From positions 1 to 64,000 of IMG/VR virus record IMGVR_UViG_3300024319_000003: a DNA stretch of 64,000 bases; one strand, 5' to 3'. Positions within the stretch are counted from its first letter, which is position 1. Every line of letters starts with the position of its first letter. The notes below the pieces were generated by a model, which saw nothing but the letters and a program-made list of their open reading frames with translations, searched no databases and had not been told where the DNA came from. The DNA comes from a virus. Position numbers and translations under genes: made by a program. Of the stretch, positions 1 through 64,000 are shown one piece after another.

Positions 1-2
1 TT

Positions 3-2336
3 CAAGATGAAGAGACCTTAAAATTACTTCATCAACATATCTTAGACTCAGATGTAATAGCAGTCGATACGGAGACTACCGGACTTAACCCTCGTAAGAA
101 TAAAATTATTGGTTGGTCTGTTTCTGGTGGTGAAGGAGTAGGTTTTTACTTACCTACCTTAGTTTTTGATTATGAGAAAGATGAACTAGTACTGCAGGAA
201 ATAAACGGTAAATCTACTGAGGTAATATCTAGAAATTTACTAAAATTACTTATAGGTAAAAAATTAGTATTCCATAATGCTTCTTTTGATGTTCAATTTA
301 TAAAGAACTATTTTGGAGTTGACTTACTACCTAGCGTTTATGTGGATACAGGGCTACTGGTACATACTGTCTACGAAGAAGGTGCATTTGGATTTGGTAA
401 CCCTTTCGGGTTAAAGTCTATTGCTATAATGAATCAAAAGGAACTAGGACTAGATGTACAAGAAGCAGCTAATAAAGAGCAGATAGAGCTGAAAGAATCT
501 ATTAAGAGTAACGGAGGTTCTACTACTAAGGTACTATATGAAATATTTAAAGCAGACTTAGACATACTAAGTAAATACGCATCAGCAGATACGGATTTAA
601 CTTTACGTATATGTAATCTATATTTAAAGAAGTTAAAAGAAGAAGGTTTAGAGAAGTTTTTCTTTGAAGAAGAAGTAATGCCTATCTACCGTGAAGTTAC
701 TGTTCCTATGGAAGCAGCAGGAGTTGACTTAGATATAGAGCTTATTGAAAAAGTCTATAACGAAATAGTTGAAGATCAAAAAGCTAATAAGGAAATAGTA
801 ATGAAATCTCTCCTCGATATTGCGGAAGTAAAAGAGTGGGTAGTTGCAACTGCTATGACTAACTTTCCTGTTTCTCATAAAGGTAACTGGGCTCAGAACT
901 TAATAACTAGATACTCGATACCTTTACCTAAAAGCGAAAAGACTGGAAAGTATTCTCTTACTCAGAAGAATATAGAAGCTTTTGAACCTTCTAATGATAA
1001 TGAAAGACTTGTTAAAGAGTTTTTACTAACCGGTGATGAGTCTATATTAGAAGATGTAGAAAAAGTTAGGATTTCTATGGCGATGTGGAAAGAGTCTAAT
1101 GACGGAGAGTATATTAATATTCAATCAAAAAAGCATTTAGGTGAAATCGTATTTAAGTATATGGGTATAGAACCTAAAGTAAAAGGAGCTAATACTAAAT
1201 CTGGAAGAGCTAAATTTGATATGGATATGGTTAAAGAGTTAGCAAAAGAATATCCATGGGCAGAGAACTTAAGAGTGTATAATAGGTTACTTAAAATTAA
1301 ATCTACTTATGTAGATAGATTTAGAGATCGTCAAGAAGACGGAAGATACTACTTCTACTTTAAGCAGAACGGAACTGTATCTGGTCGTTATGGATCTGAT
1401 GCTCAGCAACTACCTAAACCTCTAGAAGAAGGAGAAGAAGCTCCTATTATTATGAAATATGTAAACGTAGTAAGAAAGTTTCTTATTGCCGGAAATGGTA
1501 GAAAGGTTATTGATGCCGATTATGAATCTCTAGAACCTCACTGCTTTGCTTCAGTAACAGGAGATAAAGCTTTACAGGAGATCTTTAATAAGAATTGGGA
1601 TTTTTATTCTACGGTTGCTATTAAGACTGAAAAGCTAAACGAAGATACTGCCAGGTTCCCTAACGGAGTCTCAGCTGATAAAAGTGCTCCTAACTACTTA
1701 AAGAAACTAGATGCTCCAGCTCGTAACAAAGCTAAAGCCTATTCATTAGGTATTGCATACGGTATGGAAGCTTATGCTTTAAAGATGACCTTAGGAGTAG
1801 ATCAGAAAACTGCTGAACGTTTAGTACAAGGTTACCTAGATGGATTTCCTCAACTTAAGGAATGGAGAGAAAATTCAAGACTGCAAGTAAAAGCTCATGG
1901 GTTCATTAAAAACTATGTTGGTAGAGTAAGACACCTACCTAAAGTTCAGAAGACTTATATTAAGTTTCAAGATAAGATGATGGATTGGAGATTTAGAAAA
2001 GAACTAGAGCGAACATACGGAAAAGACGTAGTGCTTCAAGCATATAGAGATTACCGTAATGGACTTAATAACTGTCTTAACTTTCAATTACAGTCTCTAG
2101 CAGCAGCAGTAGTAAATAGAGCAGCGTTAAAGATTAATCAGAAAGCTAAAGAATTAAATATCGATGCTATATGTCAAGCTCAAGTGCATGATCAATTGAT
2201 AGTAAACGTTGATGAAAAAGACGCAGAAATGTTTGCTCCTTATGTTCAAGAGATTATGGAGAATACTACTAAACTACCTGGAGTAACTTTAAAAGCACCA
2301 CCAGAGATTGCTAATAACTGGGCAGAAGGACATTAA
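3..2336 (+). CDS. polA: DNA polymerase, family A, with 3'-5' exonuclease (5'-truncated by window edge)
   Basis: The frame is open from base 3, upstream of the ORF-track start at 342, and contains ExoI DTETTGL and FHNASFD; also TVSGRYGS, motif A DADYESLE, motif B RNKAKAYSLGIAYG, motif C QVHDQ. Confidence 0.95.
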   Translation, partial: QDEETLKLLHQHILDSDVIAVDTETTGLNPRKNKIIGWSVSGGEGVGFYLPTLVFDYEKDELVLQEINGKSTEVISRNLLKLLIGKKLVFHNASFDVQFIKNYFGVDLLPSVYVDTGLLVHTVYEEGAFGFGNPFGLKSIAIMNQKELGLDVQEAANKEQIELKESIKSNGGSTTKVLYEIFKADLDILSKYASADTDLTLRICNLYLKKLKEEGLEKFFFEEEVMPIYREVTVPMEAAGVDLDIELIEKVYNEIVEDQKANKEIVMKSLLDIAEVKEWVVATAMTNFPVSHKGNWAQNLITRYSIPLPKSEKTGKYSLTQKNIEAFEPSNDNERLVKEFLLTGDESILEDVEKVRISMAMWKESNDGEYINIQSKKHLGEIVFKYMGIEPKVKGANTKSGRAKFDMDMVKELAKEYPWAENLRVYNRLLKIKSTYVDRFRDRQEDGRYYFYFKQNGTVSGRYGSDAQQLPKPLEEGEEAPIIMKYVNVVRKFLIAGNGRKVIDADYESLEPHCFASVTGDKALQEIFNKNWDFYSTVAIKTEKLNEDTARFPNGVSADKSAPNYLKKLDAPARNKAKAYSLGIAYGMEAYALKMTLGVDQKTAERLVQGYLDGFPQLKEWRENSRLQVKAHGFIKNYVGRVRHLPKVQKTYIKFQDKMMDWRFRKELERTYGKDVVLQAYRDYRNGLNNCLNFQLQSLAAAVVNRAALKINQKAKELNIDAICQAQVHDQLIVNVDEKDAEMFAPYVQEIMENTTKLPGVTLKAPPEIANNWAEGH

Positions 2337-2361
2337 AACGAATTTAACCTATATTTATATA

Positions 2362-2885
2362 AAATGAAAGATCAACTTGAGAGCGATTTTTTATTACATT
2401 AACCGACGATCTTAGGACGTCATAAACTTAAAATGATATGAGTACATTAGAATTATTAAACAACAACCCTTTTGACATACTTGTCAGAAATTTTTTACAA
2501 TCCCAAGGGCATTTCCGCCCAATTGATCAATCAAAAGTCCCACATCCTGTTGATATCTTCGAAACACCTATCGGTATTGGTATAGATATTGCTTGTACAG
2601 GAATCGATAAAGAGGATATTGATGTTCAAATACAAGGAAACATTCTTAGAGTAATATACGATAAACCAAAATCAGAGCTTGATAGTAAGTTTTACCATAG
2701 AGGTATAGCTAAACGAGCTTTTAATTTAGGTTGGAAGATCGATAGTAAGTTCCAATTAAGTAAAGCTGATGCTTCATTTGAAAACGGACTACTTCGAATC
2801 AGTATACCTTTTAGCAAAGGTTCAGAGTTAAAGACTTTGAAAATTAAATAGGTTTTTTTTCGCTCTCAAGTTTGATCCCTCATTT
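2362..2885. repeat. Imperfect ~25-bp inverted repeat bracketing hsp20 (arms 2362-2386 and 2860-2885)
   Basis: aaatgaaagatcaa-cttgagagcga versus reverse complement of the right arm aaatgagggatcaaacttgagagcga; perfect 13-bp core. Confidence 0.85.
2438..2851 (+). CDS. Small heat-shock protein (Hsp20/alpha-crystallin)
   Basis: PVDIFET, HRGIAKRAF, ASFENGLLRISIP, C-terminal LKI motif. Confidence 0.95.
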   Translation: MSTLELLNNNPFDILVRNFLQSQGHFRPIDQSKVPHPVDIFETPIGIGIDIACTGIDKEDIDVQIQGNILRVIYDKPKSELDSKFYHRGIAKRAFNLGWKIDSKFQLSKADASFENGLLRISIPFSKGSELKTLKIK

Positions 2886-2927
2886 ATTTTTCTTATATTA
2901 ATATAAACAATAAAAAATAAGTTATAC

Positions 2928-3236
2928 ATGGCAAAAGAATTAATACCCTTCAATGATAGAGTTATTATAAAACCTATAGAAGAAGATGAACAAATGTACG
3001 GTAATATAGTTGTACCTGATATGGGTAAGAACAAACCGGAAATGGGAGAAGTAATCTCAGTAGGACCAGGTCGTCAATCTGAATTTGGTCAGTTTATTAG
3101 AGTAAATGCAAAAGTAGGAGATACTGTACTTATTCCAAAAATTGGATCTTTAAGAGTAGATTTTGATGGAGAGGAATACTTCATAACACCAGACAAAGAA
3201 ATTTTAGCAATAATTAAAGAATCAAACAATGAGTAA
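2928..3236 (+). CDS. groES: Co-chaperonin GroES
   Basis: PFNDRVIIK, GEVISVGPG, KVGDTVL; adjacent to groEL. Confidence 0.97.
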   Translation: MAKELIPFNDRVIIKPIEEDEQMYGNIVVPDMGKNKPEMGEVISVGPGRQSEFGQFIRVNAKVGDTVLIPKIGSLRVDFDGEEYFITPDKEILAIIKESNNE

Positions 3237-4866
3237 AAAAGTTATATTTTCAGACGAAGCAAGAGGGAAGCTAGCAAAAGGAGTAGATAAATTAGCAAAT
3301 GCTGTAACAGCTACATTAGGACCTTCCGGAAGAAACGTTATTATAGAACAAGATATGGGGAATCCTATATCAACTAAAGACGGAGTAACAGTAGCTAAGT
3401 CAATCGAACTATCAAATAAGGTGCAAAATTTAGGAGCACAAATTGTTAAACAAGCTTCTATTAAGACAGCAGAGCAAGCAGGAGACGGAACAACTACATC
3501 TACACTTCTCGCACAATCTATGCTTTCAGAAGGTATAGACAAACTTAAGAAAGGTCAAAACGCAGTAGACATAAAAAGAGGTATTGATGAAGCAACAAAA
3601 GAAGTTGTACAATATCTAAAAGAGTATTCAAAAGACATAACGGATGAAGAACAGCTAAAGCAAGTAGCTACTATCTCAGCTAACAATGACACCGAAATAG
3701 GTGAGTTAATTTCCACTGCCATGGACAAAGTTGGCCGTGATGGGGTAGTAACAATCGAAGAGTCGCGAACAGGAGAAACATATTTAGAAACTGTTGAAGG
3801 TATTCAATTCAGCAGAGGTTACAAGTCTCCTTACTTCGTCACAGATAATAGCTCAATGCAAGCTGTTCTTCAAGATCCGTTTATACTTCTTACAGATAAG
3901 AAGATTAATAACATAAAAGAACTTCTTCCTATCTTAGAAGCATGTTCATCTCAAAATAAACAGCTGTTAATTATAGCAGATGAAATAGGAGGAGAGGCAC
4001 TTTCTACCTTAGTAGTAAATAAGATGAGAGGTATCTTAGGAGTTGTAGCAGTTCAAGCACCTGATTTTGGAGACAGAAGAAAAGCAATATTAGAAGATAT
4101 TGCAATACTAACTGGAGGAACAGTAGTATCTCATGAAAAAGGAATGAAACTTGATAAGTTTAATACTGACTGGTTAGGGAAAGCTAACAAGGTAACAGTT
4201 AGTAAAGATACTACAACAATTATCGATGCACAAGGAGAAGAAGCTGCAATAACTGATAGAGTAGAGGATATTAAGAGTTTAATTGATAATAGTAATTCTA
4301 ATTTTGAAATTGAAACTTTACAAGAGAGGTTAGCTAAGTTTATCGGCGGTGTATCTATTGTACACGTTGGTGGATTGACAGAAATAGAAATGAAAGAGAA
4401 GAAAGATAGAGTAGATGATGCACTCCACGCTACTAAAGCAGCCTTGGAAGAAGGAATTCTACCAGGTGGAGGTATCGCTCTCTTGAACTCTGCTATGATG
4501 CTTGCTGACCAAATTGGCGCCCAACCAGAAGAGTATCATCTAGGTTACGAAATTGTAATCTCAGCAATCGAAAGACCTTTCTATAAAATACTATTAAATG
4601 CAGGATATACAGACAGCGATATAGGAGGTATAGAAGAACATATTAAAGAAGGAGGAGATGCCTGGTCAGGGTATAATCCTAGAGAAGAACAGTATGTAAA
4701 TATGTTTGCTTCCGGTATTATTGATCCAACTAAAGTTACTAGGTTAGCATTAGAAAATGCAGCATCAGTTGCAGGAACGATGTTAATAACTGAAGCAGTG
4801 ATTAGTAATAAAAAGGATAAAAAACAAGACCCAGCACAGGGTATTGATCCATCAATGATGATGTAA
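3229..4866 (+). CDS. groEL: Chaperonin GroEL
   Basis: TLGPSGRNV, TKDGVTVAK, AGDGTTT, GIIDPTKVTR. Confidence 0.98.
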   Translation: MSKKVIFSDEARGKLAKGVDKLANAVTATLGPSGRNVIIEQDMGNPISTKDGVTVAKSIELSNKVQNLGAQIVKQASIKTAEQAGDGTTTSTLLAQSMLSEGIDKLKKGQNAVDIKRGIDEATKEVVQYLKEYSKDITDEEQLKQVATISANNDTEIGELISTAMDKVGRDGVVTIEESRTGETYLETVEGIQFSRGYKSPYFVTDNSSMQAVLQDPFILLTDKKINNIKELLPILEACSSQNKQLLIIADEIGGEALSTLVVNKMRGILGVVAVQAPDFGDRRKAILEDIAILTGGTVVSHEKGMKLDKFNTDWLGKANKVTVSKDTTTIIDAQGEEAAITDRVEDIKSLIDNSNSNFEIETLQERLAKFIGGVSIVHVGGLTEIEMKEKKDRVDDALHATKAALEEGILPGGGIALLNSAMMLADQIGAQPEEYHLGYEIVISAIERPFYKILLNAGYTDSDIGGIEEHIKEGGDAWSGYNPREEQYVNMFASGIIDPTKVTRLALENAASVAGTMLITEAVISNKKDKKQDPAQGIDPSMMM

Positions 4867-4994
4867 TGAATGACATTATAGTTAGAGAATATACTAATGA
4901 GTATGGATTAAAAGATAAATGGACGTATAAGGGTAATACGTTGATTAGTACAGAAATGACCTACCCAAAAACTAAAATTAAAAAGAAAACTATT

Positions 4995-5165
4995 ATGAGT
5001 AAAAAACAAGAATTATTCGAAGCAATTGAAGCAAACTTTAATGAGTTAGCAGAAAATAATGCAGGTACTACAAAAGCATCTCAACAGAGAGCTAGAAAAG
5101 CAGCAGGTGAAATTAAGAAATTAATCACCGACTATAGAAAAGCTTCTGTAGCAGAGAACAAGTAA
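4995..5165 (+). CDS. Hc1-like (Bacteroidetes histone-H1-like) small DNA-binding protein; ORF track extends it upstream to 4866
   Basis: KASQQRARKAAGEIKKLITDYRKAS resembles the KAAxxRARKxxxExxKxxKEFRKxS pattern of this family. Confidence 0.7.
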   Translation: MSKKQELFEAIEANFNELAENNAGTTKASQQRARKAAGEIKKLITDYRKASVAENK

Positions 5166-5176
5166 GATGAGGAGGC

Positions 5177-5230
5177 GGGGGAGGGGCGTTTCTCTCTCTC
5201 GTCGACGAAGTCGACACGCGCGAATTTAAA
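5177..5230 (+). repeat. GC-rich structured element, copy 1
   Basis: gggggaggggcgtttctctctctc-gtcgac-gaa-gtcgac-acgcgcgaatttaaa; related copies at 40960 and 42369. Confidence 0.85.
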
Positions 5231-5232
5231 AG

Positions 5233-5268
5233 AAGGTCCTTCCGGAAACGGCTAGGGCCTTTTCTTTG
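5233..5268 (+). terminator. Probable intrinsic terminator of the chaperone operon
   Basis: aaggtcct/agggcctt stem capped by ccg-GAAA-cgg and followed by a T-rich run. Confidence 0.6.
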
Positions 5269-5578
5269 TGAATATGTTAAAGGTTACCCCAATGGAGAGG
5301 CCTCCGTAAGTTGTTGCTAATAAATCCCGTTTATCAAAGCGATTGCCTTTCTCTCTGCTATCGGAAAGTTCTTTTAATGTACCAACCAATATAGAAGAAG
5401 CAACGGAGTAAATCAATGCTTTTTTCTTGCTCTTGGTCTTAGCGTAAACTAGAGTATAAGTGCTTGCGGATACTAACGCGCCTGCGGCAAAATGGTACTG
5501 TTTGTCGTATTCTGTTAAGAGCTGCGCGTGAGCCGTGGAAAGAGTTAAGAATAGTAGAAGTGTAGTAAATAGTCTCAA
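5252..5578 (-). CDS. YfiM/VanZ-like small membrane protein
   Basis: Signal peptide ending AHA-Q; DKQYHFAAG, KELSD and DLLAT motifs; TATTTAT motif upstream on the minus strand. Confidence 0.7.
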   Translation of the reverse strand: MRLFTTLLLFLTLSTAHAQLLTEYDKQYHFAAGALVSASTYTLVYAKTKSKKKALIYSVASSILVGTLKELSDSREKGNRFDKRDLLATTYGGLSIGVTFNIFTKKRP

Positions 5579-5936
5579 TGCGTGTGGGTTTTAAAGGTTT
5601 AATAGAACCAAACCCTTCAGCACATCATCTATTCATAACACAGGATTCTTTATAATAAATATAAGTAAGAAGTTGTTAATCAGAATTATTTTTCTTATAT
5701 TTATTTAATAAAGGATAGATGGTGAACGATATGAAATTTTTATACTGGGAAGATGAATGGAATTTAAATAAAGATGAAAAAAAAGAAAATGAATATCCGG
5801 ATGGACAACGGAGAGAGTTATTCGGAAAGAGAGCTGTCGAAATTGGTAAGAAGAAAGATGCTGACTAAGCATCATGGAGATGATACAGCTTATAGAAGAA
5901 AACCTAAACACAAAAGAGATTATCGAGAAGATTTAG

Positions 5937-6173
5937 ATGAATAATAGTAATATTAAAAACAAATTAGTTATGAGTGATTCAATTAAAAAGTATAATGAAT
6001 TAGTACAAGATGGTTTAATACCAAAAGGAACTTCAAATGGTGAGTTTCATGAACTAGGAAAATACAGACCAAACAACCTCACAGAACAGCAGAAACAACA
6101 AGCATACAGACTTTTAACAGAGTATGATGAAGTTGTAATAAAGTATGCTTTTAATAAAATAATGTTTGGATAA
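5937..6173 (+). CDS. Hypothetical protein
   Basis: ORF in a plus-strand gene run. Confidence 0.6.
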   Translation: MNNSNIKNKLVMSDSIKKYNELVQDGLIPKGTSNGEFHELGKYRPNNLTEQQKQQAYRLLTEYDEVVIKYAFNKIMFG

Positions 6174-6199
6174 TTGAATAATATTTCGTATATTACAAT

Positions 6200-6724
6200 A
6201 TGAATACAGAACTACCTTATAATCCCAGATGGAGCAAGCAATGGCTTGAAACTCAACTCAGAAAGAGATACTTTAAAAAACCTTATGATAGGTTTATGTG
6301 GTGGAGAAGTTATACACCTAAAACTAAACCGCTAGGGTATAAAGCTTCTTTTATTGATAGATTGAGAAACGGAGATTACGAATCAGGGCCCTACTTAATG
6401 GAGGTAGAATTAGTATTACATACTATGAATGAAAAGTTTTCAGCCCTTATAGGACGAGATGGTCAGGTAGATCATGGTAAGTATGTCTCTGAAACCTCTG
6501 TAGATAGAGCGAGAAAAAAAAGACTTATAGAAGATCATGAAAAAGAAGAGTTTCGTAAGTTAACCGACTTAAGAGAACAGTTTGTAAAAGAGTTTAAAAT
6601 ATCAAAAGAAGAGTACGATGTAGAAGTAACTATAGGTTGTGATGATCTGGTTTCTTTTTACTTTAAGATAGAAGATAAGTACGGCAAAAGAATTAGGATT
6701 CCTAGGAAAACTAAAAGCAAATAG
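6200..6724 (+). CDS. Hypothetical protein
   Basis: 174-aa ORF directly after a host-type promoter. Confidence 0.75.
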   Translation: MNTELPYNPRWSKQWLETQLRKRYFKKPYDRFMWWRSYTPKTKPLGYKASFIDRLRNGDYESGPYLMEVELVLHTMNEKFSALIGRDGQVDHGKYVSETSVDRARKKRLIEDHEKEEFRKLTDLREQFVKEFKISKEEYDVEVTIGCDDLVSFYFKIEDKYGKRIRIPRKTKSK

Positions 6725-6786
6725 GTTTTAACAGCCTATTTATATATAAATATATAATAAACAAATCAAATTTAAAAAAAAGTTTT

Positions 6787-7224
6787 ATGAAAACAATTTT
6801 AGTTATTTTAGTACTTGCAGCAATTGGCGTAGGTACAATTATTTACTTTATCAAAAAAGGTAAAATCAAAGACAGAGACGGAGACTATATTCCAGACGTA
6901 GTAGAAGATACTGCAGAAGACATAGAAGACTTTGTTGAAGATAAAATTAAAGACGGTAAGGAATTACTAAAAGATGCTAAAGCATTAGCAAAAGAAGTAA
7001 AATCTAGAGCAAAGAACGCAAAAGATGAACTTGAAGATGTATTAGAAGAACTAGCAGATGTTTCTTCTGCACTACAAGGAAAAGTAACTAAAACAAAGTT
7101 ACGTAAATTTACTAAGAAAGATCTTTTAGCATTAGCAAGTAAGGATTTTGATACTGAATATCCTACATCTATTACTAAGACCAACTTAGTAAATAAAGTA
7201 TATTCTCTATATAATAACAAATAA
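6787..7224 (+). CDS. Membrane-anchored coiled-coil protein
   Basis: N-terminal hydrophobic helix, DRDGDYIPD, charged helical body. Confidence 0.75.
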   Translation: MKTILVILVLAAIGVGTIIYFIKKGKIKDRDGDYIPDVVEDTAEDIEDFVEDKIKDGKELLKDAKALAKEVKSRAKNAKDELEDVLEELADVSSALQGKVTKTKLRKFTKKDLLALASKDFDTEYPTSITKTNLVNKVYSLYNNK

Positions 7225-7442
7225 TGCAAGAAAATTTAAATGTCGACATTAACCAAACTTTACCGGTTACTTGTGATGAATGTGGTGGTATTCACTTCGA
7301 GCAAGTTGTTATTATCAGAAAAGCATCCGGATTACTCACAGGAACAGGAAAACCAACTTACATACCAATCCCAGTATTTGCATGCAAATCATGTGGGCAC
7401 GTTAATTCGGAATTCCAACCTAAAGAAATCCAAGAACTTTAA
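7224..7442 (+). CDS. Zinc-ribbon protein
   Basis: CDEC...CKSC. Confidence 0.75.
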   Translation: MQENLNVDINQTLPVTCDECGGIHFEQVVIIRKASGLLTGTGKPTYIPIPVFACKSCGHVNSEFQPKEIQEL

Positions 7443-7558
7443 TAAGGTAGCAAAAGAAAGCTACTCAGGATTACAAGGAGAAATTTACTCCTAATAAAAT
7501 ACGGCGCATCCTTAGCTATCATGAGATGCTTAAAGTAGTTTAACTATTGCCTATACGG

Positions 7559-7590
7559 AAAGAGATCTTTTATATAAGGATCTCTTTTTT
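7559..7590 (+). terminator. Intrinsic terminator
   Basis: aaagagatctt/aggatctcttt stem followed by a T run. Confidence 0.8.
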
Positions 7591-7634
7591 GTTAGCTATT
7601 TATATTTAAACGTTTTAATTTAATAAGTTGCACT

Positions 7635-7892
7635 ATGTTTAAACACTTAAAGAATAAATGGATGGCATTTAGAAACATTTTTAAAGACAACAACGATATC
7701 AACGAAAAATCCGTAGTTGGATTTTTAGCATTTGCAATAATGGTAATTTTTGCAGTAGCTGATTTAGTCTCAGGCTACTTCGGTAAAGATCTAGTAATTA
7801 ATGAATTTATATACGATTCATTCGTATGGATAGTATTAGGTGCTTTTGGAATTGCTGAAGTCGGTAAAGTATTCGGTAATAGAGCGAAGTAA
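7635..7892 (+). CDS. Two-TM membrane protein, holin candidate
   Basis: Two hydrophobic helices, basic C-terminus, TATTTAT upstream. Confidence 0.5.
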   Translation: MFKHLKNKWMAFRNIFKDNNDINEKSVVGFLAFAIMVIFAVADLVSGYFGKDLVINEFIYDSFVWIVLGAFGIAEVGKVFGNRAK

Positions 7893-7913
7893 CTTAAAAC
7901 TAGTATAACTTCT

Positions 7914-7939
7914 AGAGGAGGGCATTAGCCCTCTTTTTT
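7914..7939 (+). terminator. Intrinsic terminator
   Basis: gagggc-atta-gccctc followed by tttttt. Confidence 0.85.
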
Positions 7940-7955
7940 GTGAACAATTATTTAT

Positions 7956-9026
7956 ATGAAGAAACTAACCTTTATATTAATACTACTCAGTAGTATAGTA
8001 AAAGCACAATCACCACTATGTCCTTCATCTGCACAAGCTTTTGGGTATGAACGTTTAAATTCGATAAATATAAATGGACAAAATTACATTGTAAATACAG
8101 GTTGGACTGGACCAGGATATATAGACCATACAAATACCTTAGTTCCTACAATAAATGCCGGAGATGTAATTACTCTTAATTTTCAAGCTCAAACCCGAGG
8201 TAATTACCGACAGTACTTTAAATTATGGATTGATTATAATGGAAATGGAAATTTAAACGATTCAGGAGAACTAGTTCACTCTAGTAATAGTACGTGGAAT
8301 GGAACTAGAAATTTCAATAAAACATTTACCGTTCCGCAAACAGTTTTCAATGGAGAAGTTTATATGAGGTTTATGATGGTATATTCTTCTTCTCCCAACT
8401 TATGTGGTAATTACTCATATGGAAATACAGTTGACTTCAAAACTACAATTACAGGAGCTGTTGATCCAATAAATCATAGTGGGTACGTTTACGGCGCTGA
8501 AGAAGAACCTTTAGAAGGAATCACAGTTCAACTTAAAACACAAAACAAAAATCAGGTTGGATTTAGTTACAATCTACACTCAGAAGCTGTAACAGATACA
8601 AATGGAGCTTATAGTTTTTCAACTAATTTAAATTATGATGATTACGATTACACTATAGATGTAGTGCCTCCTACATTATCAATTCCAACTCTAAATGATA
8701 TCAGTTACTTTACTAGTAAATTAATTAGTGGGGTTTATAATTCCAAAGATTATTGGAGAATGGATGTTAATAATGACGGGAAATTTAGTGTTGCAGATTT
8801 ATATTCTATGTTAGCTTACATGAATGGTATATTTACTCAGTATAGTAGTACTACACCTTCTACAAAAGTATTTCATTATCAACAAACTCCTTACTTTTGG
8901 GACCCTTTAGATACTGATACTGATGATAAATCTGAAAATTTTGGATATGGAAGTTATAGTTTATTTGATAGAAGTAATGGAGACTCTACTATATTCTATT
9001 TAATAAGAACCGGACACAGGAATTAG
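7956..9026 (+). CDS. Exported GEVED-domain protein with C-terminal dockerin-like motif
   Basis: Signal peptide ending VKA-Q; LWIDYNGNGNLNDSGE...YMR...YGNTVDF (GEVED-like); DVNNDGKFSVADLYSM (dockerin Ca-loop). Confidence 0.8.
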   Translation: MKKLTFILILLSSIVKAQSPLCPSSAQAFGYERLNSININGQNYIVNTGWTGPGYIDHTNTLVPTINAGDVITLNFQAQTRGNYRQYFKLWIDYNGNGNLNDSGELVHSSNSTWNGTRNFNKTFTVPQTVFNGEVYMRFMMVYSSSPNLCGNYSYGNTVDFKTTITGAVDPINHSGYVYGAEEEPLEGITVQLKTQNKNQVGFSYNLHSEAVTDTNGAYSFSTNLNYDDYDYTIDVVPPTLSIPTLNDISYFTSKLISGVYNSKDYWRMDVNNDGKFSVADLYSMLAYMNGIFTQYSSTTPSTKVFHYQQTPYFWDPLDTDTDDKSENFGYGSYSLFDRSNGDSTIFYLIRTGHRN

Positions 9027-9064
9027 TTATATTTATAATAAATTAATGTTAAAATAAAATTACA

Positions 9065-10153
9065 ATGAAAAAAACAATTACCCTCATAACCGCATTACTA
9101 ATCACAGTATTTACATATGGACAAACTACATCACCCGATGCAACTAAGCCGTATATAATTCTTGATTCTACTTATAATTTAGAGTCGGTTAATTCCTCAA
9201 ATAATACTATAGTTGATATTTACTACGATAACACATCAGGTAACACAGTAAAAGGTATTCAATTCTCTTTCAGTTACGATAAAGATGTTTTTGACACACC
9301 AACTGTAACTTACAACAACACTTCAGGACCTGTAGGGTATATGTCTACAGATGTGGATGCAACAAACGGTATTGTAAAAGTCGTATGGGCCTATGATGGT
9401 GCTACTACTACCTTTGACCTTATTGCTGGTAATATGTTTGATGTTGAATTACCATTTAAATCTAGTTATACTAATGGTACAGTTGATGGGATTGACTTCA
9501 CAAACAATTTAACTGCTTATTATGCACAAACTGATGGTACAGATGCTATTCTAGGCACATCAGATAACGGTGGTAACTTTATAGAACCAGCATTTGATTA
9601 TGTAGCAACTATTTTAAATAATGCAACAAACCCAGCAGAATTAATTCCTGTAATTTTACAGAAATCAGCAGATGGTAGTACTTGGGTAGATGTAGCTACA
9701 GATACAACAGAAGCCGATGGAACAGCAACATTCTCAGAGAATATAGATCAAGATTACTGGCAAGTTAGATTAAAAATTGCAAGTGGTTTAGATGCAAGTA
9801 CAGCATTATCAGCAGCAGATGCAAATATGATTGCTCAAATAGCAGCAGGAGTACAAACAACATCAGGTATACAGTACTATACCGGTAATACAAACCAAGC
9901 AAATGGTATTACGGTATCAGATTCTTATCTGTTATTTGCTAGATTAGCTCAAGGTTTAAGTGCTTATACAAATAACCCAGATGTACTATTCTTTACTGAA
10001 GCTCAATACAACACTATTGATGCTGCTACCTCAGATCAATCTGGGACAATCTCAGGACAAGAAGAATTCTTATCACCACAGATAAATGGAACTACAGCAG
10101 GTAATTTCTACTTACTAGTATTAGGTGATGCAAATGGTACAGGATTAAATTAA
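9065..10153 (+). CDS. Exported cohesin-domain protein with dockerin-like repeats
   Basis: Signal peptide ending TYG-Q; VKGIQFSFSYDKDVF (cohesin-like); LSAADANMIAQ, GNTNQANGITVSDSYLL, LGDANG. Confidence 0.75.
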   Translation: MKKTITLITALLITVFTYGQTTSPDATKPYIILDSTYNLESVNSSNNTIVDIYYDNTSGNTVKGIQFSFSYDKDVFDTPTVTYNNTSGPVGYMSTDVDATNGIVKVVWAYDGATTTFDLIAGNMFDVELPFKSSYTNGTVDGIDFTNNLTAYYAQTDGTDAILGTSDNGGNFIEPAFDYVATILNNATNPAELIPVILQKSADGSTWVDVATDTTEADGTATFSENIDQDYWQVRLKIASGLDASTALSAADANMIAQIAAGVQTTSGIQYYTGNTNQANGITVSDSYLLFARLAQGLSAYTNNPDVLFFTEAQYNTIDAATSDQSGTISGQEEFLSPQINGTTAGNFYLLVLGDANGTGLN

Positions 10154-10156
10154 TAA

Positions 10157-10894
10157 ATGAAATCGTTATTAATATTTTTACTAACACTATCAACAGTAGC
10201 TCACTCTCAGGTCAAATTTAACGTACCTGAGATTGAGGTACCTGTTAGTACTTATATTAATTTACCGGTTGTAATCGAAACTAATAGCAACGATGTAGGT
10301 AGTTTAGAATTTGCACTAAATTATGACCCCACATACTTAGCCTTTGAAGATATATCGGTAACAGCTAAAGCTCAACAATGGTTAACCTACACTATGGACT
10401 GGCAAGGTGAAACAGTTAGATGGGGAGGATATGATGCTTCATTTGGTACTTATACAATAAACTCACCCACAGAACTATTCACAGTTAGGTTTAAAGTAAT
10501 TGATCAATCATGGGTAGAGATACCTATTACCATTGGAAGAAAAACCGCAGGAACTGAGTTAGGTTGGGATATAGAGGTTATAAGTACAGATGGGTATGTA
10601 AATAAAAGATCAATGCCCTTTGAAGTACCACCTATAGACGGCATATACGGAATAGCATACCCAGTACCTACTACCGGGCGTATAACACTAGAGTTAACAG
10701 TACCCGAAAATGGAGAATATAAGGTTATAGTATCTGATTTTTTAGGTAAAAAACACGGTGTGTATAGTAAGAAGTTTTTCTCGGGGTATGTTTCTTTTAG
10801 AGTAGATGTTAGGGACCTTGCTACTGGTATCTATTTATTACAAGTAACTAACGGTAGGTTTGTTAAGACATTTAAAATTATTAAAAATGGGTAA
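10157..10894 (+). CDS. Exported cohesin-domain protein with T9SS type-A C-terminal signal
   Basis: Signal peptide ending AHS-Q; VGSLEFALNYDPTYL; YPVPTTG...DFLGK...DVRDLATGIYLLQV...TFKIIK. Confidence 0.85.
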   Translation: MKSLLIFLLTLSTVAHSQVKFNVPEIEVPVSTYINLPVVIETNSNDVGSLEFALNYDPTYLAFEDISVTAKAQQWLTYTMDWQGETVRWGGYDASFGTYTINSPTELFTVRFKVIDQSWVEIPITIGRKTAGTELGWDIEVISTDGYVNKRSMPFEVPPIDGIYGIAYPVPTTGRITLELTVPENGEYKVIVSDFLGKKHGVYSKKFFSGYVSFRVDVRDLATGIYLLQVTNGRFVKTFKIIKNG

Positions 10895-11144
10895 AAAGAA
10901 AACATTTTTTTCGGAAATTAAAAACCAAATAGTAACAGGAATTGGATTAGTAATAACAGCAGGATTTGGATTATTAATAGCTAATATGCAATCTATATTT
11001 GAACCTAAAGAAGAAGTTCAACAACCACCAATGATAGAACAAACAATTAGCATTCCAGAAGGAGTTAAAGATACTTTAGTAATAACTAAGACTATAAAAG
11101 TACAACCAGTCAAGACTAAGAAAGAAGAAGAAATATCATGGTAA
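10887..11144 (+). CDS. Single-TM protein (ATG at 10887; ORF track starts 10860)
   Basis: IVTGIGLVITAGFGLLI helix; overlaps both neighbours. Confidence 0.7.
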   Translation: MGKKKTFFSEIKNQIVTGIGLVITAGFGLLIANMQSIFEPKEEVQQPPMIEQTISIPEGVKDTLVITKTIKVQPVKTKKEEEISW

Positions 11145-11845
11145 GAATATTTTTAATTATATCGATGTTACTAAGTTTTACTGCTAATGCTCAATTAGGT
11201 AAAACGGAGACAGAAAACTATAAGGGTAAATTTGAACAAGATGCAGATATAGATGAAGTATCTGATTATATGTTAGATTATCAATTACCAATTCAAGTAC
11301 TGAACATTGGCTTTACACCAGAACTGTATGAATTTTATCCTGAATTAAGAGAGAATAGAGTGGGATTGGGTGTGAGTAATATTACTCTATCTTATCTAGA
11401 ATGGACTGACAGGTTTATATTTACAGAAGATAAAGAAGATATTAAACAAAGAATGGTAAAACAACATAAAGCTTCAGCTAAAGGTATATCTTCAAATGAG
11501 ATTAAAGTTGTCGGTAATGTAATATTAGCAGAATACTTTACCTATGTTGAGATTTATGACTACTCAGTATCTGAAGAAGAAGAAATAACTAAAGACGGTA
11601 TAAAGATTGTTCTAAAAACTATTATCGGTATGCAAGTGAGATTTGTAAATGCCGAGACTGGTTCCATACTAACAGGTTCCGGAAGTGGAGAAGCAGTTAC
11701 AATAAAAAGATCTAATTTATTAGAAGGTTTGGATGAAGTTAAGTTCAATAAATCTACAATTGGAATAGCAACCAAAAAAGCTCTTGAATCAGCTTCAGCA
11801 AGGATCGTGAAAAAAATGATTAAGCGTGGCATCTTTAAAGAATAA
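11138..11845 (+). CDS. CsgG/HfaB-like exported protein
   Basis: Signal peptide ending ANA-Q; GLGVSNI..LE..DRF, QVRFVNAETG, GSGEA and KKALE pattern of the CsgG-like fold; no lipobox Cys. Confidence 0.7.
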   Translation: MVRIFLIISMLLSFTANAQLGKTETENYKGKFEQDADIDEVSDYMLDYQLPIQVLNIGFTPELYEFYPELRENRVGLGVSNITLSYLEWTDRFIFTEDKEDIKQRMVKQHKASAKGISSNEIKVVGNVILAEYFTYVEIYDYSVSEEEEITKDGIKIVLKTIIGMQVRFVNAETGSILTGSGSGEAVTIKRSNLLEGLDEVKFNKSTIGIATKKALESASARIVKKMIKRGIFKE

Positions 11846-13184
11846 AATAATACTATTACTATTGAACGTTATACCTATGTTTGGTTTCTCTCAAACATGG
11901 AACTATACGTTTACCGATCCCTGTACCCTTAATCAACAAACAGTAACAAACACTATAGGTCAATCCATTGCTTTAAATTACTTTGGGAATGTACAGAGCT
12001 TTACAGAAAGTGATTTTACTAATGGTGTATTTGATAACTGGATTAATTCTGTAACTCAAATTAATTCATCATCACCATGTGAAAGCATTACACAGGTAAT
12101 AGTTAACAATGCAAATAGTACGGTTGTAGCGACTACATTAACTGTTGTGACTAATATAATGTCCGTAATGGGAGGCAATATGTTACCACCAGCAGAAAGT
12201 ATTAACAACTCATCTAATGGAAATGATTCTGATGAAGAAGCAGATGAGAAAAACACTAAAACAAATGGAAGCAATACAGATAAAAAAGGAAGCACAAACA
12301 TTACTCAAACAGATAAAGGCAATCAAGAAGCCAAAGGAAATCAATCCTCTACTAAACCAAGCGGAGGATCTAATTCAAATACAACTGGAGGGTCTAGCAA
12401 TACAGATAAATCAGCTAAAACAGGAGAACAAAAGACTGAATCGCCTGTAGAAGATAACGAAGGGGCATCAACACAAGCTGTAGCTAACTCCTTAGCTAAT
12501 GCTATAGATGGAGGAGATAACGAACAATCAAATGAATCAGGAAAAAACTCAGGTAGCTTAATAGCTTCAGGAGATATAGTCGTAATATCTAATCAAGATA
12601 ATTCAAATGGAGAGCAATTTAGATTTGTTGGAAGTATTACACATTCCAACACAGATAATAGTAGAATAAAAGGAGCATTATTTACATATACATCAGTTAC
12701 CAATGATGCTAGTATAACCTTATATAAATCGTGGATAAATCCAAAAAAGACTTTTAACTTAGTATTAGCTAACACAACACTAACTAATTTTAAAACAGAC
12801 GTAACCAACACTACAACAGCATTAGAATCTTTCCGATTCGGTAAGCAAAAGAAGTATACAGGTATGGCTGGAATAAACTACACTTACGGTAAGCTCGGTG
12901 AAAGAAGTCTACAGAACTTATCATCAGTTGCTGGAGTACATAGAAACTTTAAGGTTAGTCCCAGAATATCAACAAGTTTTCTTATGCTAGGAGTGTACTC
13001 ACCTTTTACTCAATATTATGAAGGTAAATGGTTTAATGCAGGATTATTAGTTGTACCTTTTAGTTCATGGGATATTAAAATAACAAAAACATTTAAGTAC
13101 AATATAAGCTTTACCGGAGTATGGCAGACATCTGGCAGTGCTTTAAACTATCAAATATTAACAGGAGGAAAAATAAACTTTTAA
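11826..13184 (+). CDS. Exported protein with low-complexity linker and probable C-terminal outer-membrane beta-barrel
   Basis: Signal peptide ending GFS-Q; S/N/T/G-rich linker; amphipathic strands; terminal Phe (GGKINF). Confidence 0.65.
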   Translation: MASLKNKIILLLLNVIPMFGFSQTWNYTFTDPCTLNQQTVTNTIGQSIALNYFGNVQSFTESDFTNGVFDNWINSVTQINSSSPCESITQVIVNNANSTVVATTLTVVTNIMSVMGGNMLPPAESINNSSNGNDSDEEADEKNTKTNGSNTDKKGSTNITQTDKGNQEAKGNQSSTKPSGGSNSNTTGGSSNTDKSAKTGEQKTESPVEDNEGASTQAVANSLANAIDGGDNEQSNESGKNSGSLIASGDIVVISNQDNSNGEQFRFVGSITHSNTDNSRIKGALFTYTSVTNDASITLYKSWINPKKTFNLVLANTTLTNFKTDVTNTTTALESFRFGKQKKYTGMAGINYTYGKLGERSLQNLSSVAGVHRNFKVSPRISTSFLMLGVYSPFTQYYEGKWFNAGLLVVPFSSWDIKITKTFKYNISFTGVWQTSGSALNYQILTGGKINF

Positions 13185-13187
13185 ACT

Positions 13188-13625
13188 ATGAAACATTTAA
13201 CATTATTACTATTACTTTTACCTACACTACTATTTTCACAAAATTGCTACGAAGTAGGTAGAGTTGTATCAAGAGTAGAAACAGAAGATATAAGTCAAAA
13301 GAGAATTATATTCGGTATAAAGCAGATGGCAGAAGAAATACTATCAGAAAAGTACGACTTATGTCTTAACGGTACCCCTATCTTTATAGAGATTACATCA
13401 ATCAAAGCTCCATCTACAGGGTTTAAGATAGGACCATGGGAAAGAAAGAAGAAAGTAACTCAGGTAAAATTAGTTATTATAATAAGAGGAGAAGTAATAG
13501 AAGGAATCGGAATAGCAAAATCAACTGTTCAAGCAACATTCTTAGATTTAAATAATGAAAATCTTCCTTTTAGTAAAACTGTATTTGCTTCAGCAGTAAA
13601 AAAAGCATTGGAAGATACTTTATAA
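13188..13625 (+). CDS. Short exported CsgG-like paralogue
   Basis: Signal peptide ending LFS-Q; FSKTVFASAVKKALED parallels FNKSTIGIATKKALES of the 11138 protein. Confidence 0.55.
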   Translation: MKHLTLLLLLLPTLLFSQNCYEVGRVVSRVETEDISQKRIIFGIKQMAEEILSEKYDLCLNGTPIFIEITSIKAPSTGFKIGPWERKKKVTQVKLVIIIRGEVIEGIGIAKSTVQATFLDLNNENLPFSKTVFASAVKKALEDTL

Positions 13626-13653
13626 CTATTTATAATAAATTAAAACTAAAGAG

Positions 13654-14859
13654 ATGAAAAAATTATTAGTATTATTTACAGTATTACTTTCAACACAAGT
13701 ATGGGCACAGGAAGAAAAGCCGGGCTTCTTTAAATCTATATATACAGATTTCTTAAAATACGGTACAGTATACGGAGCAGGAGATATATCCAATTCTGTT
13801 GAAGCAGAAGAACAAACATATTTCCTTAGAACTAATCCTGATGGAAGTTTATATTCTATACCGGATGTAGTTAACAATACAGAAGTATTTCCTTTTGATT
13901 ATAGATATGGATTCGGAATAAGAAAATTAGCTAGATTTGATTACGAAAGAAAACCTAAGAACTTTTATGATGGTACTGAAGAGCAGTTAGTATTTTCAGC
14001 ACCAACATCAGCTGTACAGGGACTCGAATATTTATTTCATTTTGAGAAAGAAAGATGGAGAGGGCAGGATTTCACTAATTATAATTTCTTTTTAAAACAC
14101 ACTGGAAAGTACCATATACTAAAAGTACAATCTAGATCAGTAGAGAAAATTAACTTAAAATTTAACTCAGCTGAACTTAGAGCTAGATTACCAATAGGTA
14201 AGAAGTTTTCTATATCAGCAGGTGCTATAGCTAGAGGACATGAAAGAGCATATGGATATAATCCAATAGAGATTTGGTTAAATGAAACAGATGCAGATGG
14301 CAATCCAGTTAATCAATGGTATCAATTAGGATATGAAAATGGATACCAAGATGTTTTTTACACTCAAACAAGCACTGACCCAACCACAGGTGAAGAAATA
14401 ACTACACAGGATTGGTATTGGATAGATGAAGAAGGAACACAAGTCGCATCATCAGACTTAGACTTCAGAGAAAGAATAATGCCATCACTTATGAATGAAT
14501 TTAATGGATTAGCTTGGGATGAATTAGATTCATGGGTAGAAGTAGCACCTATAGTAGGATTAGATTTCTACCACTACAAAAGAGATTTTTGGTTCCATGG
14601 ATATGCTAACTACATTCTACCTTACCATAGATACATAAAAGGTGATGAAGAAGCATCGTACTTAAATAGAAACAATTGGGGTAAAGGTGGATTGAGACAA
14701 GATGCAGAATTAGAGCAATGGTCTGATTATTCATTTGGAGCATCATTAGGTACTAAAATAGGGAAGAACTTAGGTATATTTATACAAGGTGAATATTCTA
14801 AAATGTGGGACAGTAAATTATATCAAACAACATTTGGTTTAAATTACTCTTTTAAATAA
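13654..14859 (+). CDS. Exported aromatic-rich probable outer-membrane beta-barrel
   Basis: Signal peptide ending VWA-Q; C-terminus LGIFIQGEYSKMWD...FGLNYSFK. Confidence 0.65.
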   Translation: MKKLLVLFTVLLSTQVWAQEEKPGFFKSIYTDFLKYGTVYGAGDISNSVEAEEQTYFLRTNPDGSLYSIPDVVNNTEVFPFDYRYGFGIRKLARFDYERKPKNFYDGTEEQLVFSAPTSAVQGLEYLFHFEKERWRGQDFTNYNFFLKHTGKYHILKVQSRSVEKINLKFNSAELRARLPIGKKFSISAGAIARGHERAYGYNPIEIWLNETDADGNPVNQWYQLGYENGYQDVFYTQTSTDPTTGEEITTQDWYWIDEEGTQVASSDLDFRERIMPSLMNEFNGLAWDELDSWVEVAPIVGLDFYHYKRDFWFHGYANYILPYHRYIKGDEEASYLNRNNWGKGGLRQDAELEQWSDYSFGASLGTKIGKNLGIFIQGEYSKMWDSKLYQTTFGLNYSFK

Positions 14860-14865
14860 TATAAA

Positions 14866-15150
14866 ATGGCAAAACAAATAGGAGAGGAAACTAAAATTAC
14901 TTTAGACCTCAAAACAATAGGTATAGTTTTATTCGGTCTTGCAACTGTTATCGGAATGTGGTTTTCACTTCAAGCAGATATAGAAGAAGCAAAAGAACTT
15001 CCGGAACCTGAAATTCAAAGGATAGAGTTTCAAATGAAAGATGAAGCAATTAGAGATGCTATCATTAATACTCAGGATGATGTAGAAGAAATTAAGAATC
15101 AGCTTAATAAGATTGATGAGAGACTCTTTGATTTACAAAAAAGAAACTAA
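14866..15150 (+). CDS. Single-TM coiled-coil protein
   Basis: Hydrophobic helix followed by heptad-like C-terminus. Confidence 0.7.
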   Translation: MAKQIGEETKITLDLKTIGIVLFGLATVIGMWFSLQADIEEAKELPEPEIQRIEFQMKDEAIRDAIINTQDDVEEIKNQLNKIDERLFDLQKRN

Positions 15151-15151
15151 T

Positions 15152-15553
15152 ATGAAAAAGTTTATAGTTATAGCACTGGTGCTTATTACAAGCTCAATTT
15201 ACGGTCAACAGATTTTAACTGATGATAATTTTGAACAAGCTGTAGAAGGTAGATCGGCTTTTCAAGATGATAACATTTCGATAGTCGTCGTAGAATTTTG
15301 GGCATCCTTTAATGATGACAATTCTTTTGAACATTGGGATAAAATAGAAGGAGTTAAATACTATAGATGCGATATCGCTAAAGCACCAAAAGCTAAAAAG
15401 AAACATAAAGTCAGAACAATCCCACACATCATAATATTTAAAGACGGTTTTGACGAAATACATTTTAAAGCAGGTTTAGATTTCACAATCTCACAATCAC
15501 TAGAAGATATACAAAAAGAGATTGATGAATTGAAAAAGGAAAGTAAATTTTAG
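15152..15553 (+). CDS. Exported thioredoxin-fold protein lacking CxxC
   Basis: Signal peptide ending IYG-Q; LTDDNF, VVVEFWASFN, VRTIPHIIIFKDG. Confidence 0.8.
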   Translation: MKKFIVIALVLITSSIYGQQILTDDNFEQAVEGRSAFQDDNISIVVVEFWASFNDDNSFEHWDKIEGVKYYRCDIAKAPKAKKKHKVRTIPHIIIFKDGFDEIHFKAGLDFTISQSLEDIQKEIDELKKESKF

Positions 15554-15665
15554 ATACTACTATAAAAGTAATAGAACTATGACATACGGTATAAATTTAG
15601 AGAGTGAAGAGCTTATAGAAGAGTTTATCATTCTACATCAAGAAAGCGATAATATTTAAAATAAT

Positions 15666-15902
15666 ATGGCAAACGCAGTAGCTTGTATGATTGCAATAAA
15701 TGATGTTAAATCCTCAGTTCAAGGAAATGATCCTAGAACCTGGATGAAAGCATGCGCAATAGAAACTTTATTGAAAGGTAAAAGCGGTAAGCATTTCAAA
15801 AATTGCTTAATAGGTAAAATAGAATCAACTAAAGAACACATTGAAGACCCAGCAGGGTATGCTGAGGAACTATATAATGAAATTAAAAATAAATGCAGAT
15901 AA
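15666..15902 (+). CDS. Hypothetical protein
   Basis: 78-aa ORF with four Cys. Confidence 0.6.
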   Translation: MANAVACMIAINDVKSSVQGNDPRTWMKACAIETLLKGKSGKHFKNCLIGKIESTKEHIEDPAGYAEELYNEIKNKCR

Positions 15903-15904
15903 AT

Positions 15905-16513
15905 ATGAACTGTTACACGAGAGAAGAAATAGAAGAGACGATGAAGAGTAAAGGTTACAAGTACTTTACTGGAGGAGATTATGACGTAAATATAATAGGA
16001 GTAAGAAACTCTAACACTAATAACGAAGTTACAAATAAATTTGACGACTGTATAACACTATCTTATAAAGATAATGGAGAGTGGAAATTTAAATGTTATA
16101 AAAGCACAACAGACCCAGGTTCACATTGGGAAAGGAATTTATTAAATAAAGACGGAGTAGCAATACTAAAACCAGGTCAATATAGAGGTTCTCATAAAAT
16201 AGGATTACACCAAGGTAAATACGAAGCACTAAGACAGAAGTCACCTGTAAAAGTCTACAGAGATAATAATAAAGACGGTAAATACGATATGATTGAAGAG
16301 AATGTACATGAAGGTATATTTGGAATCAATATTCATAAAGCTGGAAAGTTTGTGAATGGTTCAACTCAGATTGATAAATGGTCAGCAGGTTGTCAAGTAT
16401 TTTCTAAAGAATCTGATTTTAATGAATTTATGGCAATTATGCATAAAGCATCAGATAAGTACGGTAACTCTTTTTCCTACACTCTTTTAGAAAGTAAAGA
16501 TATAGTTGCTTAA
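15905..16513 (+). CDS. Putative endolysin, YkuD/L,D-transpeptidase-like His-Cys fold
   Basis: GINIHKAG...WSAGCQVF; TTDPG. Confidence 0.65.
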   Translation: MNCYTREEIEETMKSKGYKYFTGGDYDVNIIGVRNSNTNNEVTNKFDDCITLSYKDNGEWKFKCYKSTTDPGSHWERNLLNKDGVAILKPGQYRGSHKIGLHQGKYEALRQKSPVKVYRDNNKDGKYDMIEENVHEGIFGINIHKAGKFVNGSTQIDKWSAGCQVFSKESDFNEFMAIMHKASDKYGNSFSYTLLESKDIVA

Positions 16514-16539
16514 TTGAATTATTATTCTTATATTAAAGT

Positions 16540-16911
16540 ATGGGCACACAACAAAGCTATACAAGCAGGTATTTATTATGCGCAATCTTAGGAGGATTTG
16601 TAGCATATATGATATGGAATAATCCTTCAATTGATGTAGATATAAAAGCTTACCAAACTCAAATAAATATTTTACAGAGTAGAATAGATTCAATACAAAC
16701 TAAAAATAGCTATCTACAAGTAGAAGCAGATTCGTTAAATACTGAGTTGGATAAGTTTAGCAATAAAATAAACTTATTAAATACAAAGATATATGTTATT
16801 AAAAAAGAAACTGAACAGAAGCTTAACGCTATTGATACTTTTGGTGGCTCTCAGCTTCAAGAGTTTTTCTCAAAACGTTACCAAAGACAGTACAAAGATA
16901 GTATTAAGTAA
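16540..16911 (+). CDS. N-anchored coiled-coil protein, spanin-like candidate
   Basis: N-terminal TM helix, long coiled coil, follows the putative endolysin. Confidence 0.5.
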   Translation: MGTQQSYTSRYLLCAILGGFVAYMIWNNPSIDVDIKAYQTQINILQSRIDSIQTKNSYLQVEADSLNTELDKFSNKINLLNTKIYVIKKETEQKLNAIDTFGGSQLQEFFSKRYQRQYKDSIK

Positions 16912-17224
16912 ACCAGTAGCAAAGTTAGTAGTAAAGGATCTTGTATCTTTTGATCAAATCACCCTACAACTTAGTACCACTAATAAACTACTTAAGGAGA
17001 CTAATTTAAAACTAAACACGCAATCTATTTTAGTTACTAATCTAGAAAGTCAAGTAAGTAACTACGATAACATATTTACTGAACTTAACACTAAATACAG
17101 TGTGCAACAACGTCTATCTGAGGATTTAGAAAGGTCACTTAAGCGACAAAAAGCGATGACTACTATTTATAAAATAGGAACAACAGTTGGAGCAGTTGCA
17201 ACGTTACTACTACTTGTTAAGTAA
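16793..17224 (+). CDS. Exported coiled-coil protein with C-terminal hydrophobic anchor, overlapping the previous gene
   Basis: Signal peptide ending SFS-Q; C-terminal IGTTVGAVATLLLLVK. Confidence 0.6.
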   Translation: MLLKKKLNRSLTLLILLVALSFKSFSQNVTKDSTKIVLSKPVAKLVVKDLVSFDQITLQLSTTNKLLKETNLKLNTQSILVTNLESQVSNYDNIFTELNTKYSVQQRLSEDLERSLKRQKAMTTIYKIGTTVGAVATLLLLVK

Positions 17225-17234
17225 TATTTGAATT

Positions 17235-18407
17235 ATGTATAAAAAACTTAAGAGGAATTTATTCCCCTTCATTATAACGATTTCTGCATTATCAGTATCA
17301 ATTTCTGCAGCATTTTATTCGGTTAGTGGGCTAAGTAAGTTGTTTGCTGGAGCATCTCTTGAAGTCATTATTATGGCTGGATCCTTAGAGGTATCAAAAC
17401 TAGTTATAGCATCATTACTTTACCAGTATTGGGACACATTAAATAAGTATCTTAGAACATATCTGACTGTAGCTACTGTAGTTTTAGTACTTATTACTAG
17501 TATGGGTATATATGGATTTTTAAGTGCAGCTTATCAAGATACTTATAGACAGTTGACTGTAAAAGAAAACCAAACAGCATTTTTAGAACAAAAGAAACAA
17601 TTTTATGAAAACGATGTTTTTAGGTATGATGAAGAACTTAAAAGAATTAGTAATAACATTAGTACTCTTTCTAATGCGAAATCTCAATCAATCCAAGTAC
17701 GAGACACCTCGGTGGCTGGGGGCGTTAGAACAACCGTCTCTACTTCAGAGCTTAGGATGGCAGCAAAACGTATTGAAGTTGAAGAGGAGAATCGTAACAA
17801 CATTCAAAGGAAAAGAGAAATAGTAGCTGATAGTTTACAGAAGTACCAACTGGCAATACTAGAATTAGATAATAATACAGAGGTAGCTGGAGAGTTAGGA
17901 CCATTACAATACCTTTCCGGACTGACAGGTACTCCTATGGATAAAATTATTAATATATTATTATTAGTAATTATATTTGTATTTGATCCTTTAGCTATAT
18001 CTTTAGTAGTAGCAGCAAACTTTGCCTTTGATCAAGCTAGACCTAAAAAGAACTTATATAACGAGGATGAAGAAGAATGGGACGAGTTTATTAGAGAAGA
18101 GACTTACGAGGCAGAGGTAGATAGTAAAAAAGTTGCTATGGAATTTGAAGTTAAAGACCCTGAAGAGGTTAAACAAAAGAGTCCTTATTCTAGCCGAATG
18201 GATATAATTGGTCAAAACGGAAACGATGGTGAACATTACGACTCAAAATCGGGGTACGTATTAGAAAATAACATACTCAATGTTAAACATAAAAGCCCTA
18301 GATACTGGACAGTAAATCTAAAATCAGGTGAAACAGTTACCGTGCCTAAAAAAGCAGCACAAGCGGCATTAACAAAAGATAAAGATAGTACAAAAAGTTA
18401 TATGTAA
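17235..18407 (+). CDS. Multi-TM protein with coiled-coil loop
   Basis: Three N-terminal TM helices, coiled coil, IIFVFDPLAISLV helix, acidic tail. Confidence 0.8.
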   Translation: MYKKLKRNLFPFIITISALSVSISAAFYSVSGLSKLFAGASLEVIIMAGSLEVSKLVIASLLYQYWDTLNKYLRTYLTVATVVLVLITSMGIYGFLSAAYQDTYRQLTVKENQTAFLEQKKQFYENDVFRYDEELKRISNNISTLSNAKSQSIQVRDTSVAGGVRTTVSTSELRMAAKRIEVEEENRNNIQRKREIVADSLQKYQLAILELDNNTEVAGELGPLQYLSGLTGTPMDKIINILLLVIIFVFDPLAISLVVAANFAFDQARPKKNLYNEDEEEWDEFIREETYEAEVDSKKVAMEFEVKDPEEVKQKSPYSSRMDIIGQNGNDGEHYDSKSGYVLENNILNVKHKSPRYWTVNLKSGETVTVPKKAAQAALTKDKDSTKSYM

Positions 18408-18463
18408 TAGTTGCTTGTTTGAGTATTATTTCTTATATTATATAAATATAAAAATACTAAAAC

Positions 18464-18703
18464 ATGTCACAATTCAAAGTTATTGAAGCACTTAAAGCTC
18501 AAGCAAAAGCAGATAAAGCAAAAGCCCTTATGTCGTTAGAGCTACTAACAACCCACGCAGCTGGTATAGGAGATCATACAGCTAATGATTTCTTAAAAGA
18601 TGCTAATGAGTCTTTAGAACTCTTAGTAGATGCTGATGATAAACTTTCAGCAATAGCAACATACTTCCCAGAAGATAATCCATCTAAGGTTATAAATGGT
18701 TAG
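18464..18703 (+). CDS. Hypothetical protein
   Basis: ORF after a host-type promoter; AGIGDH motif. Confidence 0.7.
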   Translation: MSQFKVIEALKAQAKADKAKALMSLELLTTHAAGIGDHTANDFLKDANESLELLVDADDKLSAIATYFPEDNPSKVING

Positions 18704-18705
18704 TT

Positions 18706-19131
18706 ATGAGTAAGCAAGTGAAAGAGTACGAAAATAAATTAAAAATAAAAGTTACAGAAATGAGCAGTAGAGAAATCAGCAATGCTAAGAATCCTCCTTC
18801 AGCAAGAGAAATCCTAAGAGAAGAGTACCCAACAATACATGACGCTTACGAACAGATAATGTATGAACAGTTTGACTTATTTGCTAAGAAACATTTAGAT
18901 TACGGTATGCATAATGTTAGTGCAGGAACCAATCTAGAAACAGCAGACGAAATGGAGTTTGCTATGACAGGGTTATGGTATAGACTTTCAGATAAAGTTA
19001 ACAGATGGAAGAATATGATTATATCAGGGCGTAAGGCACAAAATGAAACATTATTAGATACCTTTCAAGATATAACTAACTATGGGATAATTGCTCAGTT
19101 AGTGTCTAAAGGTCTATGGAAAAACGATTAA
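18706..19131 (+). CDS. Nucleotide-modification-associated domain protein (Nmad1/DUF1599-like)
   Basis: KKHLDYG...RLSDKVNR...ETLLDTFQDITNYGII. Confidence 0.75.
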   Translation: MSKQVKEYENKLKIKVTEMSSREISNAKNPPSAREILREEYPTIHDAYEQIMYEQFDLFAKKHLDYGMHNVSAGTNLETADEMEFAMTGLWYRLSDKVNRWKNMIISGRKAQNETLLDTFQDITNYGIIAQLVSKGLWKND

Positions 19132-19135
19132 TAGT

Positions 19136-20101
19136 TTGAAAAAAATCTATCCAGATAGAAAGGTTTTAAAAGCTGATCCTTTAGTAAAAGAGGTATGGGA
19201 GAGTAAGATAAAACAATCTCCTAAATCAAATAAGCATATTTCGTACTCTCAACTAAGCAGTTTTTCCTCTTGTCAGAGACAATGGTACCTTCAATACGTT
19301 AGGAAATTAGCTCCTTACCAACCATCCATACATGCAACCTTTGGAACTGCAATGCATGAAACTATGCAAACATGGTTGGAGGTAATGTACCACGATAAAG
19401 TTAAGACTGCTAATGAAATAGATCTAGACGCTTTGTTATATGAGAATATGATAAAAGCATATAAAGGACAGAAAGCTCAAAATAGTCATCAGCATTTTTC
19501 TAATACAGATGAATTAACTATGTTCTGGATAGACGGTAAGCATATACTTAACTACCTTAAAAAGAAGAGAAGCGCTTACTTTGGTACTAAGGGGATATAT
19601 TTAGCAGGAGTAGAGACATTGCTTTATCAAGAATTACGCCCTGGAGTAATGTTTAAAGGGTTTATAGATCTAGTATTTTATGATGCAAGAGTTGATAGAT
19701 GGAAAATAGTAGATATTAAAACATCAACATCAGGGTGGAATAAATTTGCTAAATCAGATGATAAAAAGTTAGCTCAAATACTACTATATAAAAAGTTCTT
19801 TTCAGAACAGTTTGATATTCCAATTGAAAAAATTGATGTAGAGTATTTTATAGTTAAACGTAAAGTACCAGTAGATGCAGATTATGCAGCAATGCAACGA
19901 AGAGTACAGGAATTTAGCCCAACAGCTGGTAAAATAAAAGTAGGTCAAGCAGTTTCTCTTATGAATACATTTGTAGAAACAGCAGTAGATAAAAATGGAG
20001 AGTATGTTGATAAAGAGTATCCAACTAACCCTAGTAAGTGGGGTTGCAATTTTTGTGCTTTCAAAGATATGAGAATATGTCCTGATGCTATTAATGGATA
20101 A
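19136..20101 (+). CDS. PD-(D/E)XK nuclease, Cas4/AddB-like
   Basis: SYSQLSSFSSC, GTAMHE, GFIDLV, IVDIKTS, CNFC...C. Confidence 0.85.
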   Translation: MKKIYPDRKVLKADPLVKEVWESKIKQSPKSNKHISYSQLSSFSSCQRQWYLQYVRKLAPYQPSIHATFGTAMHETMQTWLEVMYHDKVKTANEIDLDALLYENMIKAYKGQKAQNSHQHFSNTDELTMFWIDGKHILNYLKKKRSAYFGTKGIYLAGVETLLYQELRPGVMFKGFIDLVFYDARVDRWKIVDIKTSTSGWNKFAKSDDKKLAQILLYKKFFSEQFDIPIEKIDVEYFIVKRKVPVDADYAAMQRRVQEFSPTAGKIKVGQAVSLMNTFVETAVDKNGEYVDKEYPTNPSKWGCNFCAFKDMRICPDAING

Positions 20102-20139
20102 AGGGCCTATTTATATATAAATATATAAGTATATATGTT

Positions 20140-20343
20140 ATGAAAAATTCTGAAAAAAGGTTAACGACCGTTCGTATTGAAGATGATTTATTCCAAGAGT
20201 TTAAATACCAATGCATAAAAAATAAATTTTCTTTTCAAAAGCTTGCCTCCCGTAGTATTTTTCTTTATCTTACAGATAAGGAGTTTAGAGAAGGTATACA
20301 TAAAATAAGTAATATTAATATAGAACAATTAGATGACAAATAG
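20140..20343 (+). CDS. Ribbon-helix-helix-like DNA-binding protein
   Basis: LTTVRIEDDLFQEFK pattern. Confidence 0.6.
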   Translation: MKNSEKRLTTVRIEDDLFQEFKYQCIKNKFSFQKLASRSIFLYLTDKEFREGIHKISNINIEQLDDK

Positions 20344-21781
20344 AGAAGGTTATATAAAGAAAGAAGATAGAAAAAAGATTCTTCTACTTTGTGATGATAT
20401 TAGAATGCACTCAGGTATCGCAACTATGGGTAAAGAGTTTGTATTTGGGTTAGCTCATAAGTTTAACTGGGTACATGTAGCAGGAGCATTAAAACATCCA
20501 GATGCTGGAAAAGGGCAAGATGTATCTAATGAAGTAAATAAACTTACCAACATGACTGACTCAGACGTTAAACTGATTCCTTATAATGGATATGGAGACG
20601 TTGGTTTAGTTAGGAGTCTTATAGCTCAAGAGAAACCTGATGCTATAATGATTTTTACTGACCCTAGATATTGGACATGGTTATTTGATATTGAAAGAGA
20701 AATTAGATCGCATATACCTATTATGTACCTAAACATATGGGATGATTACCCTGCACCACTTTACAATAAAGTATACTACAATTCCTGTGATTTATTAATG
20801 GGTATATCAAAACAAACTGTTAACATTAATAAATTGGTATTAGGAGAAGATGCTAAAAGTAAGATCATCAGATACGTACCTCACGGTATAGATGAGAATA
20901 TGTTCTTTAAGATTCATAAAGATGATGAGCAGTTTAAAGGTTTCCAGGAATTTAAAAACTCAGTATTTGAGAACCGTACAGATATAGAATACGTAGTTAT
21001 GTTTAATTCACGTAACATAAGAAGAAAGAGCGTACCAGATCTAATTTTTGCTTATAGACTATTCTGCGATAAGATAGGAAAGGAAGAAGCTAAAAAATGT
21101 GCTTTAATACTCCATACTCAAAGTGTAGATCAAAACGGTACAGACTTAAGAGCAGTTAGAGAGAACCTATGTGATCCAGAATATGTTAATGTATATTTCT
21201 CGGAAGGTAAATTAACAACACCTCAAATGAATTGGTTATATAATTTAGCAGACTTAGTTGTTTTACCTTCTTCTAACGAAGGATGGGGATTAGCATTGAC
21301 AGAAGCAATGATGTCAGAAACTATGATTGCAGCTAACGTAACAGGAGGTATGCAAGACCAAATGAGATTTACTGATGATAAAGGAGAATGGTTTACACCG
21401 AGTAAGGATATACCTTCTAATCATAGAGGTACTTATAAAGAACATGGTGAATGGTCTATACCGATCTTTCCAAGTAACATCTCATTAGTTGGGTCAGTTC
21501 CCACACCTTATATATTTGACGATAGATGTTCAGCAGAAGATATAGCAGAAGCAATATTTAAGTCTTTTAGTATGACACCTGAAGATCGTTTAAAGAAAGG
21601 TAAGAAAGGTAGAGAATGGGTAACATCAGAAGAAGCACAGATGTCTTCTAAAAATATGTCAAAGAATATTGGTAACTGTATTGATGAATGTTTTGAAAAC
21701 TTCATACCAAGACCTAAATTTGACTTTATAAAGGTAGAAGACCTTGCACCTAAATACACAGAACATAAATTAATTTACTAA
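20333..21781 (+). CDS. Glycosyltransferase, GT-B/GT4-like
   Basis: RNIRRK, NEGWGLALTEAM. Confidence 0.9.
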   Translation: MTNREGYIKKEDRKKILLLCDDIRMHSGIATMGKEFVFGLAHKFNWVHVAGALKHPDAGKGQDVSNEVNKLTNMTDSDVKLIPYNGYGDVGLVRSLIAQEKPDAIMIFTDPRYWTWLFDIEREIRSHIPIMYLNIWDDYPAPLYNKVYYNSCDLLMGISKQTVNINKLVLGEDAKSKIIRYVPHGIDENMFFKIHKDDEQFKGFQEFKNSVFENRTDIEYVVMFNSRNIRRKSVPDLIFAYRLFCDKIGKEEAKKCALILHTQSVDQNGTDLRAVRENLCDPEYVNVYFSEGKLTTPQMNWLYNLADLVVLPSSNEGWGLALTEAMMSETMIAANVTGGMQDQMRFTDDKGEWFTPSKDIPSNHRGTYKEHGEWSIPIFPSNISLVGSVPTPYIFDDRCSAEDIAEAIFKSFSMTPEDRLKKGKKGREWVTSEEAQMSSKNMSKNIGNCIDECFENFIPRPKFDFIKVEDLAPKYTEHKLIY

Positions 21782-21798
21782 ATATTACAGGTTATACT

Positions 21799-23115
21799 AT
21801 GAACAAACCACTAGCAGTTATATCATGCCCGATAGATACATACTCAGGATATGGAGCGAGAGCAAGAGATTTTGTAAGAGCATTATCAAATGCAAAAGGA
21901 AATGAATGGGATATAAAGATACTACCTCAAGTATGGGGAAATACGAAAGCAGGTTACTTAAAAGAGCATGGAGATAGTTTTTTTACTCCTATGGTTATAG
22001 GTAAGCTAGAAAAGAAACCAAATGTATGGGTACAAATAACAGTACCTAATGAATTTCAAGCAGTAGGGGATTTTAACATAGGTGTTACTGCAGCTATGGA
22101 GACTACACTATGTCATGATACTTGGGTGACTGGAGCAAATAATATGGATATCGTATTTACTTCTTCAGAGCACGGTAAAAATTCTCTTATCAACAGTATG
22201 TTCGATGTAGAAAATAACGAAACTAAAGAAAAGAGTAGACTAAGAATTACCAAACCAGTAGAAGTATTATTTGAAGGAGTTGACTCTAAAACATATGATC
22301 CTAAAAGTGAATATAAAAACACAGAGTTAATTAATTCGTTAGATAGTATTAAAGAAAATTTCTGCTTCTTATTCGTTGGGCATTGGCTACAAGGTGAACA
22401 TACACAGGATAGAAAAAATATAGGAGGAATGATAGAAAGCTTCCTTGAAACATTTAAAACTCAACACACTCAACCTGCTTTGATTATAAAAACTCAATCA
22501 GCAAATAGTTCTATAATGGATCAGCAAGCGATACTTGAAAAGATAGATTTTGTTAGAAAGAAAGTTAAAGGAAGAATACCTAATGTATACTTACTACATG
22601 GAGAACTATCGGATAGAGACATTAATAACCTATATAATCACAGTAAAGTTAAAGCAATGGTTAACCTAACAAGAGGTGAAGGCTTTGGAAGACCGTTACT
22701 AGAATTTACAACCACAGGGAAACCTATTATTGCATCAGGATGGTCAGGACATACGGACTTTCTTAGAAGTGATTTAAATCTACTTGTAGGAGGTAAATTA
22801 GAAACGGTACACCCATCGGCGGTAGTTCAAAAAATGATTATACCTGAATCAAAATGGTTTACTTTTGATGATAAAGAAGCTAGTAAAGCATTTAAATCGG
22901 TATATAAAAACTATAAACAGAATATCATTAAAAGTAGAACTCAGAAAAGAATAACAAGAGAGCACTATTCCCTTGAGAAGATGGAGGAGTTACTAAAAAA
23001 CTATTTAGATAAATATACTCCTAAATTCTCAGTAGAACAAGAGTTTACCCCTCCTAAGTTAGAGTTACCAAAAGAGATAAGATTACCAAAAAGAAAATTA
23101 ACAAAAGTAAAATAG
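21799..23115 (+). CDS. Glycosyltransferase, GT-B/GT4-like
   Basis: SGYG, DRKN, RGEGFGRPLLEF. Confidence 0.9.
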   Translation: MNKPLAVISCPIDTYSGYGARARDFVRALSNAKGNEWDIKILPQVWGNTKAGYLKEHGDSFFTPMVIGKLEKKPNVWVQITVPNEFQAVGDFNIGVTAAMETTLCHDTWVTGANNMDIVFTSSEHGKNSLINSMFDVENNETKEKSRLRITKPVEVLFEGVDSKTYDPKSEYKNTELINSLDSIKENFCFLFVGHWLQGEHTQDRKNIGGMIESFLETFKTQHTQPALIIKTQSANSSIMDQQAILEKIDFVRKKVKGRIPNVYLLHGELSDRDINNLYNHSKVKAMVNLTRGEGFGRPLLEFTTTGKPIIASGWSGHTDFLRSDLNLLVGGKLETVHPSAVVQKMIIPESKWFTFDDKEASKAFKSVYKNYKQNIIKSRTQKRITREHYSLEKMEELLKNYLDKYTPKFSVEQEFTPPKLELPKEIRLPKRKLTKVK

Positions 23116-23120
23116 TAAAT

Positions 23121-23570
23121 ATGAATTTAGTACAAGGACCGTTTGGAAGTAATGCCTGCTACGAACAAAGTTTCGAACAAGATGGACAAGAGATTAAAAC
23201 GTGGCTATGTTTCGGTAGCGGATTTACAACATCAACATTAATGACTGAAGGATCAAAATCAGTAAAAGATTTATTAGAAACAGCACCTGAGCTATATAAA
23301 GATTTATTGCATATTGATAATGAAAAAAGAGTATGGTTTCCAGCTACAATTACTCTACCAGAAAAAGGAATGGTTTTCTTAGATGGAGTAAGTAAAGAGG
23401 ATTGGAAATGGAAAGCAGTAAATGCAATAGAGATTCCAAAAGAAGATTTAGGTAAGTATCCATCTGGTCAAACTCATAGAATGGATATGAGAAACGGAAA
23501 AGAGTTTAAGCGCAGTGACTTTATGGACGCTTTAGAAATGATAGGATTTTACGAAATACCAAAAGAGTAA
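23121..23570 (+). CDS. Hypothetical protein
   Basis: ORF within the glycosylation cluster. Confidence 0.7.
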   Translation: MNLVQGPFGSNACYEQSFEQDGQEIKTWLCFGSGFTTSTLMTEGSKSVKDLLETAPELYKDLLHIDNEKRVWFPATITLPEKGMVFLDGVSKEDWKWKAVNAIEIPKEDLGKYPSGQTHRMDMRNGKEFKRSDFMDALEMIGFYEIPKE

Positions 23571-23572
23571 GC

Positions 23573-24193
23573 ATGAAAATAAGTTATGCAATAACAGTAT
23601 GTAATGAGTATGAGGAGATTCAAAAACTAATATCCACACTTATGCTCAATATCAGAGAAGAAGATGAGGTAATAGTCTTATTTGATAAACAAAAAGGAAC
23701 TGCAGAAGTATGGGAGTACTTAGTAGGTCTACAGAGCCAAGATTTAATAAAAGCATATCCAAAATCTTTTAAAGGGCATTTTGCAGACTGGAAGAATTTA
23801 CTTAGTTCTTTTTGTACTGGAGATTATATATTCCAGATTGATGCAGATGAAATTCCTTCAGAGTTTTTACTAAAAACATTCCCTCAGGTACTAGAAAGTA
23901 ATGCTGTAGAGACTATACTAGTCCCAAGAGTCAATACAGTTGAAGGTTTAACTGATGAGCATATCCAAAAGTGGAGATGGAATGTAAATGAAAAAGGTTG
24001 GGTTAATTGGCCAGATTATCAAATGAGGATTTGGAAAAATATACCTGAGATTAAATGGGTTAATAAGGTACACGAAGTGTTAGAAGGTTTTAATACTTTT
24101 GTAAAGTTACCGCTTTTAGAACAGTATTCATTAGAACATAAAAAAGATATTAACCGACAGGAAGCTCAAAATAACTATTATGATACCCTTTAA
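23573..24193 (+). CDS. Glycosyltransferase, GT2-like
   Basis: ISYAITVCNE, GDYIFQIDADE, PDYQMR, KVHE. Confidence 0.9.
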   Translation: MKISYAITVCNEYEEIQKLISTLMLNIREEDEVIVLFDKQKGTAEVWEYLVGLQSQDLIKAYPKSFKGHFADWKNLLSSFCTGDYIFQIDADEIPSEFLLKTFPQVLESNAVETILVPRVNTVEGLTDEHIQKWRWNVNEKGWVNWPDYQMRIWKNIPEIKWVNKVHEVLEGFNTFVKLPLLEQYSLEHKKDINRQEAQNNYYDTL

Positions 24194-24196
24194 GAT

Positions 24197-24850
24197 ATGA
24201 TGTACGATACTAAATATAAATTTAATGAAACATGGTTTGATAATTCAATTGAACTATGGAATCAAGTCTTTGACAAATTTAAAGACGATATTAATATAGA
24301 AAATGTCTTAGAGATAGGTTGTTATGAAGGAAGAGCAACAGTGTACCTTTGTGAAAAGGTTCTTAAAGCTAATGCTAATTACGATGTAGTAGATACATTT
24401 GGAGGATCAGAAGCGGAGTCCGGTATGAAAGAAACAATGAATAGGTTAGATAAAAATAATAATATAATCTACGATAACTTTAAACATAACATATCATTTT
24501 TCAAGGATATTAACTTTAATATACACAGAGGTATATCTCAGCAAATTCTACCAACCCTTGTGGATAAAGAGAGACAGTACGATTTTGTATATGTAGATGC
24601 TTCTCATAGAGCAGATGATACATTTGTAGATGCATACTATGCTAATAAAATGTTAAAAGATGGTGGCTTATTAATATTTGATGATTTTGGCTGGAAAGAC
24701 CCTGCACAACCAGAACTAGTATCTTCTCCTGAGTTTGGTATTAGAACATTTGCAACAATGTATCAAAACATATACGATACTATCGCAACAGGTTACCAGA
24801 TAGTATTAAGGAAAAAAAGTAATGAAAATATAATTAAAAGTACATTTTAA
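24197..24850 (+). CDS. Class I SAM-dependent methyltransferase
   Basis: VLEIGCYEG, YDFVYVDASH, GGLLIFDD. Confidence 0.9.
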   Translation: MMYDTKYKFNETWFDNSIELWNQVFDKFKDDINIENVLEIGCYEGRATVYLCEKVLKANANYDVVDTFGGSEAESGMKETMNRLDKNNNIIYDNFKHNISFFKDINFNIHRGISQQILPTLVDKERQYDFVYVDASHRADDTFVDAYYANKMLKDGGLLIFDDFGWKDPAQPELVSSPEFGIRTFATMYQNIYDTIATGYQIVLRKKSNENIIKSTF

Positions 24851-24865
24851 AAAACAAACAAAGTT

Positions 24866-25933
24866 ATGAGAAAAACAGCATTAGTACTAGGTGGTGGTGG
24901 TTTTATAGGAGGTCACTTAGCAAAACGATTAAAAGAAGAAGACTACTATGTACGAGTTGTAGATATTAAATCAAAACATGAATTTTGGAACCATGGACTT
25001 ATATGCGATAATTATGTTTCTGGTGACTTAAGAGAAGCTTCAATTGTTGCAGCAGCATTCAGAGTAGAACGTGACCCAAATCATACAGATGTAATTTACG
25101 ATTACAGTTTACAGAAACAACCTTTCACGGTTATAGACTCTTTTGATGAAGTTTACCAATTAGCAGCTGATATGGGAGGTGCTGGTTACATCTTTACAGG
25201 AGAGAATGATGCAAATATTATGCATAATTCAGCATTAGTAAACCTTAATACAGTACTAGAGGCAAGCAAGACAAGAGTAAAAAGAATATTCTACTCCTCT
25301 TCAGCTTGTATGTACCCAGAACATAATCAATTAGATCCTGATAACCCTAACTGTGAGGAAAGCTCTGCTTATCCAGCTGACCCAGATTCAGAATACGGAT
25401 GGGAAAAACTATTTAGTGAAAGATTATTTTTAGCTTTTGCTAGGAATTATAAATTAAGTGTTAGAGTTGCAAGGTTTCATAATATATTTGGACCTCAAGG
25501 AACTTGGACTGGCGGAAAAGAAAAAGCACCTGCTGCTATGTGCCGTAAAGCTGCAGAAGCAGATACTGAAATGGAAGTATGGGGTGATGGGTTACAGACT
25601 AGATCCTTTTTATATGTTGATGAATGTATAGAAGCTATGTTAAGGTTTATGAGACAAGAAGAATTTGCTGGCCCAGTCAATATAGGTTCAGAGGAAATGG
25701 TTACAATAAATGAGCTTGCTAATATAGCTATTAATTGTTCCGGAAAAGATATTATAATCAATAACATACAAGGTCAAGACTTTATTGATAAGTACGGTTT
25801 CCCTTGCCCTGTCGGAGTAAGAGGAAGAAACTCTGATAATAAATTGTTTAAAGAGAAGATGGGATGGGAACCTTCTCAATCATTAGTTGAAGGAATGAAA
25901 GAAACTTTTAAATGGATTAACACACAAAAATAA
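24866..25933 (+). CDS. NAD-dependent epimerase, GDP-mannose 3,5-epimerase-like
   Basis: GGGGFIG, LAADMGGAGYI, SSACMYP, YGWEK, KAPAAMCRK, GVRGRNSDN. Confidence 0.9.
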   Translation: MRKTALVLGGGGFIGGHLAKRLKEEDYYVRVVDIKSKHEFWNHGLICDNYVSGDLREASIVAAAFRVERDPNHTDVIYDYSLQKQPFTVIDSFDEVYQLAADMGGAGYIFTGENDANIMHNSALVNLNTVLEASKTRVKRIFYSSSACMYPEHNQLDPDNPNCEESSAYPADPDSEYGWEKLFSERLFLAFARNYKLSVRVARFHNIFGPQGTWTGGKEKAPAAMCRKAAEADTEMEVWGDGLQTRSFLYVDECIEAMLRFMRQEEFAGPVNIGSEEMVTINELANIAINCSGKDIIINNIQGQDFIDKYGFPCPVGVRGRNSDNKLFKEKMGWEPSQSLVEGMKETFKWINTQK

Positions 25934-26884
25934 ATGAATAGATATATAGTAACAACAACAATTAATCCTCCAACAATAGCTACAAGGAAGTTTTGTAAGT
26001 TAGCAGATAAGAAAGGTTGGAAATTTATAATCATAGGAGATACAAAAACACCTCACAGTCAGTATTTTAAGTTACAAGAGAACTATGATAACTTCGAATA
26101 TATTACTCCAGAGGAACAGGAGCAATTATACCCTGCTTTAAGTCAAGCTATTGGATGGAAGAGTATTCAAAGGAGAAATATAGGTTTACTTCTTGCATAT
26201 GATAGAGGAGCAGAAATTATAGCTACTGTTGATGATGATAATATACCATATGACACTTGGGGAGATGATGTTATGGTAGGTCAATATAGAGAAATAGATT
26301 TATATGACCATAAGATTTATAATGTGTTTGATCCTATTTCTCCTACTAACCATAATGACTTATGGCATAGAGGGTATCCAATAGAGTGTGTACCTAGTAA
26401 AAATGAAATAGAGTATAAAGGTAAGACAGAAAGAAAAGTGCTTATACAAGCTGATTTTTGGGATGGTGATCCTGATATAGATGCTCTCTGCAGGTTAAGT
26501 AAAATGCCAGTCTGTAAGTTTACTAAATTTAAACCATTTGGATCTAATCAAATAGCACCTTTTAATTCTCAAAATACTTTTTTACATAGAGATGTTATAC
26601 CGTACTACTCAGTACTTCCACATGCAGGTAGAATGGACGACATATGGGGTGCTTATATAGTTCAACTCTATTTTCCACGTTCAGTAGTATATAACAAAGC
26701 TTCTGTGTATCAAGATAGAAACGAACAAGACCTAGTAACTAATTTAGAAAATGAAGTTATTGGGTATAGAAATACTTTGAAACTAATAAACGATCTAAGT
26801 AACTACTATAACTACCTTCCTCAAAAGAGTCAAAAGTTTTGGGATGTTTGGAGAAATCAATTTGTAAAAGATATAGAAATATGA
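25934..26884 (+). CDS. STELLO/RGP-like GT-A fold protein
   Basis: IVTTTINPP, IGDTKTP, RRNIG, VDDDN, WHRGYP, DPDIDA, FNSQNT, RMDDIW. Confidence 0.75.
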   Translation: MNRYIVTTTINPPTIATRKFCKLADKKGWKFIIIGDTKTPHSQYFKLQENYDNFEYITPEEQEQLYPALSQAIGWKSIQRRNIGLLLAYDRGAEIIATVDDDNIPYDTWGDDVMVGQYREIDLYDHKIYNVFDPISPTNHNDLWHRGYPIECVPSKNEIEYKGKTERKVLIQADFWDGDPDIDALCRLSKMPVCKFTKFKPFGSNQIAPFNSQNTFLHRDVIPYYSVLPHAGRMDDIWGAYIVQLYFPRSVVYNKASVYQDRNEQDLVTNLENEVIGYRNTLKLINDLSNYYNYLPQKSQKFWDVWRNQFVKDIEI

Positions 26885-27762
26885 AACTATCAGCAATAAT
26901 AGTATCCCGTAATGATAACTACGGAGGACATTTAAATGAAAGAGCTACATACGCAATAAACTCAGCTATACATACTTACGACGAAGTAATTTACGTAGAT
27001 TGGAACTCTGATAAAGGTAGTTTACTTTACGATATAGAAGATAACCTAGATGTTAAAGGTAATCTAAAACATATAGTCATACCTCCCGACGTAGCAGCAC
27101 AGCTTACTAATAGTGATCCACATGCACAAAAATGCTGTGAAGTGTTAGCTCGTAATATAGGTATTAGAAGAGCAACCGGAGATTATATTGTATCAACAAA
27201 CATAGATATTATACAACCTAAAAGAGAAGATATTATTAAGTTGATACAGGATAAAGGTACAGAAGGATTTTTTACAACTGTTAGTAGGAGACCATTAGAA
27301 TGGGAAGAAATTAAAAACTTCCAAGGAGGAGATTATAACTTCTCTAATTGGAGTGCATTTAGAGACTATGCATATGTTAATTCAACTCCCCGTAACATGC
27401 AAGAAAAAACAACACCAGGAGATGAATACAGCATTATAAACTGCTGTGGAGACTTTCAATTAGCTCCTGCTCAAGTATGGGATGATATCAAAGGTTTTGA
27501 AGAAGAGTTAATATACCCACTTTTTGCTGATACTAACGTGCAGAAGAAAGCAGCACTCAAAGGACATAGATTAACTGGAGCATATTCTCCACCGTTGTTT
27601 CATATCAATCACGGTTCAAAAGGTTGGGGAGGCGGAGGAATTGCTGACGGAGTTAATAAGAAGTCAAACGACATAAACAGAGCAGTAACTCTCCAGCAAG
27701 AATCTACAAACCCTGACACATGGGGCTTCTCACAAATTGACATCGAACACGAAACATTTTAA
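26881..27762 (+). CDS. Glycosyltransferase, GT-A-like (ATG at 26881)
   Basis: SRNDNYGG, VDWNS, ARNIGIRRATGDYIVSTNID, GDFQL. Confidence 0.8.
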   Translation: MKLSAIIVSRNDNYGGHLNERATYAINSAIHTYDEVIYVDWNSDKGSLLYDIEDNLDVKGNLKHIVIPPDVAAQLTNSDPHAQKCCEVLARNIGIRRATGDYIVSTNIDIIQPKREDIIKLIQDKGTEGFFTTVSRRPLEWEEIKNFQGGDYNFSNWSAFRDYAYVNSTPRNMQEKTTPGDEYSIINCCGDFQLAPAQVWDDIKGFEEELIYPLFADTNVQKKAALKGHRLTGAYSPPLFHINHGSKGWGGGGIADGVNKKSNDINRAVTLQQESTNPDTWGFSQIDIEHETF

Positions 27763-27804
27763 ATAAACACTACTATTTATAATAGTACAAAAAATACAAA
27801 ACCT

Positions 27805-28167
27805 ATGAATAAAATAGAAACATTAATAAAAGATGTATTAAGTGAAGCTGCTAAAATCAATTTTGCTGGGCATAAGTTTCTCCTTAAAGTAGATGTAAAC
27901 GAAGATCCTCAGAAAAAAGGATTAAAGATACAATTCTTACCTACTAGTTTTGGCGGCATAACACCTACGGAACAGAACGATATAGCAATTGAACTAGAAA
28001 AAAGACTAGAAGATGGCTTAACGGATTATGAATTAAGAGTTGAGAGAGACAGAAACTTAAAGGATAAAACAATCATAGGATTCTTCGTCTATATAGAATA
28101 CTTCGATAAAATAGTTAGGAAGGCTCTTTCAGGTCAAAACCCAACTAGTTTATCAGATGAAGGATAA
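27805..28167 (+). CDS. Hypothetical protein
   Basis: ORF after TATTTAT motif. Confidence 0.7.
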   Translation: MNKIETLIKDVLSEAAKINFAGHKFLLKVDVNEDPQKKGLKIQFLPTSFGGITPTEQNDIAIELEKRLEDGLTDYELRVERDRNLKDKTIIGFFVYIEYFDKIVRKALSGQNPTSLSDEG

Positions 28168-28555
28168 AAAGCAAATAAGAAAAATTCTAAAGAAGTCACT
28201 GAATCTACGGTTTAATATAAAATCGCTGACACCTACCCCTGAGCAAATAAATAAAAGTTTGTTTATTGATACCATGAAAGGTATGACAGAGATACAGGAT
28301 AGAAGTCAGTTCCTTGCAACAGAGATAGGAATAGATACAGTAGCATTCGAAGATGCATACTTCAGAGTTATAGAAAACCTATTCAGATTACACTTCAATC
28401 AAGAGCAACTTTCCCTAATTCAACTATACCTCTATGAGCTATTCCCAGATAAACAGTGGGACGGAACAATTGAGTTACAGATAAAAGACGATACAAAAAT
28501 AGTCGAATTTAAAGAACCTAAAGATGTATGGGAAGTTATAAACTTATTTAAATAA
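28157..28555 (+). CDS. Hypothetical protein
   Basis: ORF overlapping the previous gene. Confidence 0.7.
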   Translation: MKDKKQIRKILKKSLNLRFNIKSLTPTPEQINKSLFIDTMKGMTEIQDRSQFLATEIGIDTVAFEDAYFRVIENLFRLHFNQEQLSLIQLYLYELFPDKQWDGTIELQIKDDTKIVEFKEPKDVWEVINLFK

Positions 28556-28616
28556 AGTTGCTTATTCAATTTTAAATTCGTATATTTATATATTAATAAT
28601 TTAAAAACGGTTATAT

Positions 28617-29030
28617 ATGCAAAACTTAAAAATGATACCATGCCCGGTATGTGGCGAAGACTTTCCTGAACTAAGAAAAACTAAATTTGGTTACCATACC
28701 TGTGTTAATTGCTCTACTGAAGAAGCTGTAGTAGGTATTACAACTATTGAAGGAACAGGAGACCATACATACAACGATATTATAATAATGCCTCGTAAAA
28801 GAGCAGTAGCAATTGCTAAAAAAGAAGCAGAGTTATCCGGTAGGTCGTCTCATTCTGCATTAGAACTTTTAGATTTAGATAGAGATGATGATAAACAGGA
28901 ACAAGTAATAAGAGATAAAGTTACTGAGATAATGGATGAGGATTTGAATGGTGATAATATTGTAACTGATGATCAACATAAAGATCCTGATACAGACATT
29001 ACAGGTATGATAAAAGGAATTGACTACTAA
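28617..29030 (+). CDS. C4 zinc-finger protein, DksA/TraR-like finger
   Basis: CPVC...ELR...TCVNCS. Confidence 0.55.
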   Translation: MQNLKMIPCPVCGEDFPELRKTKFGYHTCVNCSTEEAVVGITTIEGTGDHTYNDIIIMPRKRAVAIAKKEAELSGRSSHSALELLDLDRDDDKQEQVIRDKVTEIMDEDLNGDNIVTDDQHKDPDTDITGMIKGIDY

Positions 29031-29660
29031 ATGGCAAGACCGTCTAAAATAATTAGCAAAGAAGCAATGCTAAGAGCTCAGAAGATGACTCGTTCGAATA
29101 TGGCAGCAGCTAGGTACCTGCATGTGTCATATAACCACTATAAGAAGTACGCAAAGATGTACAAGAACGATGAAGGTCAGACTTTATTAGAGGCTCATAT
29201 GAATCAAGAGGGGAAGGGCATACCAAAGTTCTTAACAAACGGAGGGAAAGAACCTCCCCTCATTGATCTCATAGAAGGTAGAATCCCAGTAGAACACTTT
29301 GATGCTAAAAAAATTAAACAGAGATTAATCTTCGAAGGAATGATTGAAGAGATCTGTGCCAATTGTGGATTTACAGAGAGAAGAGTAACAGACACAAAAG
29401 TTCCAGTAATACTAAGTTTTAAGGACGGTAACAAGAAAAACTATCATTTAGACAATTTAGAGTTCCTCTGCTATAATTGTTCTTTTCTTTATGCGGTAGA
29501 TCCAATTGAAGAGAAACAAGCAGAGGCAATGGAAGATTACGTTAAAACCAAAGTAGACGAACCTGATTGGGAGTTAGACGAGCATCATATAGAGCATTTA
29601 AAAGAACTAGGACTATATGAAGAAGAAAAACCCGGAGAAGAGTTTATATCTAGACAATAA
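29031..29660 (+). CDS. HTH plus degenerate HNH-like zinc-binding protein
   Basis: SNMAAARYLHVSY; CANC...KDGNKKN...NLEFLCYNC. Confidence 0.65.
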   Translation: MARPSKIISKEAMLRAQKMTRSNMAAARYLHVSYNHYKKYAKMYKNDEGQTLLEAHMNQEGKGIPKFLTNGGKEPPLIDLIEGRIPVEHFDAKKIKQRLIFEGMIEEICANCGFTERRVTDTKVPVILSFKDGNKKNYHLDNLEFLCYNCSFLYAVDPIEEKQAEAMEDYVKTKVDEPDWELDEHHIEHLKELGLYEEEKPGEEFISRQ

Positions 29661-29919
29661 TAATATTTATTAGTAAATGTATAATTACAAAATGAAAAAA
29701 GTAAAACAAATAATTTGGGAGTATTGGATTAAACCTTGGCATAAATTATAAAAATATGGCTAAGAAGAAAAAAAACAAACTTTCTACTTTTAAAAAAAAG
29801 AAACCTCTCGAAAGAAAAGTTGCTGATGATCTAGTAAGGCAACATGAACGTAATGAAAAGTTACGTGAGAAAAATATCAATACCTCTTTCTTAGATTTAT
29901 TTTAACTAAAAACACTATT

Positions 29920-30501
29920 ATGAAAAGAATGTTAATGTTATTACTATGTTCAATTCTATTCTGTACACTCACAGCTTTAACCTATAAAGCAACTAAAGTA
30001 CAAAGAGTTACAGTATTAAAATCTAAACCTATACAACCTTTAGAGATTAAAAGTATAGAAATTAAAGAACTGCCTAAAGCTAAAGATCATTACGCTTTCC
30101 TAAATGACTTAGGTTTTAAAGAGTCCGGAAATAAATACACAATTGTTAACAGTTACGGGTACATGGGTAGATATCAATTTGGAATGGCAACACTTAAAGG
30201 GTTGGGATTTAAAGTTACAAAAGAAGAATTTTTAAATAATCCAAAGATACAAGAACAAGCTATGGATGCTCTACTCAGACACAACAAAAAGAAACTTAAG
30301 AGGTATATTCGTAAATATGAAGGACAAGTTATACACGGAGTACTTATAACAGAATCTGGAATTCTAGCAGCAGCACATTTAGGAGGACAGGGAAACGTTC
30401 GTAAGTTTTTTAAATCTGGATTTGAATTTCAAGATGGATTTGGGACTTCTATAACTTTATATATGGAAAAGTTTAGTGGGTATAAGTTGCTTCTTAACTA
30501 A
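29920..30501 (+). CDS. Lysozyme/lytic-transglycosylase-like protein with N-terminal hydrophobic segment
   Basis: GFKESGN, NSYGYMGRYQF, AAAHLGG. Confidence 0.75.
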   Translation: MKRMLMLLLCSILFCTLTALTYKATKVQRVTVLKSKPIQPLEIKSIEIKELPKAKDHYAFLNDLGFKESGNKYTIVNSYGYMGRYQFGMATLKGLGFKVTKEEFLNNPKIQEQAMDALLRHNKKKLKRYIRKYEGQVIHGVLITESGILAAAHLGGQGNVRKFFKSGFEFQDGFGTSITLYMEKFSGYKLLLN

Positions 30502-30518
30502 ATATTTCGTATATTTAG
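30485..30518 (+). promoter_or_regulatory. Representative Bacteroidetes-type primary-sigma promoter (about 20 copies in the window)
   Basis: (A)GTTG-N19/20-TATATT(T/A); copies near 2871, 5671, 6165, 16503, 18408, 28556, 31888, 33750, 34351, 34643, 35781, 36851, 38133, 38584, 42822, 43208, 45248, 46308 (+) and 44709-44741 (-); resembles the TTG / TAnnTTTG -33/-7 consensus. Confidence 0.85.
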
Positions 30519-30558
30519 ATATAAATGATTAGGTAATTAAAATAAAGGTTATGACAAA
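30499..30558 (+). repeat. 60-bp promoter-leader direct repeat, copy 1
   Basis: Identical to 36865-36924; near-identical to 33768-33821. Confidence 0.95.
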
Positions 30559-30832
30559 AACAGAGTTAAAAAGATTACAGACAAAAGAAGTTATTAACTT
30601 ACTAGAAAGTAAATTTAAAGCTGAAAACTTTGACAATGATCAAGGAAGCTATTTCACATTTAATATTGGAGATTTTGAAGGATCATTAATGCGTAGAGAT
30701 TTTGACGTTATGTTTAATGATGCTATGAGAATGGGTCCTGGATTTAGTGATGAAGAGTATGCTGTTAGAGATGCTGCTTTAGTGTTAGAAGAGGCTGTTA
30801 ATAAAGAAATCCAAGTTTATTTAAATAAGTAA
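30551..30832 (+). CDS. Hypothetical early protein
   Basis: Promoter plus aaaggttATG leader. Confidence 0.75.
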   Translation: MTKTELKRLQTKEVINLLESKFKAENFDNDQGSYFTFNIGDFEGSLMRRDFDVMFNDAMRMGPGFSDEEYAVRDAALVLEEAVNKEIQVYLNK

Positions 30833-30838
30833 AAGGTT

Positions 30839-31066
30839 ATGGTATTAAATAAAATGAAAACAGTGCAAAAGGTTATAGACCTTATCGCTGAAAAGCAGCT
30901 TATGGGAGAAGAACTTCCGGAATTATCAAATGATAGAATTGAAGCAATAGCAGACTCTATTTTGTTTGAATGGAACGATGCTTATGAAGGCTTCGGATAC
31001 CCAGAAGAGTTTAACAATTTAGTTAAATGGAATTTAGAACAAAACATACTACATTGGAATGGGTGA
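30839..31066 (+). CDS. Hypothetical protein
   Basis: aaaggttATG leader. Confidence 0.7.
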   Translation: MVLNKMKTVQKVIDLIAEKQLMGEELPELSNDRIEAIADSILFEWNDAYEGFGYPEEFNNLVKWNLEQNILHWNG

Positions 31067-31373
31067 GAAAAGAGGAAGAACAGAAAAGATTAGGTATGAT
31101 TTTGATACCGCAGGTGTGTTAGAAATATTCTTAAATGAGAAATGGTATAGAGTTACTTCAAGCGATTTTAGATCTTTCAATGGTCCGAGAAGGATAACAC
31201 TTCCAGATTATGTAGAACATGGGAACGTTAAAGTACCTCTTACAACGTATGAGTATGAAGGCCCTATTTACGCTTGGGGAACTAACTACATGGTGCCGTT
31301 TACAAATGATGGTAAAATAGTACCAAGTGAGGAATTAAATAAGAGGAATAAACAATCAATGTTAAGACAATAG
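31059..31373 (+). CDS. Hypothetical protein
   Basis: Packed ORF. Confidence 0.7.
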   Translation: MGEKRGRTEKIRYDFDTAGVLEIFLNEKWYRVTSSDFRSFNGPRRITLPDYVEHGNVKVPLTTYEYEGPIYAWGTNYMVPFTNDGKIVPSEELNKRNKQSMLRQ

Positions 31374-31377
31374 GTAA

Positions 31378-31692
31378 ATGAAAAGGAAATTACTATATAA
31401 AAACCAAGAAGAATTCTCACAGGCTTTTAAGAAAAATAATAACGATATTACTAACCTGATGGTTGAAGGTATTACTGAAGCATTTAATAACAAAAAGAAA
31501 TCAGCACAACTATTTACGATAGGTTTTGAAGATGAAGATGAATATACTTTTGAAGTTACTTTACCTTCTACTCAATGGGTGATTGCATTAGAGCAATGTT
31601 TAAAGAATTACGAGTCTTGGGATATGAGCGATGAAATTATAGACACATACCTACTAATTAAAAAAGTTAAGGAATGGCTAACTATAAAGTAG
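31378..31692 (+). CDS. Hypothetical protein
   Basis: Packed ORF. Confidence 0.7.
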   Translation: MKRKLLYKNQEEFSQAFKKNNNDITNLMVEGITEAFNNKKKSAQLFTIGFEDEDEYTFEVTLPSTQWVIALEQCLKNYESWDMSDEIIDTYLLIKKVKEWLTIK

Positions 31693-31871
31693 TAGAATTT
31701 AATGGAGAAATGTTTCAATTAATTAGAAGGATTAAAGTATCTCAAGTTAATGGAAATATGGAGGGACTTAAAGCATGGAGAGATATGTTACATTGTGACC
31801 ATGTCTTAAGAGCAGGAGAAGAATTCCTAATGGTTAGGTTTGTAGAGGATATAGAGTATGAAACTCTATAA
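31674..31871 (+). CDS. Hypothetical protein
   Basis: Packed ORF. Confidence 0.65.
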   Translation: MANYKVVEFNGEMFQLIRRIKVSQVNGNMEGLKAWRDMLHCDHVLRAGEEFLMVRFVEDIEYETL

Positions 31872-31951
31872 AAATAGTTAGTGAGTTAGTTGCCTCACAA
31901 AGATAAATTTCGTATATTTAAGTATAATTATTAATCTAAAAAAAGAATATT

Positions 31952-32797
31952 ATGTCAGATGTAATGTTAAGTTTTAAAGGAGATCAGTCATACATGACTA
32001 AAGATCAATTAAAAGAAGTTTGCCCATTGGCATTCGCAAAAGAAGCTACTAACCCTAAAGTTAGTGGTAAGTATCTATTCGTCAATACAGAAACAATTGT
32101 TGATGACCTAGATAAATTAGGTTGGAAACCAGTCCAAGCTGCTCAAAGAAAAGGTAGAGGAGGTTCTACTATTTTCAGTAAGCATATGGTTGCATTTCAG
32201 AACCCAGATATTATGATAAAAGGAGAAAACGGAGACGATTCTTTTCCTAGAATTATTATGACAAACTCTCACGACGGTATGCAAGCTTTTAAGTTTAGTG
32301 TAGGTATTTATAGATTAGTTTGTTCAAACGGTTTAGTTGTCGCTGATGAAGAGTTTAGTGATTTCAAAATTAAACATAAAGGATATACCTTTGAAGAGCT
32401 TAGAGGAGTAGTAAATCAAGCTGTAGAAGATTTACCTAATAAAGTTGAAGTTTTAAATCAAATGAAAAACAGAGTACTTTCAAAAGAAGAGAAAGATACT
32501 TTAGCTTTACATGCTATGTTAATTAGAGCAGGAATTAAAATTGATTCCCCTCAAGCAAAGAAGTTTAACTACGATGATGAAACTATTGAAGATATCCTTG
32601 ATCCTAAAAGAGATGAAGATAAGGGTGATGATTTATGGAGAGTCTTTAATGTTATTCAAGAGAAAATTACTCAAGGAGAGTTTAGTGCAGCTTTAAAAGG
32701 TGCTAAAGTCCGTAAGGTAAGAAAGATTAAATCTTTTGAAAAAGAGTTAAAAGTAAATAAGCAGTTATTTCAACTAGCTACTGCACTAATAAATTAA
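31952..32797 (+). CDS. DUF932/DUF945-family protein
   Basis: SKHMVAF, NSHDG, GIYRLVCSNGL, DLWRVFNVIQE. Confidence 0.85.
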   Translation: MSDVMLSFKGDQSYMTKDQLKEVCPLAFAKEATNPKVSGKYLFVNTETIVDDLDKLGWKPVQAAQRKGRGGSTIFSKHMVAFQNPDIMIKGENGDDSFPRIIMTNSHDGMQAFKFSVGIYRLVCSNGLVVADEEFSDFKIKHKGYTFEELRGVVNQAVEDLPNKVEVLNQMKNRVLSKEEKDTLALHAMLIRAGIKIDSPQAKKFNYDDETIEDILDPKRDEDKGDDLWRVFNVIQEKITQGEFSAALKGAKVRKVRKIKSFEKELKVNKQLFQLATALIN

Positions 32798-32815
32798 TAA
32801 CCAAAACTAATTAAA

Positions 32816-33004
32816 ATGACAGAATCATATTATTTTCCAGCGATTAAAGTAAATGCTAAGATAGCAGAAATAATCGACTCAGGACATCACATAGAAATTG
32901 CAGGATATATCTATGAGAGGTTAACTAAAAAACCAAGAGGTAGATCAATAGCAAGAAAGCTTTTCAATACCAATACTAACGAGCGTTTTGTAATTTACGG
33001 GTAA
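32816..33004 (+). CDS. Hypothetical protein
   Basis: Packed ORF. Confidence 0.55.
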   Translation: MTESYYFPAIKVNAKIAEIIDSGHHIEIAGYIYERLTKKPRGRSIARKLFNTNTNERFVIYG

Positions 33005-33360
33005 TGGTAGTAGTTAAGGATTTACTAATAGGAGCAGGATTATTCAGCATAGCTCACATACTTACATTTTACCAGCTTAATGGTCAGTTTTTAAAGTCTA
33101 CTGATTGGTTTAAAAACAATGTAACACTCGTAGCTGCAGCAGGAATAATCCTCTCCTTCTTCTACATTTGGGGAACGAAGTATACTGTTTCCGGAATGGA
33201 TGGATTATTATGGCCAGCACGGTTTATGGGGTTTGGAGTTGGTATGATCATATACGCTATATTAGTTAACTATCACTTTAATGAAGGCATAACTCCAAAG
33301 ACAGCAGTTAGTTTAGCGTTAGCGTTACTATTAATTTGTATACAGGTATTGTGGAAGTAG
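33004..33360 (+). CDS. Four-TM membrane protein (DMT/SMR-like topology)
   Basis: Four hydrophobic helices in 118 aa. Confidence 0.65.
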   Translation: MVVVKDLLIGAGLFSIAHILTFYQLNGQFLKSTDWFKNNVTLVAAAGIILSFFYIWGTKYTVSGMDGLLWPARFMGFGVGMIIYAILVNYHFNEGITPKTAVSLALALLLICIQVLWK

Positions 33361-33507
33361 AATATTTATATAAAAGATAAGAATGAAAAAATCAGAAATT
33401 ATAGCAAAGATTTTAGAACTTAAAGTCAAAAAAGGAGTTAGATCTATAGCAGAAAAGTTAAAGATACAAAAGCTTCAACAAAAATTAGAACAGTTTTATA
33501 ATAAAAA

Positions 33508-33699
33508 ATGAATTATATATTAGCATATATAGGATTAGGACTGCTATGGGCAGGCTGGTTAGAGTGGTACTGTACAAGTTACTTAGAAGAACCATATAAT
33601 GTGGATTTCACTCTAAAAGAAAGAATATTTCACAGCTGCTTATGGCCAGTTTCACTTGGAGTCTTCATTTTTAATATAGGTAGAGACTGTTTAAAGTAG
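33508..33699 (+). CDS. Small membrane protein
   Basis: Two hydrophobic segments, LWP motif. Confidence 0.6.
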   Translation: MNYILAYIGLGLLWAGWLEWYCTSYLEEPYNVDFTLKERIFHSCLWPVSLGVFIFNIGRDCLK

Positions 33700-33817
33700 T
33701 TACTAACTTAAAGATTATTTAGTACTATACGTAAAAATAACTTAGTAAGTAGTTGGAGGCTATTGTTATATTTCATATATTTAGATATAAATGATTAGGT
33801 AATTAAAAATAAAGGTT

Positions 33818-34108
33818 ATGAAAACATTCAAAGACATTAAGTTTAAACAACATAAATTAGGTAAAGGTCACATTCAAGGACTACTTAAACTATCCAACGG
33901 TATTGAATTTTCAGTTGTAGCAGGTAAAGGTATGTACAGCACAGGAAAAGGTGGTGTTAGAGAAGCAATTGATAAAGTTGAAGATGCTTCTTCATTTGAG
34001 GTAGCTGTATTTGATCAAGATGGAAATTTTATTGGTGCCGATAATGACTTAGTTTTAGGATGGCAATCAAGAGAAGATATTGATAAATTAATTCAAATTC
34101 ACTCATAA
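33818..34108 (+). CDS. Hypothetical early protein
   Basis: Promoter-leader cassette; SFEVAVFD. Confidence 0.75.
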   Translation: MKTFKDIKFKQHKLGKGHIQGLLKLSNGIEFSVVAGKGMYSTGKGGVREAIDKVEDASSFEVAVFDQDGNFIGADNDLVLGWQSREDIDKLIQIHS

Positions 34109-34109
34109 G

Positions 34110-34349
34110 ATGGATAAGGAAAACAAAAGGTACGTAGTGCAAATGGAAATGTACGTTTATGCTGATAATGATTATATGGCTAAGAAACGAGCTAATGATT
34201 TAAGATTATCATTAGAGAACAGACGACATTCTCAAGATGTAACTGTTAAAGAGATAGGTGAGCAACCATTTGCTAGTTTTGATTATCGTAAGTTAGATGA
34301 TCCTACCTTTACACCTAAGGATAAGTCTGAAGCACCTCTACCCTTTTAA
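34110..34349 (+). CDS. Hypothetical protein
   Basis: Packed ORF. Confidence 0.7.
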   Translation: MDKENKRYVVQMEMYVYADNDYMAKKRANDLRLSLENRRHSQDVTVKEIGEQPFASFDYRKLDDPTFTPKDKSEAPLPF

Positions 34350-34409
34350 AAGTTGGTTCTTACAATTATTTTTCGTATATTAAGGTATATTAATAAAGCA
34401 ATAAAAGTT

Positions 34410-34640
34410 ATGTTTAGAATAGATTTAGATAGAGAAATGGCCTGGGTTACTTTCCTAGGAGATGGATTTGAAAAGATATGGCACCCAGTAACAGATGCTT
34501 CCGGAAAGCAGTTAATGTGGTCAGAAGATATTATGGATTTTTGTAGAGCTCAATTTAATGTAAAGGAATGTTGGGTTTCTTTCGGAATTGCTCCTACTAG
34601 TCAGATGATAGTACAAAATTCAGTAAGAGATAACATGTAA
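34410..34640 (+). CDS. Hypothetical early protein (ATG at 34410; the track start lies inside the promoter)
   Basis: aaagttATG leader. Confidence 0.7.
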   Translation: MFRIDLDREMAWVTFLGDGFEKIWHPVTDASGKQLMWSEDIMDFCRAQFNVKECWVSFGIAPTSQMIVQNSVRDNM

Positions 34641-34718
34641 TATAGTTGCTAGTTACAATTATTTTTCTTATATTTAGATATAAAGTTAGGAAGTTAATTA
34701 TTAATTAAAATAAAGGTT

Positions 34719-35498
34719 ATGACAAAAATTGAAATCATTGAAGAGATTATCGTTAAAAAGCAAGAGGAATTAAAAAAAGCTAATGCTATTGGTAAGAAGC
34801 TAGAACAAGCTAAAGTAGATGTTATGTTCGACGTAATGGAGAAATACTTTGGAGGAGAGTTTACTCTAGACGATGTCTATATTAAGAAGCCAACAGGTGG
34901 GTACTCTGGTACTACTTATGAAGTTAAGAGACCTAACAAAGAGTATAAATACGATAAGGAGTTAATGACTATTAGGTTTAATGAGGATTGGAGAACTAAC
35001 GAGATAGATAGTATAAATACTAGTCTTTACTCTACTACAGATAACTCTCAATGGGAATTAGAACGAATCTTTACTAATGGTGAAATAGCTAAAGTATTAT
35101 TAGATCACGGAGATGATATATTAGCTGAAATGAATGTTGTTAGATTGACTAACAAAAAGGAGATTGATGCTGCTAGAACTGAGATTTATAAAATAGAGGT
35201 TTCTATTACTAACTTAAAGTCTGAGATTAATACTATATATCTTGATGAGGCTACTGAGAAGCTTGAAGGTGAAGGACTAGTATTTGGAGAAGGTAAGAAA
35301 GGTGCTATAGATATTAAATGGGACTGGACTATAAGAAGTATTAACTCTGCTAAGATACTAAGTAAAACTGCTTCAGGTAAGTCTTGTAATATAGAGATTC
35401 AAGCTTATGATTATGAACCAGTAGTATACGAAAAGGTTCGTATGAGTAATGTAGAAGCATTACTATGGCAATATAGAAACTATGCAATTAACGCATAA
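34719..35498 (+). CDS. Hypothetical early protein
   Basis: 259-aa ORF after a promoter-leader cassette. Confidence 0.8.
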   Translation: MTKIEIIEEIIVKKQEELKKANAIGKKLEQAKVDVMFDVMEKYFGGEFTLDDVYIKKPTGGYSGTTYEVKRPNKEYKYDKELMTIRFNEDWRTNEIDSINTSLYSTTDNSQWELERIFTNGEIAKVLLDHGDDILAEMNVVRLTNKKEIDAARTEIYKIEVSITNLKSEINTIYLDEATEKLEGEGLVFGEGKKGAIDIKWDWTIRSINSAKILSKTASGKSCNIEIQAYDYEPVVYEKVRMSNVEALLWQYRNYAINA

Positions 35499-35508
35499 TG
35501 AAGAAGGA

Positions 35509-35582
35509 GGATCAGTAGCTCAGCTGGATAGAGCATCGCCCTTCTAAGGCGACGGTCGTAGGTTCGAATCCTACCTGGTTCA
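35509..35582 (+). tRNA. tRNA-Arg(TCT)
   Basis: Cloverleaf: ggatcag/ctggttc acceptor, agctcagctggatagagc D arm, tcgcc-cttctaa-ggcga anticodon arm, ggttcgaatcc T arm; CCA not encoded. Confidence 0.95.
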
Positions 35583-35585
35583 CAA

Positions 35586-35691
35586 TGTAGGGGAGAAAAA
35601 CGTAAAATCCTAAAGTGTAATCGACGGATTGCACGAAGCTTTAGGTTGGGACTCTGAGTGTGAAAGCCGGCTAAAGAGTGAAGCCCCTCAA
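35586..35691 (+). ncRNA. Candidate structured RNA between the two tRNAs
   Basis: agggg/cccct closing stem, cctaaag/ctttagg, gtgtaatc/gattgcac, actct/agagt. Confidence 0.5.
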
Positions 35692-35698
35692 ATATTTT

Positions 35699-35772
35699 GG
35701 ACTTTTAGCTCAGTTGGTTAGAGCACCGCACTCATAATGCGTAGGTCGATGGTTCGAGTCCATCAAGGTCCA
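35699..35772 (+). tRNA. tRNA with CAT anticodon, probably tRNA-Ile2 (lysidine type) rather than Met
   Basis: Cloverleaf with ctcataa loop; G1-C72 paired and no GGG/CCC anticodon stem, so not initiator; C4-G69 as in Ile2. Confidence 0.9.
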
Positions 35773-35823
35773 CCGGGAAAAAGTTGCTAGTCTGCAGTTT
35801 TTTTCTTATATTTAGATATAAAG

Positions 35824-36306
35824 ATGAGAGAAATGAATGTTTGGTATTTACACGGTTTAGAGAGTGAGCAAGGAGGCCCTAAAGTAGACTTTTTATATAA
35901 TAAAGCTACTAGAGTTTATGCTCCTAAAATGGATTATAATCATCCTGAGATGTTCAGTAGTCTACTTAAAATGGCTAAGCACAACAAACCAGACTTGATT
36001 ATAGGTTCTTCTATGGGAGGATACTTTGCTGATGCATTAGGTAGTCATCTTGATGTAGAAGTTTTGCTTTTTAATCCTGCTCTTCATAGTAGAATATTTG
36101 AACCAGAAGGCGTTAGTTACGGTGAAAGTAATTGGAAAAGAAATATCGTTGTTGGATCTGAAGATAAAGTTATTCCTCCTGCAATGACTAAAGTGCTTAA
36201 AGGAATAGTTCATACATGGACTGAGATAAAAGGAATGGGGCATAGAACCTCGTTAAATGTTTTTAAAGATATTTATAATAAATTGATATTAAATGAAACT
36301 ATTTAA
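35824..36306 (+). CDS. YqiA/YcfP-like alpha/beta hydrolase (esterase)
   Basis: YLHG, IGSSMGG, FNPA, EDKVI, GMGH. Confidence 0.9.
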   Translation: MREMNVWYLHGLESEQGGPKVDFLYNKATRVYAPKMDYNHPEMFSSLLKMAKHNKPDLIIGSSMGGYFADALGSHLDVEVLLFNPALHSRIFEPEGVSYGESNWKRNIVVGSEDKVIPPAMTKVLKGIVHTWTEIKGMGHRTSLNVFKDIYNKLILNETI

Positions 36307-36829
36307 AATAATAAGCGAGCTATCTGCTTTCAAAAAAAATACCTGGAGGCCATTAACTGCTCCAGAACTAGCACAATCGAAAGAAGAGCTATACGATTTA
36401 ATTAATAATGCTTATGCACCAATAGGTGGACATCCAAACTTAAAAGGACCAGATGATATTCCCAATATAGGGGATACGTTATCTGTTATCGATGTGGATG
36501 CTGATCCAGAAGCAGATGCAGTAGCTGTTACTAAAAATAGAACAGGCGGAACAAAGCACGTAGCAATGGGACATGATGGAGGTAAATCAGCTAAGTCTTC
36601 TGTAGTTAATAAGACAGCTGATGATTTAAAAAAACAAGGTCACTATATAGAGGTTTCCGGAAAAATACTAGATATACTAAAAGCAAAAGGAGTAGAGATA
36701 GTTGATGATGAAGAAATGGTAACTAGCGTACTCAAAGGTAAAAGCATAGTTTGGCACTATGATGGGACATACACCAGAATAATAGGTGGACAGAAACATC
36801 GAAAAGTGCTAATGGGGAAGCCTAAATAA
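36293..36829 (+). CDS. Hypothetical protein
   Basis: 178-aa ORF, TATTTAT upstream. Confidence 0.75.
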   Translation: MKLFKIISELSAFKKNTWRPLTAPELAQSKEELYDLINNAYAPIGGHPNLKGPDDIPNIGDTLSVIDVDADPEADAVAVTKNRTGGTKHVAMGHDGGKSAKSSVVNKTADDLKKQGHYIEVSGKILDILKAKGVEIVDDEEMVTSVLKGKSIVWHYDGTYTRIIGGQKHRKVLMGKPK

Positions 36830-36864
36830 ACCTAAAATAACCAACATAATGGTTGGTTCGTATG

Positions 36865-36924
36865 TAAATATTTCGTATATTTAGATATAAATGATTAGGT
36901 AATTAAAATAAAGGTTATGACAAA
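36865..36924 (+). repeat. 60-bp promoter-leader direct repeat, copy 2
   Basis: Identical to 30499-30558. Confidence 0.95.
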
Positions 36925-37657
36925 TGTAAAGACAGTAAAAATGGAGGATCTAAAGTTTGATTCTCAACTATTCCGTCCTATGAAATCTGGACGAGTTATT
37001 GATGCTCACTTCTCTTCTGAAGGAGGGCTTATGAAAGGTACTAATTACGCTATTGTAGGAGATCCAGGAATTGGTAAGACTACGGTAATGTTAGATATGT
37101 TAGCAGACTTAAAAACGAAAGGTCAAAAAGTATTATTTATATCTGGTGAGATGAATCAGATAGATATGTACGGATACGTTAAGCGTTACCCTAAGTTTGG
37201 TAGTTTAGATATTCTATTCATGGGAGACTACTGCGAAGAAAATTGCTTAGATGTAATCAAGAATGTTTTATCAGAAGGATACGATACTGTACTAATTGAT
37301 TCTATGGCAGAGATAGTTAATGGAGTTGTGGATACTGCTAAAGGTTACTACTCTTCAAAGAAAGCTGAGACTGATATCTTAAACTTATTTGAAACTCATA
37401 ATATGGGAGACAATGATTCTAAGATTAATACTTCATTCTTAGTTATTCAACAAGTTACTAAGCAAGGAGAGTTTGCTGGTAGTAATCGATTCAAGCATAT
37501 GATGACTGGAATGGCTCATATGAAATGGACTAAGGAAGGTGATCGAATGTTTTACTTAAGTAAGAATCGTCGAGGAGGAGATATGTCAAAACGTATGTTT
37601 AACCTTAGCACTCATAACCGTATTGGATGGATGGGTACTTATGTTGACCAGGATTAA
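36917..37657 (+). CDS. RecA-fold ATPase, RadA/Sms-like
   Basis: GDPGIGKTT, FISGE, VLIDS, QVTKQGEFAG, SKNR. Confidence 0.85.
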   Translation: MTNVKTVKMEDLKFDSQLFRPMKSGRVIDAHFSSEGGLMKGTNYAIVGDPGIGKTTVMLDMLADLKTKGQKVLFISGEMNQIDMYGYVKRYPKFGSLDILFMGDYCEENCLDVIKNVLSEGYDTVLIDSMAEIVNGVVDTAKGYYSSKKAETDILNLFETHNMGDNDSKINTSFLVIQQVTKQGEFAGSNRFKHMMTGMAHMKWTKEGDRMFYLSKNRRGGDMSKRMFNLSTHNRIGWMGTYVDQD

Positions 37658-37660
37658 TAA

Positions 37661-37981
37661 ATGAGCAAAACGTATACTATCCCTAGAACTAATGTAGGCA
37701 AAGGAGGATTTTTTCATATAGGAGGTAAAAGGTATCATGGGCCTACTTGGATTGAAGTAGAAGAGGATACAACTTTTGACGATATAAAGTTTGAAGAAAA
37801 ACCTTTTGCCGAGCTATTTAAAGAGGAAGATAAGCAATGGAAGTTTACCTCCGCAAGATCCGGCGAAGAATATATAGTAAGGTATAATATAAGAAAAGAG
37901 CTTAGCTGCAGTTGCTGGGGGTATATAGCTCATAAGAAGTGCAAACATATTAAACAAGTAAAAGAAGAAATAAATGATTGA
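37661..37981 (+). CDS. SWIM zinc-finger protein
   Basis: SCSC...KCKHI. Confidence 0.8.
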   Translation: MSKTYTIPRTNVGKGGFFHIGGKRYHGPTWIEVEEDTTFDDIKFEEKPFAELFKEEDKQWKFTSARSGEEYIVRYNIRKELSCSCWGYIAHKKCKHIKQVKEEIND

Positions 37982-38135
37982 AGTAATAAAGCATACATTA
38001 GGAATCTGTGGAGAGCACTGGCACCCAAACGTCATAACCTTGTTAGCCGGCTCTCCATTGATCCTAACTACTTACCACTACATAAAGAGTTGCTGCGGAG
38101 GATGGTTCAAGCATAAGAAAAACTGCAAGAAATAG
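37974..38135 (+). CDS. Small Cys/His-rich protein (53 aa, not in ORF track)
   Basis: MIEVIKHTLGICGEHWHPN...CCGG...; fills the gap between neighbours. Confidence 0.6.
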   Translation: MIEVIKHTLGICGEHWHPNVITLLAGSPLILTTYHYIKSCCGGWFKHKKNCKK

Positions 38136-38192
38136 TTGTCTAGGAACTTAATTATTCGTATATTAAGGTATAATAAGAAAGCAATAAAGGTT

Positions 38193-38582
38193 ATGACATT
38201 ACAGCAAGTTCAAAAAATTATTAAAGAGATTTATCCCAAGATTGAAAAGCATTATGGTTTTTCTAAATTCCTTCCGGAAGAGACTCCTTACGTTGAAACT
38301 CATTACAATATCTATGCTAGACATAGTGGAGAGCCGGAAGCGGAAGGTGAAGAGGATGGATGTCAAGCTGAGTATGATAGAACTGATAACAGTATTGTAA
38401 TATACTGGCCTAACATGAAAAGCAGAAAACATATCATCGAGACTTTAGTTCATGAATATCAGCATTACTTGCAATCTCCATCATGGTTTAAACGTTACTA
38501 TAACATGGGGTATAACTATAATGATCATCCGTATGAAGTTGCAGCATATGCAGAAGAAATTAACTGGAAACTTTTTAACTAA
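38193..38582 (+). CDS. HExxH metallopeptidase-like protein (ATG at 38193)
   Basis: TLVHEYQHYLQ...HPYEVAAY. Confidence 0.75.
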   Translation: MTLQQVQKIIKEIYPKIEKHYGFSKFLPEETPYVETHYNIYARHSGEPEAEGEEDGCQAEYDRTDNSIVIYWPNMKSRKHIIETLVHEYQHYLQSPSWFKRYYNMGYNYNDHPYEVAAYAEEINWKLFN

Positions 38583-38661
38583 ATAGTTGCCTAGGAACTT
38601 AATTCTTCTTATATTTAGATATAGAGTTAGGAAGTTAATATTAATTAAATAAATAAAGGTT

Positions 38662-39180
38662 ATGACAAACAAAATTTTAGATTACAGCTACGCATCAAAT
38701 GAAATAAGAGGATACAAAAATTCTCAAATTGCTAAAAACGAAACAAACGATTGTTTTGTAAGAGCGGTAGCTTCTGCTACTGGTTCGAATTATGACAATG
38801 CTCATGAATTTGTTAAGACTAATTTTCATAGAGAAAATAAAAAAGGTACTCAATTTACTTCTGTCATTATGATGAAATTAGAAGACGAAGGATTTAATTT
38901 AGAAGGTAAAAACTTTAACGTAGAAGTTCTTTCTACTAAAAAGATTACTAATCAGTATAAACTTAAAGGAGAGGTTATTAATAGAAAGAAGACAGTTAAG
39001 TCTTTTATGCAAACTTACCCTAAAGGTACTTATATAGTTGGAGTAAGCAATCATGCTTTTACAGTTCAAGATGGCTTACTAATTGATAACGCAGGAGAAG
39101 AATTTAGACCTACTAGAAAGGTAGATTCAGCTTTTAAAATTACTCCTGAGTTTACTACTAACCAATTAAGTTTATTTTAA
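38662..39180 (+). CDS. Hypothetical protein with NDC..RA / HA motifs (possible Cys-His peptidase fold)
   Basis: ETNDCFVRAVA...VSNHAFTVQDG. Confidence 0.65.
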   Translation: MTNKILDYSYASNEIRGYKNSQIAKNETNDCFVRAVASATGSNYDNAHEFVKTNFHRENKKGTQFTSVIMMKLEDEGFNLEGKNFNVEVLSTKKITNQYKLKGEVINRKKTVKSFMQTYPKGTYIVGVSNHAFTVQDGLLIDNAGEEFRPTRKVDSAFKITPEFTTNQLSLF

Positions 39181-39181
39181 G

Positions 39182-39781
39182 ATGACAAGAAATTTAAGAA
39201 CAGAAGGGTTTATGAAAGGCATCCGAATAATTAATAGCTGTGTTAAGATAGAGCATTTTAATGCAGCTGCTAATTACATTAAGAACTACGCTACTATGTT
39301 TGGAGATGAAACCTTCGGAAGCGAGTACGCTCGATTATTAACATCTCAACTGAGAGATAGAAAAGAATATTTAGGGAATGCATAGAAAAAATATGATAAA
39401 GTACATTGTTACTCTTACCGACGTAGGTACTGGAGCAACTAGTGAATTAGATATTACTACTGATAACTTAGAATGGAGCATGGAGCAATATCAACGTAAT
39501 AGAGATCCATTTACATGGGATGTTATTGCGCAAGATACGGAATTAGAGGAACGTAATGAAATGTCTGAATAATGGCAGCAAGACCAAAACCAACAATAGC
39601 TGTAGCCTATAAGAAGACTAAAGGGCGAAAAGTATATGTAAAGGTATTCACAGACTTAGCTTGTGTAGATCCTATTATAGAGATTAAAAGTAAGCTACTT
39701 CCTCCTAACACAGATATATTAGAGATAGGTGTTGGTAAAGATTATGCTGAAATTTATAAGAAAAAATATAAAGTAAAATGA
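39182..39781 (+). CDS. Three small hypothetical proteins (39182-39385, 39378-39572, 39572-39781)
   Basis: Tightly packed or overlapping ORFs. Confidence 0.6.
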
Positions 39782-40179
39782 AATACATTACACAACACCC
39801 TATAAAGAAATCTGATTTAGGATTTCACGGAAACTTATTCGGCGGTAAGCTATTAGCATGGTTAGACGCAGCAGCAGCATCATTCGCTTGTGAGTTTTGT
39901 GATACTCCAAGAATGGTAACTAAAGCAATTGATAAATGTATATTCAATAAACCAGCTAAAGAAGGTCAACTACTAAAGATATATGGTGAAGTTGTATCCG
40001 TAGGAGGTTCATCAATAACATTAAAATTGGAAGCTCGCTCTCATAATGTCTATAATGGTAAACAGAATCTAATTTTAAAAACGAATATAACATTCGTAAG
40101 GATAGATGAGATGGGAGATGCAATACCTATTTCAAGTAGAGTTAAAGGGAAGCTACCAAATAATAAAATACTAGACTAA
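39778..40179 (+). CDS. Acyl-CoA thioesterase (hotdog fold, YciA-like)
   Basis: HGNLFGGKLLAWLDAAA, VTKAID, FVRID. Confidence 0.9.
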   Translation: MKYITQHPIKKSDLGFHGNLFGGKLLAWLDAAAASFACEFCDTPRMVTKAIDKCIFNKPAKEGQLLKIYGEVVSVGGSSITLKLEARSHNVYNGKQNLILKTNITFVRIDEMGDAIPISSRVKGKLPNNKILD

Positions 40180-40323
40180 CATGGAAAATAAAAAGAAACA
40201 GAAGTTTGAGTACCAAGGAAGAACTCTTCGTCAAGTAGAGAATTCATATAAGATTATGGAATGGACCTTCCTATCAGCTATAGCATTAGGAGTCCTTTAT
40301 TCAATAGGTAAAGCATTATCAAT

Positions 40324-40869
40324 ATGGTAGAATATAAGAATAGATACGGAGACGTTTATACGTTTACTAAGCAAGAAGACGAAAGTATATTATGGGAAGG
40401 ACCTTTTGAGCATGTTAGAGTAGGCTTTCCAAACGTATATAAAGTAGCTTATCAACAGTTTCGTAAAGATGGAGGACAATTAAACCAGTATGAATTCGAA
40501 GAGAAGGTACATGAGCAGATATATGATCAAGATGGTAACTGGCTTAGAAAAGGACCTATAACAGAAGATTACGGACCGATGGTATTCTCAGATACTGATA
40601 GTATTAATATGGTTGACCCTTCAGGAGGACCTTTTATTAAAGAGCATAGTGAATTAGGAGCTATGTTTGGTGAAGAGTTAAAAGGGTTATGTGTTAGAAG
40701 CTTTCATTGGAATAAAGATAAGAAAGCATATGAGATACAAACATATGGAGAGTTTGATCATCTAGCAGAGACTGAAATTATAGGTGGTATAATTAATAGG
40801 GCAGCATCACCCTGTACTGCTCATGCAAGTGAATCGGATCGTAATATAGAAGAAGAAGAAAATGCCTAG
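40324..40869 (+). CDS. Hypothetical protein
   Basis: NRYGD...VDPSGGPFI. Confidence 0.75.
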   Translation: MVEYKNRYGDVYTFTKQEDESILWEGPFEHVRVGFPNVYKVAYQQFRKDGGQLNQYEFEEKVHEQIYDQDGNWLRKGPITEDYGPMVFSDTDSINMVDPSGGPFIKEHSELGAMFGEELKGLCVRSFHWNKDKKAYEIQTYGEFDHLAETEIIGGIINRAASPCTAHASESDRNIEEEENA

Positions 40870-40959
40870 ATCATATTGTGAAGAGACATCAAGCCTTTAT
40901 TGGGAGGTTTACAATGAGATGAATAATAATAAGAAGAAGTTTGTAAGTGAGGCATTTAA

Positions 40960-41010
40960 GAAGAGGGGGCGTTTTTCTTCCTCGACGAAGTCGCCACGCG
41001 CGAATTTAAA
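40960..41010 (+). repeat. GC-rich structured element, copy 2
   Basis: gaagagggggcgtttttcttcct-cgac-gaa-gtcg-ccacgcgcgaatttaaa. Confidence 0.85.
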
Positions 41011-41018
41011 TAAGTAAT

Positions 41019-41528
41019 ATGATAGAAGAATTTAAACCCATACTAACTCCTAAAGGAATTCTTAATTGTGGTGCCTTTGGAGGATCATACTTCGGTACAA
41101 AAGACTTAGAAGGTGATTATGATTACCAATCTCTATTTCAAGAGACATTAGCAGAAGTATCTCCGGAAAAGTACTTAGGAGATAAGTATCAAGTGAAGAA
41201 GAATATGTTTAAGATTAAGAGCGGCATGCCTTATGACTATTGGAAAGAGAAGGGTTGGATACATAATGATGATCCATATGGTTGGTTTGAATGGTACTTA
41301 AAATATCACAACGGTAGAAGGCATTCAGATGATGCAAGACAGATTCAACGATGGAGAGAGTTTTGTGGAGTGAATGGTAGATGGCGTAAAAGAATCTATA
41401 ACAGGATAGAAGAGACAGGTGATTGGAAAGTAAGTCCAAGGATACAACAATCATTACTACATTGGGGGTATATGGTCAACGAAGTAGACTATCAAAAACA
41501 TATTAAAGAGATGAATCATGGCATATAA
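41019..41528 (+). CDS. Conserved-looking Trp/Arg-rich hypothetical protein
   Basis: GAFGGSYF, DPYGWFEWY, GRRHSDDARQIQRW, QSLLHWG. Confidence 0.8.
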   Translation: MIEEFKPILTPKGILNCGAFGGSYFGTKDLEGDYDYQSLFQETLAEVSPEKYLGDKYQVKKNMFKIKSGMPYDYWKEKGWIHNDDPYGWFEWYLKYHNGRRHSDDARQIQRWREFCGVNGRWRKRIYNRIEETGDWKVSPRIQQSLLHWGYMVNEVDYQKHIKEMNHGI

Positions 41529-41748
41529 AATGACCAAAGATAAAACAACGTTGAAGTTAATAGAGGAGTTAAATGAATTAGCTACAGTATTACTTCAGAA
41601 CTATAATAAGCCTAAGAAGGAACATACAATAGAGATACAAGATGAAATAGCAGATGTTAAGCTTTGGTTGAACATTGTAGAGAAACGCTATGACAAAGAG
41701 TATATCGATAAAAGAATAAAGGGTAAGATTAAAAAGTATAAGCTATGA
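41518..41748 (+). CDS. MazG-like nucleotide pyrophosphatase domain protein
   Basis: EELNEL...DEIADV. Confidence 0.7.
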   Translation: MAYKMTKDKTTLKLIEELNELATVLLQNYNKPKKEHTIEIQDEIADVKLWLNIVEKRYDKEYIDKRIKGKIKKYKL

Positions 41749-42300
41749 TAAAGGCAATAAAAAGAATATTAAGAGATATGTGGATGGGTATAAAGATAGC
41801 AAATGAGAACTATCTTAATGGTAAGACTAATCAAGGTAAATTCTAAAGATGAGTAACGAAGAACAATATGAAGTTAGCGCAAAAGTAGTATTCATATGCT
41901 GTTCCTTTGTTGGATTAGTTACACTTTTAACACTATTAGCATTAGCAATCAAACCATAACAAAGATGAGTAAAGAATCAATACCGGATTTGATATTAGCT
42001 ATAGTAGTGTTAATGTTATGGAATGGGTACTTAATATATAAAATGCGAAAGAGATGATCAATAGCGGAAGAGAATGGGATTGGTTAGATGATATAATAGA
42101 AGATGGTATAGATGATTATGTCTCAGTACCTACAGGAAGTAAACCGCCTACATGTATAGAAGATTAATATGGAGTTTAAAGTATATGAGTATAAACCTTT
42201 AACAATAGGACTATGGAGACCATTTGTAATAGAGGAAGGCTTTATAAAGGACTATATAAGAAGGACTTCAATAGAGACAGATAATATAATACTATTTTAA
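41745..42300 (+). CDS. Array of five microproteins (41745-41846, 41849-41959, 41965-42057, 42054-42167, 42169-42300)
   Basis: ATG-started ORFs of 30-43 aa separated by 1-5 nt or overlapping as ATGA. Confidence 0.6.
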
Positions 42301-42315
42301 AGTAAAATAAGAGTT

Positions 42316-42513
42316 ATGACAATACAAGAACAATTAAGAGGATGGGGTATGGACGTAGAAGCTTTGAAGGGGGAGGGGGCGTTTCTCTCTCCACCGAAGG
42401 TGCCACGCGCATTTTCGACGAATGTCTCAAATGATCCAACCCAACCCAACAATCTAAAGGAAGAGGAATGGTGTCATTACGGAGGTCTGCCATCACCTAA
42501 AGCATATATGTAA
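42316..42513 (+). CDS. Hypothetical protein carrying element copy 3
   Basis: gttATG leader; C-terminal WCHYGGLPSP. Confidence 0.55.
   Translation: MTIQEQLRGWGMDVEALKGEGAFLSPPKVPRAFSTNVSNDPTQPNNLKEEEWCHYGGLPSPKAYM
42369..42415 (+). repeat. GC-rich structured element, copy 3
   Basis: gggggagggggcgtttctctctc-cacc-gaa-ggtg-ccacgcgcatttt. Confidence 0.8.
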
Positions 42514-42883
42514 GCATGCTAAAGCATGTGTCTGAGAGTGTACGACTTTGATCAATACTACATATCATTAGATATAAGATCAATGGAGAGATACCGTGGT
42601 AGTAAGGTAGATAGAGGGTAAACAACCAAGTGTTAGCCTAAAGCATATCAATTAAGTGTAACGTATATATTAATATATTGATATACATATAGTTTTATAT
42701 TGAGATATATTGTTTGTATAGAATAATACCTATAGGATGTATGGAATGAAAGGAAATTATATCAGGCATGCACCCCTCTCCAATATTTTTTTTTCTATAT
42801 AGAGGAAAATAACCCACCAAACAGTTGTCTATATGCGTAAATTTTCTTATATTAAGGTATATTAATAAAGATAAATAAAGGTT

Positions 42884-43189
42884 ATGACGTATTCAGACAA
42901 AGTTAAGAGTTCAAAAGTAATGTTAGACATCATCAAGTCCATGGAGGATGAAGAGAGTATTAAGTTTACCTACGGCAAAGGTTATAAAGGAGAGCCTGAG
43001 GTATATAAGATCAATTGTTATAAGGATGGTATAGATGGTAAAACGTCTTATAGTATCTGGAATAACTTTAATGGTATGAATGTATCTTCTTTGGGTCCTA
43101 CTACGGTTAAGTGTTATACATTTGATATGATGTCTCAGAGAACTACATATAACTTCCCGTTAAATGAAATGATAATGGTTGAAGGATAG
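42884..43189 (+). CDS. Hypothetical early protein
   Basis: Promoter plus aaaggttATG. Confidence 0.75.
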   Translation: MTYSDKVKSSKVMLDIIKSMEDEESIKFTYGKGYKGEPEVYKINCYKDGIDGKTSYSIWNNFNGMNVSSLGPTTVKCYTFDMMSQRTTYNFPLNEMIMVEG

Positions 43190-43261
43190 ATAAATCCTAT
43201 GGGGTATTAGTTGCCTCCTAAGGATATTTTTCTTATATTTAAGTATAAAGCAATAAAGGTT

Positions 43262-43522
43262 ATGAGTAATATAGAGTATTTAAAGAGTTATGTAGGTAAG
43301 ATGTTTAGTGACAATTTTAGTTCTACCGGGACCAGTCTATTGATTAGAGTGGAAGAGGATATGAATAAGGCCTACTACATGGAGTGTTATAGTCAATATG
43401 CCAATGTGTCTGGTAGAAGAGCTGATGGTAGTAAGAGAACAGATAAGTTGTATCATCCTACACCGGGTTTAAATACAATGTCTATCGCTCAGTTAGAGAG
43501 ATGTATAATAGGTGTAGTATAA
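43262..43522 (+). CDS. Hypothetical early protein (ATG at 43262)
   Basis: Promoter plus aaaggttATG. Confidence 0.7.
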   Translation: MSNIEYLKSYVGKMFSDNFSSTGTSLLIRVEEDMNKAYYMECYSQYANVSGRRADGSKRTDKLYHPTPGLNTMSIAQLERCIIGVV

Positions 43523-43548
43523 ATTATTAATTAAATTAAATAAAGGTT

Positions 43549-43737
43549 ATGAAGAAGAAGTTAGATTTAAATCCTGCTACTGATTATGTGAAGTACCTCA
43601 ACGGCTATATGCCTAAGATTGAGCATTGGCAAGCAAAGTTTGATGAGGCTAAGAGTAACAATGATTTCGATGGTATGAATGAGGCACTAGATAGTCTTAT
43701 ATACTTTGTTAGTAAACAAAAATTGATCTATGGTTAA
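43549..43737 (+). CDS. Hypothetical protein
   Basis: aaaggttATG leader. Confidence 0.7.
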   Translation: MKKKLDLNPATDYVKYLNGYMPKIEHWQAKFDEAKSNNDFDGMNEALDSLIYFVSKQKLIYG

Positions 43738-43936
43738 TATATTAAGAGCCGTAATGGTAGTAGCTGGTATTATAATAGTATATGGTATAGGTTATGCCTT
43801 TATACAGCTGGTTAATGGTATACTATATCAGATCTTTATACATCCAGAGCGTACATGTGTTATAGTCTTATCTATATTAGGCATATGGGCGGGTATAGAG
43901 TATGTAATCAAACGTATAAACAATTCCAAGGTATAA
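43730..43936 (+). CDS. Small two-TM membrane protein
   Basis: Two hydrophobic helices. Confidence 0.6.
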   Translation: MVNILRAVMVVAGIIIVYGIGYAFIQLVNGILYQIFIHPERTCVIVLSILGIWAGIEYVIKRINNSKV

Positions 43937-44125
43937 CCTTACCTTCCTAAGTCCTTCGTTAACTCGTCCGGTATCCTGCCGGTCGGGTGAAGGCATGTAG
44001 ATATCATGGTGATAGAACAGTGACAGTAAAGTTCCCTAAAGGGTTGGTCCTCTGCAAGATTCTACCATACCTAATCGCATACTTCCTATAGAATTTTGGT
44101 ATATAGTAATATATATGTATATATG

Positions 44126-44269
44126 TTAAGCTATTAAACTCCACATAGCACTCACAACACCACCTAATACAAACAAACATAGCATTCCTACTATTAAAGC
44201 AAATACGGTATCTCCTAACATACCTAATACTTGTTTACCTAGTTGTTTATTTTCTTCTCTATTGCTCAT
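44126..44269 (-). CDS. 47-aa membrane microprotein coupled to bS21 (not in ORF track)
   Basis: MSNREENKQLGKQVLGMLGDTVFALIVGMLCLFVLGGVVSAMWSLIA; its start overlaps the bS21 stop (TAATG). Confidence 0.6.
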   Translation of the reverse strand: MSNREENKQLGKQVLGMLGDTVFALIVGMLCLFVLGGVVSAMWSLIA

Positions 44270-44469
44270 TACTTTAAATCTTCGTGTTTGTCTCTATACT
44301 CACGGGTCTTAATTGTCTTTTGTTTAGACTTACGCTTGGCATCCGAAGGTTTTGTATAGTGTTTACGTTCTCTCTGTTCTTTCAACAGCTTTGTATCCCG
44401 TACCTTACGTTTATACCTCTTTAATGCTCTTGCAATGTCCTCACCTTTCTTTAATAGTATTCTTAACAT
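44269..44469 (-). CDS. rpsU: Phage-encoded ribosomal protein bS21
   Basis: GEDIARALKRYKRK...RERKHYTKPS..KR. Confidence 0.93.
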   Translation of the reverse strand: MLRILLKKGEDIARALKRYKRKVRDTKLLKEQRERKHYTKPSDAKRKSKQKTIKTREYRDKHEDLK

Positions 44470-44496
44470 TTATATGTTTTATAGTACATAGGCTAT

Positions 44497-44679
44497 CTAT
44501 GAGTTGTCTAACTGGATTGTTCCTTCTTTGACTAGCTCTTGATATGCCATATCTATGAGTTCATTCATATCTTTACGTTGTCCTTGCTTGGTCGACCGTA
44601 TTTCTCCGACCCTTTTAAGTAGCTCTACGTTTTTACCTTGAGCGTATGCAATATACAGTAAATCTTCTCCAGTACTCAT
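44497..44679 (-). CDS. Hypothetical protein, first gene of the bS21 operon
   Basis: Follows the minus-strand promoter at 44709-44741. Confidence 0.7.
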   Translation of the reverse strand: MSTGEDLLYIAYAQGKNVELLKRVGEIRSTKQGQRKDMNELIDMAYQELVKEGTIQLDNS

Positions 44680-44797
44680 CTATATTTTCTATACCTTATT
44701 ATATTAAATAATATAAGAAATTTTTGGGGAAAAAACAACTAATATTGAAATTTTTTTTTTGCAAATTTTTTGATCTATACAAACATGCTATTTATTA

Positions 44798-45238
44798 ATG
44801 ATGGAAAAACTAGACCCACATACGTTATTTAGCATCTTCGAACAAGGAGATGAAGAGGTATATAGAGAGCATGGACACGATGATGTCTTAGATAACCCTT
44901 TTGTCCTTATGGGGATGGTGTTAAGAGGTTTAGAGAACTATAAGCTTATGGTATTAATGTATACTCGTAAGTATCCAGAGCAGTTTAAAGCAGCAGAACC
45001 AGGTATTAAAGGTAAGTACTACGATAAGATGTATGGATATCTTAATAGATTGGATTTAAGAAAGATAGAGACTGCTTTCCGTATAGGCAAAAGCTATTCA
45101 AAGGATGAGATACAATTAGCTTTAGATGATCTAATAGAGCATTATATAAGTGTTGAGCAGTATGAGAAATGCGCTAAAATCGTTCAATACAAAGATCTCT
45201 TTATTTTAGAAGAAGTTTACCAAATAATTAATAAATAA
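44798..45238 (+). CDS. Hypothetical protein with C-terminal UVR-like motif
   Basis: EQYEKCAKI. Confidence 0.7.
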   Translation: MMEKLDPHTLFSIFEQGDEEVYREHGHDDVLDNPFVLMGMVLRGLENYKLMVLMYTRKYPEQFKAAEPGIKGKYYDKMYGYLNRLDLRKIETAFRIGKSYSKDEIQLALDDLIEHYISVEQYEKCAKIVQYKDLFILEEVYQIINK

Positions 45239-45306
45239 CTGTCACTTTAGTTGCCTAGTAACTTAATTTTTCGTATATTTAGATATAAGATAAAAAGATA
45301 AAGGTT

Positions 45307-45678
45307 ATGGCAAATTCAAACACACACACAATTTCAAATCAAAGTCAATTCGATGAAACTCTTATGTGGGTCTCAGATCTCTACAAAGACGTTAATGGTT
45401 TCAGACCTAGAGGGTATAACTTCCATAATTGGTCTTTCCAGGAGCTTGCTGATTTCGTTACCGACCTTATGTTAGTAAACTCAAAGCAAGTCGAAGATGA
45501 GAGGGCTTGGGAGAATAAAGCTATTAAGGATGTAATGTCTGTAGGGGCTGATGATAAGGAGACTGCTCTTAGATGGTTAGATCAAGCCGATGCTTACTTT
45601 ATGTACGGTGATGATGAATTCTATGAAGATCATATTGAGAAGTACGGTTGGGTAGCTAAACACTTTGAGGTATGTTAG
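45307..45678 (+). CDS. Hypothetical early protein
   Basis: SDLYKDVNGFRPR; promoter-leader cassette. Confidence 0.75.
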   Translation: MANSNTHTISNQSQFDETLMWVSDLYKDVNGFRPRGYNFHNWSFQELADFVTDLMLVNSKQVEDERAWENKAIKDVMSVGADDKETALRWLDQADAYFMYGDDEFYEDHIEKYGWVAKHFEVC

Positions 45679-46310
45679 ATATAAATCTTCGCGGCAACTT
45701 GCGCGCGTTTCGCGCGGCGGCCCTTTTGTTTTTACTCGCCCTCGCCCTTTCTTGTGAGCAAGATGTTTTGATACCTAACACTTGTGTAGGAGGTGATTGT
45801 AATGCATATATGTCTACTCAATTTTACAAAGACAGTAACGGTTATACACACGCTGTCCTTGATTGGACTAGAGAGTATTTACCTTATTTTGCTATAGATG
45901 TAGAGGCATCTCGTACTAATCCTGTTTATTACTATAACGATGTACCTGTTGTTAGTGCTGAATTTGATACAGATACTTACTATGTGTTAGGAGATAGTAT
46001 TGCTTTCACTATTCCACTGTACAACCCTTATACTGGATTAGAGACTTACGATGGTTTTCCAATACCTGTACAGGATACTGTGGTTTATTTAAGTCAGTTT
46101 CAAGGAATGGTACTCCCTATAGTCCAGAATGATACTAGAATTTACTTTGCAGACAATGAAGAAGGTAGATTTACTACAAAAAGGTTAGTTGGTCCAGTCC
46201 CAGAAGTGATGATAGGTGATACTATATCGGTTTATATGAGGGTATTTTGGGATGCCGGTGAGTATTCCGTGTTAAAAGATGAATATTTAGAAAAATATAT
46301 TATAGAATAG
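45672..46310 (+). CDS. Lipoprotein
   Basis: Basic N-region, hydrophobic core, lipobox LALS-C. Confidence 0.75.
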   Translation: MLDINLRGNLRAFRAAALLFLLALALSCEQDVLIPNTCVGGDCNAYMSTQFYKDSNGYTHAVLDWTREYLPYFAIDVEASRTNPVYYYNDVPVVSAEFDTDTYYVLGDSIAFTIPLYNPYTGLETYDGFPIPVQDTVVYLSQFQGMVLPIVQNDTRIYFADNEEGRFTTKRLVGPVPEVMIGDTISVYMRVFWDAGEYSVLKDEYLEKYIIE

Positions 46311-46454
46311 TTGCTTTTCTGCAAAATTTTTAATACCTTGTATATATTATATAAGAAAATTAATAAGGTATAATAAAAAGTATATTTAAATAAATAAAAT
46401 ATTTAATAATAATTTAATTAACTATTAATAAGAATAAATTTAAAAAGGTTACCT

Positions 46455-47186
46455 ATGTTAAATGCTGAACAGATTGCTAAAAACTACGAAAAACACTTAA
46501 AAATCATTGAAACCTATTTAGGTGGACGTGCTATCGCTTGTAAAGAGATGTTAAAACACATGGAGGATAACTATGTAATGGCTCCTGCTAGTGGAAAGAC
46601 TTGGTATCATAATGCTTTTGCTGGAGGATATGTAGATCATGTTAATAGAGTAGTACAATATGCTGTAGAGCAGTCTAGATTATATGAAAAAATGGGTGGT
46701 ACTTTAGATTATACTGAAGAGCAATTAGTATTTGCCGCTCTCTTTCATGATTTAGGTAAGATAGGAGATGGAGATCAACCAAACTATATACCTCAGACTG
46801 ATAAATGGAGACAAGATAAGCTTTCAGAAATGTATACTTATAATCCAGACCTTCAATTTATGTTAATTCCAGATAGATCTTTATTTATTTTACAGAAGTT
46901 CGGTATTAAAGTAGATCAAAAAGAGTTTTTAGGTATAAGATGCCACGATGGAGTGTTTGATAAGGCTAATGAAGCTTACTTTTTCAGTAATGTTGAATCA
47001 TCTAGACAAAAAACAGCTTTAGTATCCGTTTTACATACTGCTGACTTCTTAGCCTCTAAGGTAGAGTACGATATGTGGAAAAGAAACGGAGGATCTTCAC
47101 AACCTAAATCCCAGAAGACTAAATCAACCACAGGTAAAAGAGTTAATTCTTCTCAGGGCTTAACAAATTTACTTAAAAATATATAG
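46455..47186 (+). CDS. HD-domain phosphohydrolase
   Basis: APAS..YHNAFAGGYVDH, ALFHDLGK, CHDG, LHTAD. Confidence 0.9.
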   Translation: MLNAEQIAKNYEKHLKIIETYLGGRAIACKEMLKHMEDNYVMAPASGKTWYHNAFAGGYVDHVNRVVQYAVEQSRLYEKMGGTLDYTEEQLVFAALFHDLGKIGDGDQPNYIPQTDKWRQDKLSEMYTYNPDLQFMLIPDRSLFILQKFGIKVDQKEFLGIRCHDGVFDKANEAYFFSNVESSRQKTALVSVLHTADFLASKVEYDMWKRNGGSSQPKSQKTKSTTGKRVNSSQGLTNLLKNI

Positions 47187-47187
47187 T

Positions 47188-47508
47188 ATGAACATTAATC
47201 CTACCACTCTATACATAATAGTAACAATTTTAGTTGCTTTTGCCGGAATTTTATCGTATATTACATATAACCTACTAAGAAAGGTAGAGAATTACCAAGA
47301 TATTACTAATAATCAATCAGAATACCTGGTAAAAGTCTCTTCTTTGATAGTAGATACACAAAAGCACCTAAACAATCTTGACGAACGTGGGGTTTTCAAG
47401 TCTGATGATGAGGTCGGTTATTTTTTTGAAAATATAAAACTGATACAAAAAGAGTTGGACAAATACCAACTACCCGAAAACTATGCCAAGAAAGAGATCA
47501 AAAGCTAA
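47188..47508 (+). CDS. Single-TM protein
   Basis: N-terminal helix; FKSDDEVGYFF. Confidence 0.7.
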   Translation: MNINPTTLYIIVTILVAFAGILSYITYNLLRKVENYQDITNNQSEYLVKVSSLIVDTQKHLNNLDERGVFKSDDEVGYFFENIKLIQKELDKYQLPENYAKKEIKS

Positions 47509-48187
47509 TTACTTTACAAAAGAGACAGAAGAATATATAAACAAGTACAACTCTTCAATAGACACCGAATACCGTAATAAGATATTTACAGAACACATCT
47601 ACTACCCGTTCTATAAGCTAGCAGAGAATATAATACATACATTTAAGTTTTACTACACAGATGTTGATAAGATTGAAGACCTTAAACACGAAATAGTCTC
47701 TATGCTCTTAGAAGAAAAGATTATGAAGTTTGATAAGGATAATGGAGCAAAAGCTTATTCATATTTCGGAACTATAGTAAAAAGGTGGTTAATAAATTAT
47801 AATAATAAAAATTATAAGAAGTTAAAGAAAATCGGAAGTTTTGATGATATGGAAGATTCATACGATACTCCATTTTGGAAAAACGAAGAAGACTCTATAT
47901 CACTCAGCCAATTTCTAGATATATACGTAGAAGAAGCATATGTAGATTTAGAAAGTAATTTTACTAAAGAAAGTGAAAGAAAGATAGCGGATGCTATTTT
48001 AACTATATTTAAAACAAGACAGGATTTAGATATATTTAAAAAGAAAGCTCTGTATATATACATAAGGGAAATGACGGATTGTGAAACTCCACACTTAACT
48101 AAAGTGGTAAATAAGTTAAAAACACACTTCTATGTTTTATTCGATAAATATAATGATGTAGGTTTAATTCGCACAAAAGAACTTTAA
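47483..48187 (+). CDS. Phage sigma-factor-like protein (T4 gp55-like late sigma candidate)
   Basis: NYFT, KLAENII, KFD...KAYSYFGTIVKRWL (sigma region-2-like). Confidence 0.65.
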   Translation: MPRKRSKANYFTKETEEYINKYNSSIDTEYRNKIFTEHIYYPFYKLAENIIHTFKFYYTDVDKIEDLKHEIVSMLLEEKIMKFDKDNGAKAYSYFGTIVKRWLINYNNKNYKKLKKIGSFDDMEDSYDTPFWKNEEDSISLSQFLDIYVEEAYVDLESNFTKESERKIADAILTIFKTRQDLDIFKKKALYIYIREMTDCETPHLTKVVNKLKTHFYVLFDKYNDVGLIRTKEL

Positions 48188-48190
48188 ATC

Positions 48191-48197
48191 TATTTAT
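48191..48197 (+). promoter_or_regulatory. Representative TATTTAT putative late promoter
   Basis: TATTTAT upstream of genes at 2352, 6737, 7597, 9030, 13627, 20108, 27774, 29664, 33363, 36270, 44789, 48191, 50601, 62975 (+) and 5655-5661 (-). Confidence 0.65.
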
Positions 48198-48209
48198 ATA
48201 TAAAAACGT

Positions 48210-48581
48210 ATGAGTACTGATAAAGAAATTTTTAAAGGTAAATCATTATCTGATCTTTTTGGTGAAATCTACGATAACTCAAAAGAGACAAAATCTCAAG
48301 TGAAATCCCTTATTGGAGAATTAAAACCTCTAATAGAAAACATTGGCGATGCAACATTAATAGTTCCTATGATTAAAGAGTATATGGAAATAGGTGTTAA
48401 AAATGATGATGCACTAGTAAAACTAGCTACCATTATACAGAGAATGGAAATAGCTCAAACTAAAGGCGGCGGTGAGGATATGTTTAACTTCGAAGACCTT
48501 CAATCACTACTTGAAGAATCAGAAGATATACAAGAAGAGTTAGTAGATAAACAAGAGGATAACGGTAAAGAAGAAGAGTAA
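48210..48581 (+). CDS. Hypothetical helical protein
   Basis: First gene of the structural block. Confidence 0.75.
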   Translation: MSTDKEIFKGKSLSDLFGEIYDNSKETKSQVKSLIGELKPLIENIGDATLIVPMIKEYMEIGVKNDDALVKLATIIQRMEIAQTKGGGEDMFNFEDLQSLLEESEDIQEELVDKQEDNGKEEE

Positions 48582-48585
48582 AGTC

Positions 48586-49746
48586 ATGAGTATAAAAGGA
48601 CCGGACTTAAGAGACGATGAATTTAATACATTAAATAAACCTGTTAGGGTTATAGATGTAATAATAGATAAAGATCATCCTAGATATGAACTCGCTGGTA
48701 AAGCAGCAAGTGTAGGTGGTATATTCTATAGAGAGTTAGGACTGTCCTATGATGATTCTGAATCCGGAGAAGAAGCCTTTACAGGTTTCGCACATCCATT
48801 GAACCCTAATATAAACACACTTCCTCTAAAGAATGAAATAGTATACTTAGTTAAAGGTCCAAATAAGATAATAAGTAACTCCGGAGACATCGATGTAGAT
48901 TATTATCAGACAGTTTATAAGATATTTAACCACCCCCATGTTAACGCCTACCCAGTAAAAGATGACGCAGACGCAGAGGTAGATATTCAAGACGGATTAA
49001 ACTTAAATCCAGAAATTGCCCCTTTACAACCGTACCCAGGTGATACTATAATAGAAGGTAGGTTGGCACAATCGATACGAATGTCAGGAGGTTTTTCAGA
49101 AATTAATCCATTAACAGATGAAGATAACATTAACGATCCGTTTATTCTAATAAGCAACGGTCAGACTAATGTAAACTTAAACAAGAACGGTATATACCAT
49201 ATAGTAGAAAATATAGATAAGGACCCTTCATCTATATACTTAACATCCAACCACATAGTACCAATTACATTAGCTAATCAAAAAAGAGATAGTTACGACG
49301 ATGTACCGGACTTACCAACTAAGTACCAAGGAGAACAGGTAGTACTAAACGCAGGAAGATTAACATTTAATGCTAAGACAGACGATATATTAATATCAAG
49401 CGCTAAATCAGCAGGAATAAACGCAAACACAGTTAACGTAGACGCTAGCGATTACCTCTGTATAGATGCACCTAAAATCTTTTTAGGATCTAAAGCACGT
49501 GAGTATAATAATGAAAAGAAACAACCAGTAATGAAAGGTCACGAGGTTGAGCAATTTCTTAGCGATACTATAGATATACTTAAATCAATGTGTAACGCTA
49601 TGCAAGCAGCTTCAAACGGAGGAGGACCAGTAGTAAGTTTAGTAAAAGAGGGAGCATCTGCTTTAGCAAGATTACAGCAACAACAGGCTCTTATAAATCC
49701 AAGCGGAAAGTCAAATCTTAAATCAACTAAAACCTTCGTAGAATAA
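48586..49746 (+). CDS. Baseplate hub/spike protein (gp5/VgrG-like)
   Basis: PLKNEIV OB-fold-like motif, GDTIIEGR, beta-repeat C-terminus; position before gp25. Confidence 0.6.
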   Translation: MSIKGPDLRDDEFNTLNKPVRVIDVIIDKDHPRYELAGKAASVGGIFYRELGLSYDDSESGEEAFTGFAHPLNPNINTLPLKNEIVYLVKGPNKIISNSGDIDVDYYQTVYKIFNHPHVNAYPVKDDADAEVDIQDGLNLNPEIAPLQPYPGDTIIEGRLAQSIRMSGGFSEINPLTDEDNINDPFILISNGQTNVNLNKNGIYHIVENIDKDPSSIYLTSNHIVPITLANQKRDSYDDVPDLPTKYQGEQVVLNAGRLTFNAKTDDILISSAKSAGINANTVNVDASDYLCIDAPKIFLGSKAREYNNEKKQPVMKGHEVEQFLSDTIDILKSMCNAMQAASNGGGPVVSLVKEGASALARLQQQQALINPSGKSNLKSTKTFVE

Positions 49747-50594
49747 TGCCGTGTACTATCCCTCCATCGCAACTAGGCCTTTTTATAGGTAAATTAATAG
49801 GTAAACTAGAAGGGCTTATTATGGCACAAGTAACTAAGTTAATAGCTAAGGTACTTCAGGAACTACTAGGTAATTTCTGCCCAGATTTATCTATACTGGA
49901 AAATATACTTAAGACAAGAGATTCTCTAATTAATAAGATTACATTAGTCGAAAAGAAGATTGAACCTATAGCAGCATTTGCTGATAAATTAGATCCTCCG
50001 ATAAAAGCAGCAAAAATAATTATAACGTTATTAGAGATGCTACCAGTGCCAGGTACTATCGGTTTACCTCCTGGACCAGGTGGGGGTGTAATATACTCTA
50101 TTTCAGTAGGGAAACAAAACAGACTAGCTCAACTGTTAAACATAGCATGTAAGATAGTAGAGATGCTAGAGCAAGATCAGAAAGCTATCAAATATGTAAC
50201 AAACTCAGCACTAGCAACAATGACACCAGTCAAAGCAAAGCTAATGAGCTTAGATTTTAAATTATTTACATGTGTAGATAAATTACCCCAGGATCAAAAA
50301 GACCATATTATGTCTGTAATAGAAAACCTACCGTCAAATGTAGGTTTACTTGACGAGAAATCCATAGATGATGCAGGCGGAACAGTCTACGGTTACACTA
50401 AACCATCGTCAGGTAAAGAATATACAATAAAAATTGAAGAGGATAAAGATTCACCTAGTTACGCAAAACGTCGTTACGCTGTAGTCTACGATTCTTTTAA
50501 TATAGCAGTACTAAAAGGTCCTAAATCCTTTAGTTCTTCAACAAGAGTGTTGATAGACGAAATAAAATTTAGAATTAATAACCAACTTCCATAA
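49746..50594 (+). CDS. Putative structural/tail protein
   Basis: ORF in the baseplate block. Confidence 0.65.
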   Translation: MPCTIPPSQLGLFIGKLIGKLEGLIMAQVTKLIAKVLQELLGNFCPDLSILENILKTRDSLINKITLVEKKIEPIAAFADKLDPPIKAAKIIITLLEMLPVPGTIGLPPGPGGGVIYSISVGKQNRLAQLLNIACKIVEMLEQDQKAIKYVTNSALATMTPVKAKLMSLDFKLFTCVDKLPQDQKDHIMSVIENLPSNVGLLDEKSIDDAGGTVYGYTKPSSGKEYTIKIEEDKDSPSYAKRRYAVVYDSFNIAVLKGPKSFSSSTRVLIDEIKFRINNQLP

Positions 50595-50611
50595 CATAAC
50601 TATTTATATAT

Positions 50612-51043
50612 ATGAAACTAGATCAACTAAGAAAAATAATCAGGGAAGAAGTACGATCTGCAGTTAAATCAGAATTACAAGAAGTAATGAATGAGGCAAT
50701 TAAGATCGCAAGCAACCCTAGTGCACCACAGGCAACAGTAAATACTCAGAGAGTACCTGTTAAGAAACCAATAGTAGCACCAAAAACAGGTAAAACATCT
50801 CTAGATGAGATGTTAAGAATGACTAAGTCTACGATGACTAATCAAGAATACAAAAACGTATTCTCTGGAACATCTAACATGGTACAAGGAGGCACTAATA
50901 TGGCTACTAGCATGGCATCTCAAATGGGACTGCAAGGAGGACCAGCACCCGGAATAGATATAAGTTCTCTAGACTTTGTTAAAAAAGCAGGAGAAGTATT
51001 TAAAGCATCTAACAATGTAGATGCAGCAAAACAATTAATATAG
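50612..51043 (+). CDS. Hypothetical late protein
   Basis: LRKIIREEV N-terminus; TATTTAT upstream. Confidence 0.7.
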   Translation: MKLDQLRKIIREEVRSAVKSELQEVMNEAIKIASNPSAPQATVNTQRVPVKKPIVAPKTGKTSLDEMLRMTKSTMTNQEYKNVFSGTSNMVQGGTNMATSMASQMGLQGGPAPGIDISSLDFVKKAGEVFKASNNVDAAKQLI

Positions 51044-51048
51044 AGTAA

Positions 51049-51456
51049 ATGGCATTTGAAGCAAAAAAGATTAATCCGTTAGATTTACAACCTAGAAAAG
51101 CAATAGGTGTAGCGATACCTTTCTCAGGTAATGCTGTATTTAATTCTACATATCAATCTATTGATGCGATCAAAGCAAATTTAATAAATTACCTACTAAC
51201 AGGAAAAGGTGAAAGATATCTTAGACCTACGTTTGGTTCAGGACTTAGAAGTATGCTTTTTGAAAACGCTACTGTTGAAAACTTAGAAGATATTGAAGTA
51301 CTAATAAGAGAAGCATTAGTAAACTATTTCCCTGAACTTAATATTATAGACTTATTTCTAGAAAATAAAACAGAATATAACACAATAGAGTTTGGCTTAA
51401 AGTTTGCCATAGTAGGAACAGACTTAGAGGATGAAATCTTAATTAACATAGTATAA
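51049..51456 (+). CDS. Baseplate wedge subunit, gp25-like
   Basis: NLINYLLTGKGERYLRPTFGSGLRSMLFE. Confidence 0.9.
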   Translation: MAFEAKKINPLDLQPRKAIGVAIPFSGNAVFNSTYQSIDAIKANLINYLLTGKGERYLRPTFGSGLRSMLFENATVENLEDIEVLIREALVNYFPELNIIDLFLENKTEYNTIEFGLKFAIVGTDLEDEILINIV

Positions 51457-51458
51457 AA

Positions 51459-53252
51459 ATGGCTCAAAATATTAGTATAAAATATACAGACAAAGACTTT
51501 AACAGCTTAAGACAGCAGTTAATAGAGATGTCTAAGAACTACTTCCCAGATAGCTATAACGACTTCTCTGCAACATCACCAGGTATGATGTTTATGGAAA
51601 TGTCTGCTTATGTAGGAGACATATTATCTTTCTACCAAGACTCACAACTTCAAGAAACATACCTACAGTACGCTCAAAACCCAAGTAACCTATATACATT
51701 AGCTTACATGATGGGATATCGACCAAGAGCAACAAGAGCATCATCAGTAGAAATCGAAGTATCACAACGTGTAGCCGCATCAGGAGCATCCTATACACCA
51801 GATTGGGATCAAGCCTTATCTGTAAACGGCAATGTTCAATTAGAATACGGTAAACAAAAATTTGTAATTAATCAACCAGTTGATTTTAAATTTTCCAGTT
51901 CTTATGACCCTACAGATGTTACAATTTTTTCATTAATGGGAGATAATCCTTCGGAATTCATACTTACAAAAAAGGCAACAGCATCAGCAGGAGAGATAGC
52001 TACTAAAACAGTAGAAGTAATAGGACACCAGCAAAACTTTACTTTTGAAATAGATGACATTAATATAATAGGAGTACTTGATATAGTAGACAGCAATGGA
52101 GATAAATGGTACGAAGTACCGTACTTAGGTCAAGAAACAGTATATGAAACTACAAACATCACAGGGTCAGAAGACCTATTAACATTAATCAATGTTCCGA
52201 GAAGATTTGTAACAAGATTAAGGTCTAACAACCAAATGCAAGTTCAATTCGGATCAGGAGCACCAACAACAGAGAATACAGCTGTTGTACCTAACCCGAC
52301 AAATATTGGTTCTCCATTCACTGGAGGTATAAGTAGACTAGATTATGCATATGATCCTTCTAACTTCTTATATACAGACAGTTACGGTATAGCACCATCT
52401 AGCACCGTACTGACAGTTAGGTATCTACGAGGTGGAGGAGTTGCATCAAATGTAGAAGCAAACACACTTACAACTTCAACAAATGCTACATATACAGCAA
52501 TAGATAATACCTATTCAGGTACGTTAACTTATAATAATCCAAAACCTGCAACGGGAGGTAAAGACGGAGATTCAGCAGAAGAAGTAAGACAAAACTCTCT
52601 TAAAGCTTTTGCAGAGCAAGGTAGACTAGTAACTAAGCAAGATTATGCATTTAGAGCCTTGACTATGACACCTAATCTAGGAGCAATAGCTAAATCATTT
52701 GTGACAACACCAGACATAGTTACAACAAGTAATGCCAAAAGCTATGATAGAATTGACAGTACTAATGTATGTTTGTATGTTTTAGCGTATGATAAGGATT
52801 ATAAACTAACAGAAGGTTCAACACAACTTAAAAATAATCTAAAAGAATACCTTGCACCGTATATGATGTTAACCGATTCTCTTGATATTAAAGATGCTTA
52901 CATTATAAACATAGGTATTAATTATGATATAATATCACTACCTAATTACAATTCTAGAGAAGTTCTATTCAACTGCTCTTTAGCATTAAAGAATTACTTT
53001 AGAACATCGAATCGATTAATTAATCAACCGATAAACTTATCAACAGTATATACATTATTAGATAGAATAAAAGGAGTTCAAACAATACAGAATATTAAGA
53101 TAACAACTAAAACCGGAGGTAGCTATTCTGAGTACGATTACGATATACCGGGAGCAATGAAAGACAATATTATTTTCCCTTCATTAGATCCTATGATATT
53201 TGAATTAAAATACCCAGACAACGATATTCAAGGTAGAATAACAACATTATAA
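51459..53252 (+). CDS. Baseplate wedge subunit, gp6/baseplate-J-like
   Basis: DFNSLRQQL, AYVGDILSFYQD, GGKDGDS.EE.R, RLVTKQDY. Confidence 0.9.
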   Translation: MAQNISIKYTDKDFNSLRQQLIEMSKNYFPDSYNDFSATSPGMMFMEMSAYVGDILSFYQDSQLQETYLQYAQNPSNLYTLAYMMGYRPRATRASSVEIEVSQRVAASGASYTPDWDQALSVNGNVQLEYGKQKFVINQPVDFKFSSSYDPTDVTIFSLMGDNPSEFILTKKATASAGEIATKTVEVIGHQQNFTFEIDDINIIGVLDIVDSNGDKWYEVPYLGQETVYETTNITGSEDLLTLINVPRRFVTRLRSNNQMQVQFGSGAPTTENTAVVPNPTNIGSPFTGGISRLDYAYDPSNFLYTDSYGIAPSSTVLTVRYLRGGGVASNVEANTLTTSTNATYTAIDNTYSGTLTYNNPKPATGGKDGDSAEEVRQNSLKAFAEQGRLVTKQDYAFRALTMTPNLGAIAKSFVTTPDIVTTSNAKSYDRIDSTNVCLYVLAYDKDYKLTEGSTQLKNNLKEYLAPYMMLTDSLDIKDAYIINIGINYDIISLPNYNSREVLFNCSLALKNYFRTSNRLINQPINLSTVYTLLDRIKGVQTIQNIKITTKTGGSYSEYDYDIPGAMKDNIIFPSLDPMIFELKYPDNDIQGRITTL

Positions 53253-53254
53253 AA

Positions 53255-54313
53255 ATGGCACTATACAGAATTTTTCCTACTCAAGACTCAACAATATACT
53301 CTCAATACCCGTATAAGAATACCGGTAGAGATGAGTTACTAGAAATAGGTGGATTTCCATCTTCTGGAACAGGGTTTACTGCTAGAGCATTAATTGAGTT
53401 TAAAACAGAAGATATACAAGAAGTATTAACAGATAAAGCAGGAGGCTCAGACTTTTCTGCTAGCTTAAAATGTTTCTTAAACTTTGCATCTGAAATACCT
53501 AGTAGCTTTAAAGTAGAAAGTCATGTAATTACAAGAGCATGGGGAGAAGGATTAGGTAAGCTTGGAGATAACCCAGAAAGCAAAGGTGGATGCTCTTGGA
53601 CAGCAAGTGACTCAGGTACTAACTGGTCATCTGCAGGAGGAGATTATGTAGGTACAAATAGTGGTGTTATTGTTAGTGCATCTAAGTCATTAGATAAAAC
53701 TACACCTTATGACTTGGATTTAAATATAACTAACGCAGTTAATGAATGGACTAAAGATGTCAGTCCACTAGCTAACAATGGGTTACTACTCAAAGTAGAA
53801 GATGCTTACGAAAACTTTACATCAGCATCTATAAGATTAAAATACTATTCCAGCGACACCAACACAATCTACCCACCATATTTAGAAATAAAATGGGATG
53901 ATTTTAGTCATAATTCTGGTTCACTACCAACATTAACAGATGCAGATGCAGTTATTACTTTAAAAAATAATAAAGGTAAATACGCAGATGAAGGAAAGGT
54001 AAGGTTTAGAGTAAATTCAAGACCAAACTATCCAACTAGAACCTTTACTACATCGTCTGCATATACTGTTAATTATGCTCTACCAACTGCATCGTACTGG
54101 GGACTTAGAGATGAGTTTACAGAGGAAATGATAGTTGACTTTGATACTACGTTTACTAAACTAAGCTGTGATAGTAAATCTAACTATTTTGATATATACT
54201 TAGACGGTCTTCAACCAGAGAGATTTTATAAGGTATTAATAAAATCAGAAATAGACGGAACAGATGTAGTAATAGATAATGACCAAATCTTTAAGATTGT
54301 AAGAAATGGATAG
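53255..54313 (+). CDS. Virion protein with DNRLRE-like domain
   Basis: DSTIYS, RALIEF, W.EG, NWSSAGGD, NNGLLLK, PYLEIKW. Confidence 0.7.
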   Translation: MALYRIFPTQDSTIYSQYPYKNTGRDELLEIGGFPSSGTGFTARALIEFKTEDIQEVLTDKAGGSDFSASLKCFLNFASEIPSSFKVESHVITRAWGEGLGKLGDNPESKGGCSWTASDSGTNWSSAGGDYVGTNSGVIVSASKSLDKTTPYDLDLNITNAVNEWTKDVSPLANNGLLLKVEDAYENFTSASIRLKYYSSDTNTIYPPYLEIKWDDFSHNSGSLPTLTDADAVITLKNNKGKYADEGKVRFRVNSRPNYPTRTFTTSSAYTVNYALPTASYWGLRDEFTEEMIVDFDTTFTKLSCDSKSNYFDIYLDGLQPERFYKVLIKSEIDGTDVVIDNDQIFKIVRNG

Positions 54314-55295
54314 TAAAAAAGTAAAAATATCAAAAACAGTATTTGATAAGAGTTCATTTAGGAACACTATCGATAGTAAGTTTACTTTTTTTAAAGAACC
54401 CGAACCTATTGTAGACCCTGACACAATAGAAGAGCTCTTTAGACTGTACTCGAAACTATATTTGCTAATACCCGTAGAAGGAGAAAGAGATAGTCATCAG
54501 TACCTAGTAGAAAAAAGTTCAGAACTGTACCAAATTGATAGGCAGTTAGAATCAATTCAACCACTACTTGATGAAGTAGCACAATTGCGACAGCAGATAT
54601 TAGATGGAAATAGACGAATTGCTGAATTAGAAATACAATTAGCAACAGGTAACGAAATATCTTACGAGGATGTAGAAAAAGTTGCTTTATTACAAGCAGA
54701 TCTAGCAGCAGCAAATGCAAATATAGTTGCACTAGAAACTGCAAACACAATAGCTAACAGTGCAGCAGAAGCAGCACAAGAAGCAAACGCCGCCCAAGCA
54801 GAAGCACAAGCTACAGCAGATGCACAAGCAGCAGAAGCAGAAGCACAAGCAGCATCTTCCCAAGCAGATGTAGATGAACTTATTAGTATATTCAAAGACG
54901 GTAACCAGGTATTAGGTCGAGCATATAATTATATGAAACATAACAATACCATTAATATTTTTCACTGGCATAGAGGACCTACATGGGTTAGAGCGATAGC
55001 AAATAACTATAAAAATAAATTCTACTGGATGTTCGGAAAAGATTCATCAGATAAAGGAGACTGGAATTCAAGAAGAGGCGGAGATAGTTCCTACTTTATA
55101 CCTGCAACACCGAGGGAATCAAAGGAAATGACATTAGACTTTTTTGTAGAAGAGTTAAAACAAGCAGGGTATAAAGCTGATGCAATTGTTGAAGCAGCAA
55201 ACAAAACAGGAAGTATGAATAACAAAGTATCTTTTAGGCTTATAACATTTAACGATCCTGATGCTGAAAACGAAGTTGGATATAGGTTATTATAA
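54306..55295 (+). CDS. Putative virion protein with Ala/Gln-rich coiled coil
   Basis: TIEELFRLY N-domain; AAEAAQEANAAQAEAQA stretch. Confidence 0.7.
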   Translation: MDSKKVKISKTVFDKSSFRNTIDSKFTFFKEPEPIVDPDTIEELFRLYSKLYLLIPVEGERDSHQYLVEKSSELYQIDRQLESIQPLLDEVAQLRQQILDGNRRIAELEIQLATGNEISYEDVEKVALLQADLAAANANIVALETANTIANSAAEAAQEANAAQAEAQATADAQAAEAEAQAASSQADVDELISIFKDGNQVLGRAYNYMKHNNTINIFHWHRGPTWVRAIANNYKNKFYWMFGKDSSDKGDWNSRRGGDSSYFIPATPRESKEMTLDFFVEELKQAGYKADAIVEAANKTGSMNNKVSFRLITFNDPDAENEVGYRLL

Positions 55296-55326
55296 AGTAG
55301 TAAATAGATTAAAATAAAAAAAGTAA

Positions 55327-58300
55327 ATGGCTAAAGTAACATACACTTCACAAGATATTATTGCTAATAGCTTACCTGATGTAGAGAAATACTCAAGTAA
55401 GGATCTTAATTTAATAGACAATTTTAAAGTTAACAAGGAGTTTGACTTTAATAAGCATTATATTGAGACTCACTTCTATACGGTAAATAATTATAGACTG
55501 TACTCTTCGTATAACTACTCACTTCCGGTTCCAAACCTAAGTATACCCACAGAAGATCAAAAATCAACAGAAATAGAATTAAAACCTGCTGAACTAGCCA
55601 TACAGCAAGGATTTGCACGTACTAAAGTAAAGGTACTATTTCACTTTTTAAACGATGTATTCACAATAGGTAACGGTAAGCAAGATTTATACATACACAG
55701 TATATCAACAGACCGTAAAGAAGTTTTACTTTATTCCGATAAGATAAAAGTTAACGAGTTAATTAATAGAACAGACGAACTAAAAGAAAAGATAAAGAGT
55801 AAGAGTTACTTTGAAGAACTTTCCCTTAACATGGGAGATAATGATCTTCTGATAGTAACAAATATAGATACATTCCAACTAGATAACAAATACACAGTTG
55901 CACTTAGACTGTATGAACCATTACCTGATAAATATGATATTAAGAGTGATGTTCAACTAGTAGAAAAAGTATCAGATTCAATAGCTACTTTAGTTATACC
56001 TGATATAGAGGAAGAAGAAAGACAGGCTCCAAAGCTAAGACAAGCAAACTTTTCTGTAGAATTAGAGACTCAAGACAGTACACCTACAGAGTACTTTAAA
56101 TTAAATGATTTATTTAGTTATGAATCTAATAACTCTAATAAAGAATTATTTTCACTCATAAATGAAAAGAGTGCCAACATCGGCATAGACCATAGAGAGT
56201 ATGAAAACTTTATTCACTTTTCTTCTGCTGAAGAAAGACTTAGAAACTTTAAATATAAAGTAAGTCTACTAGAAGCATATGAGAGTGACCTACTTACAGA
56301 ACAAGGAATTAACAATCCTAACACAGTAGCAGCAAGCGGAAGTATAGTAGCAACAAGGAACCTAATAGATGGTATAGTAAATAATTTTGATCACTATGAA
56401 AGGTTCCTATACTATGAAAGTGGATCTAAGTCGTGGCCTAAGTCTAATGATGATAAACCTTATGTAAATTTAGAGATAAGTAATACAGCATCGGTAGCGT
56501 GGTTTGACGAACAGATAACATCTGCATCTTCTTATGATGCAAGAAATCTAGATGTATTGACCGGATTTCTACCAGAATATATAGCAGACGATGATAATAA
56601 TAAAGCAGCTATTACATTTACTCATATGCTCGGTCAGCATTACGATAACTTATGGATATACACTAAAGCTCTAACAGATAAGTACGATACAGATAACAGG
56701 TTAGATTACGGTATATCTAAAGACTTAGTACAGGAGGCAGTAAAGAGTATGGGAATAAAACTGTATAATTCTGTTGAAGGCACAAACGACTTATTCAGTT
56801 ACATTATACAGGATACATACGATAGCGGTAGTCAAAGCGAAGTAATAAATCACTACGCAGGTCCTTTTACTGAAGCAGAATTTGCAAGTGGCTTTATAAG
56901 ATTTAGAAGTGATTCAAATACTGCAGATAGTAATATGACAATTACTTTAACTTCTGTACAAGGAACAACAATTACATACCAAGCTACTAACGATGTATCA
57001 AAAACATCTACTATAGATGCAGCAACAGGTAATACATTATTTTATATAGGAAATGCAGGTGTTTACACTGGAGCAGTTGCAAGAGAGTATCGATTTAATA
57101 ATGCTATAAAAAGTAGTAATGGACACGGTGGAGAATTTACTTATGAATCAACATCTATAGCTGGAGAGATAGTAATAAAACAAACAATAGCAGGACCGCA
57201 AGGAAATATAGCATGGATAACAGGTTCTAGCTTTTATGGAGCAGGTCAACTATCCGGAGGAATGTCAACTGCATTTACAGGTGGCACCACTTCTACCGGC
57301 AAATCTATATCTACAAAAGATTATGAAGCAAGTGTATATAAAAGACTCTACCACAACATACCACTTTTACTTAAATCAAAAGGTACAGAACGGGGACTAA
57401 GAGCACTTATAAACTGCTTTGGTATACCTAAAGACTTTTTAACAATTAAAACATTCGGGCAGCATGAAGACTCGATATATTTTGGACCGGAAAATGCCTA
57501 TACATCTTCTTTAAACAGCGTAACAGTAATACCATCCATCCCAGAAGATGGAAAAGTACTAACTGGTAATAGATCAATAACATTAGAAAATCCACAAGGA
57601 AATAGACAATCTACTAACATATATAAGTCAAGAAAAGTAGAAGTAGGGTTTTCACCTTCAACAGTGTTAAATAAGTACATTAATGAACAAGCAGACTTAA
57701 TAAGAGCAAACTACACACAAGCACAGTTTAGTCTAGATCATTGGATTGGAGATCCTAGAGATCTTAATAAAGATGTTTATGAATCACCTGATTATAAGTT
57801 TAAGTATACGCTAGAGAGACTGAAGTACAATATTTTTCCGGATTTAGGAAAAGAGTATTTAAATTACAATCTAAAAGATTTTGTACGTATTTTTAAATTC
57901 TACGATAACGTACTCTTTAAAATGATTAAAGATTTTGTACCCTCTAATGCAAATTTAGATGTAGGTATTATCATACAGCCACATAGTTTAGAACGATCCA
58001 AAATTAAATCACCCTCAGTCGAAGGAACTGATAATACTTACTCAGCAAGTATAGATACAGCTTTTGTAACAGGTTCTTCAGCAGGAGCGTACAATGATAA
58101 GGTATTACCGGAAAATAAACACCTAAAAGGGCTACCTGTTAATTTCAGCCCAGGTAAGGTAGGGGGACATTCAGATATTAATTTTCATATAAATTTTGCT
58201 ACTGGATCAGCAGACTTTGGTGAAATAGTCCCACAGGGTACAGTATTTTACCATCCAGATGGAACTGAGTACAATATAGAAGAAGTATATAAACCAGGTA

Positions 58301-61104
58301 ATGTAATAGGAGTAGATCCAGTTATAAAAGATAAGTTTGTAGGCACACCCTACGAAATACACCCTACAGGTTCTATTGCAAGTCTACATCAAGACTTCTA
58401 CATAATGTTTAGTTCTGAATCAATAGACAATAGGTTCCCAGGGAATACTTCATTTGATGCCGATATACACCACCCGAATTTAGTATGTATAGCTTACAAC
58501 CTACAGAACTCAAGTAGCAGATGGTCTGCTAGATTTAATGACAGTAGCGATTACCACTCTTTTGATCCACTACCGAACGATGTAATTCTATCAGCATTTG
58601 AACAATCAGGTTCTATAGGTGTTAAGAAAGAAATACATAAATTTTACACCCCGTTAAACGGTTTTATTATTGAAGAACCTACAGCAGCATTTGTAGACAT
58701 TACATTTAAATACTCTGACTACTCTCCTACACAGGCTACAACTAGTTTAATTCTTACATCTAATGTACTACCTCTTTTAACAAAACACTACGTAGTACGA
58801 CGCTCAGGAACACCTGGGGATATTTACAGTAGTCAAGTTGGAGTAATAATACCATACAGTAGTTCAGCAGCAACAAAAGCATTAGCATTTAAAGAAGCTA
58901 TAGATAGCCCTAATGGACAGAAGTTTAGATTTAACTTAGATATAGTAACTAAATTTGAAGAAGGAGATACGTTAAGAATATCACAAAAACAGCTAGGAAC
59001 ATCAGGAAACATAGCCTCTAACCCTTCTACACTTAACTCGGTTATGCCGACCTACATGTTAAATAGTAATTCATATCCAATACCTAACTGGAGTGGAGGA
59101 AAGAATAAGTCAAGAACTAATATAAGACATAATGCTACTACGTTCTATAACGAGGAAGTGAAGACTATAAGTGGTTCTGTTACAAAAAACATAGCAGATG
59201 AATCTCCGAAGTATAATGGAGAGCTATCAGGCTCTACTATTACTATAACAGACGGAGAATTAAATGTTAATAACCCATTTAAATACTTATCTCACCCAGT
59301 AACAAAATTTAATATAACCCCAGTAGAGCAAAGTAGTGCTGATGTATTAGAATCACTATTCATAATGGACAGCAGTAATCCTACGGAGTATAACACTAAT
59401 ATTGCTGCGTGTGGTGCTTTTACATTAATATCAGATGCATATCAATTCTACCATGATGGGACTACATCTCCACCTTTAGCAAACGGAAGTGATAAAGTTT
59501 ATTTAGATATCAACGGTGCTACAGTTTTTGCAGGAAATGGAACAGGAGATTTCTATAGTACAGCAATACAAACAGGTAATACAGTTGAAAAATTTGCAAT
59601 GGAGATAGAGACAGATGGAACTATCCTTAGTATAACGAACTGTGGTACACTAGACAGTACCGCTCCTCTTGCTCCTTCATCAGCATGGTATAATTCTTCG
59701 ATAACATCTAATAACGTTTCTGCCGTTCCCTTCAGAGCATATAACTGTGAAGTAGGTACTACAATGATAGTAACTGCATCAGATGAAAGTAGTAATGAAG
59801 CTTATTCTAGCCTTGGCGTTGTTAATACATCCGTTTTTGGAAGTATAAACTGTTCTACCTTATCAGATGGAGACGATATCACACTAAGTGTTAAACTAAG
59901 AGACGCAGTAGGTAATGTATCACCAGAATCAACAGTACACACAGCAGCACACCACCATGGGAAAGTGATTCCTAAACAAGTAGCAGTTCCTTCAGGGTAC
60001 TCAGGATACTTTGCAGTTAAAGAAAGCGCTATGTTACTTCTAACACAGTCTATAAACTACACTGCTGCATACAAAGTACAAGTGCATCACTCTGTAGACT
60101 TTAACGGTACAGTCTCAGTAATTTTTGACGGAAACCACACTGGAGCAACTCAACGAACAGCAACCTCAACATATATAAGTGCTTCATCAGCAACTCCAGG
60201 AACATCAAGTGTCTTTATAAACGACTTTGCAAGTCAAGATTTCTCAAGCCCTACTTACGGTAATACTGTCTATGGATATGTATACCTTACTGACACCTTC
60301 GGTAACGTAGGAGCATACCACACAGCATCTGTAACACATAAACCAGAATATGATTATGATTGGGAAAACGCAACTGGCGCAGGAACCCCACCAACTTATA
60401 TTAATCTAACCGGTTACGCACAAACAGGTTCAACCTATGTAAGAGCAAAACAGAACGGAGGATACGTAGGAAATACTGACTACGAAATGCAATCGCTGTC
60501 ACCTGGTAACTTTCTTCAAGCATATAACCCATACTATTCGTATTTGGGAAATAGAACTTACGGTAAAGGAAATAGTAATGTTTTCACAGCTATCGTTACA
60601 GAAAATTCTGGAACTAACACACGATATGGAGCCTACAGGAAAAAAATTGTTAAAGACGGATACACTTACATAATGGGTCCTAGCCAAGGCTGGTCACAGG
60701 ATGAACTCTGTGTTAGTATGGACACCAATATTCTAATGAAAACCGGTAAACAAAAACTAGCTGAAGAATTACAGGTCGGAGATATTATTAGAACTCAACA
60801 TGAAGATACATTAGAATGGTTTGAAGATATAATTATACGTAAGGAAATCTCATCAGCAGAAAAAGAAACATTAGAAATTGAATTTGAAGATGGGACAGTA
60901 CTTATAGCCACTCCAGGACATAGGGTATATATAGAAGAAGAAAATAAATTTATTGCCTTAAGGGATATAAAAGTAGAACAAAAAGCATCAGGAAAGATAA
61001 TAAGAAGTATAAAAGAAGGGGCGAAACAAAAGGTAGTAAGCCTAACAGTAGAAAAATGTCGTACATATATAAGTAACGGTATACTATCTCATAATACAAA
61101 GTAA
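55327..61104 (+). CDS. Large baseplate/tail protein with C-terminal Hint domain
   Basis: LLKSKGTERGLRALINCFG (baseplate wedge/tail-I-like); ends CVSMDT...ATPGH...NGILSHN-TK. Confidence 0.85.
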   Translation: MAKVTYTSQDIIANSLPDVEKYSSKDLNLIDNFKVNKEFDFNKHYIETHFYTVNNYRLYSSYNYSLPVPNLSIPTEDQKSTEIELKPAELAIQQGFARTKVKVLFHFLNDVFTIGNGKQDLYIHSISTDRKEVLLYSDKIKVNELINRTDELKEKIKSKSYFEELSLNMGDNDLLIVTNIDTFQLDNKYTVALRLYEPLPDKYDIKSDVQLVEKVSDSIATLVIPDIEEEERQAPKLRQANFSVELETQDSTPTEYFKLNDLFSYESNNSNKELFSLINEKSANIGIDHREYENFIHFSSAEERLRNFKYKVSLLEAYESDLLTEQGINNPNTVAASGSIVATRNLIDGIVNNFDHYERFLYYESGSKSWPKSNDDKPYVNLEISNTASVAWFDEQITSASSYDARNLDVLTGFLPEYIADDDNNKAAITFTHMLGQHYDNLWIYTKALTDKYDTDNRLDYGISKDLVQEAVKSMGIKLYNSVEGTNDLFSYIIQDTYDSGSQSEVINHYAGPFTEAEFASGFIRFRSDSNTADSNMTITLTSVQGTTITYQATNDVSKTSTIDAATGNTLFYIGNAGVYTGAVAREYRFNNAIKSSNGHGGEFTYESTSIAGEIVIKQTIAGPQGNIAWITGSSFYGAGQLSGGMSTAFTGGTTSTGKSISTKDYEASVYKRLYHNIPLLLKSKGTERGLRALINCFGIPKDFLTIKTFGQHEDSIYFGPENAYTSSLNSVTVIPSIPEDGKVLTGNRSITLENPQGNRQSTNIYKSRKVEVGFSPSTVLNKYINEQADLIRANYTQAQFSLDHWIGDPRDLNKDVYESPDYKFKYTLERLKYNIFPDLGKEYLNYNLKDFVRIFKFYDNVLFKMIKDFVPSNANLDVGIIIQPHSLERSKIKSPSVEGTDNTYSASIDTAFVTGSSAGAYNDKVLPENKHLKGLPVNFSPGKVGGHSDINFHINFATGSADFGEIVPQGTVFYHPDGTEYNIEEVYKPGNVIGVDPVIKDKFVGTPYEIHPTGSIASLHQDFYIMFSSESIDNRFPGNTSFDADIHHPNLVCIAYNLQNSSSRWSARFNDSSDYHSFDPLPNDVILSAFEQSGSIGVKKEIHKFYTPLNGFIIEEPTAAFVDITFKYSDYSPTQATTSLILTSNVLPLLTKHYVVRRSGTPGDIYSSQVGVIIPYSSSAATKALAFKEAIDSPNGQKFRFNLDIVTKFEEGDTLRISQKQLGTSGNIASNPSTLNSVMPTYMLNSNSYPIPNWSGGKNKSRTNIRHNATTFYNEEVKTISGSVTKNIADESPKYNGELSGSTITITDGELNVNNPFKYLSHPVTKFNITPVEQSSADVLESLFIMDSSNPTEYNTNIAACGAFTLISDAYQFYHDGTTSPPLANGSDKVYLDINGATVFAGNGTGDFYSTAIQTGNTVEKFAMEIETDGTILSITNCGTLDSTAPLAPSSAWYNSSITSNNVSAVPFRAYNCEVGTTMIVTASDESSNEAYSSLGVVNTSVFGSINCSTLSDGDDITLSVKLRDAVGNVSPESTVHTAAHHHGKVIPKQVAVPSGYSGYFAVKESAMLLLTQSINYTAAYKVQVHHSVDFNGTVSVIFDGNHTGATQRTATSTYISASSATPGTSSVFINDFASQDFSSPTYGNTVYGYVYLTDTFGNVGAYHTASVTHKPEYDYDWENATGAGTPPTYINLTGYAQTGSTYVRAKQNGGYVGNTDYEMQSLSPGNFLQAYNPYYSYLGNRTYGKGNSNVFTAIVTENSGTNTRYGAYRKKIVKDGYTYIMGPSQGWSQDELCVSMDTNILMKTGKQKLAEELQVGDIIRTQHEDTLEWFEDIIIRKEISSAEKETLEIEFEDGTVLIATPGHRVYIEEENKFIALRDIKVEQKASGKIIRSIKEGAKQKVVSLTVEKCRTYISNGILSHNTK
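60709..61095 (+). other. Hint (intein-like) autoprocessing domain, 129 aa, no endonuclease
   Basis: Block A C-VSMDT, EELQVGD, block B TPGH, terminal HN followed by Thr. Confidence 0.85.
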
Positions 61105-61128
61105 AGATAAATAATATAGAATAGTAAT

Positions 61129-62940
61129 ATGGCTAACATAACACAATTTGCAAACACAAACCCAAATAATGGAGAAATTAGAGCATTCTATAATGTAGAT
61201 TCATTGTCTGGAGACCATATAGTACGAGCTCTTACGGTACATGAAAATGCTATTGGAGGGATTGACGTAGTGCCTACACTACAAAACCTACAGAGTTTAA
61301 AAATGAGAATAACAAGCTCAGGAGATTTCAGCTCATTTAAAAAGATATCAGCAACAAAAAAAGGCAATTACTTCTTCATTGATAACGTAGATCTTACGTT
61401 TGCTGATATATCTTCAAGCTTATCATCATCTGTTACATTTGACCCATTTATGTCAGAAAACTTCTATAACAATGATTACAACGTATTAATAAGTAATTCA
61501 GAAGAGATTCGAACAGGTACTAAAAGGTATAAGTTAAATAGATCTGCAGGCACTGTACACCCTTCTAACTTTAACGCTGCAGTCGGAATAGAAGTTAACA
61601 GGATCGGATTTAATGACGAGGATCATAACACATTTCTTAATAACACAGTATTTAGCACAAGTGGAGGCGCAGGTACTGTCGTTACAGCACCAGCTCCATT
61701 TAGAAACGATATAGACATAGAAGTCTCTGTAACTAGGGACTCAATTGTAAACGCACTAGGAAACGTAAACGGTGCAGTAATATTAGAAGACCCCACGGAT
61801 AAGTACAACCACCTTTTTGCAGTTAAACTTGAAATTAACCCAGAAAGTGACTTTACTGGTGTTGGTGTAGCACATACATTAGCACAAGTAGAGTATATTG
61901 ACGGTAGATATTTAAAGACTGTTTTTCCTTATAGACAAGTAATCCCATCTGGTAGCTACGGTGATTTTGTACATACCAGAATAAAAGTAATAAACAATCC
62001 AGGACTTAGTTACCCTGGTCTAACACCACCTAAAAAAATTATAGGAACGTTAACATCGTTAGACAGAACAACAAACTACACCGAAGTAAGATATGCAACA
62101 CCAGAGTTTACACCTTACGCAGAACACGCTGAAGTTCAAGATTCTAACTATACATCAACAGGTATATCTAATGCAAGGTACAGAGGATCTAAAACTTCCA
62201 AAGAAGAATTCAGTGGAATAGATTCTGCTATAAACGCCCAAACTATTAAAGTATTAAGGTTAACTGAAGGTTCCATATCTAGTTCCTTTGATAACACACC
62301 ATCTTACGGTAGATCATGGTTTAATATAAACATGTTATTAAACGGGATATCAGGTTCAGACGGATTAAGAAAAGAGTATGAAAATGCAATTGAAGAGATA
62401 TCATTTACAGGCCTTAGAGATAAACCAGCAACAAGAGTTGGAAACGTAGGTGAGTTTTATACTGGTGGAAACGCTTATGAAATAGAATCGTCTACAACAA
62501 ACCATTTTGATATATGGAAAGAAGGGTACGGTCAAAAAATACTACCAGGAGATCTACTTTCGTTTGTTTCCGAAAGTTCAGCCGGAGCAGATATAAAAGA
62601 GTATATGCAAATTGTATCCGTAGCTACAAAGTACGATGCCGGCGGAACAGTAATAAGGGAAGTATTAACAGTACAGGTGCTAAGAGGTAGAGGACCAGAT
62701 GGAAACGCAAATAACACCGCAGGAAAAGTAGCAAACGGTAACCACATAATTTCACTAGCATCAGGAGATAGGTTAATAGACATAGAAGGGAATAGAGTTA
62801 TACCTTTTTCTAATGCAATATTTGTACTAAACCCAGATAAAGTAAAAGATGCTCCTGATGATATGGTTATAGTAGAAACTAACAACCAAGGGTTTATATT
62901 TAACACATACATATCAGGATCACAAGACGGTACACTTTAA
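61129..62940 (+). CDS. Putative virion structural protein
   Basis: 603 aa, S/T/G/N-rich; FYNNDYN, VQDSNY..G..NARY.GSK. Confidence 0.75.
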   Translation: MANITQFANTNPNNGEIRAFYNVDSLSGDHIVRALTVHENAIGGIDVVPTLQNLQSLKMRITSSGDFSSFKKISATKKGNYFFIDNVDLTFADISSSLSSSVTFDPFMSENFYNNDYNVLISNSEEIRTGTKRYKLNRSAGTVHPSNFNAAVGIEVNRIGFNDEDHNTFLNNTVFSTSGGAGTVVTAPAPFRNDIDIEVSVTRDSIVNALGNVNGAVILEDPTDKYNHLFAVKLEINPESDFTGVGVAHTLAQVEYIDGRYLKTVFPYRQVIPSGSYGDFVHTRIKVINNPGLSYPGLTPPKKIIGTLTSLDRTTNYTEVRYATPEFTPYAEHAEVQDSNYTSTGISNARYRGSKTSKEEFSGIDSAINAQTIKVLRLTEGSISSSFDNTPSYGRSWFNINMLLNGISGSDGLRKEYENAIEEISFTGLRDKPATRVGNVGEFYTGGNAYEIESSTTNHFDIWKEGYGQKILPGDLLSFVSESSAGADIKEYMQIVSVATKYDAGGTVIREVLTVQVLRGRGPDGNANNTAGKVANGNHIISLASGDRLIDIEGNRVIPFSNAIFVLNPDKVKDAPDDMVIVETNNQGFIFNTYISGSQDGTL

Positions 62941-62999
62941 ACATTAAGACTAGGTAGAAAAGATTAAATTAATATATTTATAATAAACAACATTAACAA

Positions 63000-63659
63000 A
63001 TGGGATATTTAAACAACGGTGTCGTAACAGTCGATGCAATACTTACAAAAAAAGGAAGAGAGTTACTAGCTAGAGGAGATGGCTCTTTTAAAATTACACA
63101 ATTTGCTTTAGCTGATGATGAAATAGATTACACACTTTATAATCCCTCTCATCCATCCGGCTCAGCATTCTACGGTGAAGCAGTAGAAAATATGCCTCTA
63201 CTAGAAGCATTTGCAGATGAAACTCAAGTAATGAAATATAAACTTGCCACTCTACCTAGAGGAACTGCTAAACTGCCGATATTAGAAGCAGGTTTTGCCT
63301 CTATAACATTAAAACAAGGAGCAGCATTAACCATTACTCCACAAACACTTAACTATCTTGGAGCATCACAAGCATTCGAATCTAGCGGTTATACTGTTAC
63401 TATTGCAGATGTTAGACTTCTATCAAACTTTACAGGAGTAGGTATTAATAGTGCAGAAGCAGATAGATTAAATGCGAGTACTACTTTAGGTACTAACGTA
63501 TCTAAAACAGTAGTAGGTACATCGATTAACTTAACTGGTACAACTATAAACACATTATTCGGTACATCCAATTCATCTCTTTCAAGTACTATTTCAATTA
63601 TAGGAAGAGACAGTGGAGCTAGAATTACTATTCCAATAACAATTACTAAAACAAACTAA
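63000..63659 (+). CDS. Virion structural protein
   Basis: VDAILTKKGRELLA, ITQFALADDEIDY; TATTTAT upstream. Confidence 0.8.
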   Translation: MGYLNNGVVTVDAILTKKGRELLARGDGSFKITQFALADDEIDYTLYNPSHPSGSAFYGEAVENMPLLEAFADETQVMKYKLATLPRGTAKLPILEAGFASITLKQGAALTITPQTLNYLGASQAFESSGYTVTIADVRLLSNFTGVGINSAEADRLNASTTLGTNVSKTVVGTSINLTGTTINTLFGTSNSSLSSTISIIGRDSGARITIPITITKTN

Positions 63660-63665
63660 TAAGAT

Positions 63666-64000
63666 ATGTCATTTAAAAAATTTGATAACGAGGATATAGT
63701 AGTAAGTGCAGATTCTATCTCATCAGTGTTATGGTCAACAGGAACCTACAACCTAACAGCAGCATTTACTTCATCCACCCAAGACTCCTCTACAAGTGGG
63801 GACTACTACTTAAACGTATACCAAACTGGCTCCGACCTTAATAATGCAGAAGTACAGTACTCAATAGCTTATGGACATAAAGATGGAGCAGGAGCATCAC
63901 TATTTAATTCAAACGTATCAGGAAAATCTCCTTCAGCAACAGTCTACGGACAATATCGCTCATTAGTACTAGGAGATGAAGAATTAGACTTTAAATTTGA
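63666..64000 (+). CDS. Virion structural protein (3'-truncated by window edge)
   Basis: Open frame MSFKKFDNEDIVVS... runs to the window end. Confidence 0.75.
   Translation, partial: MSFKKFDNEDIVVSADSISSVLWSTGTYNLTAAFTSSTQDSSTSGDYYLNVYQTGSDLNNAEVQYSIAYGHKDGAGASLFNSNVSGKSPSATVYGQYRSLVLGDEELDFKF

Follow-up and report, generated by a model that had tools for sequence, protein, structure and literature searches.

What is the function of a GC-rich element of about 50 bases that recurs in an AT-rich viral genome, and is it selected as nucleic acid? The element lies in the first 64,000 nucleotides of IMG/VR record IMGVR_UViG_3300024319_000003 (this whole stretch, as analysed, is the window), and it forms a GC-rich island within a genome of 34% GC. 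Three copies occur, all on the + strand, and there are no others in the 167,696-bp genome. A first-pass annotation had placed them at 5177-5230, 40960-41010 and 42369-42415, where they are indeed present, with cores at 5177-5221, 40960-41001 and 42369-42410 and scores of 65-74 bits (E-values 1e-18 to 1e-21) under a covariance model built from relatives. The layout described for them (purine run, GGGGCGTTT, CT run, hairpin and (C)CACGCGC) was recovered in all three copies. On the + strand of the whole genome, the nonamer GGGGCGTTT and the heptamer CACGCGC are each restricted to these three sites. A 14-nt degenerate pattern alone is mildly unusual (3 matches vs 0.42 expected), whereas the full element is far beyond chance. 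The similarity among the copies ends at the element, for which reason a diversity-generating (DGR) or template-repeat arrangement was rejected. The parts of the three copies are as follows.

5177..5221, + strand: core of copy 1 (type A), covariance model 67.7 bits, E 6e-20
5177-5186, + strand: G-run of copy 1
5187-5188, + strand: CG of copy 1
5189-5200, + strand: T-run and CT repeat of copy 1
5201-5215, + strand: hairpin of copy 1, 6-bp stem, GAA loop at 5207-5209
5215-5221, + strand: CACGCGC of copy 1
40960..41001, + strand: core of copy 2 (type B), covariance model 64.9 bits
40983-40993, + strand: hairpin of copy 2, 4-bp stem
40995-41001, + strand: CACGCGC of copy 2
42369..42410, + strand: core of copy 3 (type C), covariance model 73.5 bits
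42392-42402, + strand: hairpin of copy 3, 4-bp stem
42404-42410, + strand: CACGCGC of copy 3

The anatomy of the element and its covariation were derived from an alignment of 75 distinct copies, which is the total recovered with the covariance model from related phages. The near-invariant parts are a G-run (at least three, usually five), CG, a short T-run, an alternating CT repeat and GCCACGCGC, the last followed by [G/C]A(A/T)TT and an A/T-rich tail in which W-U-U is kept in all classes; about 25 positions are invariant. Most copies carry a hairpin of 3-6 bp with a C-G-closed GAA loop between the CT repeat and GCCACGCGC. The proposal of a C-GAA-G hairpin whose stem varies around a constant loop was confirmed in the three copies, which have stems of 6, 4 and 4 bp, all paired, with GAA invariant, and across the 75 copies two variable stem pairs covary strongly (GC27/AT23/CG8/TA3 and CG29/AT33). 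An all-against-all pair scan of the same 75 copies gave no covarying pair outside the hairpin. Two further pairings proposed at first pass did not survive the larger alignment. The supposed covariation of the purine and pyrimidine runs vanished in a comparison of cognate with non-cognate arm energies (p=0.53), and nothing of it was seen in the all-pairs scan, while a pseudoknot or switch between GCGT and ACGC has no covariation in its favour, its pairs being invariant or broken but never compensated and several variants losing GCG yet keeping CACGCG. Pairing of the G-run with the CT-run is nonetheless energetically plausible and is formed by RNAfold, as generic G:C/G.U pairing only, with about half of the pairs G.U; since it needs G.U, it fits a sense RNA.

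At least six copies, some of them groEL-linked, are without any hairpin and otherwise intact, and in one copy a 3-bp hairpin of another kind, with TTT as its loop, takes its place, so that the length of the hairpin insert between the fixed motifs ranges from 0 to about 20 nt. The copies without a hairpin indicate that the core of the element is the invariant flanking sequence and that the hairpin is an optional insert. The variable length of the insert in turn suggests reading of the motifs in single-stranded form (RNA or ssDNA), rather than as two half-sites on B-form DNA. Behind the C-GAA-G hairpin come CCACGCGC and then an A/U-mixed tail, and because no U-tract follows the hairpin the element itself is not an ordinary intrinsic terminator.

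The element is real and conserved, a cis-element not described before that belongs to a clade of Flavobacterium-type myophages. Related complete phage genomes of 160-177 kb carry 1-3 copies each; the sole cultured carrier, Flavobacterium phage vB_FspM_immuto, grown as vB_FspM_immuto_2-6A on Flavobacterium sp. LMO8, has one intact copy, which is unannotated. An exact-pattern scan of IMG/VR yielded some 50 different genuine copies, each of them in a viral contig of low GC (31-44%), the matches in GC-rich contigs being due to chance. A groEL-anchored set of 80 viral loci was split by GroEL identity: where GroEL is at least 62% identical (about 42 loci) the element was present in 37, located 170-1400 nt downstream of groEL and oriented as groEL in 37 of 37, whereas where GroEL is 55-58% identical (about 38 loci) it was present in none. 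Nor was it found in five complete genomes of the sister clade. Among carriers GroEL is 62-97% identical and the copies occupy orthologous sites. Nearly all genes of these genomes lie on one strand, so the co-orientation of the element with transcription is weak evidence.

A host origin, or mimicry of a host sequence, was rejected, as the matches in 401 Flavobacteriaceae genomes equalled those of a reversed-pattern control; a 22-mer recurring among these matches lies on a conserved coding stretch, and two MAGs gave weak model matches to sequences unlike the element. Similarly, the pattern scan of bacterial genome contigs returned chance matches only, mostly from GC-rich genomes, among the matches listed. 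In Rfam 15 the element had no family match at gathering or permissive thresholds, two tRNAs were the only matches over the window, 41700-42950 gave nothing at E<=10, and five related loci gave nothing on the element at E<=1. The first-pass reading as an undescribed cis-signal selected as nucleic acid is thus upheld by further copies with compensatory changes in many related phages, together with the lack of an Rfam match, and the covariance-model scan of the full genome and its relatives that had been proposed as a check found further copies in which the covariation of the hairpin is kept.

The three copies occupy different contexts. Type A copies are found behind groEL and one small gene, which here is that of a histone H1-like protein (Hc1), with 0-25 nt between the stop codon and the G-run.

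3229-4866: groEL, upstream of the Hc1 gene
4866..5165, + strand: Hc1 (histone H1-like) gene, from Pfam PF07432 (E 7e-7) and synteny
5228..5267, + strand: interrupted GC hairpin with A-tract and U-rich tail, from RNAfold

Lying between the Hc1-like gene and a lipoprotein gene convergent with it, the folded stretch at 5228..5267 is probably an intrinsic terminator that works in both directions; a simple terminator scan misses it because the stem is interrupted. In relatives, canonical versions of a terminator occur at this site. The lipoprotein gene (minus strand, 5252-5578, PHROG 26616) has the terminator region in common with the convergent Hc1 gene, and the latter lies downstream of groES/groEL. 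Read-through of the stop codon of the Hc1 gene was considered and rejected, as the frames of the extension peptide differ between this genome and immuto.

In type B copies the element is followed by an A/T-rich spacer of 16-21 nt and then by the ATG of whichever gene comes next, in most cases gene X; for copy 2 the A/T-rich spacer up to the ATG of gene X is 17 nt.

41019..41528, + strand: gene X, 169 aa, a conserved phage protein encoded behind type B copies

Gene X has over 200 relatives (56-87% identical) and falls into unnamed viral clusters only in the protein atlas. Searches with it gave no Pfam or PHROG match and no PDB sequence match, and its AlphaFold model is confident (pLDDT 88) but without a fold match (Foldseek E>1, VIA Z<3); an HUH-transposase fold was not matched either. 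The gene X of immuto, like that of one other genome, has a EEWCHYGGLPSP tail (EEWCHYGG) at its end. Here gene X is without this tail, which instead ends the small ORF carrying copy 3. A close relative (locus L068) is without a block of ~1 kb (41019-42055) comprising gene X and three small genes, and the block boundary in this comparison lies directly behind copy 2, an alignment that suggests possible cassette exchange at the element. In other relatives, different N-terminal ORFs are fused to the element. The 1-kb indel, the switch of the tail and the ORF fusions together indicate that gene content changes exactly at the element. As a separate observation, 41518-41748 holds a 76-aa ORF that is like the C-terminal part of MazG-type NTP pyrophosphohydrolases (PHROG 2245, E 1e-5).

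The copies had been described as intergenic or in different reading frames. This is right in part: copy 1 is indeed intergenic, copy 2 falls within the last part of a doubtful ORF of 51 aa, and copy 3 is in frame within a conserved small ORF.

42316..42513, + strand: conserved 65-aa ORF with copy 3 in frame
42410..42433, + strand: second hairpin (P3) of type C copies, both stems covarying among relatives
42426..42455, + strand: C-rich, G-poor 30-nt tract, C minus G of 11 (genome 99th percentile 10)
42514..42880, + strand: conserved non-coding region of about 370 bp, behind type C copies in all relatives

At its two ends (N-terminal GW.FD..AL, C-terminal EEWCHY[GS]GL, EEWCHYGGLPSPKAYM) the small ORF bears marks of protein coding at the codon level, among them a switch of serine between TCC and AGC. 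The frame is open through the element in 11 of the 11 relatives inspected, which led to rejection of an intron or bypass reading of copy 3, and there is no conservation of the peptide that the element encodes. P3 begins at the last C of CACGCGC and consists of an outer stem of 5 bp, for which four fully complementary versions occur among relatives, and an inner stem of 3 bp, which changes from G-C to A-T at synonymous codon positions. Taken together, the hairpins of copy 3 show compensatory changes at synonymous and non-synonymous codon positions with the frame kept. The 65-aa ORF is, in addition, an early ORF.

The non-coding region at 42514-42880 contains a covarying hairpin right behind the stop codon, several conserved blocks, a pyrimidine tract, AT-rich phased TATAT repeats and an early-type promoter motif with a AAAGGTTATG start. 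RNAalifold predicts no consensus fold for this region, which accordingly looks like a DNA-level control region. It is possibly an origin, and might act either jointly with the element or independently of it.

Across the 75 copies the neighbouring signals recur. A canonical terminator stem lies 10-14 nt past CACGCG in at least 21 copies, the ATG of the next gene follows 16-21 nt downstream in 11, and at least 10 are inside the small ORF that carries copy 3 here. Behind 12 of the 75 copies there is a 30-nt tract in which the excess of C over G reaches or exceeds the genomic 99th percentile, vs 0.75 expected (18 of 75 at or above the 95th percentile), and the 12 copies with this extreme tract are exactly those without a terminator or ATG. 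Copies start from -1 to +17 nt past a stop codon in several unrelated contexts, and in relatives the gene behind the terminator often has a promoter motif of its own.

This context (past stop codons; before terminators, C-rich tracts and start codons) favours a transcript-level signal over priming, packaging or DNA entry. Of the earlier suggestion, a cis-signal for priming, packaging, DNA entry or processing or else a small structured RNA, the conserved cis-signal stands. The preferred reading, tentatively drawn from sequence and context and with a rough probability of 0.35, is of an RNA module at the ends of cistrons, recognised by a factor, through which termination, read-through or the fate of 3' ends would be controlled. 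Reading would take place on a single strand, most probably the RNA of the sense transcript, where a cistron or operon ends. Its recognition surface would be made up of the linear motifs (the G-run with CG, the U-run, the CU repeat, GCCACGCGC and the A/U-rich tail), to be read by a clade-specific trans-acting factor or by RNA polymerase itself, with the C-GAA-G hairpin as an optional insert among the motifs that may be structurally neutral or stabilising. The module would set the outcome at a termination signal 10-30 nt further on. In type A copies that signal would be an intrinsic terminator, and in type C and several other copies a Rho-type tract, rich in C and poor in G. Either termination would be strengthened or read-through would be allowed under regulation, and the 3'-end fate of the upstream mRNA would be set with it. 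We infer that RNA (not ssDNA) is the active form and that a trans-factor exists; the effect on termination could go in either direction.

The presence of the element in a clade with clade-specific proteins (Hc1 and gene X) counts weakly for the RNA module. Hc1 was present in 5 of 5 element-positive genomes vs 0 of 5 element-negative ones, and gene X in 4 of 5 vs 0 of 5, a co-occurrence that amounts to one single clade contrast; Hc1 and the gene X product, gp75 and gp117 in immuto, are accordingly weak leads as partner proteins. Several points count against the RNA module. The C-GAA-G triloop is exceptionally stable in DNA rather than in RNA (PMC13037366). The gene behind copy 1 is convergent, so read-through there would be antisense, and ribosomes on the ORF of copy 3 would unfold an RNA structure and block the loading of Rho. 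The promoter motifs of the downstream genes mean that antitermination is not obviously needed, and the close spacing to terminators could reflect genome compaction alone.

The architecture of the element, with a stop codon, a pyrimidine-rich motif, a hairpin and a C-rich tract, resembles that of lambda nutR/tR1 and rrn boxA. As in lambda nut (boxA and boxB)/tR1 and rrn boxA, a pyrimidine-rich linear motif is joined to a hairpin with a covarying stem and a fixed loop, two or three co-oriented copies occur per genome, and they lie past a stop codon just before a terminator or C-rich tract. However, there is no sequence similarity to these sites, the loop is a GAA triloop where that of lambda nut is a GNRA-like pentaloop, and, unlike lambda nut, many copies stand 10-14 nt before an intrinsic terminator with a downstream gene that has its own promoter. 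The boxB hairpin of lambda is essential and is bound by an arginine-rich protein of the N type; no N homologue was recognisable by sequence, and the dispensability of the hairpin of the element, which is also dispensable in rrn sites, argues against a strict boxB role. The put RNAs of HK022 may offer a further analogy, being cis-acting, about 60-70 nt long, composed of adjacent hairpins and present in few copies per genome, and acting on polymerase. However, the stems of put are indispensable and are found immediately downstream of early promoters, whereas the element has one supported helix, which is optional, and lies at operon ends.

A rival explanation that is unlikely, though next in probability to the RNA module, is an mRNA 3'-end stabiliser or processing site, similar to REP/BIME or to T7 RNase III and RNase E sites. 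Here the GC fold would block 3'-5' exonucleases, or an endonuclease would cut the A/U-rich tail 3' of GCCACGCGC, so that the half-life of the cistron on either side, upstream and downstream, would be set. A GC-rich island placed directly behind a stop codon, in the gap between two cistrons or in a 3' UTR, the stable hairpin or hairpins predicted, and a location at rearrangement junctions, as for REP-type elements, all agree with this, as does the W-U-U tail found behind the element in all classes, which resembles the preference of RNase E. An exonuclease barrier, however, needs structure and not about 25 invariant bases, and the sole covarying helix is dispensable. The recurrent C-rich tract is left unexplained, and a cut upstream of the terminator would strip the transcript of its own protective hairpin. 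REP/BIME and the PeSL cassettes of T4 are, like the element, short conserved structured repeats past stop codons or between cistrons, and they influence mRNA fate or mark exchange points of phage modules. Nevertheless, REP sequences come in hundreds of copies with RAYT partner genes as against 1-3 syntenic copies of the element, and PeSL cassettes are units of a promoter and a stem-loop whereas the element has no promoter. More clearly improbable is the view that the element has no function of its own and is a recombination scar or a GC cluster, selfish or neutral, like the GC clusters of yeast mitochondria or the palindromic elements of Rickettsia (which can sit in frame in genes). Such an origin would explain a GC-rich island in an AT-rich genome, the one copy in frame in an ORF with a non-conserved encoded peptide, and the location at mosaic junctions, but hardly the restriction to 1-3 copies per genome at orthologous sites in phages with GroEL 62-97% identical, the compensatory substitutions that keep the hairpins in each lineage or the about 25 invariant positions; moreover, no transposase-like partner gene was seen, and gene X is without an HUH-transposase fold match. 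The small size, the many invariant nucleotides, the optional peripheral hairpin and the same core preceding either a terminator or a start codon could recall a small ribozyme, or a ligand-sensing riboswitch aptamer with varied expression platforms (terminator, start codon). This is very improbable: Rfam families are unmatched even at permissive thresholds, covariation supports the optional hairpin only, most copies are at the 3' ends of cistrons where the next gene has its own promoter motif, and one copy is within a translated ORF.

A signal acting at the DNA level on the + strand, as ssDNA or an extruded hairpin, would instead be a priming or ssi site, part of an origin, a nick site or a site of recombination or cassette exchange, and is also rather unlikely. 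C-GNA-G mini-hairpins are unusually stable in DNA and are found in the G4 origin, RSF1010 ssiA and N4 early promoters (PMC13037366, PMC4496689), and the hairpin of the element is of this DNA-stable type. The hairpin is, however, dispensable in at least six copies, and the pairing of the G-run with the CT-run would need G.T, which is weak in DNA. The 1-3 copies per genome are strand-specific, the phage encodes a DnaG-type primase, copy 3 adjoins the conserved AT-rich non-coding region with its repeats, and gene content switches exactly at the element (the ~1-kb indel and the gene X tail), all of which would suit a DNA-level role. The element is also tolerated within an ORF, as is lambda ori, which lies inside one. 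Against this, the positions closely track gene boundaries, terminators and start codons, and GC skew has no origin signature at the copies. The nick consensus of T5, R/GCGCRGG on one strand (PMC3517423), has its GCGC within the invariant motif, but the match is limited to this GCGC core, the next bases being GAA, ATT, GGA or AAA. G4-type origins and RSF1010 ssiA have, like the element, a strand-specific CCGAAGG-type mini-hairpin beside conserved single-stranded sequence, but act on ssDNA replicons or a plasmid oriV with a dedicated primase, whereas the element belongs to a dsDNA T4-like phage and lies at gene ends. The vRNAP promoters of N4 share with the element three copies per genome, a stem (4-7 bp) with conserved flanks, and a C-G-closed 3-nt purine loop (GGA or GAA) (PMC4496689, PMC13037366). 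The loop and closing pair of the element fit the N4 hairpin, for which a stem of 5-7 bp is the criterion, whereas the stems of the element are 3-6 bp and at least six copies are hairpin-less. Unlike N4 promoters, the element stands behind genes and not before early genes at the genome end, and its flanking motifs are unrelated; with a stop codon on one side and a terminator on the other for type A copies, and an ORF around type C copies, the position is not that of an N4 promoter, from which transcription starts a fixed distance downstream. An N4-type polymerase, the giant T7-like enzyme packaged in the virion, was not found. PF00940 had no match in the phage, although control genomes gave none either, and Pfam shows no polymerase domain in the three longest ORFs (2262, 2236 and 1925 aa). 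Consequently, of the first-pass comparison with N4 promoters and ssDNA origins the loop type still fits, while the comparison as a whole is weakened by the absence of the hairpin in at least six copies and by the failure to detect a T7/N4-type RNA polymerase. In the last 130 residues of the 1925-aa ORF (55327-61101) there are weak matches of the Hint/intein-like kind, which at E about 5e-4 stay below the Pfam cut-offs.

The element is of interest as the ways in which transcription is divided into units and ended, and in which the fate of mRNA is decided, are almost wholly uncharted in the large virulent phages that infect Flavobacteriia and other Bacteroidota, and the promoters, translation initiation and Rho of Bacteroidota hosts are all unusual. 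In its boldest form, which we regard as unlikely though conceivable, the element would be the RNA or non-template-strand site of a new factor-dependent termination/antitermination system of T4-like Bacteroidota phages that gates temporal gene modules, with the adjacent basic Hc1-like protein or the gene X product as a possible factor, or else a ssDNA start signal that marks the replication origin by the AT-rich region. The element is sharply defined, and its covariance model recovers it from dozens of uncultured genomes, besides the cultured immuto; it could lead to the regulatory factor reading it and could mark operon ends for annotation in the clade. Copy 3 also provides an example of nucleic-acid structure kept by compensatory change within a protein-coding frame.

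In three of the six short metagenome contigs that were fetched whole (L040, L058 and L068) a copy lies within about 105 nt of the contig end, suggesting that assemblies tend to break at the element, either through population variation in the flanking genes or at physical DNA ends.
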